A stretch of DNA of 64,000 bases from a virus (IMGVR_UViG_3300033233_001970), one strand, 5' to 3'; shown: positions 1-64,000, counted from the first letter of the stretch. Numbers and translations: made by a program. The notes: generated by a model from the sequence alone, not told the origin.

Positions 1-80
1 AAGAGAACCATCACCGTGAGCTACAAGATGCTTCTCGACGCGCGTGAAGCGGTCGGTATGTCGGCTGACGGAACCGAGGG

Positions 81-641
81 ATGAGCGGCCTGTACATCCC
101 GATGAACCGTCGGGATCTGCTTTTCGTGGACTGCGAGACTTCCGGCCTTGAACCGACTGTGCAAGAAATCCTCGAGCTCGCGGCCGTACGCGTGACACAT
201 GACTTCTCGCGCGAGGTCGGATCGTTTGAACGCAAATGTCGTATGCAGCATCCGGAGCTCGCAGAATCCAAGGCGCTCGAGATCAACAGATACAGCGCGG
301 AAGAGTGGAAGTACGCCGATCCTATTCTGCTCGCCCTGGTTGATTACACTGATCTCGTAGGCGACAACGAATGTATCGTCGTGGGACAGAATCCGTCTTT
401 TGATGTTGGTTTTCTCAAAGAGGCGTTCAAACGCGAGGGTATCCCGTATCCGAATACGAAATATCTACTGGACACGGCAAGCATTGCTTGGAGCCTATGT
501 GTTCGCGGTCACATCGATCGAATCAATCTCGAGACGATTTGCAAGGCGTATGACATCCCGAACGATGGTTCGCACCGCGCGATGGCAGACGTGCGCAGGA
601 CGATGGCGGCGTACAGGCATTTACTCGGACTAGCAGCGTAA
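81..641 (+). CDS. DnaQ/RNase T-like 3'-5' exonuclease (DEDDh)
   Basis: Motifs FVDCETSGL (ExoI), GQNPSFDVGFL (ExoII), HRAMADV (ExoIII). Confidence 0.9.
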   Translation: MSGLYIPMNRRDLLFVDCETSGLEPTVQEILELAAVRVTHDFSREVGSFERKCRMQHPELAESKALEINRYSAEEWKYADPILLALVDYTDLVGDNECIVVGQNPSFDVGFLKEAFKREGIPYPNTKYLLDTASIAWSLCVRGHIDRINLETICKAYDIPNDGSHRAMADVRRTMAAYRHLLGLAA

Positions 642-653
642 GGACATCTGAAA

Positions 654-935
654 ATGATCCTCATCCTCCGATGTGCCGATATCGAAAAGACACGGGCGTT
701 CTACGAACACCGTGGCTACGTCTTCACGAAAGAAAAACATGGAGACGGGCCCGATCACTACGCGTGGTCGAGGGACGATATCGTCGTCGAGCTCTATCCG
801 GCCGAAGACAAGGACGGGCGCCGAGCGGGTGAGACGACCATCATGCTGAATGTATCCGAGCCGCACTCGACGAAGCCTACGGTTTCGGTCGTTCGAGATC
901 CGGATGGTCGGCGCGTTCTTCAGAACCACGTGTAG
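654..935 (+). CDS. VOC/glyoxalase-like protein
   Basis: ILRCADIEKTRAFYE...EKHGDGPDHY...VVELYP...VVRDPDGRRV pattern. Confidence 0.75.
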   Translation: MILILRCADIEKTRAFYEHRGYVFTKEKHGDGPDHYAWSRDDIVVELYPAEDKDGRRAGETTIMLNVSEPHSTKPTVSVVRDPDGRRVLQNHV

Positions 936-938
936 CGA

Positions 939-1136
939 ATGAGAACGGGGTGTAAAGCGCGCGTTGCAGATCACACGGACACCGTGGACTGTGGTGATTC
1001 CGTTCTGCGCGCGGAACGATGTGCCGTGCATCTGCACGAAGAGGTGGACGATCTTCGGCGCGAGATTCATGAGCACGAAGAAGCTATCGTCAAATGCCGA
1101 TCGCGGCTCGCTCAACTTCAAACGGAATCGGGATGA
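939..1136 (+). CDS. hypothetical protein
   Basis: Short ORF with ATGA overlap into the next gene. Confidence 0.5.
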   Translation: MRTGCKARVADHTDTVDCGDSVLRAERCAVHLHEEVDDLRREIHEHEEAIVKCRSRLAQLQTESG

Positions 1137-2356
1137 CGCAAATGGCAGCGAAACTGTCCGACCTCGCCGTTTTTCGTAACGAGCACCTTAGCGTCTCAAG
1201 GTTGCGGCTTTACGAGCAATGCCCGCGCGCTTTTTACTTCCGGTACGTCAACAAAGGAGAGACCGCGCCGCGCGGTGAAGCCGCCGCGTTTGGTACCGCG
1301 CTACACGCCGCGCTCGAGCTCATCTATCAATGGATCATCCGCGAGGAATACTCCGGACTTTTCCCGATGGATCAGCTCGTCGAGTGTTATCGGCAGGCGT
1401 GGCAGGAGAGCAAGCTTACCGATGTAGCCATGTATCAAGAAGGGCTCCAGATCCTTCGCATGTACGCGCGCTCGCGCGGTCCGATTGATCATTTCAGCAT
1501 CCTTGCCACCGAGCAAGAATTCAACGTCGATGTCGATGGATTTGTAATGAATGGGTACATCGATCGTGTCGACAAGGTCGATGACGACGCTCTGAAGATT
1601 GTAGATTTCAAGTCGAACCGAAAGCTCTACTCAAGAAACGAGCTCGACAGCGATCTTCAGATGAGTGTGTACGGCATCGCCGCGCGCCATCTGTATCCGT
1701 GGGCCAAGCGTGTGACTTTTGAATTCCACATGCTGCGCTTCGATGTCATCCAAAAAACGGAGCGTACGTCTCAGCAGATCGATGACGCTCGCGGATACGT
1801 CGTGTCCCTCGGACGTCAGACCGAATCCGACACGACCTGGGAACCTCGGCTCAACGAAAACTGCGCGTACTGCGACCACAGGAGACGTTGCGACGCGTAC
1901 GCGAAGGCCGTCCAAGGAAAAGCCGACATCACGAAAGTGGTCGACCCGAACGACCTCACACAGATCGCCAAGGAGCGCGCCGAGGTCGCACGGCTCGCAA
2001 AAATGATGTACGCGCGCCAGAGGGAGCTTGACGATATTTTGAAAGCCAAGCTCAAAGAAGAGGGCGAGTACGACGTCGGCAGCTTCCATGTTCGTTACAT
2101 CAACTCGTTCGAGAGGTCGTACCCGATCGCGAGAACCATTCAGATTTTTGAACGGGTGGGTGTACCGCGCGAAGAAATCGAGAGACGGATTCTTACGGTT
2201 GACAAGGACGCTGTGAGTGATTTGCGTATCTCAGTCACGGAGAAACTCGAGCGCGGACCCGCGCTTCTTCTCAAAGCCGAGCTCGAGGCCGTCGAGGAAA
2301 AGACGCCAGGAACGCCAAGGCTCGACGTGCAGACGATCAGGGGGAACAAGAAATGA
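1133..2356 (+). CDS. PD-(D/E)XK nuclease, RecB/Cas4-like (PDDEXK_1)
   Basis: LSVSRLRLYEQCPRAFYFRY, GTALHAALE, GYIDRVD...IVDFKS, CAYCDHRRRC; start chosen at the ATGA overlap. Confidence 0.88.
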   Translation: MTQMAAKLSDLAVFRNEHLSVSRLRLYEQCPRAFYFRYVNKGETAPRGEAAAFGTALHAALELIYQWIIREEYSGLFPMDQLVECYRQAWQESKLTDVAMYQEGLQILRMYARSRGPIDHFSILATEQEFNVDVDGFVMNGYIDRVDKVDDDALKIVDFKSNRKLYSRNELDSDLQMSVYGIAARHLYPWAKRVTFEFHMLRFDVIQKTERTSQQIDDARGYVVSLGRQTESDTTWEPRLNENCAYCDHRRRCDAYAKAVQGKADITKVVDPNDLTQIAKERAEVARLAKMMYARQRELDDILKAKLKEEGEYDVGSFHVRYINSFERSYPIARTIQIFERVGVPREEIERRILTVDKDAVSDLRISVTEKLERGPALLLKAELEAVEEKTPGTPRLDVQTIRGNKK

Positions 2357-2574
2357 AGATCAAGTTGCATGGCAAGATTCGATCGATGAACGCATCCGAG
2401 CCTGATACAGACGGCCGCGTGCGTATCGAGCTGAGCGCCAATGGCCAAGTTTTTTCTGATAAGGCGTCTGGCAAGGAAGCCCACGTCGACATCGTTCTCT
2501 TCGTGAAGACGCTTTTCGCGGAACAGATCAAATTCGGTCAGCCGATGACGATCGAGCTCTCGACGGAGGAATAG
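2353..2574 (+). CDS. hypothetical protein
   Basis: ATGA-coupled ORF in operon. Confidence 0.6.
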   Translation: MKIKLHGKIRSMNASEPDTDGRVRIELSANGQVFSDKASGKEAHVDIVLFVKTLFAEQIKFGQPMTIELSTEE

Positions 2575-2576
2575 CC

Positions 2577-2774
2577 ATGCAGGAAGTTGCGCACATTCGA
2601 GAGAAGACCGCTCCTCCGAAAATGATCTACGTCCTCTTTTCCAAGAGCGGAAAAATCATTGGCACGTTTGGCGCGTGGCAGAGGGCGAGAGCAGCAGCGA
2701 TTCGGTGGAACCGCAAAGACAAGCTGTCCTCGCCGCACGTGGTGCAGGGCTACGTCCGATTCGACCGAGCATGA
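2577..2774 (+). CDS. hypothetical protein
   Basis: GGAGG RBS, operon packing. Confidence 0.5.
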   Translation: MQEVAHIREKTAPPKMIYVLFSKSGKIIGTFGAWQRARAAAIRWNRKDKLSSPHVVQGYVRFDRA

Positions 2775-2784
2775 GCGACGGACG

Positions 2785-3231
2785 ATGACCACCTGGGATG
2801 AAGCCGAAGAGGCGATGCTCGACGACGGCGAAGCTGCCGCGCCGGTAGAGGAAGAGGATCCTTTTCGGCAGACCGAGCCAGAGCCGCCCGTGCCCGCTCC
2901 CGCTCCCGCTCCTGTGCGTATGCCGTCGCTCGTTGTGGTCGAACATTTCGATTTCACTATGGTCGACATGAATGCCTCGGGCGCGAACCTTCGGGTACGG
3001 CAGATATCGCGCGGAGAGGCTCTGTCGCTGATGAGCAAGTACAACGCCGAGGTTCTGGCCCTGAACGTTCGTGGGCAGCTCTCGCTCGAACGTGAGCTCG
3101 GGATGGACGACTCGAGGGTGCCACGCATCGGCCCCGGCCGAAGCCTTCTTGTGATGACGTACATCAGATTTTCGGACGTGCGGTGGCACCTCGTCGAATA
3201 CGAATCCGACGGGGACGGGGTGATCGACTAG
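2785..3231 (+). CDS. hypothetical protein
   Basis: Acidic/Pro-rich N-terminus then globular domain; operon packing. Confidence 0.55.
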   Translation: MTTWDEAEEAMLDDGEAAAPVEEEDPFRQTEPEPPVPAPAPAPVRMPSLVVVEHFDFTMVDMNASGANLRVRQISRGEALSLMSKYNAEVLALNVRGQLSLERELGMDDSRVPRIGPGRSLLVMTYIRFSDVRWHLVEYESDGDGVID

Positions 3232-3243
3232 AAGGGGAAAACC

Positions 3244-3789
3244 ATGAGCAACATCGAACGCGTCATTCGGGCAACGCTTCCTGCCGTTCCGAAGACTAAT
3301 TACTTTTATCCTACGCCTGATCTGATGGATTTGACGAAGGAGGGTTGGGAAGTCGTCGAACGATTTGACGTTGACGAAGTAATTCAAACTTCAGAACAAG
3401 TTTTGTCTACAATGAATCAGAACGGGTACCAATCACCACCAACAACGGTGATGCATGAGCACATCGGCAAGCAGGCGTATTTTCGACTTCGCAAGGGCGG
3501 CGAGATCGTCATCGGCGAGCTCAGCGAAGAGATTTCGCGCCTAAAACTTCTTCACGAAAGCGATCTTCGTAAAATCGGCGAGCTCGATCAAGCGGCCAAG
3601 AAGCTCGAGACGGAGCTTACGAAAGTGCGTGCGAGCCTGGAGAGCAGCTACGAATCCAACGAAGTGATTCGCAGGCAGAAGGATCAGATAGAGCAGATCA
3701 AGCGTCAGCTCGAAGGCGACATCGGCAAGATTCGCGAGCACGTCGGAAAGAAAACGATGGGCGAGATCCTCGGCGATAGGAAGATTTAA
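3244..3789 (+). CDS. coiled-coil hypothetical protein
   Basis: AAGGGG RBS; heptad-rich C-terminal half. Confidence 0.65.
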   Translation: MSNIERVIRATLPAVPKTNYFYPTPDLMDLTKEGWEVVERFDVDEVIQTSEQVLSTMNQNGYQSPPTTVMHEHIGKQAYFRLRKGGEIVIGELSEEISRLKLLHESDLRKIGELDQAAKKLETELTKVRASLESSYESNEVIRRQKDQIEQIKRQLEGDIGKIREHVGKKTMGEILGDRKI

Positions 3790-4073
3790 GGGAGACACGG
3801 AGACACCCATGCAGAAGGGTTCCTCTGTCGAGATGAAACACCCATAGATCGATCAAACGTGTAATCCAACGCTTGGCATCATTCTGAGTGCGTGAGTATT
3901 GCGCCCCGCGATAGCCAACCGTCTCGCCATCGATTTGAATTGAAACCGAATAGCCCCAGGCCGTTTTGTGAGCAGACGCTCGTAGATGGCGCCCACGCAG
4001 GACGCCTTCCCGGTCGAAATCGAGACTGTCTTTGAACCACGGAGTTGTCCACTTGACGCCGTGCATTTGATCC

Positions 4074-4682
4074 TCAAGCCGCTCGACGTCGCAAACGTCG
4101 TGGGCGTCGCGCATGGCGCACAGGATGCTCAGGTGGCGAAGACCACGCTCTGCTGGACATCCGTTTCTCCACCGCACCGTACGCGAGCACGCCGGCCGCC
4201 CCGAGCGCCAGGCCGCCCACGACGAACAGAAGCGCCTTGCCCGTGGTCGACATGCCTACCGGCGTCGTACCGTACGCCCTCAAAACCGACTCGGCGAGCG
4301 CGACGCGTCGCGGCGTGTTGCACGTGCCGCATCGCTCGAATTTGTCCTGAAAGACGATGGTCGCGTCGGCGACGTTTGTGGTCGATCTGAGCGCCGCGAG
4401 GCCGTAGCTAGGAATGGTTGCGAGCTCTTGCCAAAGAAAATCAAGCTGGAGATCGAGCGACCAGACATCCCGTCCAGTTTGAGCGGCGTAAGCCTGCGCC
4501 TGGCTCCAACGTTGACCCAAACTCCATTGGCCGATCCCGCGTCCAGGGCCGGTCGCCTGCGCGGCCGTTGGATTCATCCCGGACTCTTGGTCGAGATTCC
4601 CGACGACGCCGGCAGCCTGAAAGTCCGTCAGCCCTTTGGAGACGAAGAAATCAAACGCGGTTCTGTCGTTGGGCGACGGCAT
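4074..4682 (-). CDS. phage tail-type lysozyme (Phage_lysozyme2-like) with C-terminal transmembrane segment
   Basis: FFVSKGLTDFQAAGVVGNLDQESG...GRGIGQW...QLDFLWQEL; hydrophobic ALLFVVGGLALGAAGVLAYGAV. Confidence 0.82.
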   Translation of the reverse strand: MPSPNDRTAFDFFVSKGLTDFQAAGVVGNLDQESGMNPTAAQATGPGRGIGQWSLGQRWSQAQAYAAQTGRDVWSLDLQLDFLWQELATIPSYGLAALRSTTNVADATIVFQDKFERCGTCNTPRRVALAESVLRAYGTTPVGMSTTGKALLFVVGGLALGAAGVLAYGAVEKRMSSRAWSSPPEHPVRHARRPRRLRRRAA

Positions 4683-4694
4683 ACGCGAAGACTA

Positions 4695-5618
4695 TCATGA
4701 TCGCGCGACGAAAACCGAATCGATGGCATCGCGAATCTGCTCCCATGAAAGAGAGCTTCCGAGTTTGCGAGGAGAGCCACCGATGATGTCGGAGCCGCCC
4801 CAGGCATCGATGTTGGTGTCCTCGCATTCGTTCAACGCTCTGTAGATTCGGTCGAGAGGAAAATCGATGTACCGCGACCGACGACCGACCGAATAAACGA
4901 ATCGACCATCTGGCCGTCGTGCGACGAGGCTCACGAACGCGTTCATGCCTTTTGAGAACATGACGTAACGAGCTTCGTTTCCTCCCACTTCATCCAAAAT
5001 CGCGTATCCGTGTGGCGACTCGTGAAGCACGGTGACGTCTTGACGAAGCTCACGTCGCCCAGCCTGTCCCATGAGCACCGCTTGGAGACGAGCGTGAATG
5101 GCTTCGACGCAATTGCGCATACACGTTTCGTCCGCCACTGCGAGCGATCCGCTCGTACGGAGCTCGGCGTAGGGCTCGAACGCCCAGGAATGCATCGCAA
5201 GCACCTCGTCATCGAGACGCATCGGGTATGCGCCGCCCGTGATGTCGAGGCGATCGTTGAGCGTGAGAAGACGATTGATGTGTGGATGGCTTTGTACGTT
5301 GTCGAAGAGGCTGTGATTTTTGAGGAGCCAGGTTGCAAGGGACGTGTCTTGGTCGGGATCGTTGATCCACACGGTTGCTTCGCCGCCCAATCGATTCATG
5401 AGCCCGCCTTTGATGGCGAACATGACCTGCATGGCGGTCGACATGGTGGCTTCGCGCACCACGCCGTCGTGATGATCGAAATTGGCGTAGAGTGTTCGCT
5501 CGTCCCAACGAGGCCCGCCGGTTACGAAACCGTCGAGCGCGATGCTTTTTGGCGGTGCCGTCTTGAGAAACTCGGGCCACGATAGGGCTTCGCGTGGACG
5601 GATGATGAGTTTGATCAT
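4695..5618 (-). CDS. putative DHH-like phosphoesterase
   Basis: ALDG, NFDHH, INDPDQD motifs; C-terminal WGG...IGGSPR. Confidence 0.5.
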   Translation of the reverse strand: MIKLIIRPREALSWPEFLKTAPPKSIALDGFVTGGPRWDERTLYANFDHHDGVVREATMSTAMQVMFAIKGGLMNRLGGEATVWINDPDQDTSLATWLLKNHSLFDNVQSHPHINRLLTLNDRLDITGGAYPMRLDDEVLAMHSWAFEPYAELRTSGSLAVADETCMRNCVEAIHARLQAVLMGQAGRRELRQDVTVLHESPHGYAILDEVGGNEARYVMFSKGMNAFVSLVARRPDGRFVYSVGRRSRYIDFPLDRIYRALNECEDTNIDAWGGSDIIGGSPRKLGSSLSWEQIRDAIDSVFVARS

Positions 5619-5823
5619 GATTGAAAACAATCGCAATCTGTTTTGCAGTGTTCGATAGGGCTGTTCAGCCGTATGTTTTCTGCTTTGTCGCGTGAAGCAC
5701 ATATGCGAGTGTGCCCGCCATCCGAAAAACTCCAGCCATCTGGGAGCACCACGTCCCATCCGCTAAATGATCCGCGTTCGACGGTTGCGGCGAGTCGTGC
5801 GGCGTAGCTGCTCATAATCCTGT

Positions 5824-6981
5824 TCATGACAAATGACCCAGTGCAGCGAAGACCATTCCCATCATCGACCAGTCTGTCATCGGACTCCTGAGCAAATCCG
5901 CGACGCGAACGATCTCGATGTACGTACGCTCGGTATCGCTTTCGACGCCGCGAACCTTTCCGGATGCCGCGTCCTTGCGCAGTTGAACCATTTCGTCGCA
6001 CGTGAGCTCGGCCGCGAGAAGTGTTCCACTGAAGGACGAAAGCGTTCCGGCGAGCTGACGTGTGCCGATTTCTCGGAGGCGAGATGGACGAAGCAGGAGA
6101 CCGACTTCTTCGTAAACCTCTTCGACGGCGGTCTGAAACGCAGGCTTCGAAGATTTGGAGGAGCCTCCAGGGAGCTCGTGAATGAATCCGTCCGGCGTCC
6201 GCGCGGGCGATCGGAATTCTTTGATGAGTACGATCTCGGTATCGAGAAAGCTGGCTCCGGGATGCCATAAAAGAACAGTTGCGATATCGGTTCGGCCGAA
6301 CACGAATTCGTTCTTCTTGTTTCGGTTCTCGGATTTCACAAATACGTCAACGTGAGCGACCCATGAAAATACGAAATTTTTCTGTGGGCCGACACGAAAC
6401 GTCCAGCAAATTCTTGCGCCGTCAAGACGGTTGCCGGCATCTTGCTGAGCTCGGTACCACGCCTGAAACGACTCGAGCTTCCAGATGAAAAGCGGAACTT
6501 GGCATTCGCCGCCGACACGTCGAGCTCCTGGCTGTACGCGTTCGACGGCGGCTCGCAAGGTGTCACGAAGATTTCTGAATGACGGGACGCCAAACTTGGC
6601 AGCGTAAGCTTCCTGGTAGCGAACACTTTGGGCTTCGTTCGGCGCGCCGAACACGACCTTGCCGGAATTTTTCCACGCACCCCATTCGTCGTTGGTCGTG
6701 AGCGCCGGCATTTTCGACATCTCGCGCGGCACCCAGAAGACGATGCAGTCGGCGCGGTGAAGACCCTCTTCTTCCCATCCGATCTGATCGTTGTAGTCGC
6801 CTTTGTAATCTCCCGTTCGATCCTCGGGAACGAAGATGTGACCCTTGAAATCCATTTCCTGGAACAGACGAATGGCTTCCGATCGCCAGCTCGGAAATTT
6901 ATCGCGTGGCGTCGGGCCGGCAAGAAAGATGGTGGACTCGACGTCGCTAGGGAACGGCTCACGCGCGTAGATGATGTTCAT
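5824..6981 (-). CDS. nucleoside 2-deoxyribosyltransferase-like domain fused to NUDIX hydrolase
   Basis: IFLAGPTPR...WEEEGLHRADCIVFWVPR...TTNDEWG; NUDIX box ELPGG...AVEEVYEEVGL. Confidence 0.82.
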   Translation of the reverse strand: MNIIYAREPFPSDVESTIFLAGPTPRDKFPSWRSEAIRLFQEMDFKGHIFVPEDRTGDYKGDYNDQIGWEEEGLHRADCIVFWVPREMSKMPALTTNDEWGAWKNSGKVVFGAPNEAQSVRYQEAYAAKFGVPSFRNLRDTLRAAVERVQPGARRVGGECQVPLFIWKLESFQAWYRAQQDAGNRLDGARICWTFRVGPQKNFVFSWVAHVDVFVKSENRNKKNEFVFGRTDIATVLLWHPGASFLDTEIVLIKEFRSPARTPDGFIHELPGGSSKSSKPAFQTAVEEVYEEVGLLLRPSRLREIGTRQLAGTLSSFSGTLLAAELTCDEMVQLRKDAASGKVRGVESDTERTYIEIVRVADLLRSPMTDWSMMGMVFAALGHLS

Positions 6982-7289
6982 TTCTTTTCACTGTCGGATC
7001 GGACATAGGTTCGACTGCGTTTGAACGCCGGAAGATCTTTGACGCTGCACCCGAGGTGCGAGGCGATCTTTTTTCGAATGTTTTTGTCAGCAAGATGGTT
7101 CGCGAGCGTACCGTCGACCCATTTGCTGTCCTTGTCATGCAGGCTCAAATACTCATGTCGCTGATCGCCGTCTTGACAGGCCAGCATGCCGCTGTGGTAG
7201 CCCTGGACGCCTACCGATTTCATCCCGTATGGCCAGGCGCCCAAAATACGACACGTTTGCCGGATCGAATGACGACCTTTCGAGCGCAA
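6978..7289 (-). CDS. hypothetical protein
   Basis: ATGA overlap with downstream gene. Confidence 0.45.
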   Translation of the reverse strand: MRSKGRHSIRQTCRILGAWPYGMKSVGVQGYHSGMLACQDGDQRHEYLSLHDKDSKWVDGTLANHLADKNIRKKIASHLGCSVKDLPAFKRSRTYVRSDSEKK

Positions 7290-7365
7290 CCCCAGTCACT
7301 TCCGTCCCCGTAGCGCGGAAGAGTTTCAGTTGGCCGTTCTTCCCAGATCATGATTTGCGCCCTTC

Positions 7366-7902
7366 TTATTTGATCTCGTGTGAAACGATCTCCGTGCGCT
7401 CCTCGACGAGACGGAAACCGAGGATCTTGGGCCGCTCTTCGTATTTCTTGATGGGCGCCAGCATTTCGAACTTTTTCGCGCGTTCGACGAGTATCTGAAG
7501 CTCGTTGTCCGTAGGTTTTCGACTGAGGAAGATCGCAACGGAGTTGTAGGCTGCGTACTTTGCTTTTTCGCCAGGTTCGAGTTCAGTGACGGCGCCGTGC
7601 CCGTCATTCGAGTACCCAGGCGTTGGCGCGAGGGCCATGGGCGCTCGGCCGATGGCGTCGTCGCCGTGATCGTCGACGCGATCTTCGACGAGCTCCTCGA
7701 ACGGATCCTCTGTACCAGAGTCGCCGATTTTGAAGTCCGTTTTGTACATCTTTTGGTACGGACCGCCACGATGATCTCCATGCTCGTCGCACCGACCGAC
7801 GATGAAGCTACTCATCTCGCGTTCGAAGTTGCCGGCGTACGAGTCTGTGTCGATGACGAACGTCCATTTGGGCTCTGTTCGGCCCCAATCCCAGAGTGCC
7901 AT
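7366..7902 (-). CDS. hypothetical phage protein
   Basis: AGGAG RBS; FVIDTDSYAGNFEREM motif; plausible composition. Confidence 0.7.
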   Translation of the reverse strand: MALWDWGRTEPKWTFVIDTDSYAGNFEREMSSFIVGRCDEHGDHRGGPYQKMYKTDFKIGDSGTEDPFEELVEDRVDDHGDDAIGRAPMALAPTPGYSNDGHGAVTELEPGEKAKYAAYNSVAIFLSRKPTDNELQILVERAKKFEMLAPIKKYEERPKILGFRLVEERTEIVSHEIK

Positions 7903-7930
7903 TCTGTTCTCCTATTCGTTGACGAGCACC

Positions 7931-8206
7931 TCAAGTGCGGCTCCCTCGTTTCCGGTATGCATCGCGAAAATGTTTTTTCGAAGGCGGGTTCAGTGTGACT
8001 TCGTAGAGAACGTCGCTGATGTCGCCTTGGAATTGGTTACGCACCTCGGCTCGAACGAACCCGAGCCGTTCCACAGCCTGGTCGGCAATGAACGTCGATA
8101 CGTCGAACGAATTTCGTGTCCATCGTCGAACGGGAGCGCCGCTAACGTCGGTTGCGTCGATACGGAATTCGTCTGTGGTGTCACCACCCAAATTGTCGAT
8201 GTTCAT
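7931..8206 (-). CDS. hypothetical protein
   Basis: Operon packing. Confidence 0.5.
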   Translation of the reverse strand: MNIDNLGGDTTDEFRIDATDVSGAPVRRWTRNSFDVSTFIADQAVERLGFVRAEVRNQFQGDISDVLYEVTLNPPSKKHFRDAYRKRGSRT

Positions 8207-8209
8207 GGC

Positions 8210-8527
8210 TCACCCCCATCGATGATGCGGTATGCGACCTTGTTCGATATTGCCTGCTGCGGCATCGTTGAGGATGGTCGCAACGAGCGCGAAGAGATCC
8301 GAATCGGATCGGCTCCACCTATGGAAAAACTGTTCCTGCGTAATGCGATCCTTATCGGAAAGCCCCATTTTTGTAAGTTCTTCGCGGAGCCAAAAGCCGA
8401 GGCATACGACGTTCTTCGTGCGCGCGTCTGTTGTCCAGCCTTCCGGTCGACCAATCTTCCAAGGAGCGAAAAGACGTTCCTCGTTGGCGGAGACGGACGC
8501 GCGGACAGAATCAGCCGTGTACGTCAT
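8210..8527 (-). CDS. hypothetical protein
   Basis: Operon packing. Confidence 0.6.
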   Translation of the reverse strand: MTYTADSVRASVSANEERLFAPWKIGRPEGWTTDARTKNVVCLGFWLREELTKMGLSDKDRITQEQFFHRWSRSDSDLFALVATILNDAAAGNIEQGRIPHHRWG

Positions 8528-8602
8528 TGCACGATTTTGACGATGACGGCGAAGTAGCTCATGTCGACTCTTTTTTCCGGATTGAAGAGCTGGGCGAATT
8601 GC

Positions 8603-8968
8603 TCACGACAGCCTCGGCCGGAATGCGTCGCGAACCTCCCGAGCCGCAGCAACGATCGTCGCGTATTGCGAGGTCGTGACCGACGTAGCCACACGGAGCA
8701 AGTCGGTGATCGACTCGAATACGTCACCGGCAGCGCGCTTCGTTGCTGCCTCGTCGCCGGTTCTCATGAGCGCGGTGAGCCCGGCGTCGATGTCGGCGAG
8801 CGCCTTCGTGACGCCGCCTCGCGTTCGCTGCTCGACGAACTGCCGCTTGATGAGGTCGGCTGCGCGCGTCTCGCCTTTTTCCGTCAACGTGATCCGACCA
8901 TCGGCCGAGCGCTCAGCGAGCCCGTTCGCGATCATCTCTTCCAACGCCGCTTTTGCTTCGTCGCTCAT
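8603..8968 (-). CDS. hypothetical protein, possible winged-helix N-terminus
   Basis: ALEEMIANGLAERSADGRITLTEKG; ATGA overlap. Confidence 0.55.
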   Translation of the reverse strand: MSDEAKAALEEMIANGLAERSADGRITLTEKGETRAADLIKRQFVEQRTRGGVTKALADIDAGLTALMRTGDEAATKRAAGDVFESITDLLRVATSVTTSQYATIVAAAREVRDAFRPRLS

Positions 8969-9209
8969 CGCGGTTTCTCTTCGGACGCCGAAGTTGCTGG
9001 CCGTTGCCCGAGCGCCTCGGATGCATGGCCGCGAAGCACACGGACGGCGAGACCATAGTGAGAGCAATACGCCGTCGTACGCTCGTCCGCGATCTTCGCC
9101 AACACCTCGCGAAGCCGCGCGTTCTCTGCTTCGAGGCGAGCAACAAGCACGTCGGGACTGAAGAGGCGATCGTTTTTGCAATACGGACAATCCGCTAGGT
9201 GGCATGCGC

Positions 9210-9875
9210 TCATGTTTTTCTCTCGGTCTTGTATTCTTCGATGACGATGTTCGCGATGACCATGGCGTCACGCTCGTCCCCGCTTTTCTTGTACGAGTCG
9301 AGCATCTTTTTCGTGAACGTCGCCGTGAGTACCACGAGCTCGGGCTTGTTTTCCGGATTCTTGGCCGCTTTCACCATCTCGACGTAACCTTCGTGCGTCG
9401 TGACGACGTTGTTCGTCACCAGCAGAAGGCCGATGTCGCTGTGCTCCTCGCCTCGCCAGGTGACTTCGCCATTCAGCGTGTAGCCCCAGGGCTTCAGGAA
9501 GTTGTCGATGAGGTATTCGAGCCACTCGGTGTAGCAATAGAATTTCTCGGCGCCGTTCCATTCGAGACTCGAAAAATCGTCCGTCGGCACCCATTGGCAC
9601 CAAAGGCCAGGCTGATCTGAAGGCGAGTTGTTGAAATCGAGAATGGATTCGTCCCGTTCTTGTCCGGCCCATCCGCCTCCGTTGACAAAGAAACCACCGT
9701 CCTTACCGATGGGCAGCTTGGCGGATTTCCGGATCGGGTCCTCGAACTGTTCGGCAGCGGCAGCGTTACGCTTCATCCTGCGCGTTTCGCTGAACTTCCT
9801 GAGATAGGCCGAGTGTTCTGGCTCGAGCTTCCTGTCCAGATTGAAATGACCACTGAACGTCGTCGTGTAACCCAT
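9210..9875 (-). CDS. conserved phage protein (MGYTTTF... family)
   Basis: Own GGAG RBS; QPGLWCQW...WNGAEKFYCYTEWLEYLIDNFLKPWGYTLNGEVTWRGEE. Confidence 0.75.
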   Translation of the reverse strand: MGYTTTFSGHFNLDRKLEPEHSAYLRKFSETRRMKRNAAAAEQFEDPIRKSAKLPIGKDGGFFVNGGGWAGQERDESILDFNNSPSDQPGLWCQWVPTDDFSSLEWNGAEKFYCYTEWLEYLIDNFLKPWGYTLNGEVTWRGEEHSDIGLLLVTNNVVTTHEGYVEMVKAAKNPENKPELVVLTATFTKKMLDSYKKSGDERDAMVIANIVIEEYKTERKT

Positions 9876-9877
9876 GA

Positions 9878-10490
9878 TCATCTCTCCGTGTTGAAAAATT
9901 GGATGACTTTTATGAGCTCGTCGCGCTCTTCTTGCTGAAATTCCTTCATGCGCTTTTGCGTCCGCGACGTCGGTAATACGATCGAACTCTTTGGCAGCGT
10001 ACGCTCCCATGTGTTTTTTGATGATGCGTCGCGCAATCTCTTTGTCGAGACTCGACTCATCGGAAGTAATGAGTGTATCGAGATCGTCAAAATCTCGCTT
10101 TCGACCTGCCGCAAGCTTCATCGCGGCGAGGTACTCGGGCCGCACGATGAGAAGGAGATCGTTGGGATCGTGCGGCAGCGGGTCGACAATCGCCGCCTCG
10201 TACAGACTCGTGTAGTCGTCGTCTCTGACCACGATATCGACCGGCGCACCGTTCGGAGCCTCGGTCTGTTCTCCGCCGAACGTCAGTGGCTTGACGTGCG
10301 GGAGGCCGGGAAGCAACCGCTCGGTCGCGAAGTCGACATCACCTGTCAGGCGATCGGATCCATAGAGCTGCATCGCGTAGCCGCCGATGAGCACGGCTCG
10401 GATTCCACTGATTTTGGCAATGGTCGCGATTTGGTTCGCGGCCTCCTCGAGCTCGTCAGGCGATAGGAATTTTTTCTTGGGGCCTGTCAT
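9878..10490 (-). CDS. nucleotidyltransferase (pol-beta superfamily), probable frameshift near 9955
   Basis: LIGGYAMQLYGSDRLTGDVDF and LAAMKLAAGRKRDFDD motifs; as sequenced it reads in-frame into the next gene. Confidence 0.7.
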
Positions 10491-10524
10491 GTTTCTTCCT
10501 GACCCCTGACGAGCTCGAAGAGTA

Positions 10525-10896
10525 TTACGAGCTTGCGGGGGTCGTGGTCGTTGGCGGAACCGTAATGAGTGGTGGAGGCGAGTTCGCTTCCTCTTCTTCC
10601 TCTTCTTCTTCCTCTTCTTCGGCAGCGGCAACGATCGCGTCGTATGCCTCGCCCATCGCTCTCAGAAATTCGTCTCTTGTGAGCCCTGCCTGGAACCCTT
10701 CATCGGACGTGAACTCTTGGAGATGCTGACGAGTCAGAGCATCCCAATCGTCTGCGGGGACGGCCGGGTACAAGCGGCCCATGATCTCGATGTCTTTCCA
10801 CACCGCATCGAGCTTCAGATCGATGTGGTCGCTCGCCGCCTCTTCTTCTTCGTCCTGCGAGATCTCGTTCAGGCTCTTGTTGAGTACGTTTCTCAT
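10525..10896 (-). CDS. acidic hypothetical protein with poly-Glu tract
   Basis: AAGGA RBS; poly-E then Pro/Thr tail. Confidence 0.6.
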   Translation of the reverse strand: MRNVLNKSLNEISQDEEEEAASDHIDLKLDAVWKDIEIMGRLYPAVPADDWDALTRQHLQEFTSDEGFQAGLTRDEFLRAMGEAYDAIVAAAEEEEEEEEEEEANSPPPLITVPPTTTTPASS

Positions 10897-11168
10897 CGGT
10901 TCTTTTCCTTTGCGAAGATTTTCGCTTTTGGAAGAGTAACCGATCTTGCATTACACGATCAAGATTCTGTTGCCGTTTGGAAAAAATGTCATCGCGCATC
11001 CATCTCCTCGCCGTCCCAACCTTGCTCGAGCACCAAGCTTTCATTTGTCGACTGAGCGTCTCCGTACACGTTGACGCTCGCCCGCGATCCTGAGTTTCTT
11101 GCCGCTGCGAAACGACATCAGCAAACGTCGCAACGCTTCGGCCTTCGTCGGGGCCATTCCGGCATCTT

Positions 11169-11765
11169 TCACCGGCTTCTTTCCACCGATGCCGCCAACC
11201 TGCCACCACCAGTCTCCGGCGGTTTCGTGTAGCCGAGCGCATCGGCGAGCTCCTTGAGCTTCTGTTCCGGCGTTCGGTAGTCAGTCTTGACGCCGCCCTT
11301 GCGTGCGTTTTTCATCCATATCGGGTCTTTATTCGGTCCTCGACGATTGAGAAGACGCATCGTGCGGTACATTTGCGCTCTTTCAGTAAGCTCTTCTTTT
11401 GTCAGTCCTTTAGAGCCGATTCCGGATCGAATTGTTGCGGCGAATTTTATAGCAAGTTCAGCCTGTAATTTCTTTACAACCAAGAAAGGCAAAACTCGAC
11501 ACAATACTGATTTAGCCTGATTGCTCCACAAGGACCAAATCCACGCTTGTTTCATATTTGGTCGCGAATCGCTATGTGGTGCGATATTGCCGAATCCGGT
11601 CACGGCGCAAAGATGATCCAATAAAGGACGACATGTATTTGTTACCGTAACTACAAGTGCAAAAGCGTATCCACCGCGAGATCGTTTACTCTTTTTGCGA
11701 GAAATCATGACGCAACCTTCGCCGTCAAGAATACCGGCCAGATAAGCGTCATCAGTGTGTTTCAT
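11169..11765 (-). CDS. LAGLIDADG homing endonuclease
   Basis: AYLAGILDGEGCV...VTVTNT...LPFLVVKKLQAELA; locally AT-richer sequence. Confidence 0.9.
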   Translation of the reverse strand: MKHTDDAYLAGILDGEGCVMISRKKSKRSRGGYAFALVVTVTNTCRPLLDHLCAVTGFGNIAPHSDSRPNMKQAWIWSLWSNQAKSVLCRVLPFLVVKKLQAELAIKFAATIRSGIGSKGLTKEELTERAQMYRTMRLLNRRGPNKDPIWMKNARKGGVKTDYRTPEQKLKELADALGYTKPPETGGGRLAASVERSR

Positions 11766-11792
11766 CGTAGTGCCTCGTCGCGGGTCATGGTG

Positions 11793-12767
11793 TCACGGCA
11801 GGCAGCAGAATGTGATGGGTGTTGCGGGCTGCACGTCGCCCGTCGCCGTCACGCTCGACGCCGCGCACGAGCCGCCGCTCGACGAGGCGTTGTACTTGTA
11901 CGCCACGTTGTAAATGCTCGTTACCGTGACGCACTGGCCGAAGTTATTCGTTGTGTAGCCGGCGCCTCCGGTGCAGCCCTGAGTACCGAACACGTCGATT
12001 GACCCACCGCACGTCACGCTCGTCGGATTCCCGCACGTACACGTTGTACACGCTCGGCCGTCTGTAATTCCACCGTATTCGAGATGCTTTTCCGTGTACG
12101 GCCCAACGGGGCACGATCCCGCGCCATCGTGACGGACGCACGCGCGAAACGGCGTACGAAGCGACGGAAGACAGAGATCGGAGCCGCCGCATCCCATCGA
12201 CGTCGGCATCGTGAACGGCGCGCACGAGAGAGCTCGTTCGTCCCACGAGACGGTCGGCTTCGACACGGATGGTGTCACCAAGCAGCTTCCACCTTGCGCT
12301 GTCGTATCTGCTTTGATGACGAGATTGGATTGGCCCTGGAGCGGCGCTCCGGTCATGCACGTTCCACTTGAAACGGTTGCGGTGCTTCCGTTTGTGCACG
12401 TCGTTCCTTGAAAGTTCACCGTTGCGGAGCATTGCGTCCCGCTCGGAACCCCGCACGTGCATCCACACGCCGCCGGCCCCGCGTGGAGCCCGCTCCCCGA
12501 CGTCGATTTCCCGCCCTCGTAGCCCGTGTCGCACGCGGTCGGTACCGTCGCGCCGATCGCGACTGCGAACGGCCCGAGCCAGCCTGAAGGAGCGGCCGGA
12601 AGGCATTGCCCCGCAGGGCACGCTTGCGCGTCGTAGGTCGGCGAGGCGTCGCGCGGGAGACCGATGGCGTCGGAGCCTGCGTCGCTTGAGCCCGCGTCGC
12701 CCTCGGCTGCCGTAAATGCCTCGCCGCCGCAACCGAGGAGAAATGGGAGGATGGGCCACAGTTTCAT
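11793..12767 (-). CDS. Cys-rich lipoprotein of myxobacterial type
   Basis: Lipobox-like LLGC, DAG-repeat linker, CxxCxC motifs, ends TFCCLP. Confidence 0.75.
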   Translation of the reverse strand: MKLWPILPFLLGCGGEAFTAAEGDAGSSDAGSDAIGLPRDASPTYDAQACPAGQCLPAAPSGWLGPFAVAIGATVPTACDTGYEGGKSTSGSGLHAGPAACGCTCGVPSGTQCSATVNFQGTTCTNGSTATVSSGTCMTGAPLQGQSNLVIKADTTAQGGSCLVTPSVSKPTVSWDERALSCAPFTMPTSMGCGGSDLCLPSLRTPFRACVRHDGAGSCPVGPYTEKHLEYGGITDGRACTTCTCGNPTSVTCGGSIDVFGTQGCTGGAGYTTNNFGQCVTVTSIYNVAYKYNASSSGGSCAASSVTATGDVQPATPITFCCLP

Positions 12768-13036
12768 GGCTTGTCTTTCTTTTCGTCGAGCTCTTTGAGC
12801 GTGTTGATGAGATATTTTCGAAGCAGCGCCGTCGCCTGCTGCTTTCCTGTCGCAGCGTCGGGCGCATTTTCTTTGAGCGTCCGATCACACACACGTACGA
12901 CGTAGCCTGGTTTCTGACGATCCGTGGACCACGCCACCGACATGCGGAATGGTCCGACGGTTTTTGAGTAGCAGTTGTACTGCTCGCTCCAACCATCGTC
13001 GTCTACGGTTCGTTCGAGAGTGGGCCATTTCGCCAT
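12764..13036 (-). CDS. hypothetical protein
   Basis: AAGGTG RBS, TGATG/ATGA coupling. Confidence 0.6.
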   Translation of the reverse strand: MAKWPTLERTVDDDGWSEQYNCYSKTVGPFRMSVAWSTDRQKPGYVVRVCDRTLKENAPDAATGKQQATALLRKYLINTLKELDEKKDKP

Positions 13037-13410
13037 CACGTCACCTTGATTCCTCGAATTTGCGTAGTGGGCGGCCAGATGACGGCGACGCATTTTCCGT
13101 AACTCGAGTTCAATGAGCTTGAGTTCATTTTTCGGAGCTCTTCTTTCGCGGCCCGCACACAAGCTTCTTTGGATCCGAAACCTTGACTGCAAACGAACGT
13201 GTGGCCGTATTGGTCGAAACCTTCGTACTCCCAGCCGCCTTGATCGGTGCTGATGGTTTTGACGGTACGAATGGGTTTCTTGGGCGGCGTGTACGGCTTT
13301 CCTTCCCATTCGCAGTCGGGATAATCGCCGCACCTTTTCTTGAGCTTTCGATCCTTGCACCAAAGGGTCGAGAGACTGTGGCCGCACTGAGGACAGGTTT
13401 TCTCGTTCAC
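13036..13410 (-). CDS. Zn-ribbon hypothetical protein
   Basis: CPQCG...CGDYPDCEW (topoisomerase C4-like ribbon). Confidence 0.6.
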   Translation of the reverse strand: MNEKTCPQCGHSLSTLWCKDRKLKKRCGDYPDCEWEGKPYTPPKKPIRTVKTISTDQGGWEYEGFDQYGHTFVCSQGFGSKEACVRAAKEELRKMNSSSLNSSYGKCVAVIWPPTTQIRGIKVT

Positions 13411-13412
13411 GG

Positions 13413-14267
13413 CTAGCTACTCCAATGCAGGTAAAACTCCTCCGGCTTCTCCTGCGACAAAACCCATTCGCACATCTCGACGACGATTTCGGTGGCTTGC
13501 CGGTACCACTTCGATCCTTCGTCGTTCTCGACGACGAGGTAGGCGCCGCGTAGATCACCGAATCTCGAGACGCCAGGAATGATGCCGCGAACGGGGAAGG
13601 CTTCTTTTCGGAAACAGAAAGTACCTTCTCGGTTCGAGTAGCTCATGAAATCTTCGTCCTGAATCTTCGACTCTTGCTTCTTCCGTTTCTCGGCCAGAAA
13701 AACCTTGAGAGCTTTTTCTGTGGTGTCGATCGCTGAAGATGACGACGGGTCGAGCAAATTGGGGAACGATTCGATGACGTAATAGGATCCGTTCTCCGCG
13801 ATGTGTTTCGCGTAGGCGTCACGGATCTCGATGGCTCGCTTGTGGCATTTTCCCCAGTTGGGCGAGAACCTGTACTCGTCGTTCGGTTCGAACACGTAGT
13901 AGAGGTTCTTACCCTCTCCGAGCACGTCGTCGAGAACGTGATTGATGCCGCCCGAGTTGTAGGACGATCGCAGATAGCCGATCTTGAACATGTGCTCTGG
14001 ATGAACCTTCGAGTCGATGTCCTTGATCTTTTCCTCGAGCCCGATGGCTGCACCATATTCGTCGAGCCCAGCGGCCCCGTATGCCTCTTTCTTGGCGTCG
14101 AAGTAGGATTTGTGCTGGTCTTCTTTCAGATCCTCGAACTTCGACGCGCCGAACGCTTTGAGGACGGCAGCGGCGATTTGCTCCGACTTGGCTTCGGCCT
14201 GCGTCTCGAGCTTTTCGACCTCGGCAATGGGTCGCGTGATTCGATAGAGATAGACGTCCAAACCCAT
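13413..14267 (-). CDS. conserved phage protein (MGLDVYLY... family)
   Basis: AAGGGG RBS; MGLDxYLY start, IGYLRSSYN, FYLHWSS end. Confidence 0.75.
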   Translation of the reverse strand: MGLDVYLYRITRPIAEVEKLETQAEAKSEQIAAAVLKAFGASKFEDLKEDQHKSYFDAKKEAYGAAGLDEYGAAIGLEEKIKDIDSKVHPEHMFKIGYLRSSYNSGGINHVLDDVLGEGKNLYYVFEPNDEYRFSPNWGKCHKRAIEIRDAYAKHIAENGSYYVIESFPNLLDPSSSSAIDTTEKALKVFLAEKRKKQESKIQDEDFMSYSNREGTFCFRKEAFPVRGIIPGVSRFGDLRGAYLVVENDEGSKWYRQATEIVVEMCEWVLSQEKPEEFYLHWSS

Positions 14268-14990
14268 GGCTTTCCCCTTTAGATGATTGGCCAGTACGTG
14301 TCTTCGTTCCAGTTCGGAGCTTTTGACTTCTTTTCGAAGCAGTTCCAGATGTCCTCGCCGATGATTAGCTCTAATACTTCGGTCCCGGCAAATTTGAACA
14401 CTGGTTTGGGCGTCGGCTTACCGTTCTCCCAGATCAAAACTTGACCCTGGGTCGGCGAGGCAGCGTAGACGCGGTTCGGCTTGTACGTCTGTCGCCAGTT
14501 TCCAGTCGAAGACCACTCCGGCCTTCAGCATGTCATTGAACGCTTCGATGGCACTCATCGCCCTGCACGCAGCTCTTCGTCGAGCGTGTTGCAGTGTTCG
14601 CAATCGCAACCGAGGCTGCAAAATCCTAACGCCACCGCCGATCGTTCGTCTTCGGCCATGGCCTCGGCGTAGTCGTCGAAGACCGGATCGAGCAGGAGAG
14701 ATCGAATCAACTCGTCCTTGTCCATTTATTCCCCCACACGAAATCGCAGCACACCGATTCTTCGTTCGCAAAGCATCACACTTTGCATCCACGACACGAG
14801 CAACCGAAGGCTTCGTATCCGCCGTATGGATGCACTTGATTTCTAAACTTCGCCGATTCTCTTTTTCGTACCACCACTCGCCAACATCCAGGATGGTAGG
14901 CCCGCCCGTCCTTCATCTCGCACTTACGCTGCACGCGTTTCTTGCAATACGCGCAGTAGTCGAGCGGATTGCTTCCGGGCGGAATCGCGC

Positions 14991-15251
14991 TCACCTGGAG
15001 TTTTCTCTTTCCTCTTGCTTGCGTTCCTCTCGTTCCTCTCTTGCGTCGGCGAGCACCTTACGAAGTTCCTTATGTTCAGAGATCCATCGATTGAGCGTCG
15101 TGCGGCCGATGTTGAGCGCGAACGCCGTCGCCTTGACATCACCTTCGTTATTTCTGATGGCCTTTGACACGATTCGGATGGCCTGTTCGTCGTCGTTGAC
15201 CCAACAGGCGCTTAGTTGTGGATTGTTGCTTCCTACGAATGCGTGCCGCAT
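14991..15251 (-). CDS. Fis-type HTH DNA-binding protein
   Basis: KAIRNNEGDVKATAFALNIGRTTLNRWI. Confidence 0.8.
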   Translation of the reverse strand: MRHAFVGSNNPQLSACWVNDDEQAIRIVSKAIRNNEGDVKATAFALNIGRTTLNRWISEHKELRKVLADAREEREERKQEERENSR

Positions 15252-15431
15252 TTGATATTCCTTTGGTCTTAGGTTCCGCTTCGAAAAAGAGCGCGAAGTC
15301 CTCGAACGTAGGCACAACCGCGATGGGCGTGTCGGCGTGGTAGGAAAGTAGTACGCGCCTGTCGTCGATACCTTGACAGTATAGGCGAACCCCTACGTCT
15401 GTTTCGATGTACCACTTTCCTTCGACGGCCT

Positions 15432-15638
15432 TCATTGCGATCCCTTCGCGAGCATGATCGCGTTCCATACTTTGATGCGCATTCGTTTCGCCGCTGCGAG
15501 CTGCGCGTGATGTCCGCCCACGACGCCGGCCAAATCACTGTCATCGCCGACGAACGCTAAATCGAGAATATTCGCCAACGCGCGGAGCTCGGCTGCGGTC
15601 AAGTTGATGCGCAGCGGGTAGGGGTAATCCTTCGACAT
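15432..15638 (-). CDS. hypothetical protein
   Basis: Operon packing. Confidence 0.55.
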   Translation of the reverse strand: MSKDYPYPLRINLTAAELRALANILDLAFVGDDSDLAGVVGGHHAQLAAAKRMRIKVWNAIMLAKGSQ

Positions 15639-15643
15639 TTTTT

Positions 15644-15916
15644 TTACATGCGACGGATTGTTACCGATGAGCCTTTCGGAAGCAGAAAACTCTTTGCTCT
15701 CCAGTTGAGCGTAGGTACCGAGTATTCCACTTCGATGAGCTCACCCTCTTTCACCAATTCTTCGACGAGAGTAGGGATGTCTTGCTCGATTCGGCTCAAC
15801 AGATCCACACCGGACTGTTCCAGGTAGACCACGAGTTGTGTGGCCTTGCAGCCTTGATTCGAAACGATCGCGTCGACGATCGATTTCTTAGCCTCTTCCT
15901 TGGTGAGCTTGGTCAT
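15644..15916 (-). CDS. hypothetical protein, possible winged helix
   Basis: IVDAIVSNQGCKATQLV...VEELVKEGELIEVEY. Confidence 0.6.
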   Translation of the reverse strand: MTKLTKEEAKKSIVDAIVSNQGCKATQLVVYLEQSGVDLLSRIEQDIPTLVEELVKEGELIEVEYSVPTLNWRAKSFLLPKGSSVTIRRM

Positions 15917-15920
15917 TGCT

Positions 15921-16241
15921 TTAGAACCCCACCGGCTCGCAGTCCGGTTCTTCTTCCTTGCCGCTCCAAACGGCGATCATCTCTTTTTCGGATTCAGTCG
16001 CCGGCTTGATCCGAACGGGCGTTCCGTCATGGATGTGCGGATATGCTTCGTGCGCCCATCGGGTAGCGAGCGCCTCGATTGTGAGCGTCTCATCGATGGA
16101 GTGTTCCTTCGCCCACTCGAGAAGTGATTCGGTCGAGACGATCGACCACTTCTTTCGCTTGCGGGTGTCGATTTTGACGGTCGCAACCAACTGCTCCATC
16201 TCGCGCATCGCTTTTTCTTTGGGATTGACTTCGGTAGGCAT
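15921..16241 (-). CDS. hypothetical protein
   Basis: AAGGA RBS, operon packing. Confidence 0.55.
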   Translation of the reverse strand: MPTEVNPKEKAMREMEQLVATVKIDTRKRKKWSIVSTESLLEWAKEHSIDETLTIEALATRWAHEAYPHIHDGTPVRIKPATESEKEMIAVWSGKEEEPDCEPVGF

Positions 16242-16244
16242 GGG

Positions 16245-16496
16245 TCATTCCTTTTCTTGGACCTGTTGGCGAGCTTCTTTCTCTTCGGTCGCGCGTGCCG
16301 CGACCTTTCGACTGCGAGCTCGCGTGCCATACTTGACGATTTTTCGGAGCTTGTGAATGCTTTTGCTTGGCCGTTTGTCGATGGTCTGCCGTGCGGTGGT
16401 CTGCCCGACCCATTCTGGCGGAACTTCGACGAGCTTGCCTCGTCGCATCCGGTAGACCTTGCCGTCTTTTCGAATCGCCTTCACTGGCTTACCCAT
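16245..16496 (-). CDS. basic hypothetical protein
   Basis: GAGGG RBS; K/R-rich. Confidence 0.55.
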   Translation of the reverse strand: MGKPVKAIRKDGKVYRMRRGKLVEVPPEWVGQTTARQTIDKRPSKSIHKLRKIVKYGTRARSRKVAARATEEKEARQQVQEKE

Positions 16497-16726
16497 CCAT
16501 CCCTCTTTGCTCGTTCGAGCTCATCCCGATCTTCGACGATGCCAGGCCCGGTCCGCTGTCCTTCTGTGATCGCGGATTCGACCTCGGACAGATCGATGTG
16601 AATCGGATTCCCGTCGTTCACGCCTTCCTCGTCCACGAGCGTAAAGTACCCGCGATGAGGTTGCCATTGCCAGATCGGGCCGCAAAAGAGGCGGCCGTCT
16701 TTCATTTTGACGATGGTGTTGTGCAT
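16481..16726 (-). CDS. hypothetical protein
   Basis: AGGAGG RBS. Confidence 0.6.
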   Translation of the reverse strand: MHNTIVKMKDGRLFCGPIWQWQPHRGYFTLVDEEGVNDGNPIHIDLSEVESAITEGQRTGPGIVEDRDELERAKRDGWVSQ

Positions 16727-18004
16727 GGTCAGCCTCCTTTCACACCTCTCTGTTCGAGAAAATGCGGCAGCTCGCTGAGCATCTGAGCTTCACCGGCGCG
16801 CGCGACGGCGAAGGCCGCTTTCGAAATGACGCTATAGTAGTCGCTCCGGTTCAGAGCCTTGATGGCTGCTTGAAAGAAAACCCGAATGTCCGCCCTTGCG
16901 TTTCTTTCTTGCGCGCGAAGCTCGCGCTCCAGTTTTGATATTTTCTTCACGCGTACCTCCCGAATCCAGGTTCTCCGCGTTTCGGAGGAAGATGGTTGCC
17001 GCATTGCGAGCAAACAGGGCCTTTGATATATCGCGATCGACAACTCGGGCAATATTCGTAGTCTTTCCATGAAATAGGTTTCGATACATGCCGCGAGCGT
17101 CGAGCGATCTTTGGCGCAGGTTCCAAAATGACTTGCGCGCTTCACGATGCTGCCGTCCGCGACCGTCTGATCGACGTTGATGCCGCAGGCGGTGTCGAGG
17201 CGGGTGACGTCGAAACGTTTGGTACCGATCGCTCCCTTGTAATTCGGTAGGTAGTGCACCGTCAACGGCTCTTCCTGCCGTGGAATGATTTGGTAAAGAC
17301 GTCCTTGGTATTCGAGGATGGTTGGTCCTTTTTTCATGCCGTAGACGCTCATGGCTGACTCTCTAGTACGCAATGATTGCAACTACCATGGTGCCGATTG
17401 CAGCGAAGCCGCATAGAACGAAGAGACCTACAACGATTCTCGAAATCATGTCCTCTCGTTCACACGTAGAGCATGGGTTTCGTCCATGCTCGCACACGGG
17501 ACCGGGCGGCAACGGCGTCGGCGCAGGTTTCGGCCTCATGACTGACTCCTTGCGCGCGCCGGATCTTGACGCGCGAGCTCCGTCACGACGCGACGTCGTT
17601 TTCGTTTCAGCGCGCGCCGAAGTCGTTTCTTGCACGGTCGCGTCGGATGATTTTCGTTCTTCGAGCGCACGTCCACGCGAAAGCCGTTTGCTCCGAGAAC
17701 TTCGTCGCAGCCGTACAGACGAGTGGTTTCTTTCACGATTTCCTACCGCGCCTCGGAACCGACTTTTCGTGCTCGGCAATGGCGGCGTACGTTTCGCAAT
17801 CCGAAAAACCGCGTACCCAGCCTCCCGCCGCGTCCAGCGACGTGAAGTAGAACTTGGCATCGACGTTGAAGCCGTAGCGGGTAAATCGCTTGGATTTTGG
17901 ATCAGGTTTCAGGATCACCTGATCGGATCCCAGTTCCACGACCCATCCGGATCGTTTGAGATACGCCAAAGAATTCTCTACCAAACGAGCGTCTTCCAGA
18001 GAAA

Positions 18005-18589
18005 TCATGATGCTTCCTCTTCCGCAGGCTTGGTTTCGACGGCTTCGGCCTCGACGGGCAACGCTTCGACTTTGGTTTCGGCAGGCTTGATCTCGACAGG
18101 CTTCACCTTCGCCTTTTTCTGAGGAGGCGGTGACATTTCTTTCACGTGAACCCTGGGAATGAGCATTTTGGTTTGTATGCCGCCGATCTTCACTTCGCAA
18201 AGAAGATTTCCGCCACGCACCAAAATCACCTTGATCGGCTTCAGACGATCGAGCATGTCGTAACGACTCTTCCACTTCTTGAGAATCATGACCTGTGCGT
18301 CTTCTTCGACGACCGCGCCGCCAAGGGTTCCCTTCGCCGGCCTCCAGTTGGCCGGTACCAAGCCCAGTCTCCGGATCGTGTCGAGCAGATTGTTGTGGGC
18401 GCGCTCCGCAGCGGCAACAATGGAAGCGTTGGGCAGCTTGTAGCTTTTCATCCTGGCGATGTGCTTGCTCAGTCGTTTGGCCATGCGATCGAGCCTCGTG
18501 CTCAGGGCCTTCACCGGACCCATTGCGTAGAGGTACTCCCCGGACTTGCGGGTCGAGTGCACGGCACGACCTTGTTTCCCCTTGGTCAT
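18005..18589 (-). CDS. hypothetical protein (helical N-terminus, beta-rich C-terminus)
   Basis: AAGGAG RBS; first gene after promoter at 18630-18658. Confidence 0.65.
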   Translation of the reverse strand: MTKGKQGRAVHSTRKSGEYLYAMGPVKALSTRLDRMAKRLSKHIARMKSYKLPNASIVAAAERAHNNLLDTIRRLGLVPANWRPAKGTLGGAVVEEDAQVMILKKWKSRYDMLDRLKPIKVILVRGGNLLCEVKIGGIQTKMLIPRVHVKEMSPPPQKKAKVKPVEIKPAETKVEALPVEAEAVETKPAEEEAS

Positions 18590-18629
18590 GCTTACTCCTT
18601 TGGTTCCTGTTTTCTCGCGTGTCCCGTTA

Positions 18630-18658
18630 TCAGTACATCTCCGATCCGACAATGTCAA
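18630..18658 (-). promoter_or_regulatory. sigma70-type promoter TTGACA-N17-TACTGA
   Basis: Perfect -35, 17-nt spacing, followed by GGGACACG as in the 27063/29027 promoters. Confidence 0.7.
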
Positions 18659-19396
18659 CCTTTGTCAGTCGGAAATCAGACGCGCTTTGCGTTTGCGAGC
18701 CGCTGCGAGCCGCGCGCGCCCACGTCGTCTCGCCTCGGTCGTGCCGCGTGGCGGACGATCGGGCTCGCTCGCGTCGATGAGGCGCACACGCACACGGCGA
18801 GGCGCTGCGTCACGAAGTCGCTTGAGGAGCCGCTCGGCGGCGGGACGCTGCTGAAAGCTCCAGGTGATATCGTAGCGACCCGTTACGAAGTCGAAGCCGC
18901 TGCCTTCGCCGTTATGCGTGGCGGCGACGATGACGAGTTTCCTGCGCAGAACGTAGTCGGCACCCTTCCAACTTGCTTCGATGATGTAGCTTTTCACGGT
19001 TTCATCGCTTTCTTTGCCATGCCGACGAGAGCGGCAAGTTCCGCGCGGTGTGATTCGCACCACTTCGCGTTTCTTAGCGCCGCGTCGTAGTTACCGAAAT
19101 GTTTCTTGCCCTCCGCCATGGCGATACCCGTCACCGCGCCCATCAGGTAGAGGCGATCCAGCGGAACCTTCGGCAAATTGCACGCGGGACAGTTCATGGA
19201 ATGACGCAGCCGCCACCACCATCTTTGCAGCACGATGGTAATTCCGGAAAGTATTCTGTCGCCGGCAAGAGCCCGATCGATAACATTTCGTCGGGCACTT
19301 CTTTGTGGATAGCTTCGAAAAATTCGTCTGCGATCCGATCGGCGTCTTCTTTGGAATCAGCGCGGATGACGACTTCGATCTTGGCGATGTACCGAG

Positions 19397-19804
19397 TCAT
19401 TTGTCGTCTTCTTCGTCCTCGTCCTCGTCGTCGTCCTCGTCTTCGTCTTCGTCGTCTTCCCCGCCGTCTTCGCCGCCGATGAACTCGATTTCCTCCTCCT
19501 CCTCCTCCTCTTCCTCTTCTTCGATGTCACACTCGACAGGCTCGCCGCGATTGTAGCGCTGCGTGATTTCCTTCGCTTTCGTGAAGATCTCGATGAGCTC
19601 GTCGATTTGCGGAATGTCCGCCGCGAGCTCGATGCACCCGTCGGATTCGTCCTCGTCGGCGGTGGCGTCCTCGACGGTGAGCACAAGCTCGTGTCCAGGT
19701 TTCTCGACGTCGAGGCGCACGATGAGCGCTTCGTCTTCCGTGACCCAACGCTTGAAGAGCGGGGGAACGGCGGGAGCCTTCTTTTTTTTCGCTTCAGCGG
19801 CCAT
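19397..19804 (-). CDS. highly acidic hypothetical protein
   Basis: C-terminal third almost entirely D/E. Confidence 0.7.
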   Translation of the reverse strand: MAAEAKKKKAPAVPPLFKRWVTEDEALIVRLDVEKPGHELVLTVEDATADEDESDGCIELAADIPQIDELIEIFTKAKEITQRYNRGEPVECDIEEEEEEEEEEEIEFIGGEDGGEDDEDEDEDDDEDEDEEDDK

Positions 19805-19831
19805 GTGATTTCTCTTTCTGGTTGTACTGCG

Positions 19832-20311
19832 TTACCGAACGGCCTGCGGGATGCCGTGCCTCAGCAAGCCGATTTTCTTGGCGTGCGTCAAGCGTTCTTG
19901 GAGAACTTTGCGACGATTGGTTCGGGTTAGATATCCGAACGATTCGCCGTCTTCGACAATATAATCACGATTTTTCTCTACCCAGAACGTTGCGTACTCC
20001 CATCCGAAAAATTCCCAATCATCGGCGTGATTCGGATCTTTCTTGGACGTGAAAACATGTCCCATTTCGTGGACGACTCCAGGCCATTCCGAACTATTTG
20101 TGCAGTATATTTTTTTCTTGCTCCACAGGATACCCAAGCCACTCGTAAATGGTGCTCCGTAGAAGTCTTTTCGGTACGGGCCGTCGGCAATGCAGTAGTC
20201 ACGGTCAATGCCGCTGACCCTGTCGTACATCTCGTTCGTTACCTGAACGATGTCGCCACCCCAGGCTATCGCTCGTCGGCGAAGCGCGCTGATGGTTTGC
20301 TCGTTGTTCAT
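19832..20311 (-). CDS. hypothetical protein with HExxH motif
   Basis: VVHEMGHV. Confidence 0.55.
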   Translation of the reverse strand: MNNEQTISALRRRAIAWGGDIVQVTNEMYDRVSGIDRDYCIADGPYRKDFYGAPFTSGLGILWSKKKIYCTNSSEWPGVVHEMGHVFTSKKDPNHADDWEFFGWEYATFWVEKNRDYIVEDGESFGYLTRTNRRKVLQERLTHAKKIGLLRHGIPQAVR

Positions 20312-20524
20312 TTGTCTCGAGGATTCCTTTTGAAGACATGAACCTTCGACGGTGATGTGTTCTTACGTAACTTCGCGTGGCACGCCGTACACCGTCCTGC
20401 CCTGTCTCCGTGAAGAACGCGGCATGCGCACTCGAGCCGAGATCGTTTTCGGAGCCGGCAAACGCAAAGTGTTCGACCGAAGGTGCATGTCCACTTTGGA
20501 ATCATGGCAATGATCAGAAAAGTC

Positions 20525-20947
20525 TCAGATTGTTTCTTTTGCGGGGTACGGCACGGGCTTGTCGCGCTCCGCGCGTAGCTCGCGCGCTCGCAAGATCGCC
20601 GTAGGCCCGCTCTTGCACTTCTCGACGCGCATGTGTTCGGCGGTTTTCTCGACGACGACACCGTACCAACGGTTGCGCGTTTTGTTTCCTCCGGCGAAGT
20701 ATGGCGCCTTGTCGGCTGCAAATTCGAGGGCGTCGAGAACACCGATTTGCTCGACCGCGAAGAGTCCTTCACCGCGCACTTTCGAAGCGAAACGGCGGGA
20801 GAGACCGCCTGGGCATGTGCCGTCAACATCGATGATGGCGAGGTAGTTGACGGCGCGCGTCGCGTGCAGCTCGTAGATGGGCGCCTGAAAGAGTACGCCG
20901 TTGATGACGGAAAGCGTGACGACGTCGCTAACTTGAGCTTCAGTCAT
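20525..20947 (-). CDS. hypothetical protein
   Basis: Operon packing, plausible composition. Confidence 0.6.
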   Translation of the reverse strand: MTEAQVSDVVTLSVINGVLFQAPIYELHATRAVNYLAIIDVDGTCPGGLSRRFASKVRGEGLFAVEQIGVLDALEFAADKAPYFAGGNKTRNRWYGVVVEKTAEHMRVEKCKSGPTAILRARELRAERDKPVPYPAKETI

Positions 20948-21338
20948 GATCATTCTCGTAAATTTCTTCACTGAGCTCGGGAAACAATTTGACGAGATCA
21001 TCGCGCACAAGCTCCTCTACGCGCTCGAAAGTCGCATTGAGTTTTCTGACGCGACCCTTGATGAGTTTCGCCGCCGCCTTGCGGATCACCTTGTCGCGCT
21101 CTACCCCGAGATTATCGAAGTGTCTCCGTATCGCGGCAAGCAAATGCCGTGGTGAAACCTCGATGCCGTTCACTTGCATGGCGATACGGAGCCCGCCCTC
21201 CGGGATATTCGGAATCGTTTCGCCCGTCGTTTCGTTGTGCGCGACAACGGCCGCGTAGAGGAGCCATTCCTCGTAATCGGAATTGCCTGCGGCGCGACTA
21301 AACAGCTCGCCGCGTTCGTTCTTTGGTTTTTCACTCAT
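20940..21338 (-). CDS. hypothetical protein
   Basis: GAGG RBS, overlapping neighbours. Confidence 0.6.
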   Translation of the reverse strand: MSEKPKNERGELFSRAAGNSDYEEWLLYAAVVAHNETTGETIPNIPEGGLRIAMQVNGIEVSPRHLLAAIRRHFDNLGVERDKVIRKAAAKLIKGRVRKLNATFERVEELVRDDLVKLFPELSEEIYENDHD

Positions 21339-21981
21339 CGATCGCCTCGCCGAATTTCGTGTCGTAAATTCGTTCGACCATTCTGCGATTGTCGAGCGGA
21401 ACGAGCGCGCCCATGTTCAGCGCGAACAACGCGCGGTAGATGGCAAGGACGTGCGGGCCGAGTGTTTTCGGACTTCGTTTCGCAAGCCAGCGCGCTTGAT
21501 CGATGGTTACGGTTCCAGGTTCCCAATCTTCGGGAATGTGGTCGAGCCTGAGAATCTTCTCGACGAAGTTCCACGCATCCGATGGCAAAATCTTTTGCGT
21601 AAAATCGAGTTGCGGTTCGAACGAATCGTACTCGGGCGGGTAGGGGTCGGTGTCCTCACGGAAATTGTTCCCGCCTTCGTCGTAATGATCGGACGGGCCG
21701 ATGTAAAGGTAGGGCTCGCCTCCTTCGAAGCACCATCGCGTCGGGTCGAGCACCTTACCGTCCGGCAGGAGCACCCATCCGTGCTGCACGAAGCCGGTTC
21801 CGCGCCCCGCGAACGTCGTTCCCTTCGCCACAGGGCCGCGCCAGTGCCCGTAGACGGCGACGCCTTCGACGAGACCGGCGGCAACGATGCGCGAGGCGAT
21901 TTCGAAGCAACGCGCCTTCCAGGCACTCGCAGGCTCACCGAGGGCCTTCTCGGCTTGTTTGAGGGTGGGTACCGTCCTCAT
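21331..21981 (-). CDS. hypothetical protein, transglutaminase/papain-like C-H-D pattern
   Basis: ARCFEIA...QHGWV...VLDPT. Confidence 0.55.
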   Translation of the reverse strand: MRTVPTLKQAEKALGEPASAWKARCFEIASRIVAAGLVEGVAVYGHWRGPVAKGTTFAGRGTGFVQHGWVLLPDGKVLDPTRWCFEGGEPYLYIGPSDHYDEGGNNFREDTDPYPPEYDSFEPQLDFTQKILPSDAWNFVEKILRLDHIPEDWEPGTVTIDQARWLAKRSPKTLGPHVLAIYRALFALNMGALVPLDNRRMVERIYDTKFGEAIDE

Positions 21982-22294
21982 TGTATGACTCCAGCGGCGC
22001 GGAGGATGTTGTCGCCAATTCCGACGAAACGATATGTTTCGCGGCGAAATCCGTATGCTTCGTGGACTCGCTTTACGAGAATAATCAGCTCGGGAGTGGA
22101 TTGCTGCGGATTGAAAGGAGTGCGAGCGCGCTCAATTGGTTCGCCAAGTTCCAATAATTCCTGTGCACGTTTGAGAATGGCGATCGGTTTCAACATGCGA
22201 CCGTTCTGCGTTTTTCCTATTTTAAGTTCGCACAACAGACGTCGGCGACGGCTTTCAGTACGACCGTCTGGTTTTGCATCAGTCTTTGGCAAGA

Positions 22295-22720
22295 TCATGA
22301 TTCGATCTTCTCGTAGCGCTCGAGGCTGTAGCCTTCGTGGTCACCACGATCGCGAATACACTCCCACGCCACGCGACCGTCCTTGTCGCGCAACGCTTTC
22401 TCGATGGACTCGTAGTCCTCGACGCTATCTTGGTAGTCGCGCAGCGCGCGCTTGTACTCGCGAAGCTTTTGCGCTGCTGCCGGTTGAAGGCTTTTCGGGA
22501 GCGTCGCGATCTGCTCCTCAGTAACGTCCGGTGCTTCGGGTTTTTCTTTTGGTTCCGGTTTGTAGTACCAATAGCCTTCCGCGTTGCGTTCCGTGAGTAC
22601 GTGAAGTGCTACAGCGAAGAGCGTTTCATCGTTCGGCACATGAAAGTACCGTTCGCCGTGCTTCTCATTGAAGACGAGCACCTGCGGTTCGCGAATGATC
22701 GTTTTATCTTTTGTCGCCAT
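22295..22720 (-). CDS. hypothetical protein
   Basis: LVFNEKHGERYF; operon packing. Confidence 0.6.
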   Translation of the reverse strand: MATKDKTIIREPQVLVFNEKHGERYFHVPNDETLFAVALHVLTERNAEGYWYYKPEPKEKPEAPDVTEEQIATLPKSLQPAAAQKLREYKRALRDYQDSVEDYESIEKALRDKDGRVAWECIRDRGDHEGYSLERYEKIES

Positions 22721-23513
22721 TGTTTTTCCCGGATCTGTTTTTCTTCGGAATCGGTCCTTCGCCACGAATCCACGCCCGGAGATCGTCCAGCGTGACCCAC
22801 GCCGAATTGTTGTTTTGCTGATCCATCGGATTGAGCCAGAAGGTGAGCTTCCCTTTTTCTCGTCGCGGACTGAGAGCGAACCAGCCCTTTCCCGCTTTTC
22901 TGAGCTCGGCTTCGATGCCGGTGGCCTCGACTTCTTTTTTGATCTCGTCCCGATCCTTGTCGATCGTGTACCAGTTGTCCGTGACGGATTTTTCGAGACG
23001 CGAAACGATGCCGATGGCGAATCCTGCGTTCTGAAACACGCCACCACCACCGAGCCATATCGCCGCGTCGAGGCGCATGAGCGCGTCATAGATTTCGCGA
23101 AGACGTCTGATCTTTTTCTCCTCGTCATCGATCGCGAACGCGCCGAAATCACCCTCGCTCCAGCCCGTCGCGAGAGGATTTTCTTTGTCTTCTCCGCACA
23201 GAACGATTTCTCGATCGCTCGGCTCCGTCTTCTCGTACCTGTGCTCGTACCACACGCCCGAAAATTTCTTTTTCGTGTACGGGTCGCGCCATTTCGCGCG
23301 GTAGTTTCTTTCGCCGGCATACCACCGAAGATCGTCAGGCACTTTGCGAACGATGCGTCGGTCGAGCCCGTAGGGTTCGTCCTGCATCTCGAAGGCTCGA
23401 CGAATATTCTTGATTCCCCATTCGTGTTCGGCGCACTGATCCGAGCCGAGATTTATGGCGACGGTGTTGCCGTGTTTGTCGAGCAAAAATCCGTTGCGGT
23501 AGCCTCGCCTCAT
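22704..23513 (-). CDS. conserved phage hypothetical protein
   Basis: GGAAGAG RBS; NLGSDQCAEHEWGI, FWLNPMDQQNNNSAW. Confidence 0.7.
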   Translation of the reverse strand: MRRGYRNGFLLDKHGNTVAINLGSDQCAEHEWGIKNIRRAFEMQDEPYGLDRRIVRKVPDDLRWYAGERNYRAKWRDPYTKKKFSGVWYEHRYEKTEPSDREIVLCGEDKENPLATGWSEGDFGAFAIDDEEKKIRRLREIYDALMRLDAAIWLGGGGVFQNAGFAIGIVSRLEKSVTDNWYTIDKDRDEIKKEVEATGIEAELRKAGKGWFALSPRREKGKLTFWLNPMDQQNNNSAWVTLDDLRAWIRGEGPIPKKNRSGKNNGDKR

Positions 23514-24711
23514 GGCTCTTCCACCTCTGTAGATACCTCGTGATGAAAGGTATCGACGATGGCCGGACCGTCCCCACTCAGCAAACCGTTGCTGACGGCA
23601 TGGGCGACGAGATCGTTCAACAGTTCTTTGGCGTCCGATGGATGACCGCCGTCGTACCAAACCGTCAGTTCCAATTTTGCTTTGACGCGCATGTGTCCAC
23701 CTTTCGGCTTTGGTTCGACGCCTACGGAATCAACGAGATCGGCACAGTTACGTAGCTCTACACATTTTCGACGCGCGATCTTTCTTGTAGCGAACGGCCC
23801 GAATCTACGTGTGGAAATCGATGCGTACAAACTAGGTCGCGCAATCCAAGGAGAAGATGGACGCCTCGCCTCGAAGCAGATGAAATATTGCATCGATTAC
23901 GTCTTCACGTCGGCTTCGTAGCCAGGTTCGGATTCGAACGCGCTCGCGTACTTGTCGCCCATGTCGTCGTCCACCATGGGCACGAGCCCACGTTTGTCGA
24001 TTTCGTGACGAAGACGATTGATGGCGTTCTCTTCGGTATCCGCTTCGACGAGCGCGACAACGGAAACCACGACGTTCCAGATTTTCATTGTCTCCTACTC
24101 CTATCGGTAAGGACTAAACAATGGCGACCATCCTGCTGGTGGAGGAAGCGGCCAAAAAGGATTGATCATGAATCCGCAGGCCCAACGAACAGGAACGCCT
24201 TCGACGTGAAGCGTTTTCTTGAACCATCCTTTAGACTCGTAAGCGATGGCAATTTGATCGCATCGCGAGCACCGCGCGATGACACGCATAGGCCATCTGC
24301 GGCCGATGATGAACTGATGACCGAGTGTTTTCTGCACCTTATCGAGAATCTGGCGCACACGTTCCTCGAGCACATCTTCCGCGCTCGGCGGTAGAGGTTG
24401 ATGAACTGTACCCATCGTATCGATGACGTTCATCTGCGCCTCATCTTCTCTAGGCGCGTCGCCTCTTTGGTCGAAAGTGTTGACGTGTGACGTGAAGATG
24501 CGACGGCATCTAAACTGATGTCGCGAAGCATTCGCGTCAGCGCGCGATAGATGTTTGCACGGCGTAGTAAGAGACTGCGCTCGTCAGGGAACGCAAAGTA
24601 CGCCATGTCTCTCGCGAGGTTTTCGCATAGGACAAGCAGATCGGTTACCGAAAACTCTCTGACGTTCTTCGCAAACTGTGATCGAGGTCGGTCCGGCGGC
24701 GATTTCATGAT

Positions 24712-25134
24712 TCACCCGTACCGAATTTCGCCGAGGAGTGCGAGCTGCACGACAACGTCCTCACGTATGGAGTCGACGCCTTCGTACCACTCGACGCCCC
24801 ACCGCTTCACGCCCTCGTGCCACGCCTTGATGGCGGCGGCCTTATCGAGACGAAACCACTTGTCGGGAAGAGGTTTGCCCTCACGCCATGCTTTGAGGAT
24901 GGCTTCGTATTCGGGGTGCCGTTCCGCGACATCGCGCGCGCTTCTGTAGATCGCGCCATCGTCGTGCTCGAAACAGAGCCAACCACGATCCTGCGTGCGC
25001 TCCATTCCCATCATCCAATAGCCGCAGTAATTGTAGCCGAAGATATCCGTATTTTGAGTGAGGTACGGCACCCAAAGGGGATCGATTTCGGTTTCGATCG
25101 TGACGGTTGTGATGAGCTTTTTGACGGCGTTCAT
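24712..25134 (-). CDS. hypothetical phage protein
   Basis: Ends DVVVQLALLGEIRYG; ATGA coupling. Confidence 0.65.
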   Translation of the reverse strand: MNAVKKLITTVTIETEIDPLWVPYLTQNTDIFGYNYCGYWMMGMERTQDRGWLCFEHDDGAIYRSARDVAERHPEYEAILKAWREGKPLPDKWFRLDKAAAIKAWHEGVKRWGVEWYEGVDSIREDVVVQLALLGEIRYG

Positions 25135-25366
25135 CGCTTTGCCTTTCGTTTCGAGGTCGTAGCCAAGAGTTGCGAATCGGATCGAATTCGCTTCGCCTGT
25201 TCATCGATTTGCATTCGTAGCGTGCGTACCTGTATTTCCTGATCTTCGTATTTCTGGCGATACGGCTCGGTTTCGCGAAGTTGCTTTTCTCGAATTTCCG
25301 CTTCTTTTGTGAGCGTGTCGATTTTCTCGCCGAGCGCGAGAAGGAGAGCGGAGACGGCGGGAGTGA

Positions 25367-25603
25367 TCACTTCTTTGTCCTTGCAGCTACTTCTTTAGGC
25401 GGAAGTAACCGTTCGGCCTCCTGCACGATGAGCGCCCTCACGAACGTCGTCGGACTCATGAGCGGTGGGAGATCCATGCGCCGCATCTGGTCGTTCTTGT
25501 GCTGCACGCACAGCAACAGCAGCTCGTACTCGTACTGGGTCAGTCGGAACGATAGGTTCCGGCTGCCCACGGTGTTTCGATCTTTGCGTGGAGGTCTCGG
25601 CAT
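25367..25603 (-). CDS. ribbon-helix-helix-like DNA-binding protein
   Basis: MPRPPRK...LSFRLTQYEYELL...SPTTFVRALIVQEA. Confidence 0.6.
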   Translation of the reverse strand: MPRPPRKDRNTVGSRNLSFRLTQYEYELLLLCVQHKNDQMRRMDLPPLMSPTTFVRALIVQEAERLLPPKEVAARTKK

Positions 25604-26319
25604 TATGACGCCTTCTTCTTTTTCGATTTCTTCGCGGCTGGCAGCGCTTTCGGTTTTTTCGTGACGAGCACAGGCGGAGCCTCTACGGCGTCGAGATCCT
25701 TAGACTCCTCCTCCTCCTCCTCGTCACGGAGCACCGATAGGAATTCTTTCTTCGTCGGCAACTTGTCGAGCGAGAACGTGGCGCGGTGACGCACAGGAAA
25801 GTACGTCCCGACCGACGTTTCTTCGATCGGAAAGTCGGCGAACCGTTCGCCAGCGGGCAGCGGTTTCTTGTTGAATCCCTGGTACGCTTCGAGCGTTTTC
25901 TTGTCGAGATCGAGAACGTATGCCCATTCGCAGTAAAGCGATTCGCTTGCGAAGGTGATTTGGTCTCTTGTGAGCACTTTACCCGTGGCTTCGTGGACGA
26001 GCTCCAGAATCTTCGCCCCGTGGTCGCGCGAGAAGTAAGGCCACTTTTCGTCGAACTGATCTGCTTGAGGAAACGTGACGAATTCACCGTTGACGCCCGG
26101 AATCGTTTTCCAGAATTCCTTGTGCTCTTCGTCCGAGACGAATCGAACTTGCTCGAGCTTTTTCTTGAACGCTTCCCGACCCTCGTCATTCGAGAGATGG
26201 GCACGTGCGAACTCGAGCGCAACCACGCCCTGGCCGCTGGGGTAGTGATCCCATTGCCCATACTGCGCGATTCTGTACGTGCCGTCCGCCATGACGGCCG
26301 TGAGACCTCGTGTGCCCAT
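25603..26319 (-). CDS. conserved phage protein (MGTRG...QWDHYPSGQG family)
   Basis: GAGGG RBS; MGTRGL, YGQWDHYPSGQG, CEWAYVLDLD. Confidence 0.75.
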   Translation of the reverse strand: MGTRGLTAVMADGTYRIAQYGQWDHYPSGQGVVALEFARAHLSNDEGREAFKKKLEQVRFVSDEEHKEFWKTIPGVNGEFVTFPQADQFDEKWPYFSRDHGAKILELVHEATGKVLTRDQITFASESLYCEWAYVLDLDKKTLEAYQGFNKKPLPAGERFADFPIEETSVGTYFPVRHRATFSLDKLPTKKEFLSVLRDEEEEEESKDLDAVEAPPVLVTKKPKALPAAKKSKKKKAS

Positions 26320-26542
26320 GATTTTTCCCTCAGAAGCCGCGTTTGTTTGCGGAAACGTCAAGCGACCAACTGCCGACGCCATCTAGTCCAACGATTCCTG
26401 ACGTATAACCCTCGCGAAGCTTTGCGGTTAGGTTGCTTCGGCAAGTTGATTCAAAAGGTTGTCGAGCCGCGCCTGTAATTCGGGACGTTTTCCGAAAGCG
26501 TCGCCGCTCAGCTCACCGGCCGGCTTGACGACCGTGACCTGT

Positions 26543-26866
26543 TCACCGTTGACCCTTACACTGTGCGTCCACTCGGGCGCCAGCACGGTCGCCACGCTCG
26601 GGCGACTCGAACGAGGGCTCAAACCCGTGGCGCGCGAGGCAGGCTGCAACGCGCCCGACGAAGGTCGCATCCCCAGGCATTGTTCGACGAGGTCTCTTCC
26701 CGAACTTCGTGTGGGTTTCGACAAGCTCGACCAGGCCGTGCGCCAGCCACGTCTTGAGCTCGGGTTCCAGTCGTGGCGTCGCGCGCTCCAAGGTCACAAT
26801 CCCATCGTCGTCGCGAAGTGCCGCGACCTCTTCACCGCCAGTGGTCCGAACGATCAACCGCATCAT
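26543..26866 (-). CDS. hypothetical protein inside the duplicated cassette
   Basis: AAGGTG upstream; globular composition. Confidence 0.55.
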   Translation of the reverse strand: MMRLIVRTTGGEEVAALRDDDGIVTLERATPRLEPELKTWLAHGLVELVETHTKFGKRPRRTMPGDATFVGRVAACLARHGFEPSFESPERGDRAGARVDAQCKGQR

Positions 26867-27062
26867 CTCAACACCTTGTAGAGCGTCACTAGTGAGGGTA
26901 ACCGCGACGAGTTTTCGAGCAAGGTCTTGTCGCGTTCAGCGTAGCGCACGGGAGCTGCGGATCGGTCGTCGGCCGGCCGTGAGCGCGGCGTAGGCCGTGG
27001 TTTCGCGCCCGTCTTTGGCGCTCACGATGGCTTCTAGCTGCTCTCGCGTCATACGTGTCCCA

Positions 27063-27091
27063 TTAGTAATACACGGCCTAGAGGCTGTCAA
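27063..27091 (-). promoter_or_regulatory. sigma70-type promoter TTGACA-N17-TACTAA
   Basis: Perfect -35, 17-nt spacing; ATG 11 nt downstream of the -10. Confidence 0.65.
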
Positions 27092-27283
27092 TACCGTCAG
27101 TCGACGCGACGGCGACCTCGCCCCACCTTCGTTCGATCGCATCTGCGGTTAGTCGAGCGCTGCGAATGAGTACGTCGTTCGGTGGGATACTCGGGTCTGT
27201 GTTGTTTGCGCACTCGCGCATCCATGCAACGATTTCTCGAACGACGCGCGCCTGCGGAGTTTCTCTGTACGGTGAGACCACCA

Positions 27284-27544
27284 TCACCGAAATCTTTTCG
27301 GCATGTACTTGTCGGATATGATGATCCCGAAGTGCTCTTCCATTTTCGACTGAAACACACGCCAGTCGTCGAGCGTGACCGTGCTGTGCGTGCAGTAGAG
27401 GCACTCGCCGTGCTCTTGCTGCTCGGTCATGGGTCGGTGAACGTCGATTCCGTTTTTGCCGAAGCGGCCGAGCAGTCCAGCTTCTCCGTTGACCCAAACG
27501 GTCACGCCGTCTGAAAGAATGTCGTAGAGCTCGACGCGGTTCAT
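27284..27544 (-). CDS. hypothetical protein
   Basis: VTVWVNGEAGLLGRFGKNGIDVH...CLYCTH. Confidence 0.6.
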   Translation of the reverse strand: MNRVELYDILSDGVTVWVNGEAGLLGRFGKNGIDVHRPMTEQQEHGECLYCTHSTVTLDDWRVFQSKMEEHFGIIISDKYMPKRFR

Positions 27545-27641
27545 CGCGCGACCGCCGAGGTTAGAGAGCACGCCGCCGCCAGCGCCGCGAAAGCGAGCGC
27601 TAGCGCGAGTAGGTTCGCGTAGAGGAGGTTTGGATCGCGTT

Positions 27642-27857
27642 TCATTCTTCGTGCAGCTCCTCGGGCCACGCTTCGATCTCCGTACCATCCTCGAACCGGA
27701 TGGCATACATCGGCAGCGCCTCCGCGTCGTGATTTTCGTCCGGCTCACTGATGACGCGCAAAACCTCGCACCATTGGCCGTCGCGGTCGGCGTGTTGCGT
27801 GTACGGAGTACGAAACGTCAGATTCGTGACAGATTGCGAATTACGCATCGTCATCAT
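27642..27857 (-). CDS. small SH3-like hypothetical protein
   Basis: GQWCEVLRVI...MYAIRFEDGTEIEAWPEEL. Confidence 0.6.
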   Translation of the reverse strand: MMTMRNSQSVTNLTFRTPYTQHADRDGQWCEVLRVISEPDENHDAEALPMYAIRFEDGTEIEAWPEELHEE

Positions 27858-28146
27858 CCTCGCGACGAAGGTTCCCGAGCGCGTCTGTGAGGTCGGACAT
27901 GTGATGGATGTGTCTTTCCGCCGTTTGGAGCGCGTCGTCGATTTTCTCCTCCGGTGTGAGATTGCGCCATCCGATCGTCATGCCTTTCGCGCGCTCTTCT
28001 TCCGTAGGATCTCGGCCGCGCTGCTTGTTACTACGCACGATCGCGCCGGTTGTTGCGAGCGCGAGCCAGTAGGCGGCGTAGCTTCTATGAATCTCGAATT
28101 GATTTTCGAGCCGTTTGATGTGGCGTTCGCGTTCTTTAGGCTGCAC
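27841..28146 (-). CDS. hypothetical protein
   Basis: Operon packing. Confidence 0.55.
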   Translation of the reverse strand: MQPKERERHIKRLENQFEIHRSYAAYWLALATTGAIVRSNKQRGRDPTEEERAKGMTIGWRNLTPEEKIDDALQTAERHIHHMSDLTDALGNLRREDDDDA

Positions 28147-28847
28147 TTTTCTTTTCCCTCACTCTCACGCACGCACTCTTGTGTTCGGGCGGGTAGCCCG
28201 CGAGCTCCCATGCTCCAGGTTTGCGATCAGGCAGCACTTCGACGGTTGTTACGCTCGCGCCGCTTTCGTCGCGCAGACCGAGGTACACGTTGACGGTGCA
28301 GCCAGGCGCTTCGATGTGAAGCACTTGATCGTTTTTCGTGGCGCGGATTGTACGAAGGCGGCTCATAAGCGTACCGGCCTTTCAGATTCGCTCGCGAGCT
28401 TCCGCGCGGCGTCGAGGTTGACGGGCTTTGTTGTGCTCATCGCGACCTCTTGCAGCACTTCGCCTTCGAGCCCGCAGTGCAGAGCCGGTGGATGTGATCG
28501 GCTCGTACGTCCAGCCGTTCCGCACTTCGTTCTAGCGTGGCCGCTGACTGCGCAGCTTCGGTGCGCACGCGGTTCGCTTCCGTGCGTAAGTCTGCGGCGG
28601 CTGCACGCCATTGCCGAACCTCCTCGCGATGGTCGTAGGCGGGATGGTCGGCGCCCGCACTTCGGCCACGTACCCCGGATCGCGTCATCACCTCACCTCT
28701 TTCTCTTGATCGAACGGCTTGCGCGCCATCGGGCGCGATGTCCACGATCGGCATCGTGAACTGCGCAGGCAGACAGCGCGGACTGTTGAAAAAATCTACG
28801 TAGCCCTCATCCATGCATTCGCCGCGAATTTGCTCGAAACGTCGCAC

Positions 28848-29093
28848 CGCCGCTCAGCTCACCGGCCGGCTTGACGACCGTGACCTGTTCACCGTTGACC
28901 CTTACACTGTGCGTCCACTCGGGCGCCAGCACGGTCGCCAGGGTGAGCGCGGCGTAGGCCGTGGTTTCGCGCCCGTCTTTGGCGCTCACGATGGCTTCTA
29001 GCTGCTCTCGCGTCATACGTGTCCCATTAGTAATACACGGCCTAGAGGCTGTCAATACCGTCAGTCGACGCGACGGCGACCTCGCCCCACCTT
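28848..29093. repeat. Copy 2 (contiguous) of duplicated promoter cassette
   Basis: Identical to 26502-26594 plus 26979-27129 joined by GG. Confidence 0.9.
29027..29055 (-). promoter_or_regulatory. sigma70-type promoter TTGACA-N17-TACTAA (duplicate)
   Basis: Identical to 27063-27091. Confidence 0.65.
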
Positions 29094-30169
29094 GCGTGAG
29101 GTGATCGAGAGTCGAGCAGCCTGGGAAATAGCGCATGGTTTGCTCGATTTCGCGAGCTTCCTCGGGTGCGCATTTGGTCGCTTCGATGATGAGTTGTGAA
29201 TAGATTCTCATTCGTCCTCGTACTCCCCCAATTCCTTCCAATCGCTGCCGTCGTCCTCTTCCGGTTTCCATCCCGGAGGGCCAAGGTATTTCTCTTCCAT
29301 CGATTTCAGCCAATCGAATAGCGGTTGGTTCTGGTAGCTGGCCGGATACACATCCGTACAAGCCGTTTCTTGGAGGTGAAACCACGTCCCGAACGGCGAG
29401 AATGATTTCGGATCGGGATCGTTCTTACGAAAATCGACGAGAACCTTGCAATTCTTGCATCGGGCCGGTTCGCTTTGCTCTGTAGAGATGTGATTCGGTA
29501 ACTCGTCCGGCAATTCTTCCCACGGAATCGCCGTACCCACAGTGAGGCTCGTCTCCCAGTGGTATTCGACGTCGAGCCGAAGACCGAACTTGCGGCGAAG
29601 CCCTACGAAACCTCGGACGTCTTTGCTAAAGACGGCGATCGGCCCAAAGTTTCGTGTATCGACGCGGTACAGCCGTCGATCCTTGCACCGGTCGAGCGGG
29701 ATGCGATCCAGGGTTCCGCTTTCGTTGCGGTAGTACAAACTGCGCCTCACTGAAAATTCGGGTTGCCTTCTTTGTATTTCTTGACGGCTTCCGCAGGAGT
29801 GAACCCATCGTCGAAGCAGTAGAACCAGCACGGATCTTCGACGAGCTTTGCCGTTGCGTTCTGATCGATCCCGAGTAGCTCGCCGCACTCTTTGATGAAG
29901 CGGAAGAATCGATCGCGGTGCGCCGCGCGTAGTTGATCGATCACGGTTCGCCTCCAGCCTTGATCGACGAGTGAATCGGTGGGCAGAGGACGACACCTTT
30001 TCGATCGATTCCTGTTCCCGTCAAAATGCCCAAAACATCATCAGGTCGTCGCGAGGAGGGAAGCCCTCTTCGCGGTCGCTCCCGAGAGCGAGTGACATTT
30101 TGAGGCACGGCATCGTCCAGCACGTAGAAGCGTCACGGCGGCACCACGGACATTTGCCCCAAATGGGAA

Positions 30170-30991
30170 TCACGATGCCGACTTCTTCTTTTCCAGCGAC
30201 CGCATGAGAAGCTCGGCGAGATCGACGACGCCGACGCTCGCGATCCCAGGCCCCTTCGCCGCAGAGGGCACGCCATCGCCCGCGCCGTCCACGATATCGC
30301 CCGCCGCCGCCTTGGCGTCCGCCGCTTCTTCGACGGAAGCGCGGTAGGTATCGATGAGCTTTGTGGGATCGAATGCCGAGGTCAATTCGTCCACGAGCTT
30401 CTCGGCCATTTCACGCTCACGCTCGGTGATGTTTTTGACATCGGGTCGCGCCAGCGTTTCCGAGCTCACGATTTCTTCCGGGTAGCGCATCGTTTCGATG
30501 GCGAAAAATCCGTCCCTTGCACGCAAAAGACCGAGCCTTGGTTTTGTCCGTAATTTGATCTTCACGAGCGCAGCGCGCCCCGTGTCCGCCAAAACCATCC
30601 GCAAAAGCTCGAAACCTCGAGCGCTCTTCGGACTCTTTCCGCCCGGAGCGATCCAATAGCTTTTCTCGAAGTACGCGGAATCGACCTCGTTTGGATCGAC
30701 GAACTGCACGATTTCGATCGAGCCTTTCGTCTCCTCGCCGCCATCCATTTCGGCAAGCTCTTCTTTCGTGAAGAAAGCGTACTTGCCATCGCCGATCTCG
30801 TAGCCCTTACCAATCTCCTCCCACGGCACATCGACCGCGCAGGATGCGCAGCGCCGGATCAGATTGATCCGCGTTCCACAAATGGTGTGAAGCTGGTTGA
30901 ACTTCGGGGCGAGATCCTTCGTCGCGCTGTAGAGCTTGACGGGGATCGTCACCATTCCAAACACGATGTCTCCGGTCCAAAATGCTCTCAT
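30170..30991 (-). CDS. ku: Ku DNA end-binding protein (NHEJ)
   Basis: MRAFWTGDIVFGMVTIPVKLYSAT...FNQLH...KGYEIGDGKY...IEIVQFVDPNEVDSAYFEKSYWIAP...VVDLAELLMRSL. Confidence 0.95.
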   Translation of the reverse strand: MRAFWTGDIVFGMVTIPVKLYSATKDLAPKFNQLHTICGTRINLIRRCASCAVDVPWEEIGKGYEIGDGKYAFFTKEELAEMDGGEETKGSIEIVQFVDPNEVDSAYFEKSYWIAPGGKSPKSARGFELLRMVLADTGRAALVKIKLRTKPRLGLLRARDGFFAIETMRYPEEIVSSETLARPDVKNITEREREMAEKLVDELTSAFDPTKLIDTYRASVEEAADAKAAAGDIVDGAGDGVPSAAKGPGIASVGVVDLAELLMRSLEKKKSAS

Positions 30992-31244
30992 TGGTTTTCT
31001 CCTTCGCTTTTTCCCAATGCGCTTTCGATGACGTGAGCGACGCGCTTTTCGAGATTCTTGATTTCTCGGTAGTACGCCTCTCGCGCCCGACTGAACTCGT
31101 CGTATTTTTCGCGATTTTGCGTTCCGTCTTCGTTTGTGACGCCAGCGTCGTTCGGGAACGTCGGCCATACGAGTCCGCGCACGGTGCAGCGCACGTCGGC
31201 GCCTCCGTCTGCGTGAAGCTTTACGAAGCAAACTTGATCGATTT

Positions 31245-31646
31245 TCATTTGATATCCTTGAGCGTGCCGGCGACTCGAACAGCGCGTTTCTCCGAGCGCC
31301 GTTTTTGTGCCTCTTTTGAGCGATGCTTCCCGACTTTCTTTTTCGGGATGAACGCCTGACTTCCCCACGGCGTATGCTTCGCGAGCTTGCTTTGCTTGGC
31401 AGCTTTGCGCGCCTTGAGAAATGCTTCGCGGATTGTGTGTCCGTAGAAGAATGCTTTGGGCATGTACGAATACCCGAGCGCGACGACCCAAATGTTGCCG
31501 TGACCGCGATCGATCTGCGCAGGTGTTGGCTTGACGCCGAAGTTCTTCATGCTCGCGACGTCGGCGAGAACGCGATTGATCTGCGTTCCCGGCGCCGTGC
31601 TCGGTTCGAGCTTGGCGATTTCGCAGTCGATGTTCCATTTCATCAT
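31245..31646 (-). CDS. basic hypothetical protein
   Basis: GGAG RBS, ATGA coupling. Confidence 0.55.
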   Translation of the reverse strand: MMKWNIDCEIAKLEPSTAPGTQINRVLADVASMKNFGVKPTPAQIDRGHGNIWVVALGYSYMPKAFFYGHTIREAFLKARKAAKQSKLAKHTPWGSQAFIPKKKVGKHRSKEAQKRRSEKRAVRVAGTLKDIK

Positions 31647-32337
31647 GGGTCACTCCAGCATTCGATTTGATCGAACTCGGTAGACGACGGCGATCGTGCT
31701 TTGCAGCAATTGCAATCGTTGTCCGGCATGATGCGACAATGGCAATTCGAGCATTGGACGAGCGGGACGGCGCGAATAGCAGCGAGTGCGCGTCTGCAAA
31801 GGGCGCGCGACGGGACGGGTCACCGCCGCCTCGGCCCGCGGAACCAATCGGTACACGCTTCGTCCCATGAATCCCTCCGGTTCCTCCGTCGTCCTACAAG
31901 GATTTCGCGCCGTACAGCTTCGAGTTCTCCGCGGGCGGGTTTCAGGGCGGGCTGATTTTCCACGGGAGCCACGACGGCGGCGGGAGCGGCGCGGCGCCGA
32001 GCTTCGCCGTGTGCCTGGAACCCGTGGACGGGTGGAGTTTGCATTCGTGAGGTATTCCACGAAGGAAAAACTGGCGGCGCTCCGGCAGGGGCGCGAATTG
32101 CACCACGCCGTCCGCCGCCTTGATCTTCCCCACGGTGAAGCCGCCCTGCGAGTAGCGCACGGCATCGACCCGGCCGCGCAGCTCCTCCACGGGAGTGGCG
32201 AGCGCATCCTTCTTCCCGCTCGTCGGAACGAGTGCGAGCGCGTTGTCATTCGCCATGACCGCCCGTCCTCTCTTGGCGCGCCGGACCGTCTTCCCGTGGC
32301 TCGTCGACGCGAAGCCGCACGCTCATTTTGGCTGCGT

Positions 32338-32667
32338 TCATGGGTAGGTCGCTCCTACGGGCCACTCGCGGCCGGCGTCGTCGGTCAGGAAGACGACGCC
32401 CGAGAGGCGCTCGCAGTCGGGCCCGAGGTTTCGCACCTCGGCCTTGATCTCGTGGCGCGCGGCGTTCACGTACAGGATCTGGTGTGTCGGCGCGGGTGAA
32501 AATCCCGTGGTGTCCTTTTGGCGATCGTCCAGCACCATGCGGATCGATTGCTCGCCGATCAGGATAGCGGGAAGTCCCGCGTTGACGCTGAACGTCGCGC
32601 GCTTGAATTTGCCCGAACGCGTCGGCCTAAAAACGAGCGTGACCACATCGCCGCGCTTGATGTTCAT
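32338..32667 (-). CDS. hypothetical protein
   Basis: GAGG RBS, ATGA coupling. Confidence 0.55.
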   Translation of the reverse strand: MNIKRGDVVTLVFRPTRSGKFKRATFSVNAGLPAILIGEQSIRMVLDDRQKDTTGFSPAPTHQILYVNAARHEIKAEVRNLGPDCERLSGVVFLTDDAGREWPVGATYP

Positions 32668-34298
32668 GTTTGCACCTCAGGCCGGTACTCCGCGCCGGTT
32701 TTCCCGAACGTCGACGCGACGGCGTTCTGGCAGGTGAGCGCCTGCGGATCGCCGAGTGTGCCTTCGTTGTCGAGGAGCGGCCTCAGTTCCGGGTGCACGC
32801 GCAGGTGGTAGAGTTTTCGATGCGTTGTGTCCGGCTCCGGCGTCGAGTTCGTCAGCTCGACGACGAGGATCGGCGCCGAATCCTTGCGCGGCACGCGGAG
32901 CAGACGGCGAGGATGCCCGAGCGGATCGGTGTCCTCGTGCACGACTTCGGCGCCCCGGTCCGTGACGTAGCGTCCGACGCCATAGCGCTGGAGCATGATG
33001 CGGCGAACCTCTACGTTCATCTCAGAGTCGATGCGCTCGACGGTCAACCGTTCGGGATGCTCGATGATCTCGGCTGGTACACGTACGCCGTTGACGGCGA
33101 AGAGCGCCCATCCGTCGCGCCAGGCGAGGTGCGGGCCGTCGCCCGCGTGTGGGCGATTCCGATCGTCCTTGCGACAGACGGTCGGGAAGTCACTCACGAT
33201 CCAGAATCTCCGATGCTGGAACCGAGGTCCCCCGTGGATCGTCGCAGCCTCGTAATGCGCAAACAGCTCGTATTGCGGCAGATCAAGCTTCGCGACGTGT
33301 CGAAAAAACGAGAGGTAAGCGGTCCACGAGCTCCACATGTTGCCGCCGACCCCATACGATCCCCAATAGCTCGCGCACCGCACCAAATACCTCACTAGGG
33401 TCGGGGTCGCCGCGTAGGTCGCCGCGTCGATCGCCGCGTCGGTCGCCGCGTAGGTCGCCGCGTCGGTCGCCGCGTCGGTCGCCGCGTAGGTCGCCGCGTA
33501 GGTCGCCGCGTCGGTCGCCGCGTAGGTCGCCGCTCGGGTCGCCGCGTCGGTCGCCGCGTAGGTCGCCGCGGAGGTCGCCACTCGGGTCGCCGCGTCGGTC
33601 GCCGCGGAGGTTCCCGCGTAGGTCGCCGCTCGGGTCGCCGCGTCGGTCGCCGCGTCGGTCGCCGCGAAGGTCGCCGCGGAGGTCGCCGCTCGGGTCGCCG
33701 CGGAGGTCGCCGCTCGGGTCGCCGCGGAGGTCGCCGCTCGGGTCGCCGCGGAGGTCGCCACTCGGGTCGCCGCGTCGGTCGCCTCGTAGGTCGCCGCGTA
33801 GGTCGCCGCGTAGGTCGCCGCTCGGATCGCCGCGTAGGTCGCCGCTCGGGTCGCCGCGTCGGTCGCCGCGGAGGTCGCCGCGTCGGTCGCCGCGAAGGTC
33901 GCCGCTCCCAGTCGGGCAGTCGGCGGGGCCTCCACCCGTACCGCCGCCATCCCGTGCGACACGAGGAATGCGCACGCGGGGCCGATCGCGCGGAGCCAAT
34001 CGATCTCACGAGGAGCAAACCCGCACACGGCCAACGCTTCGCGAGGATGCTCCCGCAAATACCAGATTCCAGACGCCACGCTGGCAGCAATGGCACCCGT
34101 GAGCGGTGAGTCGACGAAGATCTCGCGCTCAGCCGGCTCTATCTTCGCCGCACGGTACAGACCGCGCATCGCCACCCGCATGGCCTCGCGATCCGCGCCG
34201 GCCATCGGCGAGGTACGCATCGCGTTGGCGATCCACTTGTCGGCCCAAGGCTTGAGTTGGGCCCGGTGCTCCTTCGTCAGGGTGTTAGTCCGAGACAT
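32664..34298 (-). CDS. DUF6745-like phage protein with internal AATx tetrapeptide repeats
   Basis: C-terminal RPHAGDGPHLAWRDGWALFAVNGVRVP...NVEVRRIMLQRYG...NSTPEPD...YHLRVHP...AVASTFG. Confidence 0.8.
   Translation of the reverse strand: MSRTNTLTKEHRAQLKPWADKWIANAMRTSPMAGADREAMRVAMRGLYRAAKIEPAEREIFVDSPLTGAIAASVASGIWYLREHPREALAVCGFAPREIDWLRAIGPACAFLVSHGMAAVRVEAPPTARLGAATFAATDAATSAATDAATRAATYAAIRAATYAATYAATYEATDAATRVATSAATRAATSAATRAATSAATRAATSAATFAATDAATDAATRAATYAGTSAATDAATRVATSAATYAATDAATRAATYAATDAATYAATYAATDAATDAATYAATDAAIDAATYAATPTLVRYLVRCASYWGSYGVGGNMWSSWTAYLSFFRHVAKLDLPQYELFAHYEAATIHGGPRFQHRRFWIVSDFPTVCRKDDRNRPHAGDGPHLAWRDGWALFAVNGVRVPAEIIEHPERLTVERIDSEMNVEVRRIMLQRYGVGRYVTDRGAEVVHEDTDPLGHPRRLLRVPRKDSAPILVVELTNSTPEPDTTHRKLYHLRVHPELRPLLDNEGTLGDPQALTCQNAVASTFGKTGAEYRPEVQT
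33405..33906. repeat. 12-bp coding tandem repeat, ~42 units (GGTCGCCGCGTC/GTA/GGA/GAA/TCG variants)
   Basis: Seen directly; encodes AAT[D/Y/S/F/R]. Confidence 0.95.
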
Positions 34299-34629
34299 TT
34301 CGGACCTCCTGCTCGCTGTACTCGCGCTGGATCGACACGCGGTACGTGCCGGGCGGCAGCGCGATCGGCGCGTGCTCCTCGTGCTCCAGCAGTGCGCCCT
34401 CGTCGGTCACTCGAAGCACCGTGTACGCGCTCACGCCCTCGGCGCGGAGGTGACAGACGTTCGGGGAGCGAATCTGATGCGAATGACCAGTTACCTCCCC
34501 GTACGCGAGCACAACAGCGCCATTGTCGCGCGGTATCTCTTTGCTCGCGTCGAGGGTGTCGGTAGTCGCTTCGACGAAGACGTCGCCCTGTCGAATCATG
34601 AACGGCAGTGCCTTGATCTTCTTCTTCAC
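34285..34629 (-). CDS. small His-rich partner protein typically upstream of DUF6745 genes
   Basis: RQGDV...LAYGEVTGHSH...HEEHAPIALPPGTYRVSIQREY. Confidence 0.75.
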   Translation of the reverse strand: MKKKIKALPFMIRQGDVFVEATTDTLDASKEIPRDNGAVVLAYGEVTGHSHQIRSPNVCHLRAEGVSAYTVLRVTDEGALLEHEEHAPIALPPGTYRVSIQREYSEQEVRNVSD

Positions 34630-34994
34630 GGTGTCCTCCTGAATCGATTTTCAACTCCCACACGTACACGGATTTCGGATCCGGTACGTAGAGCAGATCG
34701 CCGGCACGTCGCTTCTCGACGAGGCGAGCGTGCTCCTTTTCGGACTCGGACGCCACGATCGAGAGTATGTCGGTGCGGTTCATTTTTCGGCCTCGCGATT
34801 TTCGACGGCGAGTGTCGGGTCGCAGATTTTGTAGATCGCGACTTCGGCGAGACCAATGCACGCGCGGGCCTTGTCTAGCTCTTTCAGTGCGCGCTCGACT
34901 TCGCCCGCTTCGAGCGCGTGAAGAACGCTCTCGATCCAGTTTTCGACCTCGCGAGCGGCGTCGCGCGCTTTCTTGGCGCTGGCTTCGTCGATGA

Positions 34995-35276
34995 TCATTT
35001 TGATTTCTCCAGTTGGATCGGAAATTCGACGAGGTGTTCACTCGCTTGCGCTTCGAGTTTCGGAATCACTTCCTTGGTCGCGTCCTCGGCGAGCTTTCGC
35101 AACTGGACGGCCGCGTCATCTTTGCCCTGACGAAAGAGATCGACCGCTTTTTCTCGCAACCACGCGACGACTGCGAGGGCGCCGGGTCGGTGACCGTCGA
35201 GCCATTTCTGAGTCGATAGGTTGTCGTACGAGTAACGATTCCCGTCTTTGTCTTTCAGGATTGTGTCGCGGCTCAT
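34995..35276 (-). CDS. hypothetical protein
   Basis: GGAG RBS, ATGA coupling. Confidence 0.55.
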   Translation of the reverse strand: MSRDTILKDKDGNRYSYDNLSTQKWLDGHRPGALAVVAWLREKAVDLFRQGKDDAAVQLRKLAEDATKEVIPKLEAQASEHLVEFPIQLEKSK

Positions 35277-35454
35277 AACGACTCCGACTCCGTTGCGGCG
35301 GCAATGAATGCCAACGCTGCATTTTCCGCTTCGCTGACAGAGCTATGCGATAACGGAAATTCCGCAATCACCTTGTCTTGATCGCCGTTATCATCCACGG
35401 TGAAAACGATCACGCGCGGAATTTCAGCACTGACGGCGGTGTGGAAATCCAGAT

Positions 35455-36078
35455 TCATTTCCCGAACTCCCTCGCGAGCACGCTGTACGCCGCGTTGACT
35501 TTCTTGAGCGCCTCGGTCGCCCCTTCGAGCGTCATGCCCGTCACGCCGATACGATCGGGATGGCACGCCACCGCTTTCGCGCGGTACGCTTTTGTGATCT
35601 CGGCCCACGTTGCGCTTTTGCCGATGCCGAGAATTTGTCGAGGCGTTTTGTTGCCGCCGTGGAGAATTTCCTGAGCTTCTTCGAAGCCCATGCGCGCATG
35701 GAAAGCGCCGGTCCAATCCTCGGCGCTGCCGTAGCCCTCGACTTCGGGATCGTAGCGCTTGCGCGCGGCGTCGATGTCCGCGAATGTCCGCTTCTTTTTC
35801 GTGGTTGCTTTCATCGTTACTCCGGGGACCAACTCGCCGAGCGTGGCATCGATCGCCTTGTGGCGTTGCTCGTCCGTGAGCGTAATGCATAGCTCGCGCG
35901 TGATCGCGCGAACGATACGCACGGCATTGTCGATCTCTTGCCAAGTGAAACCGCAACCGCCGCAGCCCGTCACGTCAGACTCGAAGCGTTCGGTGCCGCA
36001 GTTGGCGCACCGCTCCGGTTCGGGCGGTGGCCCTTCACTCCACGGCGGATCGCGATCGTAGGGGCCTTGTGTGTTCAT
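35455..36078 (-). CDS. J-domain (DnaJ-like) protein
   Basis: PRQILGIGKSATWAEITKAYRAKAVACHPDR...LKKVNAAYSVL; an internal start at MKATTKKK is also possible. Confidence 0.8.
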   Translation of the reverse strand: MNTQGPYDRDPPWSEGPPPEPERCANCGTERFESDVTGCGGCGFTWQEIDNAVRIVRAITRELCITLTDEQRHKAIDATLGELVPGVTMKATTKKKRTFADIDAARKRYDPEVEGYGSAEDWTGAFHARMGFEEAQEILHGGNKTPRQILGIGKSATWAEITKAYRAKAVACHPDRIGVTGMTLEGATEALKKVNAAYSVLAREFGK

Positions 36079-36410
36079 CTGCCCGTGCCGACCTTTTCGT
36101 ACGATTCGATCTTGGGCTCGACGTCGAGCGCTTCGCACGCGGCCAAATAGGCGTCGGCGAGGTCGCACCATTCTTCGTCGCCAGCGGGGGCAAGTTCGCC
36201 GTCTTCGAACTCGACGAGTCCGCCTGTAGCGTTGATCGTATCGACGAGAGCGAGTAGAGCTTTTTCCGCCTTCGTTTCCGTTTCGAACTCGGTAGCCGCG
36301 ACGCGCAAATCTTCGATGACGTGTTCGAACTCGGCAGCATTGAGGTCGCCATGAGTTTCGAGCGCGGCGGCGCCGCGAATGAGCAGATCGTGAAGACCCT
36401 TGCGTTTCAT
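36075..36410 (-). CDS. hypothetical protein
   Basis: ATGA coupling on both sides. Confidence 0.6.
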   Translation of the reverse strand: MKRKGLHDLLIRGAAALETHGDLNAAEFEHVIEDLRVAATEFETETKAEKALLALVDTINATGGLVEFEDGELAPAGDEEWCDLADAYLAACEALDVEPKIESYEKVGTGR

Positions 36411-36943
36411 TTTTTCGACTCCGATTCGTTCGAGACGGCGGGTAAACGTGCGCCTTGCTCACGTTGCGAGCATTGCAGCTTGTGATCGTTGACGATGCCG
36501 CATTCACGGCACACTGACGCCGCGTTCTTAACGCCGTCGTCTGTAAGATCACGAAACAATCGACGATCTTCGATCTCGAAAGATTCGTCGGTTGACTCTT
36601 CGTAGAGCGCGAGCGCGTCGCCGTACCGGCCGGCTTTGATGTGATTGACGATTTGGGTCCGAACGTCCTCGTTCTCTTCGAACGTCGAATGAATCTCTTC
36701 GTTGAGAGTGTCTAGTACCGTCATGCACGCGCCGCGATAGGCGTTCTCCGCCGTGTCGTAGACGCCGCAGTCGGTACCGAATCGGTGATGGTAGAGACAG
36801 ACGAAGACGTGTGACGGCGCGACCTGCGCTCTGAGAGATTTGATACAGTCGTCCGCGTAGTGACCTCGGACGTGGCCGATTTGATCCCCGCAGCGCGGAC
36901 AGCGCCCGTCAGAATCCGCCCACTGTTCGTGATCTTCGCTCAT
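36407..36943 (-). CDS. hypothetical protein with Cys/His motifs
   Basis: CPRCG, CRECG motifs; ATGA coupling. Confidence 0.6.
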   Translation of the reverse strand: MSEDHEQWADSDGRCPRCGDQIGHVRGHYADDCIKSLRAQVAPSHVFVCLYHHRFGTDCGVYDTAENAYRGACMTVLDTLNEEIHSTFEENEDVRTQIVNHIKAGRYGDALALYEESTDESFEIEDRRLFRDLTDDGVKNAASVCRECGIVNDHKLQCSQREQGARLPAVSNESESKK

Positions 36944-37238
36944 GGTTTCTGTACTTTTTCGAGCTTCGCCTCCAAGGCGTCGCAATCTTTGATTTCTTCC
37001 GCTTTCTCGTCGTCGTCTGATCCTGGCTCCATGACGAACCCGTCCCTTCGGTAGTGGTCGTCTGAAAGTTGCCAGTAACGATGCGAGTCGAGCGCGTCGG
37101 TGAGGAGAACGATTTCGGCCTCGGTGAGCTCGACGATGAATTTCTTCGGTGCTGATTTTTTCGCCTTCTTCTTCGGCGATTTTGACGCCAAACATGTCGG
37201 CTTCGGCAAAGGTGACGCAGCGGGTTTTCGTTTCAGGC

Positions 37239-37481
37239 TCATTTCGCCAGTACCTCGTACGGTTTGTTTCCGCCAGGCAGACCGAGCGCCGTCAAATGTT
37301 TGCACTTGCGGTGTTTGATCCACCCGAAGCACGAGCAGCCCCACCACCGACCACTCTTGCTTTGCGCGATGGTGTAAACGCGGTCGCTCGACTCGGAGCG
37401 AATCTCGAATCGGTTCGTGAACGTCGCGTTGTCGGGAAGCAGCGCATCGACTTGGCGGCGGATTTTCGCGAGAGTGGTCAT
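37239..37481 (-). CDS. SWIM zinc-finger-like protein
   Basis: YTIAQ...WGCSCFGWIKHRKCKHL. Confidence 0.75.
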   Translation of the reverse strand: MTTLAKIRRQVDALLPDNATFTNRFEIRSESSDRVYTIAQSKSGRWWGCSCFGWIKHRKCKHLTALGLPGGNKPYEVLAK

Positions 37482-37981
37482 TTTGATTCTCCGTTTTTGC
37501 GAAGCTGATCGATCTCCGAGCAGAGCCCCGCGATGGCGTCGGCGATTTGACGCGAATTCTTTGGACTAACCTGTACGTCGGTAGGCCAAGGGATATGCAT
37601 CGGCGCGCCGCAGCGAGAACATTTTTGATTTCGATCCGTTCCGCAGACTTCGCGCGTACGGTCAACGATGTCTGCGCTCTCTCGGAGGTTCGATTCGAAT
37701 TCTCGAGCCCGCGCGATCATGGCGAGCTTGTCGCTCTCCATTTGCTTCTCGAACTCTTCGGCTGTCGCTGTGTTGAGATAGCGTTTGATGTGGTGAACCG
37801 ACGAGGCTGATACAGCTTCGCTGTGTCCAACAGCATGAACCCGAGGATTGGTCTTTCGGCAGCCGCAGAGAACCTTGTCATCGTGTTTCGGCGAGTCGAT
37901 CACGCGCTCGGTGTACGGGCATTTGTGAAAGTCGCAGAGCGCGGAGGCGAGCGCGAGCCGAGCGGTTCGATCGAAGCTCAT
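37478..37981 (-). CDS. hypothetical protein
   Basis: ATGA coupling; Cys motifs. Confidence 0.55.
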   Translation of the reverse strand: MSFDRTARLALASALCDFHKCPYTERVIDSPKHDDKVLCGCRKTNPRVHAVGHSEAVSASSVHHIKRYLNTATAEEFEKQMESDKLAMIARAREFESNLRESADIVDRTREVCGTDRNQKCSRCGAPMHIPWPTDVQVSPKNSRQIADAIAGLCSEIDQLRKNGESK

Positions 37982-38146
37982 TTTTTTTCTTTCTCTAGCT
38001 CGCGGCGCCAGTCGCCATCGCTCGATTTTAGTTTTCGAATTTCAGAAGCGAAATAGCTTGCGTCCAGACCGATGCCTTTTTCGCGTCGTAATTCCTCGAC
38101 GCGGAGCGCGGCGGCTTCGAACGCAGCGTCAGCGCTCGCTGCTTTC

Positions 38147-38407
38147 TTATCCATTTTTCGCCGCCTTTCGCCGTTCTGCTTTTTTCGCCGCCTTCGCGAG
38201 CCTCTTCTGTCGAAGCTCGAACGCGACGCATGCCTTGACCACGAGGTCGGCCACGGCGTCGAGCGTGAGGCTGTAGGTGCGCCTACGGCGCAGCGGACGC
38301 ACCTCGAACATGGGTAGGGCGTCTCGGCTGATCGTGACGGTGCCCGCCTGCACGCGGCTAGCGTCGTCAAGGCGTCCGGTGACGCGGAAACGCGCGACTC
38401 GGCTCAT
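38147..38407 (-). CDS. hypothetical protein
   Basis: First gene after promoter 38440-38468; leader AAGGGGAACGAACC. Confidence 0.65.
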   Translation of the reverse strand: MSRVARFRVTGRLDDASRVQAGTVTISRDALPMFEVRPLRRRRTYSLTLDAVADLVVKACVAFELRQKRLAKAAKKAERRKAAKNG

Positions 38408-38439
38408 GGTTCGTTCCCCTTACTGAGCGTGACCCCCTA

Positions 38440-38468
38440 ATGGTACACACTACGAGGTCGGCTGTCAA
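38440..38468 (-). promoter_or_regulatory. sigma70-type promoter TTGACA-N17-TACCAT
   Basis: Perfect -35, near-consensus -10. Confidence 0.75.
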
Positions 38469-38472
38469 GTCC

Positions 38473-38769
38473 CTAGTAGTAGTTGTCCGGTTCGTCCGGT
38501 TCGTCGGGCTCTGAATCTTGTGCGGCGAGCCGCAGCTTATCCTCGGCATCTTTGGTCTCCGTGTCCGAAAGTTCGCCGTCCCACGGGCTTCCCGTGTTCG
38601 TGACGACCTCGACGATTTCGGGTTCGCCGCCTTCGTCGGGCGAACAGTTCTCGGGAAGTCGGTTCGTGATTGCGCGTCGGTACGCGCTGACGTTGCCGCG
38701 CACGAGCAACTCGATTTCGTCGGAGTCGCGCTCGATGTAAAACGGTACTTCGAACTGGAATTTGATCAT
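38473..38769 (-). CDS. hypothetical acidic protein
   Basis: ATGA coupling; PENCSPDEGGEPEI. Confidence 0.6.
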   Translation of the reverse strand: MIKFQFEVPFYIERDSDEIELLVRGNVSAYRRAITNRLPENCSPDEGGEPEIVEVVTNTGSPWDGELSDTETKDAEDKLRLAAQDSEPDEPDEPDNYY

Positions 38770-39028
38770 GGCACGTACACCACCTCTGTTCCACGCTCCT
38801 CCGCGAGCTGATTCTCGACACGGAGAAAGGCTTGTGACTCCGCGATGAGCGCCATGCGTTTGCAGCCGGGTTCGTGCGCTCCTTCGCTTTCGAGCGCATG
38901 GCACTCGGGGCAACAGGCGACATACTCTGGGTGACAATGGCAGCCTTGTCGGGCCTGCCCTAGCCACTCACCGTCGATTGCAAGCTGCAACAGATCGGCG
39001 ACGATGTGGCTGATTCCTTTCACGGGCG

Positions 39029-39850
39029 TCACTCATAATCGCGCACCGCAATGAATCTCGGCGCGCGCGGCTTTCCTGTAGTCGAAAGCGCGTCGTATCG
39101 AATCGTGACGCGCGCACCGACCTTCGGAGGATTCTTGCACTCGTCTACGTCGAGCCCGCTCCCTACGTTGAACTCGACGCCGTTAGGGAACTTGCAGACT
39201 AGCGCGCCGATGACGCCCGCGCGCGATCCTTTGCCTTGCGTGTAGCCGGTCACGACGGCCTCGGCGTCGTGCGTAACTTTGACCTTGAGAAGCGTCATCG
39301 AACGCGCGCAGGCGTAGAGCGATCGGGCGCGTCGAAGCATGATCCCTTCGCCGTCCGCGTCGCGAACCTTTTCGAACGTTTCCTCGAAATGTGCTCGCGA
39401 ACGGCAAAGCGTCTGCTCGACCATGCGAACATGCACCGCGCCGACGTAGCTCACGAGCCGCGCGAGATTCGAGAGGCGTGCCTCGAAAGGAATCTTCCCG
39501 ATCGCGCCGTGCGAAAAATTCGTCACGTCTGGCGCGTCGAACGCCATGTAGCGAATGCTCGACCATTCACGCGAGCTTGCTCGGTCGGATTTCACGATTC
39601 CGACGATGCGCTGAAATTCTTTGTAGCCACGATCGGGGCCGCAAAGCTCACCGTCGAGAACTTCGCCGCGAGGAAAGCGATTGACGAACTCGGCGGGCGC
39701 CGCGATGACGTGCCAATGTTCGCGCGTGCGCAGATGGGAGCCGTCCCAAATGGCGCGTACACCGTCGAGTTTTTCGCTCATGTAGTGACCCGTTGGGTCG
39801 ATCGTCGTGTTGTACGTCTCGGCGAGGAGGACGCGATCTTTGGAGGACAT
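39029..39850 (-). CDS. ATP-dependent DNA ligase (minimal adenylation + OB domain)
   Basis: SEKLDGVRA (motif I), LDGEL, AFD, EGIMLR, LLKVK, FNVGSG, KPRAPRF. Confidence 0.93.
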   Translation of the reverse strand: MSSKDRVLLAETYNTTIDPTGHYMSEKLDGVRAIWDGSHLRTREHWHVIAAPAEFVNRFPRGEVLDGELCGPDRGYKEFQRIVGIVKSDRASSREWSSIRYMAFDAPDVTNFSHGAIGKIPFEARLSNLARLVSYVGAVHVRMVEQTLCRSRAHFEETFEKVRDADGEGIMLRRARSLYACARSMTLLKVKVTHDAEAVVTGYTQGKGSRAGVIGALVCKFPNGVEFNVGSGLDVDECKNPPKVGARVTIRYDALSTTGKPRAPRFIAVRDYE

Positions 39851-39852
39851 TT

Positions 39853-40347
39853 CTATTTCCTCCCCCTTGCCGTTTTCTTCGCTTTCGGCGTTTTCTTCGC
39901 GACGTCTTCGACGTCTCCGACATTGAAATCGTACGTCTCGCCCAAAAGACGCGAAAGTTTCTCGCAGACTTCTTTCGGGTCGCCGCCTAGCTCTTTAACG
40001 GGCCATCCGTGAAAGAGATCGCGAATCATCGCTCGCGCGTGCCTCAGTACCTCGGCGTCGTCGTGCATGAAGCGAGCACGAATCGGTGACTCCGCGAAAA
40101 TCTTGCTGTCGCCGATGTCGGCGGCAAAATCGCGCTCGCACTTGTCGCAGTAGAAAATTGCGCGACCGTGGATGTCGCGATCCGCTTCCTGACCGTCCCA
40201 ATTCACCCTTGTTTCGCCGGAATATTCGAGCGTCTTTTTGCCTTTGTCGTCGCACTTCTCTAGGAACGCGAGGCAACCGGGAATCGTTTCACTCGTCGCG
40301 ATCGGCAGTTCACCGCACGTCGGGCATTTTACGAGTGGAAAACTCAT
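39853..40347 (-). CDS. Zn-ribbon hypothetical protein
   Basis: CPTCG...CDKCE. Confidence 0.55.
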   Translation of the reverse strand: MSFPLVKCPTCGELPIATSETIPGCLAFLEKCDDKGKKTLEYSGETRVNWDGQEADRDIHGRAIFYCDKCERDFAADIGDSKIFAESPIRARFMHDDAEVLRHARAMIRDLFHGWPVKELGGDPKEVCEKLSRLLGETYDFNVGDVEDVAKKTPKAKKTARGRK

Positions 40348-40890
40348 GGGCTCACCTTTGGAGCGAAACGTGTTTCCGTTTCCGTAACGGCTTCGGTCAA
40401 CGTGCGAACGGCGCAGAGCGAGCGACCGCACATCACGCACCGACCACCATCGATGCACATTTTTGTGTGACGCGCGCCGCACGCAGGACAATGCTTTCCG
40501 AGCCAACTGAAGAGCGCTTTTGCGACGCTGCGCGCCTCTCCCCAAGATGTGATTTTCATGGTGCCCTCTGGTAATCGGTCACGATGAACGCGGCGAGGTC
40601 GCGCACGATGCCGCGCAGATCGCGAATGTTTTCTCGTAGCTCGCGATCGGTGTAACCGGCGAATTTCCGCAGATCGTTGGTTGAGCCGTGCAGCGTAGGC
40701 GCGAATACTTTTTCTCCGCGCAGCATACGGTACTGTTTTTCGAGATCGCGCTTGAGCCCCTCTAGGGCATCCTCGGCGATTTCTTGCTTCGGGTACCGTT
40801 GTCCTGCGAAGTAGAATGAGCCTACGGCGTAGACGGGATCGCCACTGGACGAATGCCAGTGTTGCATACGCTCGCCGAGATCGACGCGAT

Positions 40891-41316
40891 TCACGACGCC
40901 ACCTTGACGGGCTCGTCGCCGATTTCGTAGTCGTCGAGCATTTTGGCGAAGCCAGACGCCGCCTCGCTTACGTGCTCTTGACGTCCGTAGTTTGTCCACT
41001 CTTCGACCGTGTAGCGCGACGGTTTCCTACGGAGCGAGGCAAACTCACAGAACGATTGTACGTGACCGGCGAGATTCGGAAACTCGCACGACCAGTGCAT
41101 CAGATCGAATCGGCCTTCGTACGTTTCGCCGTCAGCGAACGTGATTTTGAAATCGCATTTGTCGTAGCCGCCGTTTTTCGGCGCGGTATGCGACCAACGC
41201 ATCAGTGTTTCGTTGGCCCGTTGCCAAACGCGCTCACCCTCGATTGCGGGAGCAGGGCCGCATTCATCGGCGAAGCCCTCGGCGCGGTACAATTCAATTT
41301 TGATGGCTCGGATCAT
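40891..41316 (-). CDS. conserved phage/plasmid hypothetical protein
   Basis: APKNGGYDKCDFKITFADGETYEGRFDL motif; GAGG RBS. Confidence 0.7.
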   Translation of the reverse strand: MIRAIKIELYRAEGFADECGPAPAIEGERVWQRANETLMRWSHTAPKNGGYDKCDFKITFADGETYEGRFDLMHWSCEFPNLAGHVQSFCEFASLRRKPSRYTVEEWTNYGRQEHVSEAASGFAKMLDDYEIGDEPVKVAS

Positions 41317-41326
41317 TTTCGCCTCT

Positions 41327-41800
41327 TTAGTTACTGCACGACACGATCGGGTTGTCTCTGTTGATTCCTGCATCGACGCACCCGACGACTCCCGTACACG
41401 TGGACGTGTAGTGCGCCATGATGCACGCACAGTTGTACGAACCTGCGCACTGACATTGGATCGGTGTCGGAACATTTCCGTCCGCTCCGGCCGATGGGGT
41501 CACGTAACAGAAACGTGTGGGCGCGCTGACGACCATGCCGTTGCAGCTCCACGCGCGCGGAGGAATCGGCATGCACATCGAAGAATCGCTGACGTTCGCG
41601 GTGTCGGACGTCACGTCCGTTGTTTGCGCGTCGAGCGCGGTACCGACCTCGCCGCCGTGTGCGTCGGCGGATCCATCGGCCGAGGTCGAACCGTCGCCGC
41701 CGCTTGCCGCGCCATCGCCCGCGCCCGCGTCTGAATCGATGATCGGAGAAGCGTCGCCGCAGGCGGCGAGAGCGGAAAAGAAGAAGGCTCGTATTTTCAT
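41327..41800 (-). CDS. Cys-rich lipoprotein of myxobacterial type
   Basis: Lipobox LAAC, DAG/DG-rich linker, Cys-rich C-terminus. Confidence 0.7.
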   Translation of the reverse strand: MKIRAFFFSALAACGDASPIIDSDAGAGDGAASGGDGSTSADGSADAHGGEVGTALDAQTTDVTSDTANVSDSSMCMPIPPRAWSCNGMVVSAPTRFCYVTPSAGADGNVPTPIQCQCAGSYNCACIMAHYTSTCTGVVGCVDAGINRDNPIVSCSN

Positions 41801-41893
41801 TTGCGCGCCGCGCGTTCCGAACGACGATCAGGTTTGGGGTTCGTGATCGTCTTGCTCAATACGAAGATTCCTTCTTTCATGTGAATGATCCTT

Positions 41894-42097
41894 TCATCGG
41901 CCTTCCGGCGCAGGTTCCCGCAGGAGCCGCCGTAATTTCGAGGTGAGGTACGGCGCAATCTCCGATTGCGAGCCTCCCATCGGAATCAAAATCGTTCGCC
42001 CGTTCGGCAAACGGTAAATGTGATGGTCGCCGTCTTTGCGGTCGAGCACACCGCCCGCAGGGATGACGTGCTTGCGGACGAATTCTCGAGATTTCAT
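41894..42097 (-). CDS. HicA-family mRNA interferase-like protein
   Basis: MKSREFVRK...GGVLDRKDGDHHIYRLPNGRTILIP...EIAPYL. Confidence 0.72.
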   Translation of the reverse strand: MKSREFVRKHVIPAGGVLDRKDGDHHIYRLPNGRTILIPMGGSQSEIAPYLTSKLRRLLREPAPEGR

Positions 42098-42503
42098 TTC
42101 GAAACCTCAATCGGCTTCGCTCGCCACCAATGCCATCCAGGCCCGCCGCTCGGCATGAACGGAACGATTTGCTTCAGTTCCGTTTTGCAGTTCGGACAGT
42201 GGTACTTGCCCTCGTAGAGTCCGGTTCGGCCTTTGGGCGAAGATCCCTAAAATCATCGACGTCGCTCATGGGTCGGACTCCTCTATCAATCGATCGATTT
42301 CCGTGTCCGCGCGCCGAAGCTCGGCAATGAGCCGATCTCGCTCTCTTGCGGCTTCGTAGAGCCGCCGATTCTGAGCCTCCACGAGTCGCGTCATGTGTTG
42401 GCCGTGAAGCCAAAGCTGCAAGAGTTGGCGAACATCTTTGTAGGATGCGGTTCCGCGCGCCCGCTTGAGCATGGGTTTGAACGTGCGCAAGAACGGGAAC
42501 ATT

Positions 42504-43232
42504 TCAGCTTTTCAATTGTCCGCCGCTACCGCCGCCCATGCGGCTCCCGGTGTGAATGTTGGCGCCGTCCACTTTTCCGCGCGCGAACGCGCCGAAGTCG
42601 CTGGCCCCTCCGAAATGTCCACCGCTGCGCAACTTTTCGTGAAGCTCTTTCAAGCGCTCTTCGGCTTCGCTTTGCCTGCGATCGAAAATCGCGAGTGCGG
42701 CGCTCTGCGGAGCAGCGGCGCGCGCTTCCTCGCGTGCCGTTTTCTTCGCGTGGTACATGGCATCGAGCACGCCTCGTGATGCGCCGTGCTTGTAGGAATT
42801 GATCCACGCTTTTCCTTGACCGGAAAAGCGTTTCGCGAGCCGCTCGATTTCGAGCACGAGCCACGAATACATGTAGCGCGCCGTCGAGACGTCGGACGGC
42901 CGACCGATGACGTGAAGCGACGTGCCCCATCGCCCGCGCTTTCCTGGCGTTCGGTAACACGCGCAGTTGTAGTGCCGAATGAGTTGCACCGCGAGCGACA
43001 ATTGCCATTGCGGCACGCTACCGTCCCACCGCGCGAATGCGTCGCGATCTTCGTCCGGTCTTTCGCCGACCTCACCACTGTCGGCTTGTAGCTGCGCCTC
43101 TTGCAAGCCGTGCTCTTGAATGAGCCTGTCGGCAGCAGCGGCAGCAGCGGCAGCTTCATGTTCCGTCGCGGCGGCATTCGTGGCGAGTCGCCGTAGTTTT
43201 TGAACCTTTGCGATCAATTCGTCGAGTGCCAT
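42504..43232 (-). CDS. DUF2786 domain protein
   Basis: LIAKVQKLRRLATNAAATEHEAAAA...RLIQEHGL; WQLSLA; NSYKHG. Confidence 0.82.
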   Translation of the reverse strand: MALDELIAKVQKLRRLATNAAATEHEAAAAAAAADRLIQEHGLQEAQLQADSGEVGERPDEDRDAFARWDGSVPQWQLSLAVQLIRHYNCACYRTPGKRGRWGTSLHVIGRPSDVSTARYMYSWLVLEIERLAKRFSGQGKAWINSYKHGASRGVLDAMYHAKKTAREEARAAAPQSAALAIFDRRQSEAEERLKELHEKLRSGGHFGGASDFGAFARGKVDGANIHTGSRMGGGSGGQLKS

Positions 43233-44489
43233 TTTCGTTTCCTTTTCAGTCGGCGTCAGTCGGCGTTACCTTTTTCGCCATTGCCGTTCCCCTTTTTTCG
43301 TACGTCCTAGAAGCCCCGCGCGTAGGTTCGGGGGAACGGACCGCGAGCGCGGCCTACGCGCAGAGCTTCTAGGACGCGCGAAACGCACGTCGGTTACGTC
43401 CCGAGAAGTGCGGCGTCGATAGCGTGCATTTCGTTTGTTCCCATGATGTTGTAGACCTCGGGATTTGCGATGAGGCGCCTTCGTACTGCCTGCCACGCGA
43501 CACGCGCTTGTTCCTCCGACTTCACCTCGAACGCGACCTCGCGAACGCGATTCGCAACGTAGTCGGGCAAAGCCGCGAGCACGTTGCAACGAATGCAGTC
43601 GCCAGGAACCGGCGAGCCGTCGTGACGATGATCGCCCGTCGCGTCGTAAGCAATCGTCGCATCGACGATCGCTTGTACGAATATGTCGAGCGCGTATGTA
43701 TTGCGATTCATTTTTCGCCCCACGGATCGATATCCGCCATGAGAATGTCGGCGACGCTCTCGCCCGTTTCCTCGCCCCATTGCGAACGCGGTGCGAGCAA
43801 TTCTCCCGCTCCGTTGTAATCGGCTCCGCACTCGCACGTATTCGTGAATCCCGAAAGCGTGACGTGCGCACCGCAGCGTACGCAAACACCGATCGTATGC
43901 TCGGTGATTCGTTGCGTGACGGGATCGCGCTTGCGCGGAGAAATGATTCTCATCACAGCCCCTCTTTCCGAGCGATGGCGTGAGCCTTCCAAAGAAGAGC
44001 CCGGATTTCTCGGTAAACTTTGCGCGTCGCGGGCGCTTTAGTTTCCGATTCTTCATCGAATACGACTTGGCCGATCCCCTCAAGGATCGCGGCGAGCGAT
44101 TCTCCCGCAGCCCGCGTGCGTTTGATTTCTTGCACGTAGTCTAGCGACGTGTCGCTCACGACGCGACCTCGCACGCAACGGGCGCGATCGGATGTGCGCG
44201 ACATTCGCCCATGCCGCGCGGACTTTCAAAGTCGGCGCAGCCGCAGCGCTCGCAATCCGGGCAACATTTGCCATTTTCAGAAGCGGGCGCGGTGACGTCG
44301 AGCCAGCACCCACGGCACGCGCAAAATTTGTGAACGGTTCGCATCGGACGTTCCCCTTTCCGATTCCTCGATTTCTCCAGAACATGGGTCGGCGCGCGAC
44401 GCGAGTCCGCGCGCCGACCGATGCCTTGAGGATTTTAGCAAATCGAAGCGCGCCACGCAGCTAAGCGAGGCGCGCTCCCGATTTTCGTT

Positions 44490-45053
44490 TCAGTTCGTCG
44501 GCGTCGTCGCCGTGCTCGGCGCGTCGATCGGCTGAATCTCCGAAACGCGAACCTTGAACCGATCGCCGCCGCCCGTTTTCACGAGCATCCACGGACGATC
44601 GACAATGACGATCGTGAGGTCGCCGAGGTCGCTCTCGGCGAGCATCACACGCTTCGCGATGACGGCGAGATCCTTCGCGCACACTCGCACGAGCGTTCCG
44701 ACTTCGTAATTGACGACGCTCGCCGACGCGGGCGCCGAATCACGAAGCACGTCCGCCACGCCTACGAGGAGCGCGAGGGCCGACTTGCATTGATCGACGG
44801 CCGACGCGAGAATCGCCGCCGTATCCTTGTCTTTCGATTCCTTCGCCCACGCTTCGGCGGTTTCGATCGACGCCTTGATCCCGTCGATCCCGTCGGTGAT
44901 GGCGTTCGCGGTGCGCTCCGCGAGGCTCTTTTTCGTGTAGGTACGTTTCGGCTTGGCGGGCGCGGTGGCGGGCGTCGTCGCCGTGTCCGCCGTGTCCGGC
45001 GCGGTGGCGCCGTTCGTTGCAGCGCCGTTCGTTGTCGTCTCTTGCGGTTGCAT
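44490..45053 (-). CDS. hypothetical protein (helical N-terminus, SH3-like C-terminus)
   Basis: First gene after promoter 45099-45127; leader AAGGGGAACGAACC. Confidence 0.7.
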   Translation of the reverse strand: MQPQETTTNGAATNGATAPDTADTATTPATAPAKPKRTYTKKSLAERTANAITDGIDGIKASIETAEAWAKESKDKDTAAILASAVDQCKSALALLVGVADVLRDSAPASASVVNYEVGTLVRVCAKDLAVIAKRVMLAESDLGDLTIVIVDRPWMLVKTGGGDRFKVRVSEIQPIDAPSTATTPTN

Positions 45054-45098
45054 GGTTCGTTCCCCTTGTGATGATGATGGTTTCCTCGGTCACCGTGT

Positions 45099-45127
45099 AC
45101 CATAAGCAGTACACGCAAACGTGTCAA
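45099..45127 (-). promoter_or_regulatory. sigma70-type promoter TTGACA-N17-TATGGT
   Basis: Perfect -35, 17-nt spacing. Confidence 0.7.
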
Positions 45128-45693
45128 TACCCACTAGCCGCGAGCCTCGAATCGATAAAAGAGTACACGTATCCCGTTTCGCACGAGGCGAGCGCGGCCA
45201 AGGCGAGAGAGCTACGCGGGGCCGCAGAGCGCGGGCCAGCGACGGAGCGCGCCGCGAGCAAACGGCGTAGCTCTCCCGTCTCGGACGCGCGAGCTACAGG
45301 GCGTAGCTCTCCCGGTCCGTCATGGTTTGCGGATCTTCGCTCGCAGGGCGCACGTTTCCTGTTCGAGCTCGACGAGCTACGCGCGCACCGACTCGCCGGA
45401 AATCCGTACAATGGGCGGATCCGTGGGTCGGATCGCGGCACAAGCTCGCGAGCGCGCAGGGCGCGCGCGGAGGTCGCGACGGATCGCAAGTTTAGATTTT
45501 TAGCAGACGTCGAGCGGGCGGCGCTCGCGCACGGGTCGCGGGTCGCATGATCGAATTTCCTTGATAGTTGACGATTTCACACGGCCGCACGTTTCGACGT
45601 GCGCCGCGCTCGCGCGGCGAGCCCGAAGACTCACCGCGCGAGCGCGGCACGCGCCAAGCGAGCCCGTAGGCCCGCCCGAGCGCGTGCGCGCTG

Positions 45694-47352
45694 CTACTTC
45701 GCTTCGGGCGCCTCGTAACGCGGCACGCGACCGCTCGCGAGCCACGATCCGATCGCGCTCTCCGCGTCGCGCCTTGTGAGCGCGTCCTCGCCCTGAATGT
45801 GCCGCGTCCACGCTTGCGCGAGGTCGGCGCGCACGACGCGGTTAGCGTCGCGACGCTCCGAGAAATACGCCGCCGTGAGCGCTTGCGCACGCTCCTCTTT
45901 GCGTCCGCGCAGCACGCCAACTAGCGGCTTGTCACGTTTCAGCATATCGAGCCAGAATCCAGGGATCGCGACGTCGATCGGCACGCCGATCGGGATCGCG
46001 ATTTCAGCTTGACGCGCCGTCCCCCATGCTTCGCAAAGCGCGTCAATCGCGAGCCTCGCGTGCTTTACGAGCACGTCCAGTCCGCGTGTCATATCGCCGC
46101 GATGAATCCGCGAAAGCTCCCTTGCGACGGCTTCATACGTGCTCGCGTTCAGGCAGCGGAGCAGCGTTACGCCGCCCCCGCCCCGTAGCCTGCTCGTCCC
46201 GTTGTCGCGCGAGCGAAACGAGGCGTACCCCGTGAACGGCTCGCCGACTGCCTGCTCTGCGACGGGCGTAGACGTCCACACGTGGGCGCGAAGCTCCCAT
46301 GCGGTAGTGACGGGATCGTAGGTGTACGTCCCGCGCGCGTCGCTCGGAAGCTCGGCGACGACCGACCCGAGCACGGTAGGCGCGTCGGCCTCACCGTAGC
46401 TCGGAGCTACCACGGCGTAGACGTCGCGAAGCGCGGAGCGCATGCGAAGCCGTAGCGTGGTCTCCGGTGAGCGCTCGCACTCGAACGCGAGCACCTCGGC
46501 GATCTGACGGAGATCGGCTTGACGTTCGGCGGTGTTCGCGGCGCGACGCGCCTGAACGATCGCCGTATCGACCGCTTCGCCCTTCTCGCGCGCGGCCTTG
46601 TCGTGCGCTTCCGCGCCCTTCTCGGTGCTCACGCTCTCCGCAATGCGGTCGCGAAGACCGAGCGCGTACCCGACGCCAGGGGCGCCGAGACGAGAGAAGA
46701 TCCCGCGAATCGCTTGCTCGCCGAGTTTGTGACCACGGATCGCGATCGATCCGTTGACCGTGAGATCGCGCACGAGATCGCGCGCCGTCATGGTGACGTC
46801 GGTTCGCCCTTCCGACTCGACCGCCGCGCGGAGCGCGTCGGCGGCGTGACGGACGAACATGAGGGCATTGTGCTCCGCCTTGCGGGCGTCTTGGTTCGCG
46901 TAGCCTTCCGACGCCATGCGGGTTCCCGTGGCGTAAAATTGCTCGCTCGCGTTCACGTCCACGCCAGCGGCGCGGAGCGCGTCTTGCTGCGCGTTGATCC
47001 GCTTCGCCGCGTCCGCGTCGTGAACGGTGTTCGTCCAGGTCGAGACGGGCGAGACGGGGCGGGCGCTGCTCTGTTCAGTGGTCGGCGCGGGCGCGACGTC
47101 CACGCTCGCCACCTTCGCCACGATCGGCGTAGGCGCGTCGGCGGGCGGGATGGCGTCCGAGGTCGGCGCGGGCGCGCCGTTCGGCGTGGGGGGCTTCCCC
47201 GCGTCCAGAATCACACGCTCGCGACCATCGGCGAAGCGCTCGCGGATCGTGAGCGGGCCACGCGCGGTCAAGCGCTCGGCCACATCCGGGTCAAGCATGA
47301 GGGATCCGTGTTCGATCGTCTCGTGCCCGTTGCTGAAAATGTACGTATTCAT
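45694..47352 (-). CDS. DUF932-like phage protein
   Basis: LRMRSALRDVYAVVAPSY...FRSRDNGTSRL...LLRCLNAST...RIHRG. Confidence 0.6.
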   Translation of the reverse strand: MNTYIFSNGHETIEHGSLMLDPDVAERLTARGPLTIRERFADGRERVILDAGKPPTPNGAPAPTSDAIPPADAPTPIVAKVASVDVAPAPTTEQSSARPVSPVSTWTNTVHDADAAKRINAQQDALRAAGVDVNASEQFYATGTRMASEGYANQDARKAEHNALMFVRHAADALRAAVESEGRTDVTMTARDLVRDLTVNGSIAIRGHKLGEQAIRGIFSRLGAPGVGYALGLRDRIAESVSTEKGAEAHDKAAREKGEAVDTAIVQARRAANTAERQADLRQIAEVLAFECERSPETTLRLRMRSALRDVYAVVAPSYGEADAPTVLGSVVAELPSDARGTYTYDPVTTAWELRAHVWTSTPVAEQAVGEPFTGYASFRSRDNGTSRLRGGGGVTLLRCLNASTYEAVARELSRIHRGDMTRGLDVLVKHARLAIDALCEAWGTARQAEIAIPIGVPIDVAIPGFWLDMLKRDKPLVGVLRGRKEERAQALTAAYFSERRDANRVVRADLAQAWTRHIQGEDALTRRDAESAIGSWLASGRVPRYEAPEAK

Positions 47353-48323
47353 GGGTTTTCGCTGGCCTTCCCCCACGCGCAAAGGTCGCGCGCGGGCGCA
47401 TCCAGGCGATCCGTGGATCGTCCAGTAGCGTCCGCGCGGGAAGCCGCGCGCGGGGCGTGCGCCGAGTCGTTTCGCAAGGTACACCCTTTCCGGCCCACGC
47501 ACACCGAGGGCCTACTATCAATGTAACCACGGAAATCGGCTTGTCTTGCGTTGCAATACGTGTGCCGATAGTGGGTCACGGCTAAGTGTGCAGAATGTTT
47601 CGCACCGTTTCGCGTGGATGCGAACCGTACTTCGCAGTTTTTCGAGCTTCGCGTAGTACGCTTCGCGGTTCGAGCTTCGATTTCGAGGCTCATTCGTCGA
47701 AAAATTGAGTGATTTCGTCGATTTTCTGAAGTCATTCGTCGAAATCGATGATTTCTATACGATTTCGAGGATACGATCGTCGATTTGTGCGCGTTTCCAG
47801 CGCGCTCCGCGTCTCGCATCGTTTCCTCGATAATTCCGAGATGATCCGCGATTCGACGCTGAGCCGTGAACTTTCGACGGATCTGGGCCGAAAATCGACA
47901 TTCGTACGCTTTTCGTGTTCCTGTATCGGGACACGTCGAGGCTATTCGCGACCTCGGCGAGCCTTTCGCGCCGAGTCGGATCCGCGACTTTGCCTCGAAT
48001 ACCGCAGGAAGCTGGGGGTACGCCGCGAGTACCTAGTACGTTACCAGGGGCGCTAACCGGGGCGATTTCGAGGTTTTGATCCGAGGTGATTTGAGTGATT
48101 TTGACCTCGATCGAAGCCAAATCGAAGCTCGAGATTGGGCCTGAACGATCGAAATTGCTTCGTTTTCGGCGAATCGCGAGCGTCGGCAGACGGATCCGGG
48201 CAAATCGCGGCCTTCGTCCCGTCGCCGGAGCTTCGAGGTTCGAAACGCGAAAATGATATTTTCGACGATATCTGCGGTGTAACCAGCAGTTACGTCGAAA
48301 ATCGTGTCCTGTATCGGTACACG

Positions 48324-48692
48324 CTACGTGCGCAAAACGAAGACCTGGAGCTCCGCCGCGCGCGCTTTTGCAAGAACGTCGCGCGTACCTGGGCTCGATC
48401 CGTCCCAAATCGCGATAAGCGCATGCGCGCGCGCCACCATCGAGGAATTGCGGTGCATTCCGGCTCCCTTACCGTATCGCCAGAGCGCAGGAAAGCGCTC
48501 GATGGGGATGTTTCGAGCTTCCGCCCACCTTTCGCCGAGGTAATCGGCGCCAAAATAGGTACGCGTCACCGGATCGTACGACTTCTGCGCACCAGAAATC
48601 ACGGTTGAGGGTGCAAAACCGGATTCTTCGACGGCGCGCGCGACGAGCGCAGGGTCTCGAATCGAGCTAGAACCGGCAATGATGACACGCAT
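48324..48692 (-). CDS. SLOG family (DUF2493/YspA-like) protein
   Basis: RVIIAGS...VISGA...GADYLGERWA...AGMHRNSSM...LIAIWDGSSPGT. Confidence 0.85.
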   Translation of the reverse strand: MRVIIAGSSSIRDPALVARAVEESGFAPSTVISGAQKSYDPVTRTYFGADYLGERWAEARNIPIERFPALWRYGKGAGMHRNSSMVARAHALIAIWDGSSPGTRDVLAKARAAELQVFVLRT

Positions 48693-48938
48693 TTATGTGC
48701 TTTTCTTCTTCAAATCACGTCGCCAAACGCTGCATGGCCCGCACGGGCAGCACTTGCGTACGAAGTCGAGCGCGCGGTCGGAAGTGTAGATTCCGAGCAA
48801 ATGATCAGCTTCGATTCGGGATAGTACGTTGCATTTTCGAATCTTTTCACGTCGATAACCGCGACGAGCGTTGACGAGCGTGGGATCGTCGGGGCCCCGA
48901 GGCGTTCCGTCGGCGCGGAGGCGATAGATGATTTTCAC
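48693..48938 (-). CDS. hypothetical protein
   Basis: Directly follows promoter 48947-48975. Confidence 0.45.
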   Translation of the reverse strand: MKIIYRLRADGTPRGPDDPTLVNARRGYRREKIRKCNVLSRIEADHLLGIYTSDRALDFVRKCCPCGPCSVWRRDLKKKST

Positions 48939-48946
48939 AAGTGATC

Positions 48947-48975
48947 AATCTAACTCGTTATTTTCAAACAGTCAA
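48947..48975 (-). promoter_or_regulatory. sigma70-type promoter TTGACT-N17-TAGATT
   Basis: AT-rich intergenic, 17-nt spacing. Confidence 0.55.
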
Positions 48976-49164
48976 AACACAAAAACGCATCCACATCTGC
49001 GAGAGTGTTTCATATTTCGTCGTTTTTTCACGCTGCGCACTCATTTCGACGTTCCGTCGATTTCCTGAAATGCCCCAGGATCGACGATCGCCCGAAGAAG
49101 GCTCCGAGGGGTGAATGGGCGGCGAAAGCGCGGCAGAATCCATTTTAGGAGCTGCGCGGCCCGT

Positions 49165-50130
49165 CTACACCTTCCGGCTTACGAGATCCGCGATCTCACC
49201 AGCGAAATCCTGGCGCGCGTCGTCGTAAATTGACAGTGTGCGCCCATCAGCATGGCGGCTGAACTTCTGCACTTTCCTTGTGTTACCGTTCGTCTCGTCG
49301 AGTGCTGTCGTGATCGCGGTATGGCGCAAACCGTGAGGCCGAACCTTTCCGACATCCGCTTTTTTGCCGAGATTTTTAATGATCGCATACACAGCGGAGC
49401 CGGTAAGCGCGTGGCCGTAGCTGTTGCGGTCGAGAGCGATGAACAACGGCCCAGGTTCATTTCCGCGAACGACGAGCCATGCACGTAACGCGTCCTTGGT
49501 TTTCTCAGGAAGCGTAACCCTTTCACGAGCATGTCGCCCTTTCCCGAACACCCATACGATACCTTCTTCGAGGTCTAAATGCTCGAGGTGAAGTGACACG
49601 ACCTCACCGCGACGAAATGCAACATCATGAAGTAGCCGAACGAGCGCCGCATCGCGAACGCCTTTCGAGTCGGTACGTTCCTTCAATGCGTTGATCATTT
49701 TCTTGATTTTATCTTCGCCTGGGCCTCGCGTATCGCGGTACGGCTGCACATCGAGCCCTTCGATTTCGATGTTCCAGTTCACCATGCCGAGCATTCTTGC
49801 GAGTTTCACGATGGATCGAATCGCGGCAAGGCGACGGTTTATTGTTGTAGCTTGCAATGGTTTTTCAGTGGCTTGCGATGTTTTTTCGAGCATGTGCGCG
49901 CGATACCGGAGAACAAGCTCGTTCGCGGCGCCCGCTTCGCGCCGAAGAAGCTCGTCGACGGCGTCGCCGACGGCTGCAAGCTCGAGGAATGCTCGGAAGT
50001 CTTCAAGATCGCGACTGTACGCGCGCAATGTGTTCGGGCTGCGGCCGTTCAGAAACGCAGCAATCAAGCGCTGCGCCACGGAGCCCTCATTGACGAGCTC
50101 TGTGTGAGTGGAAAGCACGAGATCGCTCAT
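49165..50130 (-). CDS. tyrosine recombinase/integrase (XerC/D-like)
   Basis: SPNTLRAYSRDL; catalytic R (FRRGEV), K (GKG), HGLRH, RH, Y (LSIYD). Confidence 0.93.
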   Translation of the reverse strand: MSDLVLSTHTELVNEGSVAQRLIAAFLNGRSPNTLRAYSRDLEDFRAFLELAAVGDAVDELLRREAGAANELVLRYRAHMLEKTSQATEKPLQATTINRRLAAIRSIVKLARMLGMVNWNIEIEGLDVQPYRDTRGPGEDKIKKMINALKERTDSKGVRDAALVRLLHDVAFRRGEVVSLHLEHLDLEEGIVWVFGKGRHARERVTLPEKTKDALRAWLVVRGNEPGPLFIALDRNSYGHALTGSAVYAIIKNLGKKADVGKVRPHGLRHTAITTALDETNGNTRKVQKFSRHADGRTLSIYDDARQDFAGEIADLVSRKV

Positions 50131-50204
50131 CGGAAAAGTGTTTGCGATAATGCATATTTTCGCAAGCTAGAACCGATGGCACGGAAAAAGATTTCGAGAA
50201 AAGG

Positions 50205-50233
50205 TTGACACGGTACGGTACACGGTTTACGGT
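50205..50233 (+). promoter_or_regulatory. sigma70-type promoter TTGACA-N17-TACGGT overlaid by four ACGGT direct repeats
   Basis: TTGACACGGTACGGTACACGGTTTACGGT; ATG 7 nt after the -10 (leaderless-like). Confidence 0.7.
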
Positions 50234-50240
50234 TTTCAGC

Positions 50241-50462
50241 ATGGCTAGAGGAACCGTGGCACCCGAGGACGTGAGGAAGTACGTCGCGGGTGTCGCCGCA
50301 AAAACGATGAACGGCACCGAGGACGCGAGCGCGAAGCTCGAGCTCTCACGAGAGACGATCGCGCGCATCATCGCTGGGCTACCAGTTCAAAAGGGGACGA
50401 TTGCCCAGGTTGAGAAGAAAATGGCTGAGGATGGTCGAGGAGCGAGAAGGGTCGGAACGTGA
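50241..50462 (+). CDS. small HTH DNA-binding protein
   Basis: TEDASAKLELSRETIARIIAGLPVQKGTI; divergent from the integrase. Confidence 0.65.
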   Translation: MARGTVAPEDVRKYVAGVAAKTMNGTEDASAKLELSRETIARIIAGLPVQKGTIAQVEKKMAEDGRGARRVGT

Positions 50463-50533
50463 TGGCCTCGCGCGAACTGATCGTTCATCGATTTTCGCAG
50501 AGAGTTACCTAAGTTTCAAAAGGGGAAACCGTT

Positions 50534-52006
50534 GTGTCGAAAACGCGTGCCGATCTAAAACTCGCGCAAGTCGCGGTCAGTAAGCTCGTGGCCGGAGGCC
50601 AGTTCTCCCGTCTCGAGCTTTTTCCGACCCTCGGCAAGCAAAGCGCGGCGAACGGCATTCGCTGGCACAGCGAATTTCTGAAGCGCCTCCTCGACAGCGG
50701 GCTCGTCGAACGCATCGGGCACCCCAAGGGCAAACCCATGTACGTCGCCTCTCCTGGCGACGCGCTCGCGAAGGTCGATGTCGCCGCGTTTCTCTGGCCT
50801 GGCACCGCGAATTCTTCTCCCTTGGAGCAAATGCCGATCGAGTACGACGACGTTGCGGGCGGTCTCGTCGAGATTGAGCCCGAGCCGGAGTCCGAGCCGG
50901 AAGTCGATTCCGAAGCAGAAACCGAGCCCGGACCCGAAGCCGATTTACGAATCGAAGAAGAGGCGGAGCAACGTGCGCACGAAGAAGTGCAGCAGCGCCA
51001 AATGAACTCCGAGCTCCTCGCCGTCTTCAACCACAAGATCGATCAGTTCATCACTGTGCTCGAATCGATGAACGATCGCATCGGCACGCTCGGCGATCGT
51101 GTCGAGAAACTCGAAGCACGATCTCCGACGACGTTCCCGAGCAACGATGTTCTAGCGAAGCTCCTTTCTTCGCATCTCGACGAGACGTTGACGCGCCTGA
51201 TGACGACGGCGGATCGCCCGCCGCCCGCCGCTTCCCCCGAATTCGTGAAACCCGAGGACGCGAAAGAGATCACCGATCGTCTGAAGCTCTTGACGAAGGA
51301 GAAGGGGCGTTCGTTCCTCGACAAGTTCAAGGTTTCGCAATCGAGGTTTCTCCTCGCTTCAGACGCCAAGGCTGCGTTCGAATTCCTTGACGAGCTCGAA
51401 GGCAGGAAGACACCGAGCCGTCCGGACATCGTGCAAGCTCTCGCGCGTATCGAATCGAAAGTGAGCGTCGAGCTCGAGGAAAAAATTCAAGGGTGGCTCG
51501 ATGACACGGACAACGAGTTCGTCTCGAAGATCGCTAACCTCGAAAAGAAACTCGTTGACAAGCTCGATGGTGGCATTTCGCTCGGTGGCGGGTTCAAGAC
51601 TCTTGTCGATGCCCTCGGTGATCATCGCAAGCTCGACAAAGAAGATCGAGACAGGCTTCTTCAGGCGATCGTGCAAGCGTTCAACACGTCGACGAAACAG
51701 ATCCGAGAGGAAATCTCGGGTACCCGATCGAAAATCGATCAGTTGGAAGGTAGGGTCAAATCGAAATTCGATCACCTGGACGGCAAGCTCAAGAGGGTCG
51801 ACAGTATCGAAAAGGATGTCGTCGCCGTGATGACAGGGATTTCAAGACTCCTCGATCAGAACGAAACCGTCTTCGCTGCGCTTTCGAAGCTCATTCGTCT
51901 TTCGGGCGGCGACGTCGGGCACAGCCTTACGTCTCAGAAGAGCGGGCTCGCGCTGATTTCGGCAGTTACGGCGATGCCCATTGCTGACAGCGGAGCGAAG
52001 AAATGA
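50534..52006 (+). CDS. hypothetical protein: winged-helix-like N-terminus, acidic linker, long coiled coil
   Basis: AAGGGG RBS; FLKRLLDSGLVERIG...MYV; heptad C-terminus. Confidence 0.7.
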   Translation: MSKTRADLKLAQVAVSKLVAGGQFSRLELFPTLGKQSAANGIRWHSEFLKRLLDSGLVERIGHPKGKPMYVASPGDALAKVDVAAFLWPGTANSSPLEQMPIEYDDVAGGLVEIEPEPESEPEVDSEAETEPGPEADLRIEEEAEQRAHEEVQQRQMNSELLAVFNHKIDQFITVLESMNDRIGTLGDRVEKLEARSPTTFPSNDVLAKLLSSHLDETLTRLMTTADRPPPAASPEFVKPEDAKEITDRLKLLTKEKGRSFLDKFKVSQSRFLLASDAKAAFEFLDELEGRKTPSRPDIVQALARIESKVSVELEEKIQGWLDDTDNEFVSKIANLEKKLVDKLDGGISLGGGFKTLVDALGDHRKLDKEDRDRLLQAIVQAFNTSTKQIREEISGTRSKIDQLEGRVKSKFDHLDGKLKRVDSIEKDVVAVMTGISRLLDQNETVFAALSKLIRLSGGDVGHSLTSQKSGLALISAVTAMPIADSGAKK

Positions 52007-58824: not shown

Positions 58825-60729
58825 GTGATGGAAGCAGAAGATGTGGAAGTGGAAGAGAACGTCGAAATCAGCGCTGGCCGTACCCGCGTCTACAAGTACG
58901 GTCTCCTTGCGCCTACCGTGAATACCAAGATCGTCGAAGCGCAGATGCGGCTCGCGCACAACTATCGCAATACGCTTGTCGAGATCGAGCGTGGGCGTCG
59001 CAATGCGCAGCGTTCTGTGCTTGCGAAATTCGATCTCTCCGGAAAGGAACAGGCGGTTCTGGCCACAAGAGCGGAGCTCGAAGCTGCCTTGCTCGCGGTG
59101 CGCGTTGCGCGTGCAGCCTCAAGATCACGTTCCGAGACCGAAGATATGCGTGATCGGGTCAAGGCGGCGAGAAAATCACACAAAGAATCGACGAAGGCTC
59201 TCGCGATCGAGCGCAAAGCGCTCCGCGCGGACACCCAAGTTCAGCTCGAGATCGACGTCATCAACGATCGTGCGGCTGAATTGCGCCGCAGCGCGCGTGC
59301 GTTTTCGGGCCTCGGAGAAATGGGGCCTCACTTCGGTGCGTGGGGCACCTATTTGCTGATCGAAGCCGCCGACATGGCAGCGCGAAAAGCTCCATTCTTC
59401 AAGGATTCGGAGCCCAACGACCCGAGATTCGTTCGATTCGAGGGCGAAGGTCAGGTGAGCGTACAGCTTCAAGGCGGCATGAGCGTCGAGGATCTTTTCA
59501 GCGGCTTCCATGCACGCGCACGTGTCGACGCCGTAAACGAAAATGCGTGGTTCGCGAAGAAGCGCGGAGACCGCAGGCGCGCCTCGCGCACGATGCTGTC
59601 GCTTCGGGTCGCCTCCGAAGGTCGCGATCCCGTGTGGGCGACGTGGCCGATGATCATGCACAGACCGATTCCAGAAGGCGCGAGTATTCAACGCATCACC
59701 GTGAGCCGTCGAAAGTACGGCCCGCGTGAAGAATGGTCGGTCGATTTCACACTGAAACTCTCCGACAAGACTCCGGCACGCACAAAATGCGGGCAATCGG
59801 GCGTGGTGACGATCGATCTCGGGTGGCGAACGATCGGCAACGAGATCCGTGTCGCTGCGTGGCGCGACGATCAAGGAAAACATGGTGAGCTACGCCTCGA
59901 CGCGCGTGCTGTTTCGGGATTGAAGAAGCCGGACGAGCTCCGATCGCTTCGTGACGAAAAGTTCAACTTTGCGCGGGCTGCTCTCATCGAAATATTGGGA
60001 AAGGTAACCATTCCCGATTGGCTTCGAGAGGAGATTTCACACATCGCGCAATGGCGCTCGCAGGCGCGACTCGCAGCGCTCGCTCGAAAGTGGAGCGATC
60101 GTCACTTCGAAGGTGACGACGAGGCGTACGCGATGATCGAAACATGGCGCTACCGCGACCACCATCTGTGGGAATACGAATCTGGACAGCGCATCGGTTC
60201 GTTGCGGCATCGGCGCGAGATCTATCGACGCTTCGCCGCCGAGCTCGGGCGGAAGTACAAGACACTTCTTCTCGAGGATTTCGACCTGCGCGGGGTCGCG
60301 ACACGGGCACCGACCGAAGAAGGAGCAGAAAATCTCGTTGCTCGTCGGAACCGGCAACTCGCCGCCGTCAGTGAGCTTCGCGGCTGCCTCTGCAATGTTT
60401 TCGGCGAAGACGCGTTGAAGGTTTCTCCTGAAAATTCGACGCACATTTGCAACGCATGCGGAGCGGTCGAGGAGTTCGACGCAGCTTTGAAGATCGATCA
60501 CACGTGTTCGGCGTGCGGAGCGACGTGGGATCAGGACGACAACGCGACGATCGTGCTTTTCGAGAGGTGGCGCGCCGCGAAAAAGGCGGAAGCCGCTCGC
60601 GCGGCTGAAAATCCGAAGGATGCTAATGTGGTACGCGAATCAAGATGGGTTCGGGCAAAGAGAATGAAGGAGGCAAAAATCGAAAGACAGAACGCTGCTC
60701 GCAACAAGGATCCGAAAGACGAGGAATGA
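58825..60729 (+). CDS. cas12m: compact type V CRISPR effector, Cas12m/V-U1 (C2c4)-like
   Basis: QMRLAHNYRNTLVEIE, long REC coiled coil, RFEGEGQVSVQLQ, RuvC-I IDLGWR, QWRSQARLAALARKW, HRREIYRRFAA, RuvC-II LLEDFDL, Zn finger CNAC...CSAC, RuvC-III WDQDDNA; abuts CRISPR array. Confidence 0.85.
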   Translation: MMEAEDVEVEENVEISAGRTRVYKYGLLAPTVNTKIVEAQMRLAHNYRNTLVEIERGRRNAQRSVLAKFDLSGKEQAVLATRAELEAALLAVRVARAASRSRSETEDMRDRVKAARKSHKESTKALAIERKALRADTQVQLEIDVINDRAAELRRSARAFSGLGEMGPHFGAWGTYLLIEAADMAARKAPFFKDSEPNDPRFVRFEGEGQVSVQLQGGMSVEDLFSGFHARARVDAVNENAWFAKKRGDRRRASRTMLSLRVASEGRDPVWATWPMIMHRPIPEGASIQRITVSRRKYGPREEWSVDFTLKLSDKTPARTKCGQSGVVTIDLGWRTIGNEIRVAAWRDDQGKHGELRLDARAVSGLKKPDELRSLRDEKFNFARAALIEILGKVTIPDWLREEISHIAQWRSQARLAALARKWSDRHFEGDDEAYAMIETWRYRDHHLWEYESGQRIGSLRHRREIYRRFAAELGRKYKTLLLEDFDLRGVATRAPTEEGAENLVARRNRQLAAVSELRGCLCNVFGEDALKVSPENSTHICNACGAVEEFDAALKIDHTCSACGATWDQDDNATIVLFERWRAAKKAEAARAAENPKDANVVRESRWVRAKRMKEAKIERQNAARNKDPKDEE

Positions 60730-60748
60730 TTGGGGTTGTGGGAGACAA

Positions 60749-61920
60749 GTTGCAAAGGTTGCTCGACACCTGGGAGATCGAGACGTGCTACCGGTGAAGA
60801 CGATTTGGCGTCCGAAATCGTTGCAAAGGTTGCTCGACACCTGGGAGATCGAGACAGTTGGAGCGCGAGATCCGCGCCGTCGCATTGCGGAGTTGCAAAG
60901 GTTGCTCGACACCTGGGAGATCGAGACTACGTGAACACCGTGTGCTCGGAGCCACTCGGCGAGTTGCAAAGGTTGCTCGACACCTGGGAGATCGAGACAG
61001 CACCCAATTGATCGTCTGCGGCGTCGACGACGCGTTGCAAAGGTTGCTCGACACCTGGGAGATCGAGACAAATCCTCGGCGGCCCGCCTCGTCCTCCGCT
61101 ACCTCGTTGCAAAGGTTGCTCGACACCTGGGAGATCGAGACACGGCGAATGAGAAGACCGCCGCACGCGAGAGCGCGGTTGCAAAGGTTGCTCGACACCT
61201 GGGAGATCGAGACTCGGCGAAGCAACGTCAACGCGCCGCGATGCGCCGCGTTGCAAAGGTTGCTCGACACCTGGGAGATCGAGACGTGCTGACGGACGAC
61301 TTTCATTCGGCCGGACGAATCGTTGCAAAGGTTGCTCGACACCTGGGAGATCGAGACTCTCGCCGTTCGGATCGAGACGGTTGCTCGACACCTGGGAGAT
61401 CGAGACTGGTGCCAGAAGGGTTTACGGCGTCGCAAAGGTTGCTCGACACCTGGGAGATCGAGACATCCCGTTAGCGTGTGAAGCCTAAGGCGTCGCGCTG
61501 TTGCAAAGGTTGCTCGACACCTGGGAGATCGAGACGATGCCGATCAGTCGCGCGAGGACGCGACGTCGGCTGGTTGCAAAGGTTGCTCGACACCTGGGAG
61601 ATCGAGACTCTAGGTTGAGCTCAGCGATCTTCTCTTCGACTTCGGTTGCAAAGGTTGCTCGACACCTGGGAGATCGAGACAAGTACCCAACGAAGTACCA
61701 CCTCGCGCACGCCGGGCTGTTGCAAAGGTTGCTCGACACCTGGGAGATCGAGACAGGTAGGGGCGCAAAGGCCGCTGCCCGACGTCAAGGAGTTGCAAAG
61801 GTTGCTCGACACCTGGGAGATCGAGACCCGGCGCGCGGGTCGCACTACGGCGCCGCGTCGCATGTTGCAAAGGCCGCGTCGCATGTTGCAAAGGTTGCTC
61901 GACACCTTCTAGTTCGAGAC
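60749..61920 (+). CRISPR. CRISPR array, 36-nt repeat GTTGCAAAGGTTGCTCGACACCTGGGAGATCGAGAC, 17 repeats/16 spacers (mostly 35-38 nt)
   Basis: Repeats start at 60749, 60820, 60892, 60963, 61034, 61106, 61178, 61250, 61322, 61379 (5'-truncated), 61429, 61500, 61573, 61645, 61719, 61792, 61885 (variant); 3' stem CTCGA/TCGAG; degeneration at the right end implies + orientation. Confidence 0.98.
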
Positions 61921-61929
61921 GCGCTCGCC

Positions 61930-62396
61930 GGTTGCTCGACACCAGAAGATCGAGACAGCTTGAATCCCTGCGGTTCTTGCAAAGGTTGCTCGGCACCATT
62001 GAAGATCGAGACTTCACGATTCCCGAAAAGGCAGCTCGACGCCTTGAGCTCGAGACTTCTTTGCGGCCATTTCTCAAAGGTAGCTCGATACCTAGAAATT
62101 CGAGACGAGTCCCGTCTCCAGCAAAGGCTGCTCGACGCCTTCGAAGTCGAGATAGGAGAGCTTCGGAGTTGTAGAATCGTGACAGCAAAGGTAGCTCGAC
62201 GCCTTCGAAGTCGAGGACTACTACGACAACGGACCAGCGGCGGCTCGATGCCGTGAAATTCGAGACTAAGCCACTTGTAAAGGTAGCTCGACACCTTGAA
62301 GCTCGAGACTACATGGGCAGAATCGTAACGGCAGCTCGATGCCTAAAGATCGAGAATCGCCCTCGCAACGGCAGCTCGACGCCTAAAGATCGAGAC
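61930..62396 (+). CRISPR. degenerate repeat tail, ~10 variant repeats with short spacers
   Basis: Units of type AAGG(T/C)AGCTCGA(C/T)(A/G)CC-N5/6-TCGAGAC; stem kept, loop variable. Confidence 0.85.
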
Positions 62397-62411
62397 GGAC
62401 ATTAAAGCACC

Positions 62412-63020
62412 ATGAAATTCTCCGACATCAAACTTCTCTCCGTGGGCGACACGATCGGCATGGTCGGCGCCGTCTATCTCGACGAGAAAGAAGAGCAGCT
62501 CATCGTCTTCTTTTTTCCTGGCGAGTACGACGGCGCGCCGAGGCTCGGTCTCACCATCAAGCCCGAAGCCGTCGATATGACGGTCGAGGATTGGACGGCA
62601 TTTCTTCGTCAAACCGACTTGCTCGAGACGGAGATTCTCGCCAAGGAATCGAAAGAGAGTGCGACGTTCTACAAAGCGATCGTGCGCAAGAGTCAACGAA
62701 GTATCGATCAGATCGTGTCGTGGCGCGTCTACAAAAGAGATCAATACCGTTGTAGATATTGCGGCAACGACAACATCCCGCTCACGGTCGACCATCTGGT
62801 TCTTTGGGAAAAGGGCGGCCCAAGCACGGAGGCGAACCTTCTGAGTTGCTGCAAAAAATGCAACAAGGTTCGCGGCAACATGCCGTACGCGGAATGGCTC
62901 ACGCACGCGCACTATGCTCGTGTTTCGGCCAAGCTCGACGACACAACGAAGCGCGCGAACGAAGCGCTCGTCGCTACGCTCGACAAGATCCCGCTCAATG
63001 TGCACATCAAGTCGAGGTAA
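62412..63020 (+). CDS. HNH endonuclease with N-terminal extension
   Basis: VYKRDQYRCRYCG...LTVDHLVLWEKGGPSTEANLLSCCKKCNKVRG. Confidence 0.9.
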   Translation: MKFSDIKLLSVGDTIGMVGAVYLDEKEEQLIVFFFPGEYDGAPRLGLTIKPEAVDMTVEDWTAFLRQTDLLETEILAKESKESATFYKAIVRKSQRSIDQIVSWRVYKRDQYRCRYCGNDNIPLTVDHLVLWEKGGPSTEANLLSCCKKCNKVRGNMPYAEWLTHAHYARVSAKLDDTTKRANEALVATLDKIPLNVHIKSR

Positions 63021-63024
63021 CGCC

Positions 63025-63588
63025 ATGAAGCGTCATCGCCATCACGATCACGTCGGCGTCATCGACGTCCGCGCAATATGCCACGACTGCGGCGTCAAAG
63101 AGGGTGAGCTGCACCAACGCGGCTGCGACATGGAGAGATGCGCCTTCTGTGGTCGACAAGAGATTTCATGCGGATGTCCACTCAAACACTTCTACCCGTT
63201 CTACATTCGGCTTGGAGATCCTGGAAATACAGAACCTCCGCACTGGGAACCCGCTGACCGAGCTCATGCTCGAAAGTGCAAAAAGAAAGTGTGCACGAGA
63301 TGCGAACGTCTCGTCAGGGAAGGCAAGACGAATCACCTTCCGATGTCGGTTTACATGCACGGTCTCCCGCAGAAGCAAGAAAGAGAATGGGAAGCCATTC
63401 TTAAGGAGAAGGGCCGCGTACCGTGGATTCAATATCCTAATCTTTGTCGACGTTGCGGCGTGACGTGGCCAAAGATGTTTCGCGTGTCTGACGAGGAATG
63501 GGAAAAGTACATCGAGCCCGCGATGCGCGGACACATGATCTGCGGCTCTTGCTGGGATTGGATCAAGAAAGTGACCGACGCAACGTGA
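63025..63588 (+). CDS. Cys-rich zinc-binding phage protein
   Basis: CHDCGVKEGELHQRGCDMERCAFCGRQEISCGC; CRRCG; CGSC. Confidence 0.7.
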   Translation: MKRHRHHDHVGVIDVRAICHDCGVKEGELHQRGCDMERCAFCGRQEISCGCPLKHFYPFYIRLGDPGNTEPPHWEPADRAHARKCKKKVCTRCERLVREGKTNHLPMSVYMHGLPQKQEREWEAILKEKGRVPWIQYPNLCRRCGVTWPKMFRVSDEEWEKYIEPAMRGHMICGSCWDWIKKVTDAT

Positions 63589-63601
63589 GAGGAGAACACC
63601 G

Positions 63602-64000
63602 ATGGGAACGTGGGGAGTAGGTCCATTCGATCACGACGGCGGCGCAACCATGGTTCTTCGAATGATGAAGCCCATCGAGCGCGCCGTGTCGATCAAGAGC
63701 AATAGAGCCGCCGGTCGCTACTACCAAGACGCACGCTCGTCGATTCAAGTGCTCTTGTTGTCGCACGGAACGGACATCTTGGGCGGACCTGCACTCCTTC
63801 ACGCGCTGAAAGCGATGCAGCGCATGGTCGCCGACAAAGAGTGGCTCAACGAATGGGAAGACCCGTTCGAGATTCAGAAACAGGTCGTTTTGGAATTGAA
63901 CAAGGTCAAGCGAACGATCGCGAAGTGCGAACAGTGCCAAACCGAGATGCGTACGCAGACGCTTGGAATTTTCAGGAGCTCGCGTCCCGCGAAACGTCGG
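63602..64000 (+). CDS. DUF4259-like protein (partial, runs off window)
   Basis: GAGGAG RBS; MGTWGVGPFDHD start; WLNEWED. Confidence 0.55.
   Translation, partial: MGTWGVGPFDHDGGATMVLRMMKPIERAVSIKSNRAAGRYYQDARSSIQVLLLSHGTDILGGPALLHALKAMQRMVADKEWLNEWEDPFEIQKQVVLELNKVKRTIAKCEQCQTEMRTQTLGIFRSSRPAKRR

What the first reader, a model, noticed from the sequence alone, without database searches (positions are those of the whole stretch)
58825..60729. Phage-encoded Cas12m-like effector with an apparently intact RuvC D-E-D triad
Seen: D331 (IDLGWR), E484 (LLEDFD), D571 (WDQDDNA), numbered from 58825, plus a CxxC...CxxC finger. Known: characterised Cas12m proteins (e.g. MmCas12m) have a non-canonical RuvC site and silence by DNA binding. 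Inference: this 634-aa protein may be a nuclease-active relative or a TnpB-to-Cas12m intermediate. No cas1/cas2 and no obvious tracrRNA are in the window, consistent with a phage mini-system that relies on host adaptation.
Basis: partly seen in the sequence, partly recalled or inferred. Interest (0 to 1): 0.75.

Follow-up and report, generated by a model that had tools for sequence, protein, structure and literature searches.

The report
Phage-borne Cas12m with its CRISPR array
This gene encodes a genuine Cas12m (type V-M CRISPR) protein, followed by its own 15-spacer array, on a large phage-like element from sediment. Cas12m proteins with the same intact D-E-D motif, including virus-borne ones, are already described and bind DNA without cutting it, so this is an ordinary new member.

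Summary
ORF 58825-60729 (+) has D331, E484, D571 and a CxxC...CxxC finger exactly as described. It is a full-length Cas12m by sequence (PDB 23vw_A, E 2e-92) and by fold (TM 0.77-0.82 to MmCas12m2 and GoCas12m).

It has 15 full 36-nt repeats, followed by about 11 degenerate units. No Cas1, Cas2 or Cas4 family was found in the window.

- D-E-D Cas12m proteins are a known branch (clades 3 and 4 of Wu 2022).
- Bigelyte 2024 tested four D-E-D variants, one from an IMG/VR viral contig. None cleaved dsDNA.
- The closest solved relative, which I infer to be TfCas12m, interfered only when the plasmid origin was targeted.
- A scan of IMG/VR viral contigs found 78 loci with relatives. Fifty of the 79 relatives scored (these plus GenBank phage Rctr197k and three MAGs) carry D-E-D, and most of the loci have arrays.
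- A 2026 preprint already reports a myxophage Cas12m with D-E-D.
- The fold is a complete Cas12m, not a TnpB intermediate.

The most likely function is RNA-guided DNA binding that silences competing mobile elements. Spacer targets and phage identity remain unproven. This is a new member of a known kind, of low to moderate interest.

The parts
58815..58820 (+). Shine-Dalgarno-like GAGGAG, 4 nt before GTG 58825 and 7 nt before ATG 58828
   Evidence: Sequence read directly. Public gene calls start at the ATG, giving 633 aa.
58825..60729 (+). cas12m gene (634 aa from GTG, 633 aa from ATG 58828): type V-M effector of the D-E-D type (clade 3-like)
   Evidence: PDB phmmer: 23vw_A Cas12m E 1.9e-92, MmCas12m2 1e-25, GoCas12m 8.5e-26. 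AF2 model pLDDT 85.7. Foldseek TM 0.77-0.82 to 8hhl and 8pm4. Pfam Cas12f1-like TNB domain.
59815..59817 (+). RuvC-I Asp331 (IDLGWR)
   Evidence: D in 103 of 120 nearest homologs. Aligns with H317 of MmCas12m2.
60274..60276 (+). RuvC-II Glu484 (LLEDFD)
   Evidence: E in 108 of 120 nearest homologs. Aligns with D485 of MmCas12m2.
60535..60537 (+). RuvC-III Asp571 (WDQDDNA)
   Evidence: D in 118 of 120 nearest homologs. Aligns with D579 of MmCas12m2.
60448..60516 (+). TNB zinc finger, C542-x2-C545 ... C561-x2-C564
   Evidence: Pfam PF07282 over residues 527-576. The four Cys are nearly invariant in 120 homologs.
60749..61827 (+). CRISPR array. It has 15 full 36-nt repeats (14 identical, one with a single substitution) and one 5'-truncated repeat at 61379-61406. 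It carries 13 full spacers of 35-38 nt, two spacer remnants (13 and 22 nt) on either side of the truncated repeat, and a 57-nt stretch after the last repeat that contains a 21-nt tandem duplication. The repeat ends in ...TCGAGAC. AGGT/ACCT and CTCGA/TCGAG can form two crossing stems (a pseudoknot).
   Evidence: 26 core matches against 0 expected, all on the + strand and all within 60761-62395. Only 19 nt separate the stop codon from the first repeat.
61885..62397 (+). Tail of about 11 diverged repeat-like units separated by very short spacers. They keep the GCTCGAyrCC...TCGAGA core. The tail ends 15 nt before the HNH gene.
   Evidence: This is the subject of a separate first-stage note.

Best explanation

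Proposed mechanism:
- The array is probably co-transcribed with cas12m.
- Cas12m probably cuts the pre-crRNA itself into a repeat-derived pseudoknot handle plus a guide of about 17-20 nt.
- The complex then finds a PAM-flanked dsDNA target and forms a stable R-loop.
- It blocks transcription or replication by staying bound rather than by cutting.
- For the element, the likely benefit is to silence competing phages or plasmids in the same host.

The D-E-D triad is the commonest state in this branch, seen in about two thirds to four fifths of the relatives scored. It most likely serves metal-dependent holding of the displaced strand, or some other non-cleaving role.

Shown here: family membership, fold, motifs, the array and its architecture, the absence of adaptation genes, and the abundance of virus-borne relatives. 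Inferred from characterised relatives: self-processing, guide length, PAM dependence, and binding without cleavage.
For: Sequence and fold place it firmly in Cas12m. The nearest solved chain is 23vw_A, titled 'CRISPR-associated DNA-binding protein Cas12m'. It carries D316/E469/D560 in 577 aa, which is TfCas12m numbering (D306/E459/D550, 567 aa) shifted by 10 (my inference).

PMC11013384 tested four D-E-D variants (Ms, Ap, Un, Tf). None showed dsDNA cleavage. Purified MsCas12m showed no cis or collateral cleavage. TfCas12m interfered only when the ori was targeted, as expected for a roadblock rather than a nuclease. HDD-to-DED reversion did not restore cleavage in MmCas12m2.

The triad is repeatedly dispensable in the family. 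A tree of 135 relatives needs at least 19 changes between D-E-D and other states. Among the five rows nearest to this protein on that tree, two are NAD variants at 43-44% identity. Relatives on viral contigs that lack the triad still carry large arrays: 22 repeats next to an NED protein, 22 next to NDD, 20 next to NGD and 17 next to HMD.

The gene-then-array layout, with 36-nt repeats of the same stem topology, is shared by most of the 78 IMG/VR loci and by GenBank phage Rctr197k. No Cas1, Cas2 or Cas4 family was found. No copy of the repeat core lies on the opposite strand.
Against: D331, E484 and D571 are far better conserved than the alignment average: about 86-98% against a mean column identity of 40%. 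Some selected role for the site exists, and catalysis is the simplest such role.

The published negative cleavage results come from relatives that are only moderately similar (the nearest homologs in the public collections are at most 51% identical, and UnCas12m is about 37%) and from a few assay conditions. Nicking or slow cleavage was not excluded for every variant.

No protospacer was found, so neither a target class nor a PAM supports the competition model. No RNA data exist for crRNA processing.
Confidence: 0.7

Rival explanations
1. The protein is a nuclease-active Cas12m. The intact D-E-D RuvC site cuts or nicks the guide-matched DNA, so the element destroys competitors rather than silencing them.
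For: The canonical triad is present and strongly conserved in this branch: DED in 99 of 120 nearest homologs and in 50 of 79 relatives from the fetched loci. The zinc finger is intact. Omura 2023 explicitly left open that clades 3 and 4 might carry out two-metal hydrolysis.
Against: All four D-E-D Cas12m proteins tested so far failed to cleave dsDNA. One came from an IMG/VR viral contig, and another is the probable identity of the nearest solved structure. TfCas12m interfered only at the ori. Restoring DED in MmCas12m2 did not restore cleavage. The triad has been lost at least 19 times among relatives that still keep arrays.
Confidence: 0.15
2. The locus is carried by a megaplasmid or another non-viral element, not a phage. 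It works in plasmid-plasmid competition, as described for most V-M systems.
For: PMC11656645 states that V-M is strongly enriched in plasmids, especially those over 200 kb. No capsid, portal or terminase was found among the 82 window ORFs scanned against Pfam or the 30 larger ones scanned against PHROGs. First-stage notes on the other windows report none either.
Against: Only 19 Pfam families turned up in 82 ORFs. They include a phage tail lysozyme domain (4074-4682, E 5.5e-34), phage-type exonucleases, and HNH and LAGLIDADG homing endonucleases. No Rep, Par, Tra or Mob family was among them. Relatives sit on complete IMG/VR genomes with direct terminal repeats, one of them with a terminase match, and on GenBank Caudoviricetes Rctr197k.
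Confidence: 0.2
3. The system is used mainly to regulate the element's own genes or host genes, as a programmable repressor, rather than to fight other mobile elements.
For: Cas12m is a natural repressor. No spacer matches any phage or plasmid in the reference collections. The tail of repeat-like units with guides too short to target anything could play a regulatory or buffering role.
Against: No spacer matches the window itself beyond chance 12-13-mers. None matched convincingly in 401 genomes of the class around a Polyangiaceae MAG. Fifteen unrelated spacers look like an immunity record rather than a regulon.
Confidence: 0.08

Closest known systems
TfCas12m (QNB45423.1; probably PDB 23vw_A, 'CRISPR-associated DNA-binding protein Cas12m')
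   Same: It is the best solved relative (E 1.9e-92 over residues 23-576). It has the same IDLGWR / LEEF / WDQD D-E-D motifs, the same zinc finger and the same overall length class. In E. coli it interferes with plasmids only at the ori and shows no dsDNA cleavage.
   Different: It is bacterial and only moderately similar. The window protein has an acidic N-terminal extension and a longer basic C-terminal tail, both modelled with low confidence. Equating 23vw with Tf is my inference from residue numbering.
UnCas12m (IMG/VR Ga0104756_100012943, clade c3, Bigelyte 2024)
   Same: It is a virus-contig-derived D-E-D Cas12m with an adjacent array.
   Different: About 37% identity. It comes from a different repeat sequence family and a smaller phage.
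MvCas12m of myxophage MV-1 (bioRxiv 10.64898/2026.09.14.751636)
   Same: It is a phage-encoded Cas12m with a conserved D-E-D triad (D305/E463/D555). It has an adjacent array, no cas1/2/4, no tracrRNA and no protospacers.
   Different: 610 aa and 8 spacers, against 633-634 aa and 15 here. No protein with that length and numbering appeared among the relatives I fetched.
MmCas12m2 and GoCas12m (PDB 8hhl, 8pm4), the reference type V-M effectors
   Same: Same fold over the full length (TM 0.77-0.82) and the same domain order, including the coiled-coil REC insertion. They use a single crRNA with a pseudoknot handle.
   Different: Their RuvC sites are H-D-D rather than D-E-D. Identity is about 21-22% in the structural alignment. 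They belong to clade 2 and come from Actinobacteria.
Virus Rctr197k (GenBank KX853510), gene Rctr197k_108 plus annotated CRISPR
   Same: It is a deposited Caudoviricetes genome with a Cas12m homolog (37% identity, D-E-D) immediately followed by a 1.5-kb CRISPR region.
   Different: It is annotated only as 'similar to transposase' and has never been discussed as Cas12m, as far as I found.

Membership tests
Cas12m / CRISPR-Cas subtype V-M | Full-length sequence homology to characterised Cas12m effectors | tested here: met
   phmmer against PDB: 23vw_A 1.9e-92, 8pm4 8.5e-26, 8hhl 1.3e-25, 23vu 1.1e-22. TnpB and Cas12f match only at the TNB finger, with E above 0.1.
Cas12m / CRISPR-Cas subtype V-M | Cas12m fold (WED, REC1, REC2 coiled-coil insertion, RuvC, TNB) | tested here: met
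   AF2 pLDDT 85.7, pTM 0.75. Foldseek TM 0.77/0.82 to 8hhl and 0.77/0.80 to 8pm4. The next best matches, Cas12f and TnpB, reach TM 0.3-0.55.
Cas12m / CRISPR-Cas subtype V-M | CRISPR array next to the gene, with a roughly 36-nt repeat that can form the two-stem pseudoknot handle, transcribed in the same direction | tested here: met
   The array at 60749-61827 lies 19 nt after the stop codon. The repeat has crossing stems AGGT/ACCT and CTCGA/TCGAG and ends in ...GAC. Most of the 78 IMG/VR loci share this layout. The pseudoknot itself was read by eye. MFE folding cannot show it.
Cas12m / CRISPR-Cas subtype V-M | Single crRNA, no tracrRNA | tested here: inconclusive
   No copy of the repeat core lies on the opposite strand anywhere in the window. 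A partial anti-repeat was not searched for, and no RNA data exist.
Cas12m / CRISPR-Cas subtype V-M | No adaptation module in the locus (usual for V-M on mobile elements) | tested here: met
   No Cas1, Cas2 or Cas4 family among 82 window ORFs, nor in the precomputed Pfam hits of the 38 called genes around the locus.
Cas12m / CRISPR-Cas subtype V-M | RNA-guided dsDNA binding without target cleavage | not testable with these tools
   Inferred only from tested D-E-D relatives (PMC11013384).
Cas12m clade 2 (MmCas12m2 type) | Non-canonical H-D-D RuvC triad | tested here: not met
   D331/E484/D571 align with H317/D485/D579. The protein belongs with the D-E-D clades. It resembles the clade c3 entries of Bigelyte Table S1. 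No tree with those reference sequences was built.
TnpB (IS200/IS605 RNA-guided nuclease) or a TnpB-Cas12 intermediate | Protein of about 350-550 aa without the REC2 insertion, guided by an omega RNA at the transposon end, with no CRISPR array | tested here: not met
   634 aa with long helical REC segments (helices 34-159). TM to TnpB structures is only 0.31-0.39 by query length. NCBIfam TnpB models score 15-17 bits against cut-offs of 100-425. A true CRISPR array follows the gene.

The most novel reading that the evidence does not exclude
Unlike the four tested D-E-D variants, this phage-borne clade-3 Cas12m uses its conserved D-E-D site catalytically. It might, for example, nick the displaced strand or degrade single-stranded replication intermediates of a competitor phage. 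That would make it a naturally nuclease-active Cas12m and would show that the family contains both cutters and binders.
Probability: 0.12. Interest if true: 0.55.

Novelty: new member of a known kind. Interest (0 to 1): 0.25.

Why it matters
It matters little for basic biology. D-E-D Cas12m proteins, virus-borne Cas12m proteins, and effector-plus-array loci without adaptation genes are all documented already. These sources are Wu 2022 as cited in PMC10442227, PMC11013384 with its Table S1, PMC12607003, PMC11656645 and the 2026 myxophage preprint.

Two points have some value. First, the locus adds a well-preserved 15-spacer example on a very large element. The survey run here (78 IMG/VR loci, about 2000 clusters at 50% identity with E <= 1e-30) shows that the preprint's claim of a 'first phage Cas12m' understates how common these are. 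Second, one question stays open: the triad is strongly conserved in proteins that apparently do not cut, and has been lost at least 19 times among the relatives sampled. A protein like this one could be used to test that.

Tried and rejected
(1) Whole-genome access. No genome is held for this window, and the ENA record behind L001 is not searchable. The rest of the 246-kb contig could therefore not be checked for virion genes.

(2) Exact-peptide scan of IMG/VR with the protein alone found nothing. The alignment-based scan succeeded.

(3) Spacer targets.
- No match of the array in INPHARED phages.
- One 35-nt, 88.6% GC-rich hit in an Azospirillum plasmid at E 0.3 was rejected.
- The window itself gave only 12-13-nt chance matches.
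- Three MAGs that carry relatives gave nothing convincing.
- A search of 401 genomes of the class around a Polyangiaceae MAG gave eight weak hits. They either span repeat-spacer borders or are gapped, GC-rich matches. The spacer-4 hit is 26 of 35 ungapped. All were rejected. One of these weak hits lies in an unpublished genome (G335).
- The first 20 nt of spacer 1 match exactly in three related IMG/VR contigs (L099-L101), with a 5' flank ending in CTG. The match stops at nt 20, no other spacer hits these 105-316-kb records, and about 0.1-0.3 chance hits were expected for my three scans. This is kept only as a weak lead.

(4) HNH gene 62412-63020 as a nuclease partner. No HNH, M41 peptidase or other neighbour of this locus recurs next to cas12m in about 80 related loci. 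Only an integrase recurs, in L064 and three further loci (L041, L050, L057). Rejected.

(5) Sequencing runs. No RNA holder is listed. Two sediment DNA runs hold the locus, and their contigs break at the array. Nothing was learned about expression or spacer turnover.

(6) MFE folding of the repeat is unremarkable (z 0.95), as expected for a pseudoknot.

(7) Looking for the reference c3 sequences or MV-1 Cas12m among the fetched proteins found none. The Wu 2022 paper itself is not held.

(8) HK97 capsid family in four related IMG/VR records: no match.

Full report
**Observation**

The ORF at 58825-60729 on the + strand translates without stops to 634 residues from GTG. Codon 2 is an ATG. Public gene calls use it, giving 633 aa. 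GAGGAG lies 7 nt upstream of that ATG.

- IDLGWR with D331 (59815-59817)
- LLEDFD with E484 (60274-60276)
- WDQDDNA with D571 (60535-60537)
- C542-x2-C545 ... C561-x2-C564

HMMER aligns the three acidic residues with the RuvC-I, II and III positions of solved Cas12m structures.

**What the protein is**

Pfam recognises only the Cas12f1-like TNB finger. NCBIfam TnpB models score far below their cut-offs.

Against the PDB, the protein matches Cas12m chains over nearly its whole length:
- 23vw_A, 'CRISPR-associated DNA-binding protein Cas12m': E 1.9e-92, residues 23-576
- GoCas12m 8pm4: 8.5e-26
- MmCas12m2 8hhl: 1.3e-25
- UnCas12m4a 23vu: 1.1e-22

An AlphaFold2 model built on 35 homologs is confident (pLDDT 85.7, pTM 0.75). 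It superposes on MmCas12m2 and GoCas12m with TM 0.77-0.82. Cas12f, TnpB and Fanzor reach only 0.3-0.55. The protein is therefore a complete Cas12m, with the long helical REC segments, and not a TnpB-like intermediate.

**The locus**

Nineteen nucleotides after the stop codon a CRISPR array begins (60749-61827). Its features are:
- 15 full 36-nt repeats, 14 of them identical
- one 5'-truncated repeat at 61379-61406
- 13 full spacers of 35-38 nt, two spacer remnants around the truncated repeat, and a 57-nt stretch after the last repeat that holds a 21-nt duplication

The repeat ends in ...TCGAGAC. Its segments AGGT/ACCT and CTCGA/TCGAG interleave. This is the pseudoknot topology described for Cas12m crRNA handles (PMC10442227). 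I read this directly from the sequence. MFE folding cannot show pseudoknots and was unremarkable.

From 61885 to 62397 there are about 11 diverged repeat-like units with very short spacers. A degenerate core pattern finds 26 copies against 0 expected. All lie on the + strand, all within 60761-62395, and none lies elsewhere in the window.

No Cas1, Cas2 or Cas4 family occurs among 82 window ORFs or among the 38 called genes around the locus.

**The carrier**

The identical protein is recorded on a 246-kb contig and on a 119.6-kb ENA contig. DNA runs from two sediment-metagenome studies hold the locus.

The window is mostly orphan genes in long same-strand blocks. Only 19 Pfam families appear in 82 ORFs:
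- Ku
- ATP-dependent DNA ligase
- a PD-(D/E)XK exonuclease
- an RNase T-like exonuclease
- a tyrosine integrase
- HNH and LAGLIDADG endonucleases
- a phage tail lysozyme domain at 4074-4682

I found no capsid, portal or terminase. First-stage notes on the other windows report none either. The rest of the contig could not be searched.

'Phage-encoded' is therefore likely but unproven. A megaplasmid remains possible, and V-M systems are known to be enriched on large plasmids (PMC11656645).

**How common this is**

The family is large: 2016 clusters at 50% identity with E <= 1e-30 in 1.84 billion representatives.

Among the 120 nearest homologs (40-51% identity), triad states are D-E-D in 99, NED in 6, NAD in 4, PAD in 4 and HDD in 2.

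An alignment-based scan of IMG/VR returned 78 distinct viral-contig loci with relatives at 24-46% identity. I scored 79 relatives in all: these loci, GenBank phage Rctr197k and three MAG loci. Fifty of them carry D-E-D. Most of the loci have a 36-nt-repeat array starting just after the gene.

Several of these records are complete genomes with direct terminal repeats. One of them has a terminase match.

GenBank phage Rctr197k (KX853510) carries a homolog at 37% identity followed by an annotated CRISPR region.

Neighbouring genes are not conserved among these loci, apart from an integrase in L064 and three further loci. The downstream HNH gene is therefore not a conserved partner.

**What is already known**

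- Wu 2022, as summarised in PMC10442227, split Cas12m into four clades. Clades 3 and 4 carry D-E-D or near variants. The same paper reports that converting HDD to DED did not restore cleavage in MmCas12m2.
- Bigelyte 2024 (PMC11013384) tested four D-E-D variants (Ms, Ap, Un, Tf) together with HDD and NDD variants. No variant cleaved dsDNA. Six variants bound in a PAM-dependent way. Purified MsCas12m showed neither cis nor collateral cleavage. TfCas12m interfered with plasmids only when the ori was targeted.
- UnCas12m came from an IMG/VR contig. Its length and triad numbering (583 aa, D304/E457/D548) are reproduced exactly by my locus L013.
- Table S1 of that paper lists many IMG/VR Cas12m proteins, labelled clade c3. 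A Polyangiaceae c3 protein there shares the motif pattern of the window protein.
- The chain 23vw_A has D316/E469/D560 in 577 residues. This is TfCas12m numbering plus 10, so I infer that it is TfCas12m.
- A landfill virome study placed viral effectors with Cas12m/V-U1 (PMC12607003).
- A September 2026 preprint describes a myxophage Cas12m with D305/E463/D555, an eight-spacer array, no adaptation genes and no protospacers. It calls this the first phage Cas12m.

**Mechanism**

Putting this together, the best-supported reading is a binding-type V-M system:
- self-processed crRNAs
- PAM-dependent R-loop formation
- silencing of transcription or replication of targeted DNA, most plausibly competing mobile elements

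The triad's strong conservation argues that the site has a function. Three facts argue that the family's core function does not need RuvC catalysis:
- at least 19 independent changes to non-canonical states on a tree of 135 relatives
- NAD variants among this protein's nearest neighbours on that tree
- large arrays next to triad-less viral relatives

I put 0.7 on binding without cleavage and about 0.15 on real nuclease or nickase activity.

**Targets**

No convincing protospacer was found:
- reference phages and plasmids
- the window itself
- three MAGs with relatives
- 401 genomes around a Polyangiaceae MAG

The first 20 nt of spacer 1 match three related IMG/VR contigs next to a CTG flank. 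The match ends at nt 20 and stands alone. It is compatible with chance.

**Verdict**

The inference that the intact triad marks something unusual is not supported by the literature or by the survey here. This is a new, well-preserved member of the known D-E-D branch of Cas12m, on a large and probably viral element.

Noticed in passing
window 61885-62397: After the regular array come about 11 diverged repeat-like units with spacers of only about 4-30 nt. They keep the GCTCGAyrCC...TCGAGA core, and the first stem changes in a compensatory way (for example AGGT/ACCT to GGCA/TGCC). The repeat of a Gemmatimonadales MAG locus (L082) resembles these tail units more than the main repeat. Some related viral loci (for example L004) also show mixed repeat variants.
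   Followed up: partly
window 61358-61428 and 61852-61893: The array shows rearrangement scars. One is a 5'-truncated repeat preceded by a stray TCGAGAC (61371-61406). The other is an exact 21-nt tandem duplication, GCCGCGTCGCATGTTGCAAAG x2, which includes the first 9 nt of a repeat.
   Followed up: no
window 62412-63020: An HNH endonuclease gene (Pfam HNH, many PHROG HNH families) starts 15 nt after the last repeat-like unit. No HNH gene recurs beside cas12m in about 80 related loci, so it looks like a homing endonuclease rather than a partner of the system.
   Followed up: yes
window 55042-56187 and flanks 54550-54850: A 381-aa ORF with a weak PHROG 'transposase' match (phrog_4285, E 8e-10) is flanked by short purine-rich direct repeats (families D5 and D6). 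Another first-stage note reads this as a TIGR-Tas-like system. I did not examine it.
   Followed up: no
window 30170-31231 and 39029-39850: A Ku homolog (Pfam Ku 1.3e-36; phrog_4873) and an ATP-dependent DNA ligase (phrog_114, 1e-49) lie on the minus-strand block. Together they suggest an element-encoded end-joining repair pair.
   Followed up: no
window 33405-33905: A 12-nt tandem repeat (GGTCGCCGCGTA, about 42 copies) lies inside the 544-aa ORF 32664-34298, which ends in a DUF6745 domain. This is also the highest-GC stretch of the window (0.69).
   Followed up: no
L099-L101 (IMG/VR contigs of 316, 105 and 210 kb): The first 20 nt of spacer 1 (60785-60804) match exactly in a region conserved among three related large viral contigs. 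The 5' flank ends in ...TCTG. A match of 20 nt would be long enough for a Cas12m guide, but it is statistically weak and unsupported by any other spacer.
   Followed up: partly
L064 (IMGVR_UViG_3300045012_000235, 124.6 kb, direct terminal repeats): The closest viral-contig relative (46% identity, D-E-D, 19-repeat array) also has a tyrosine integrase about 3 kb beyond its array. That integrase is 39% identical to the window's integrase at 49165-50130. It is the clearest neighbour shared between the two loci.
   Followed up: partly
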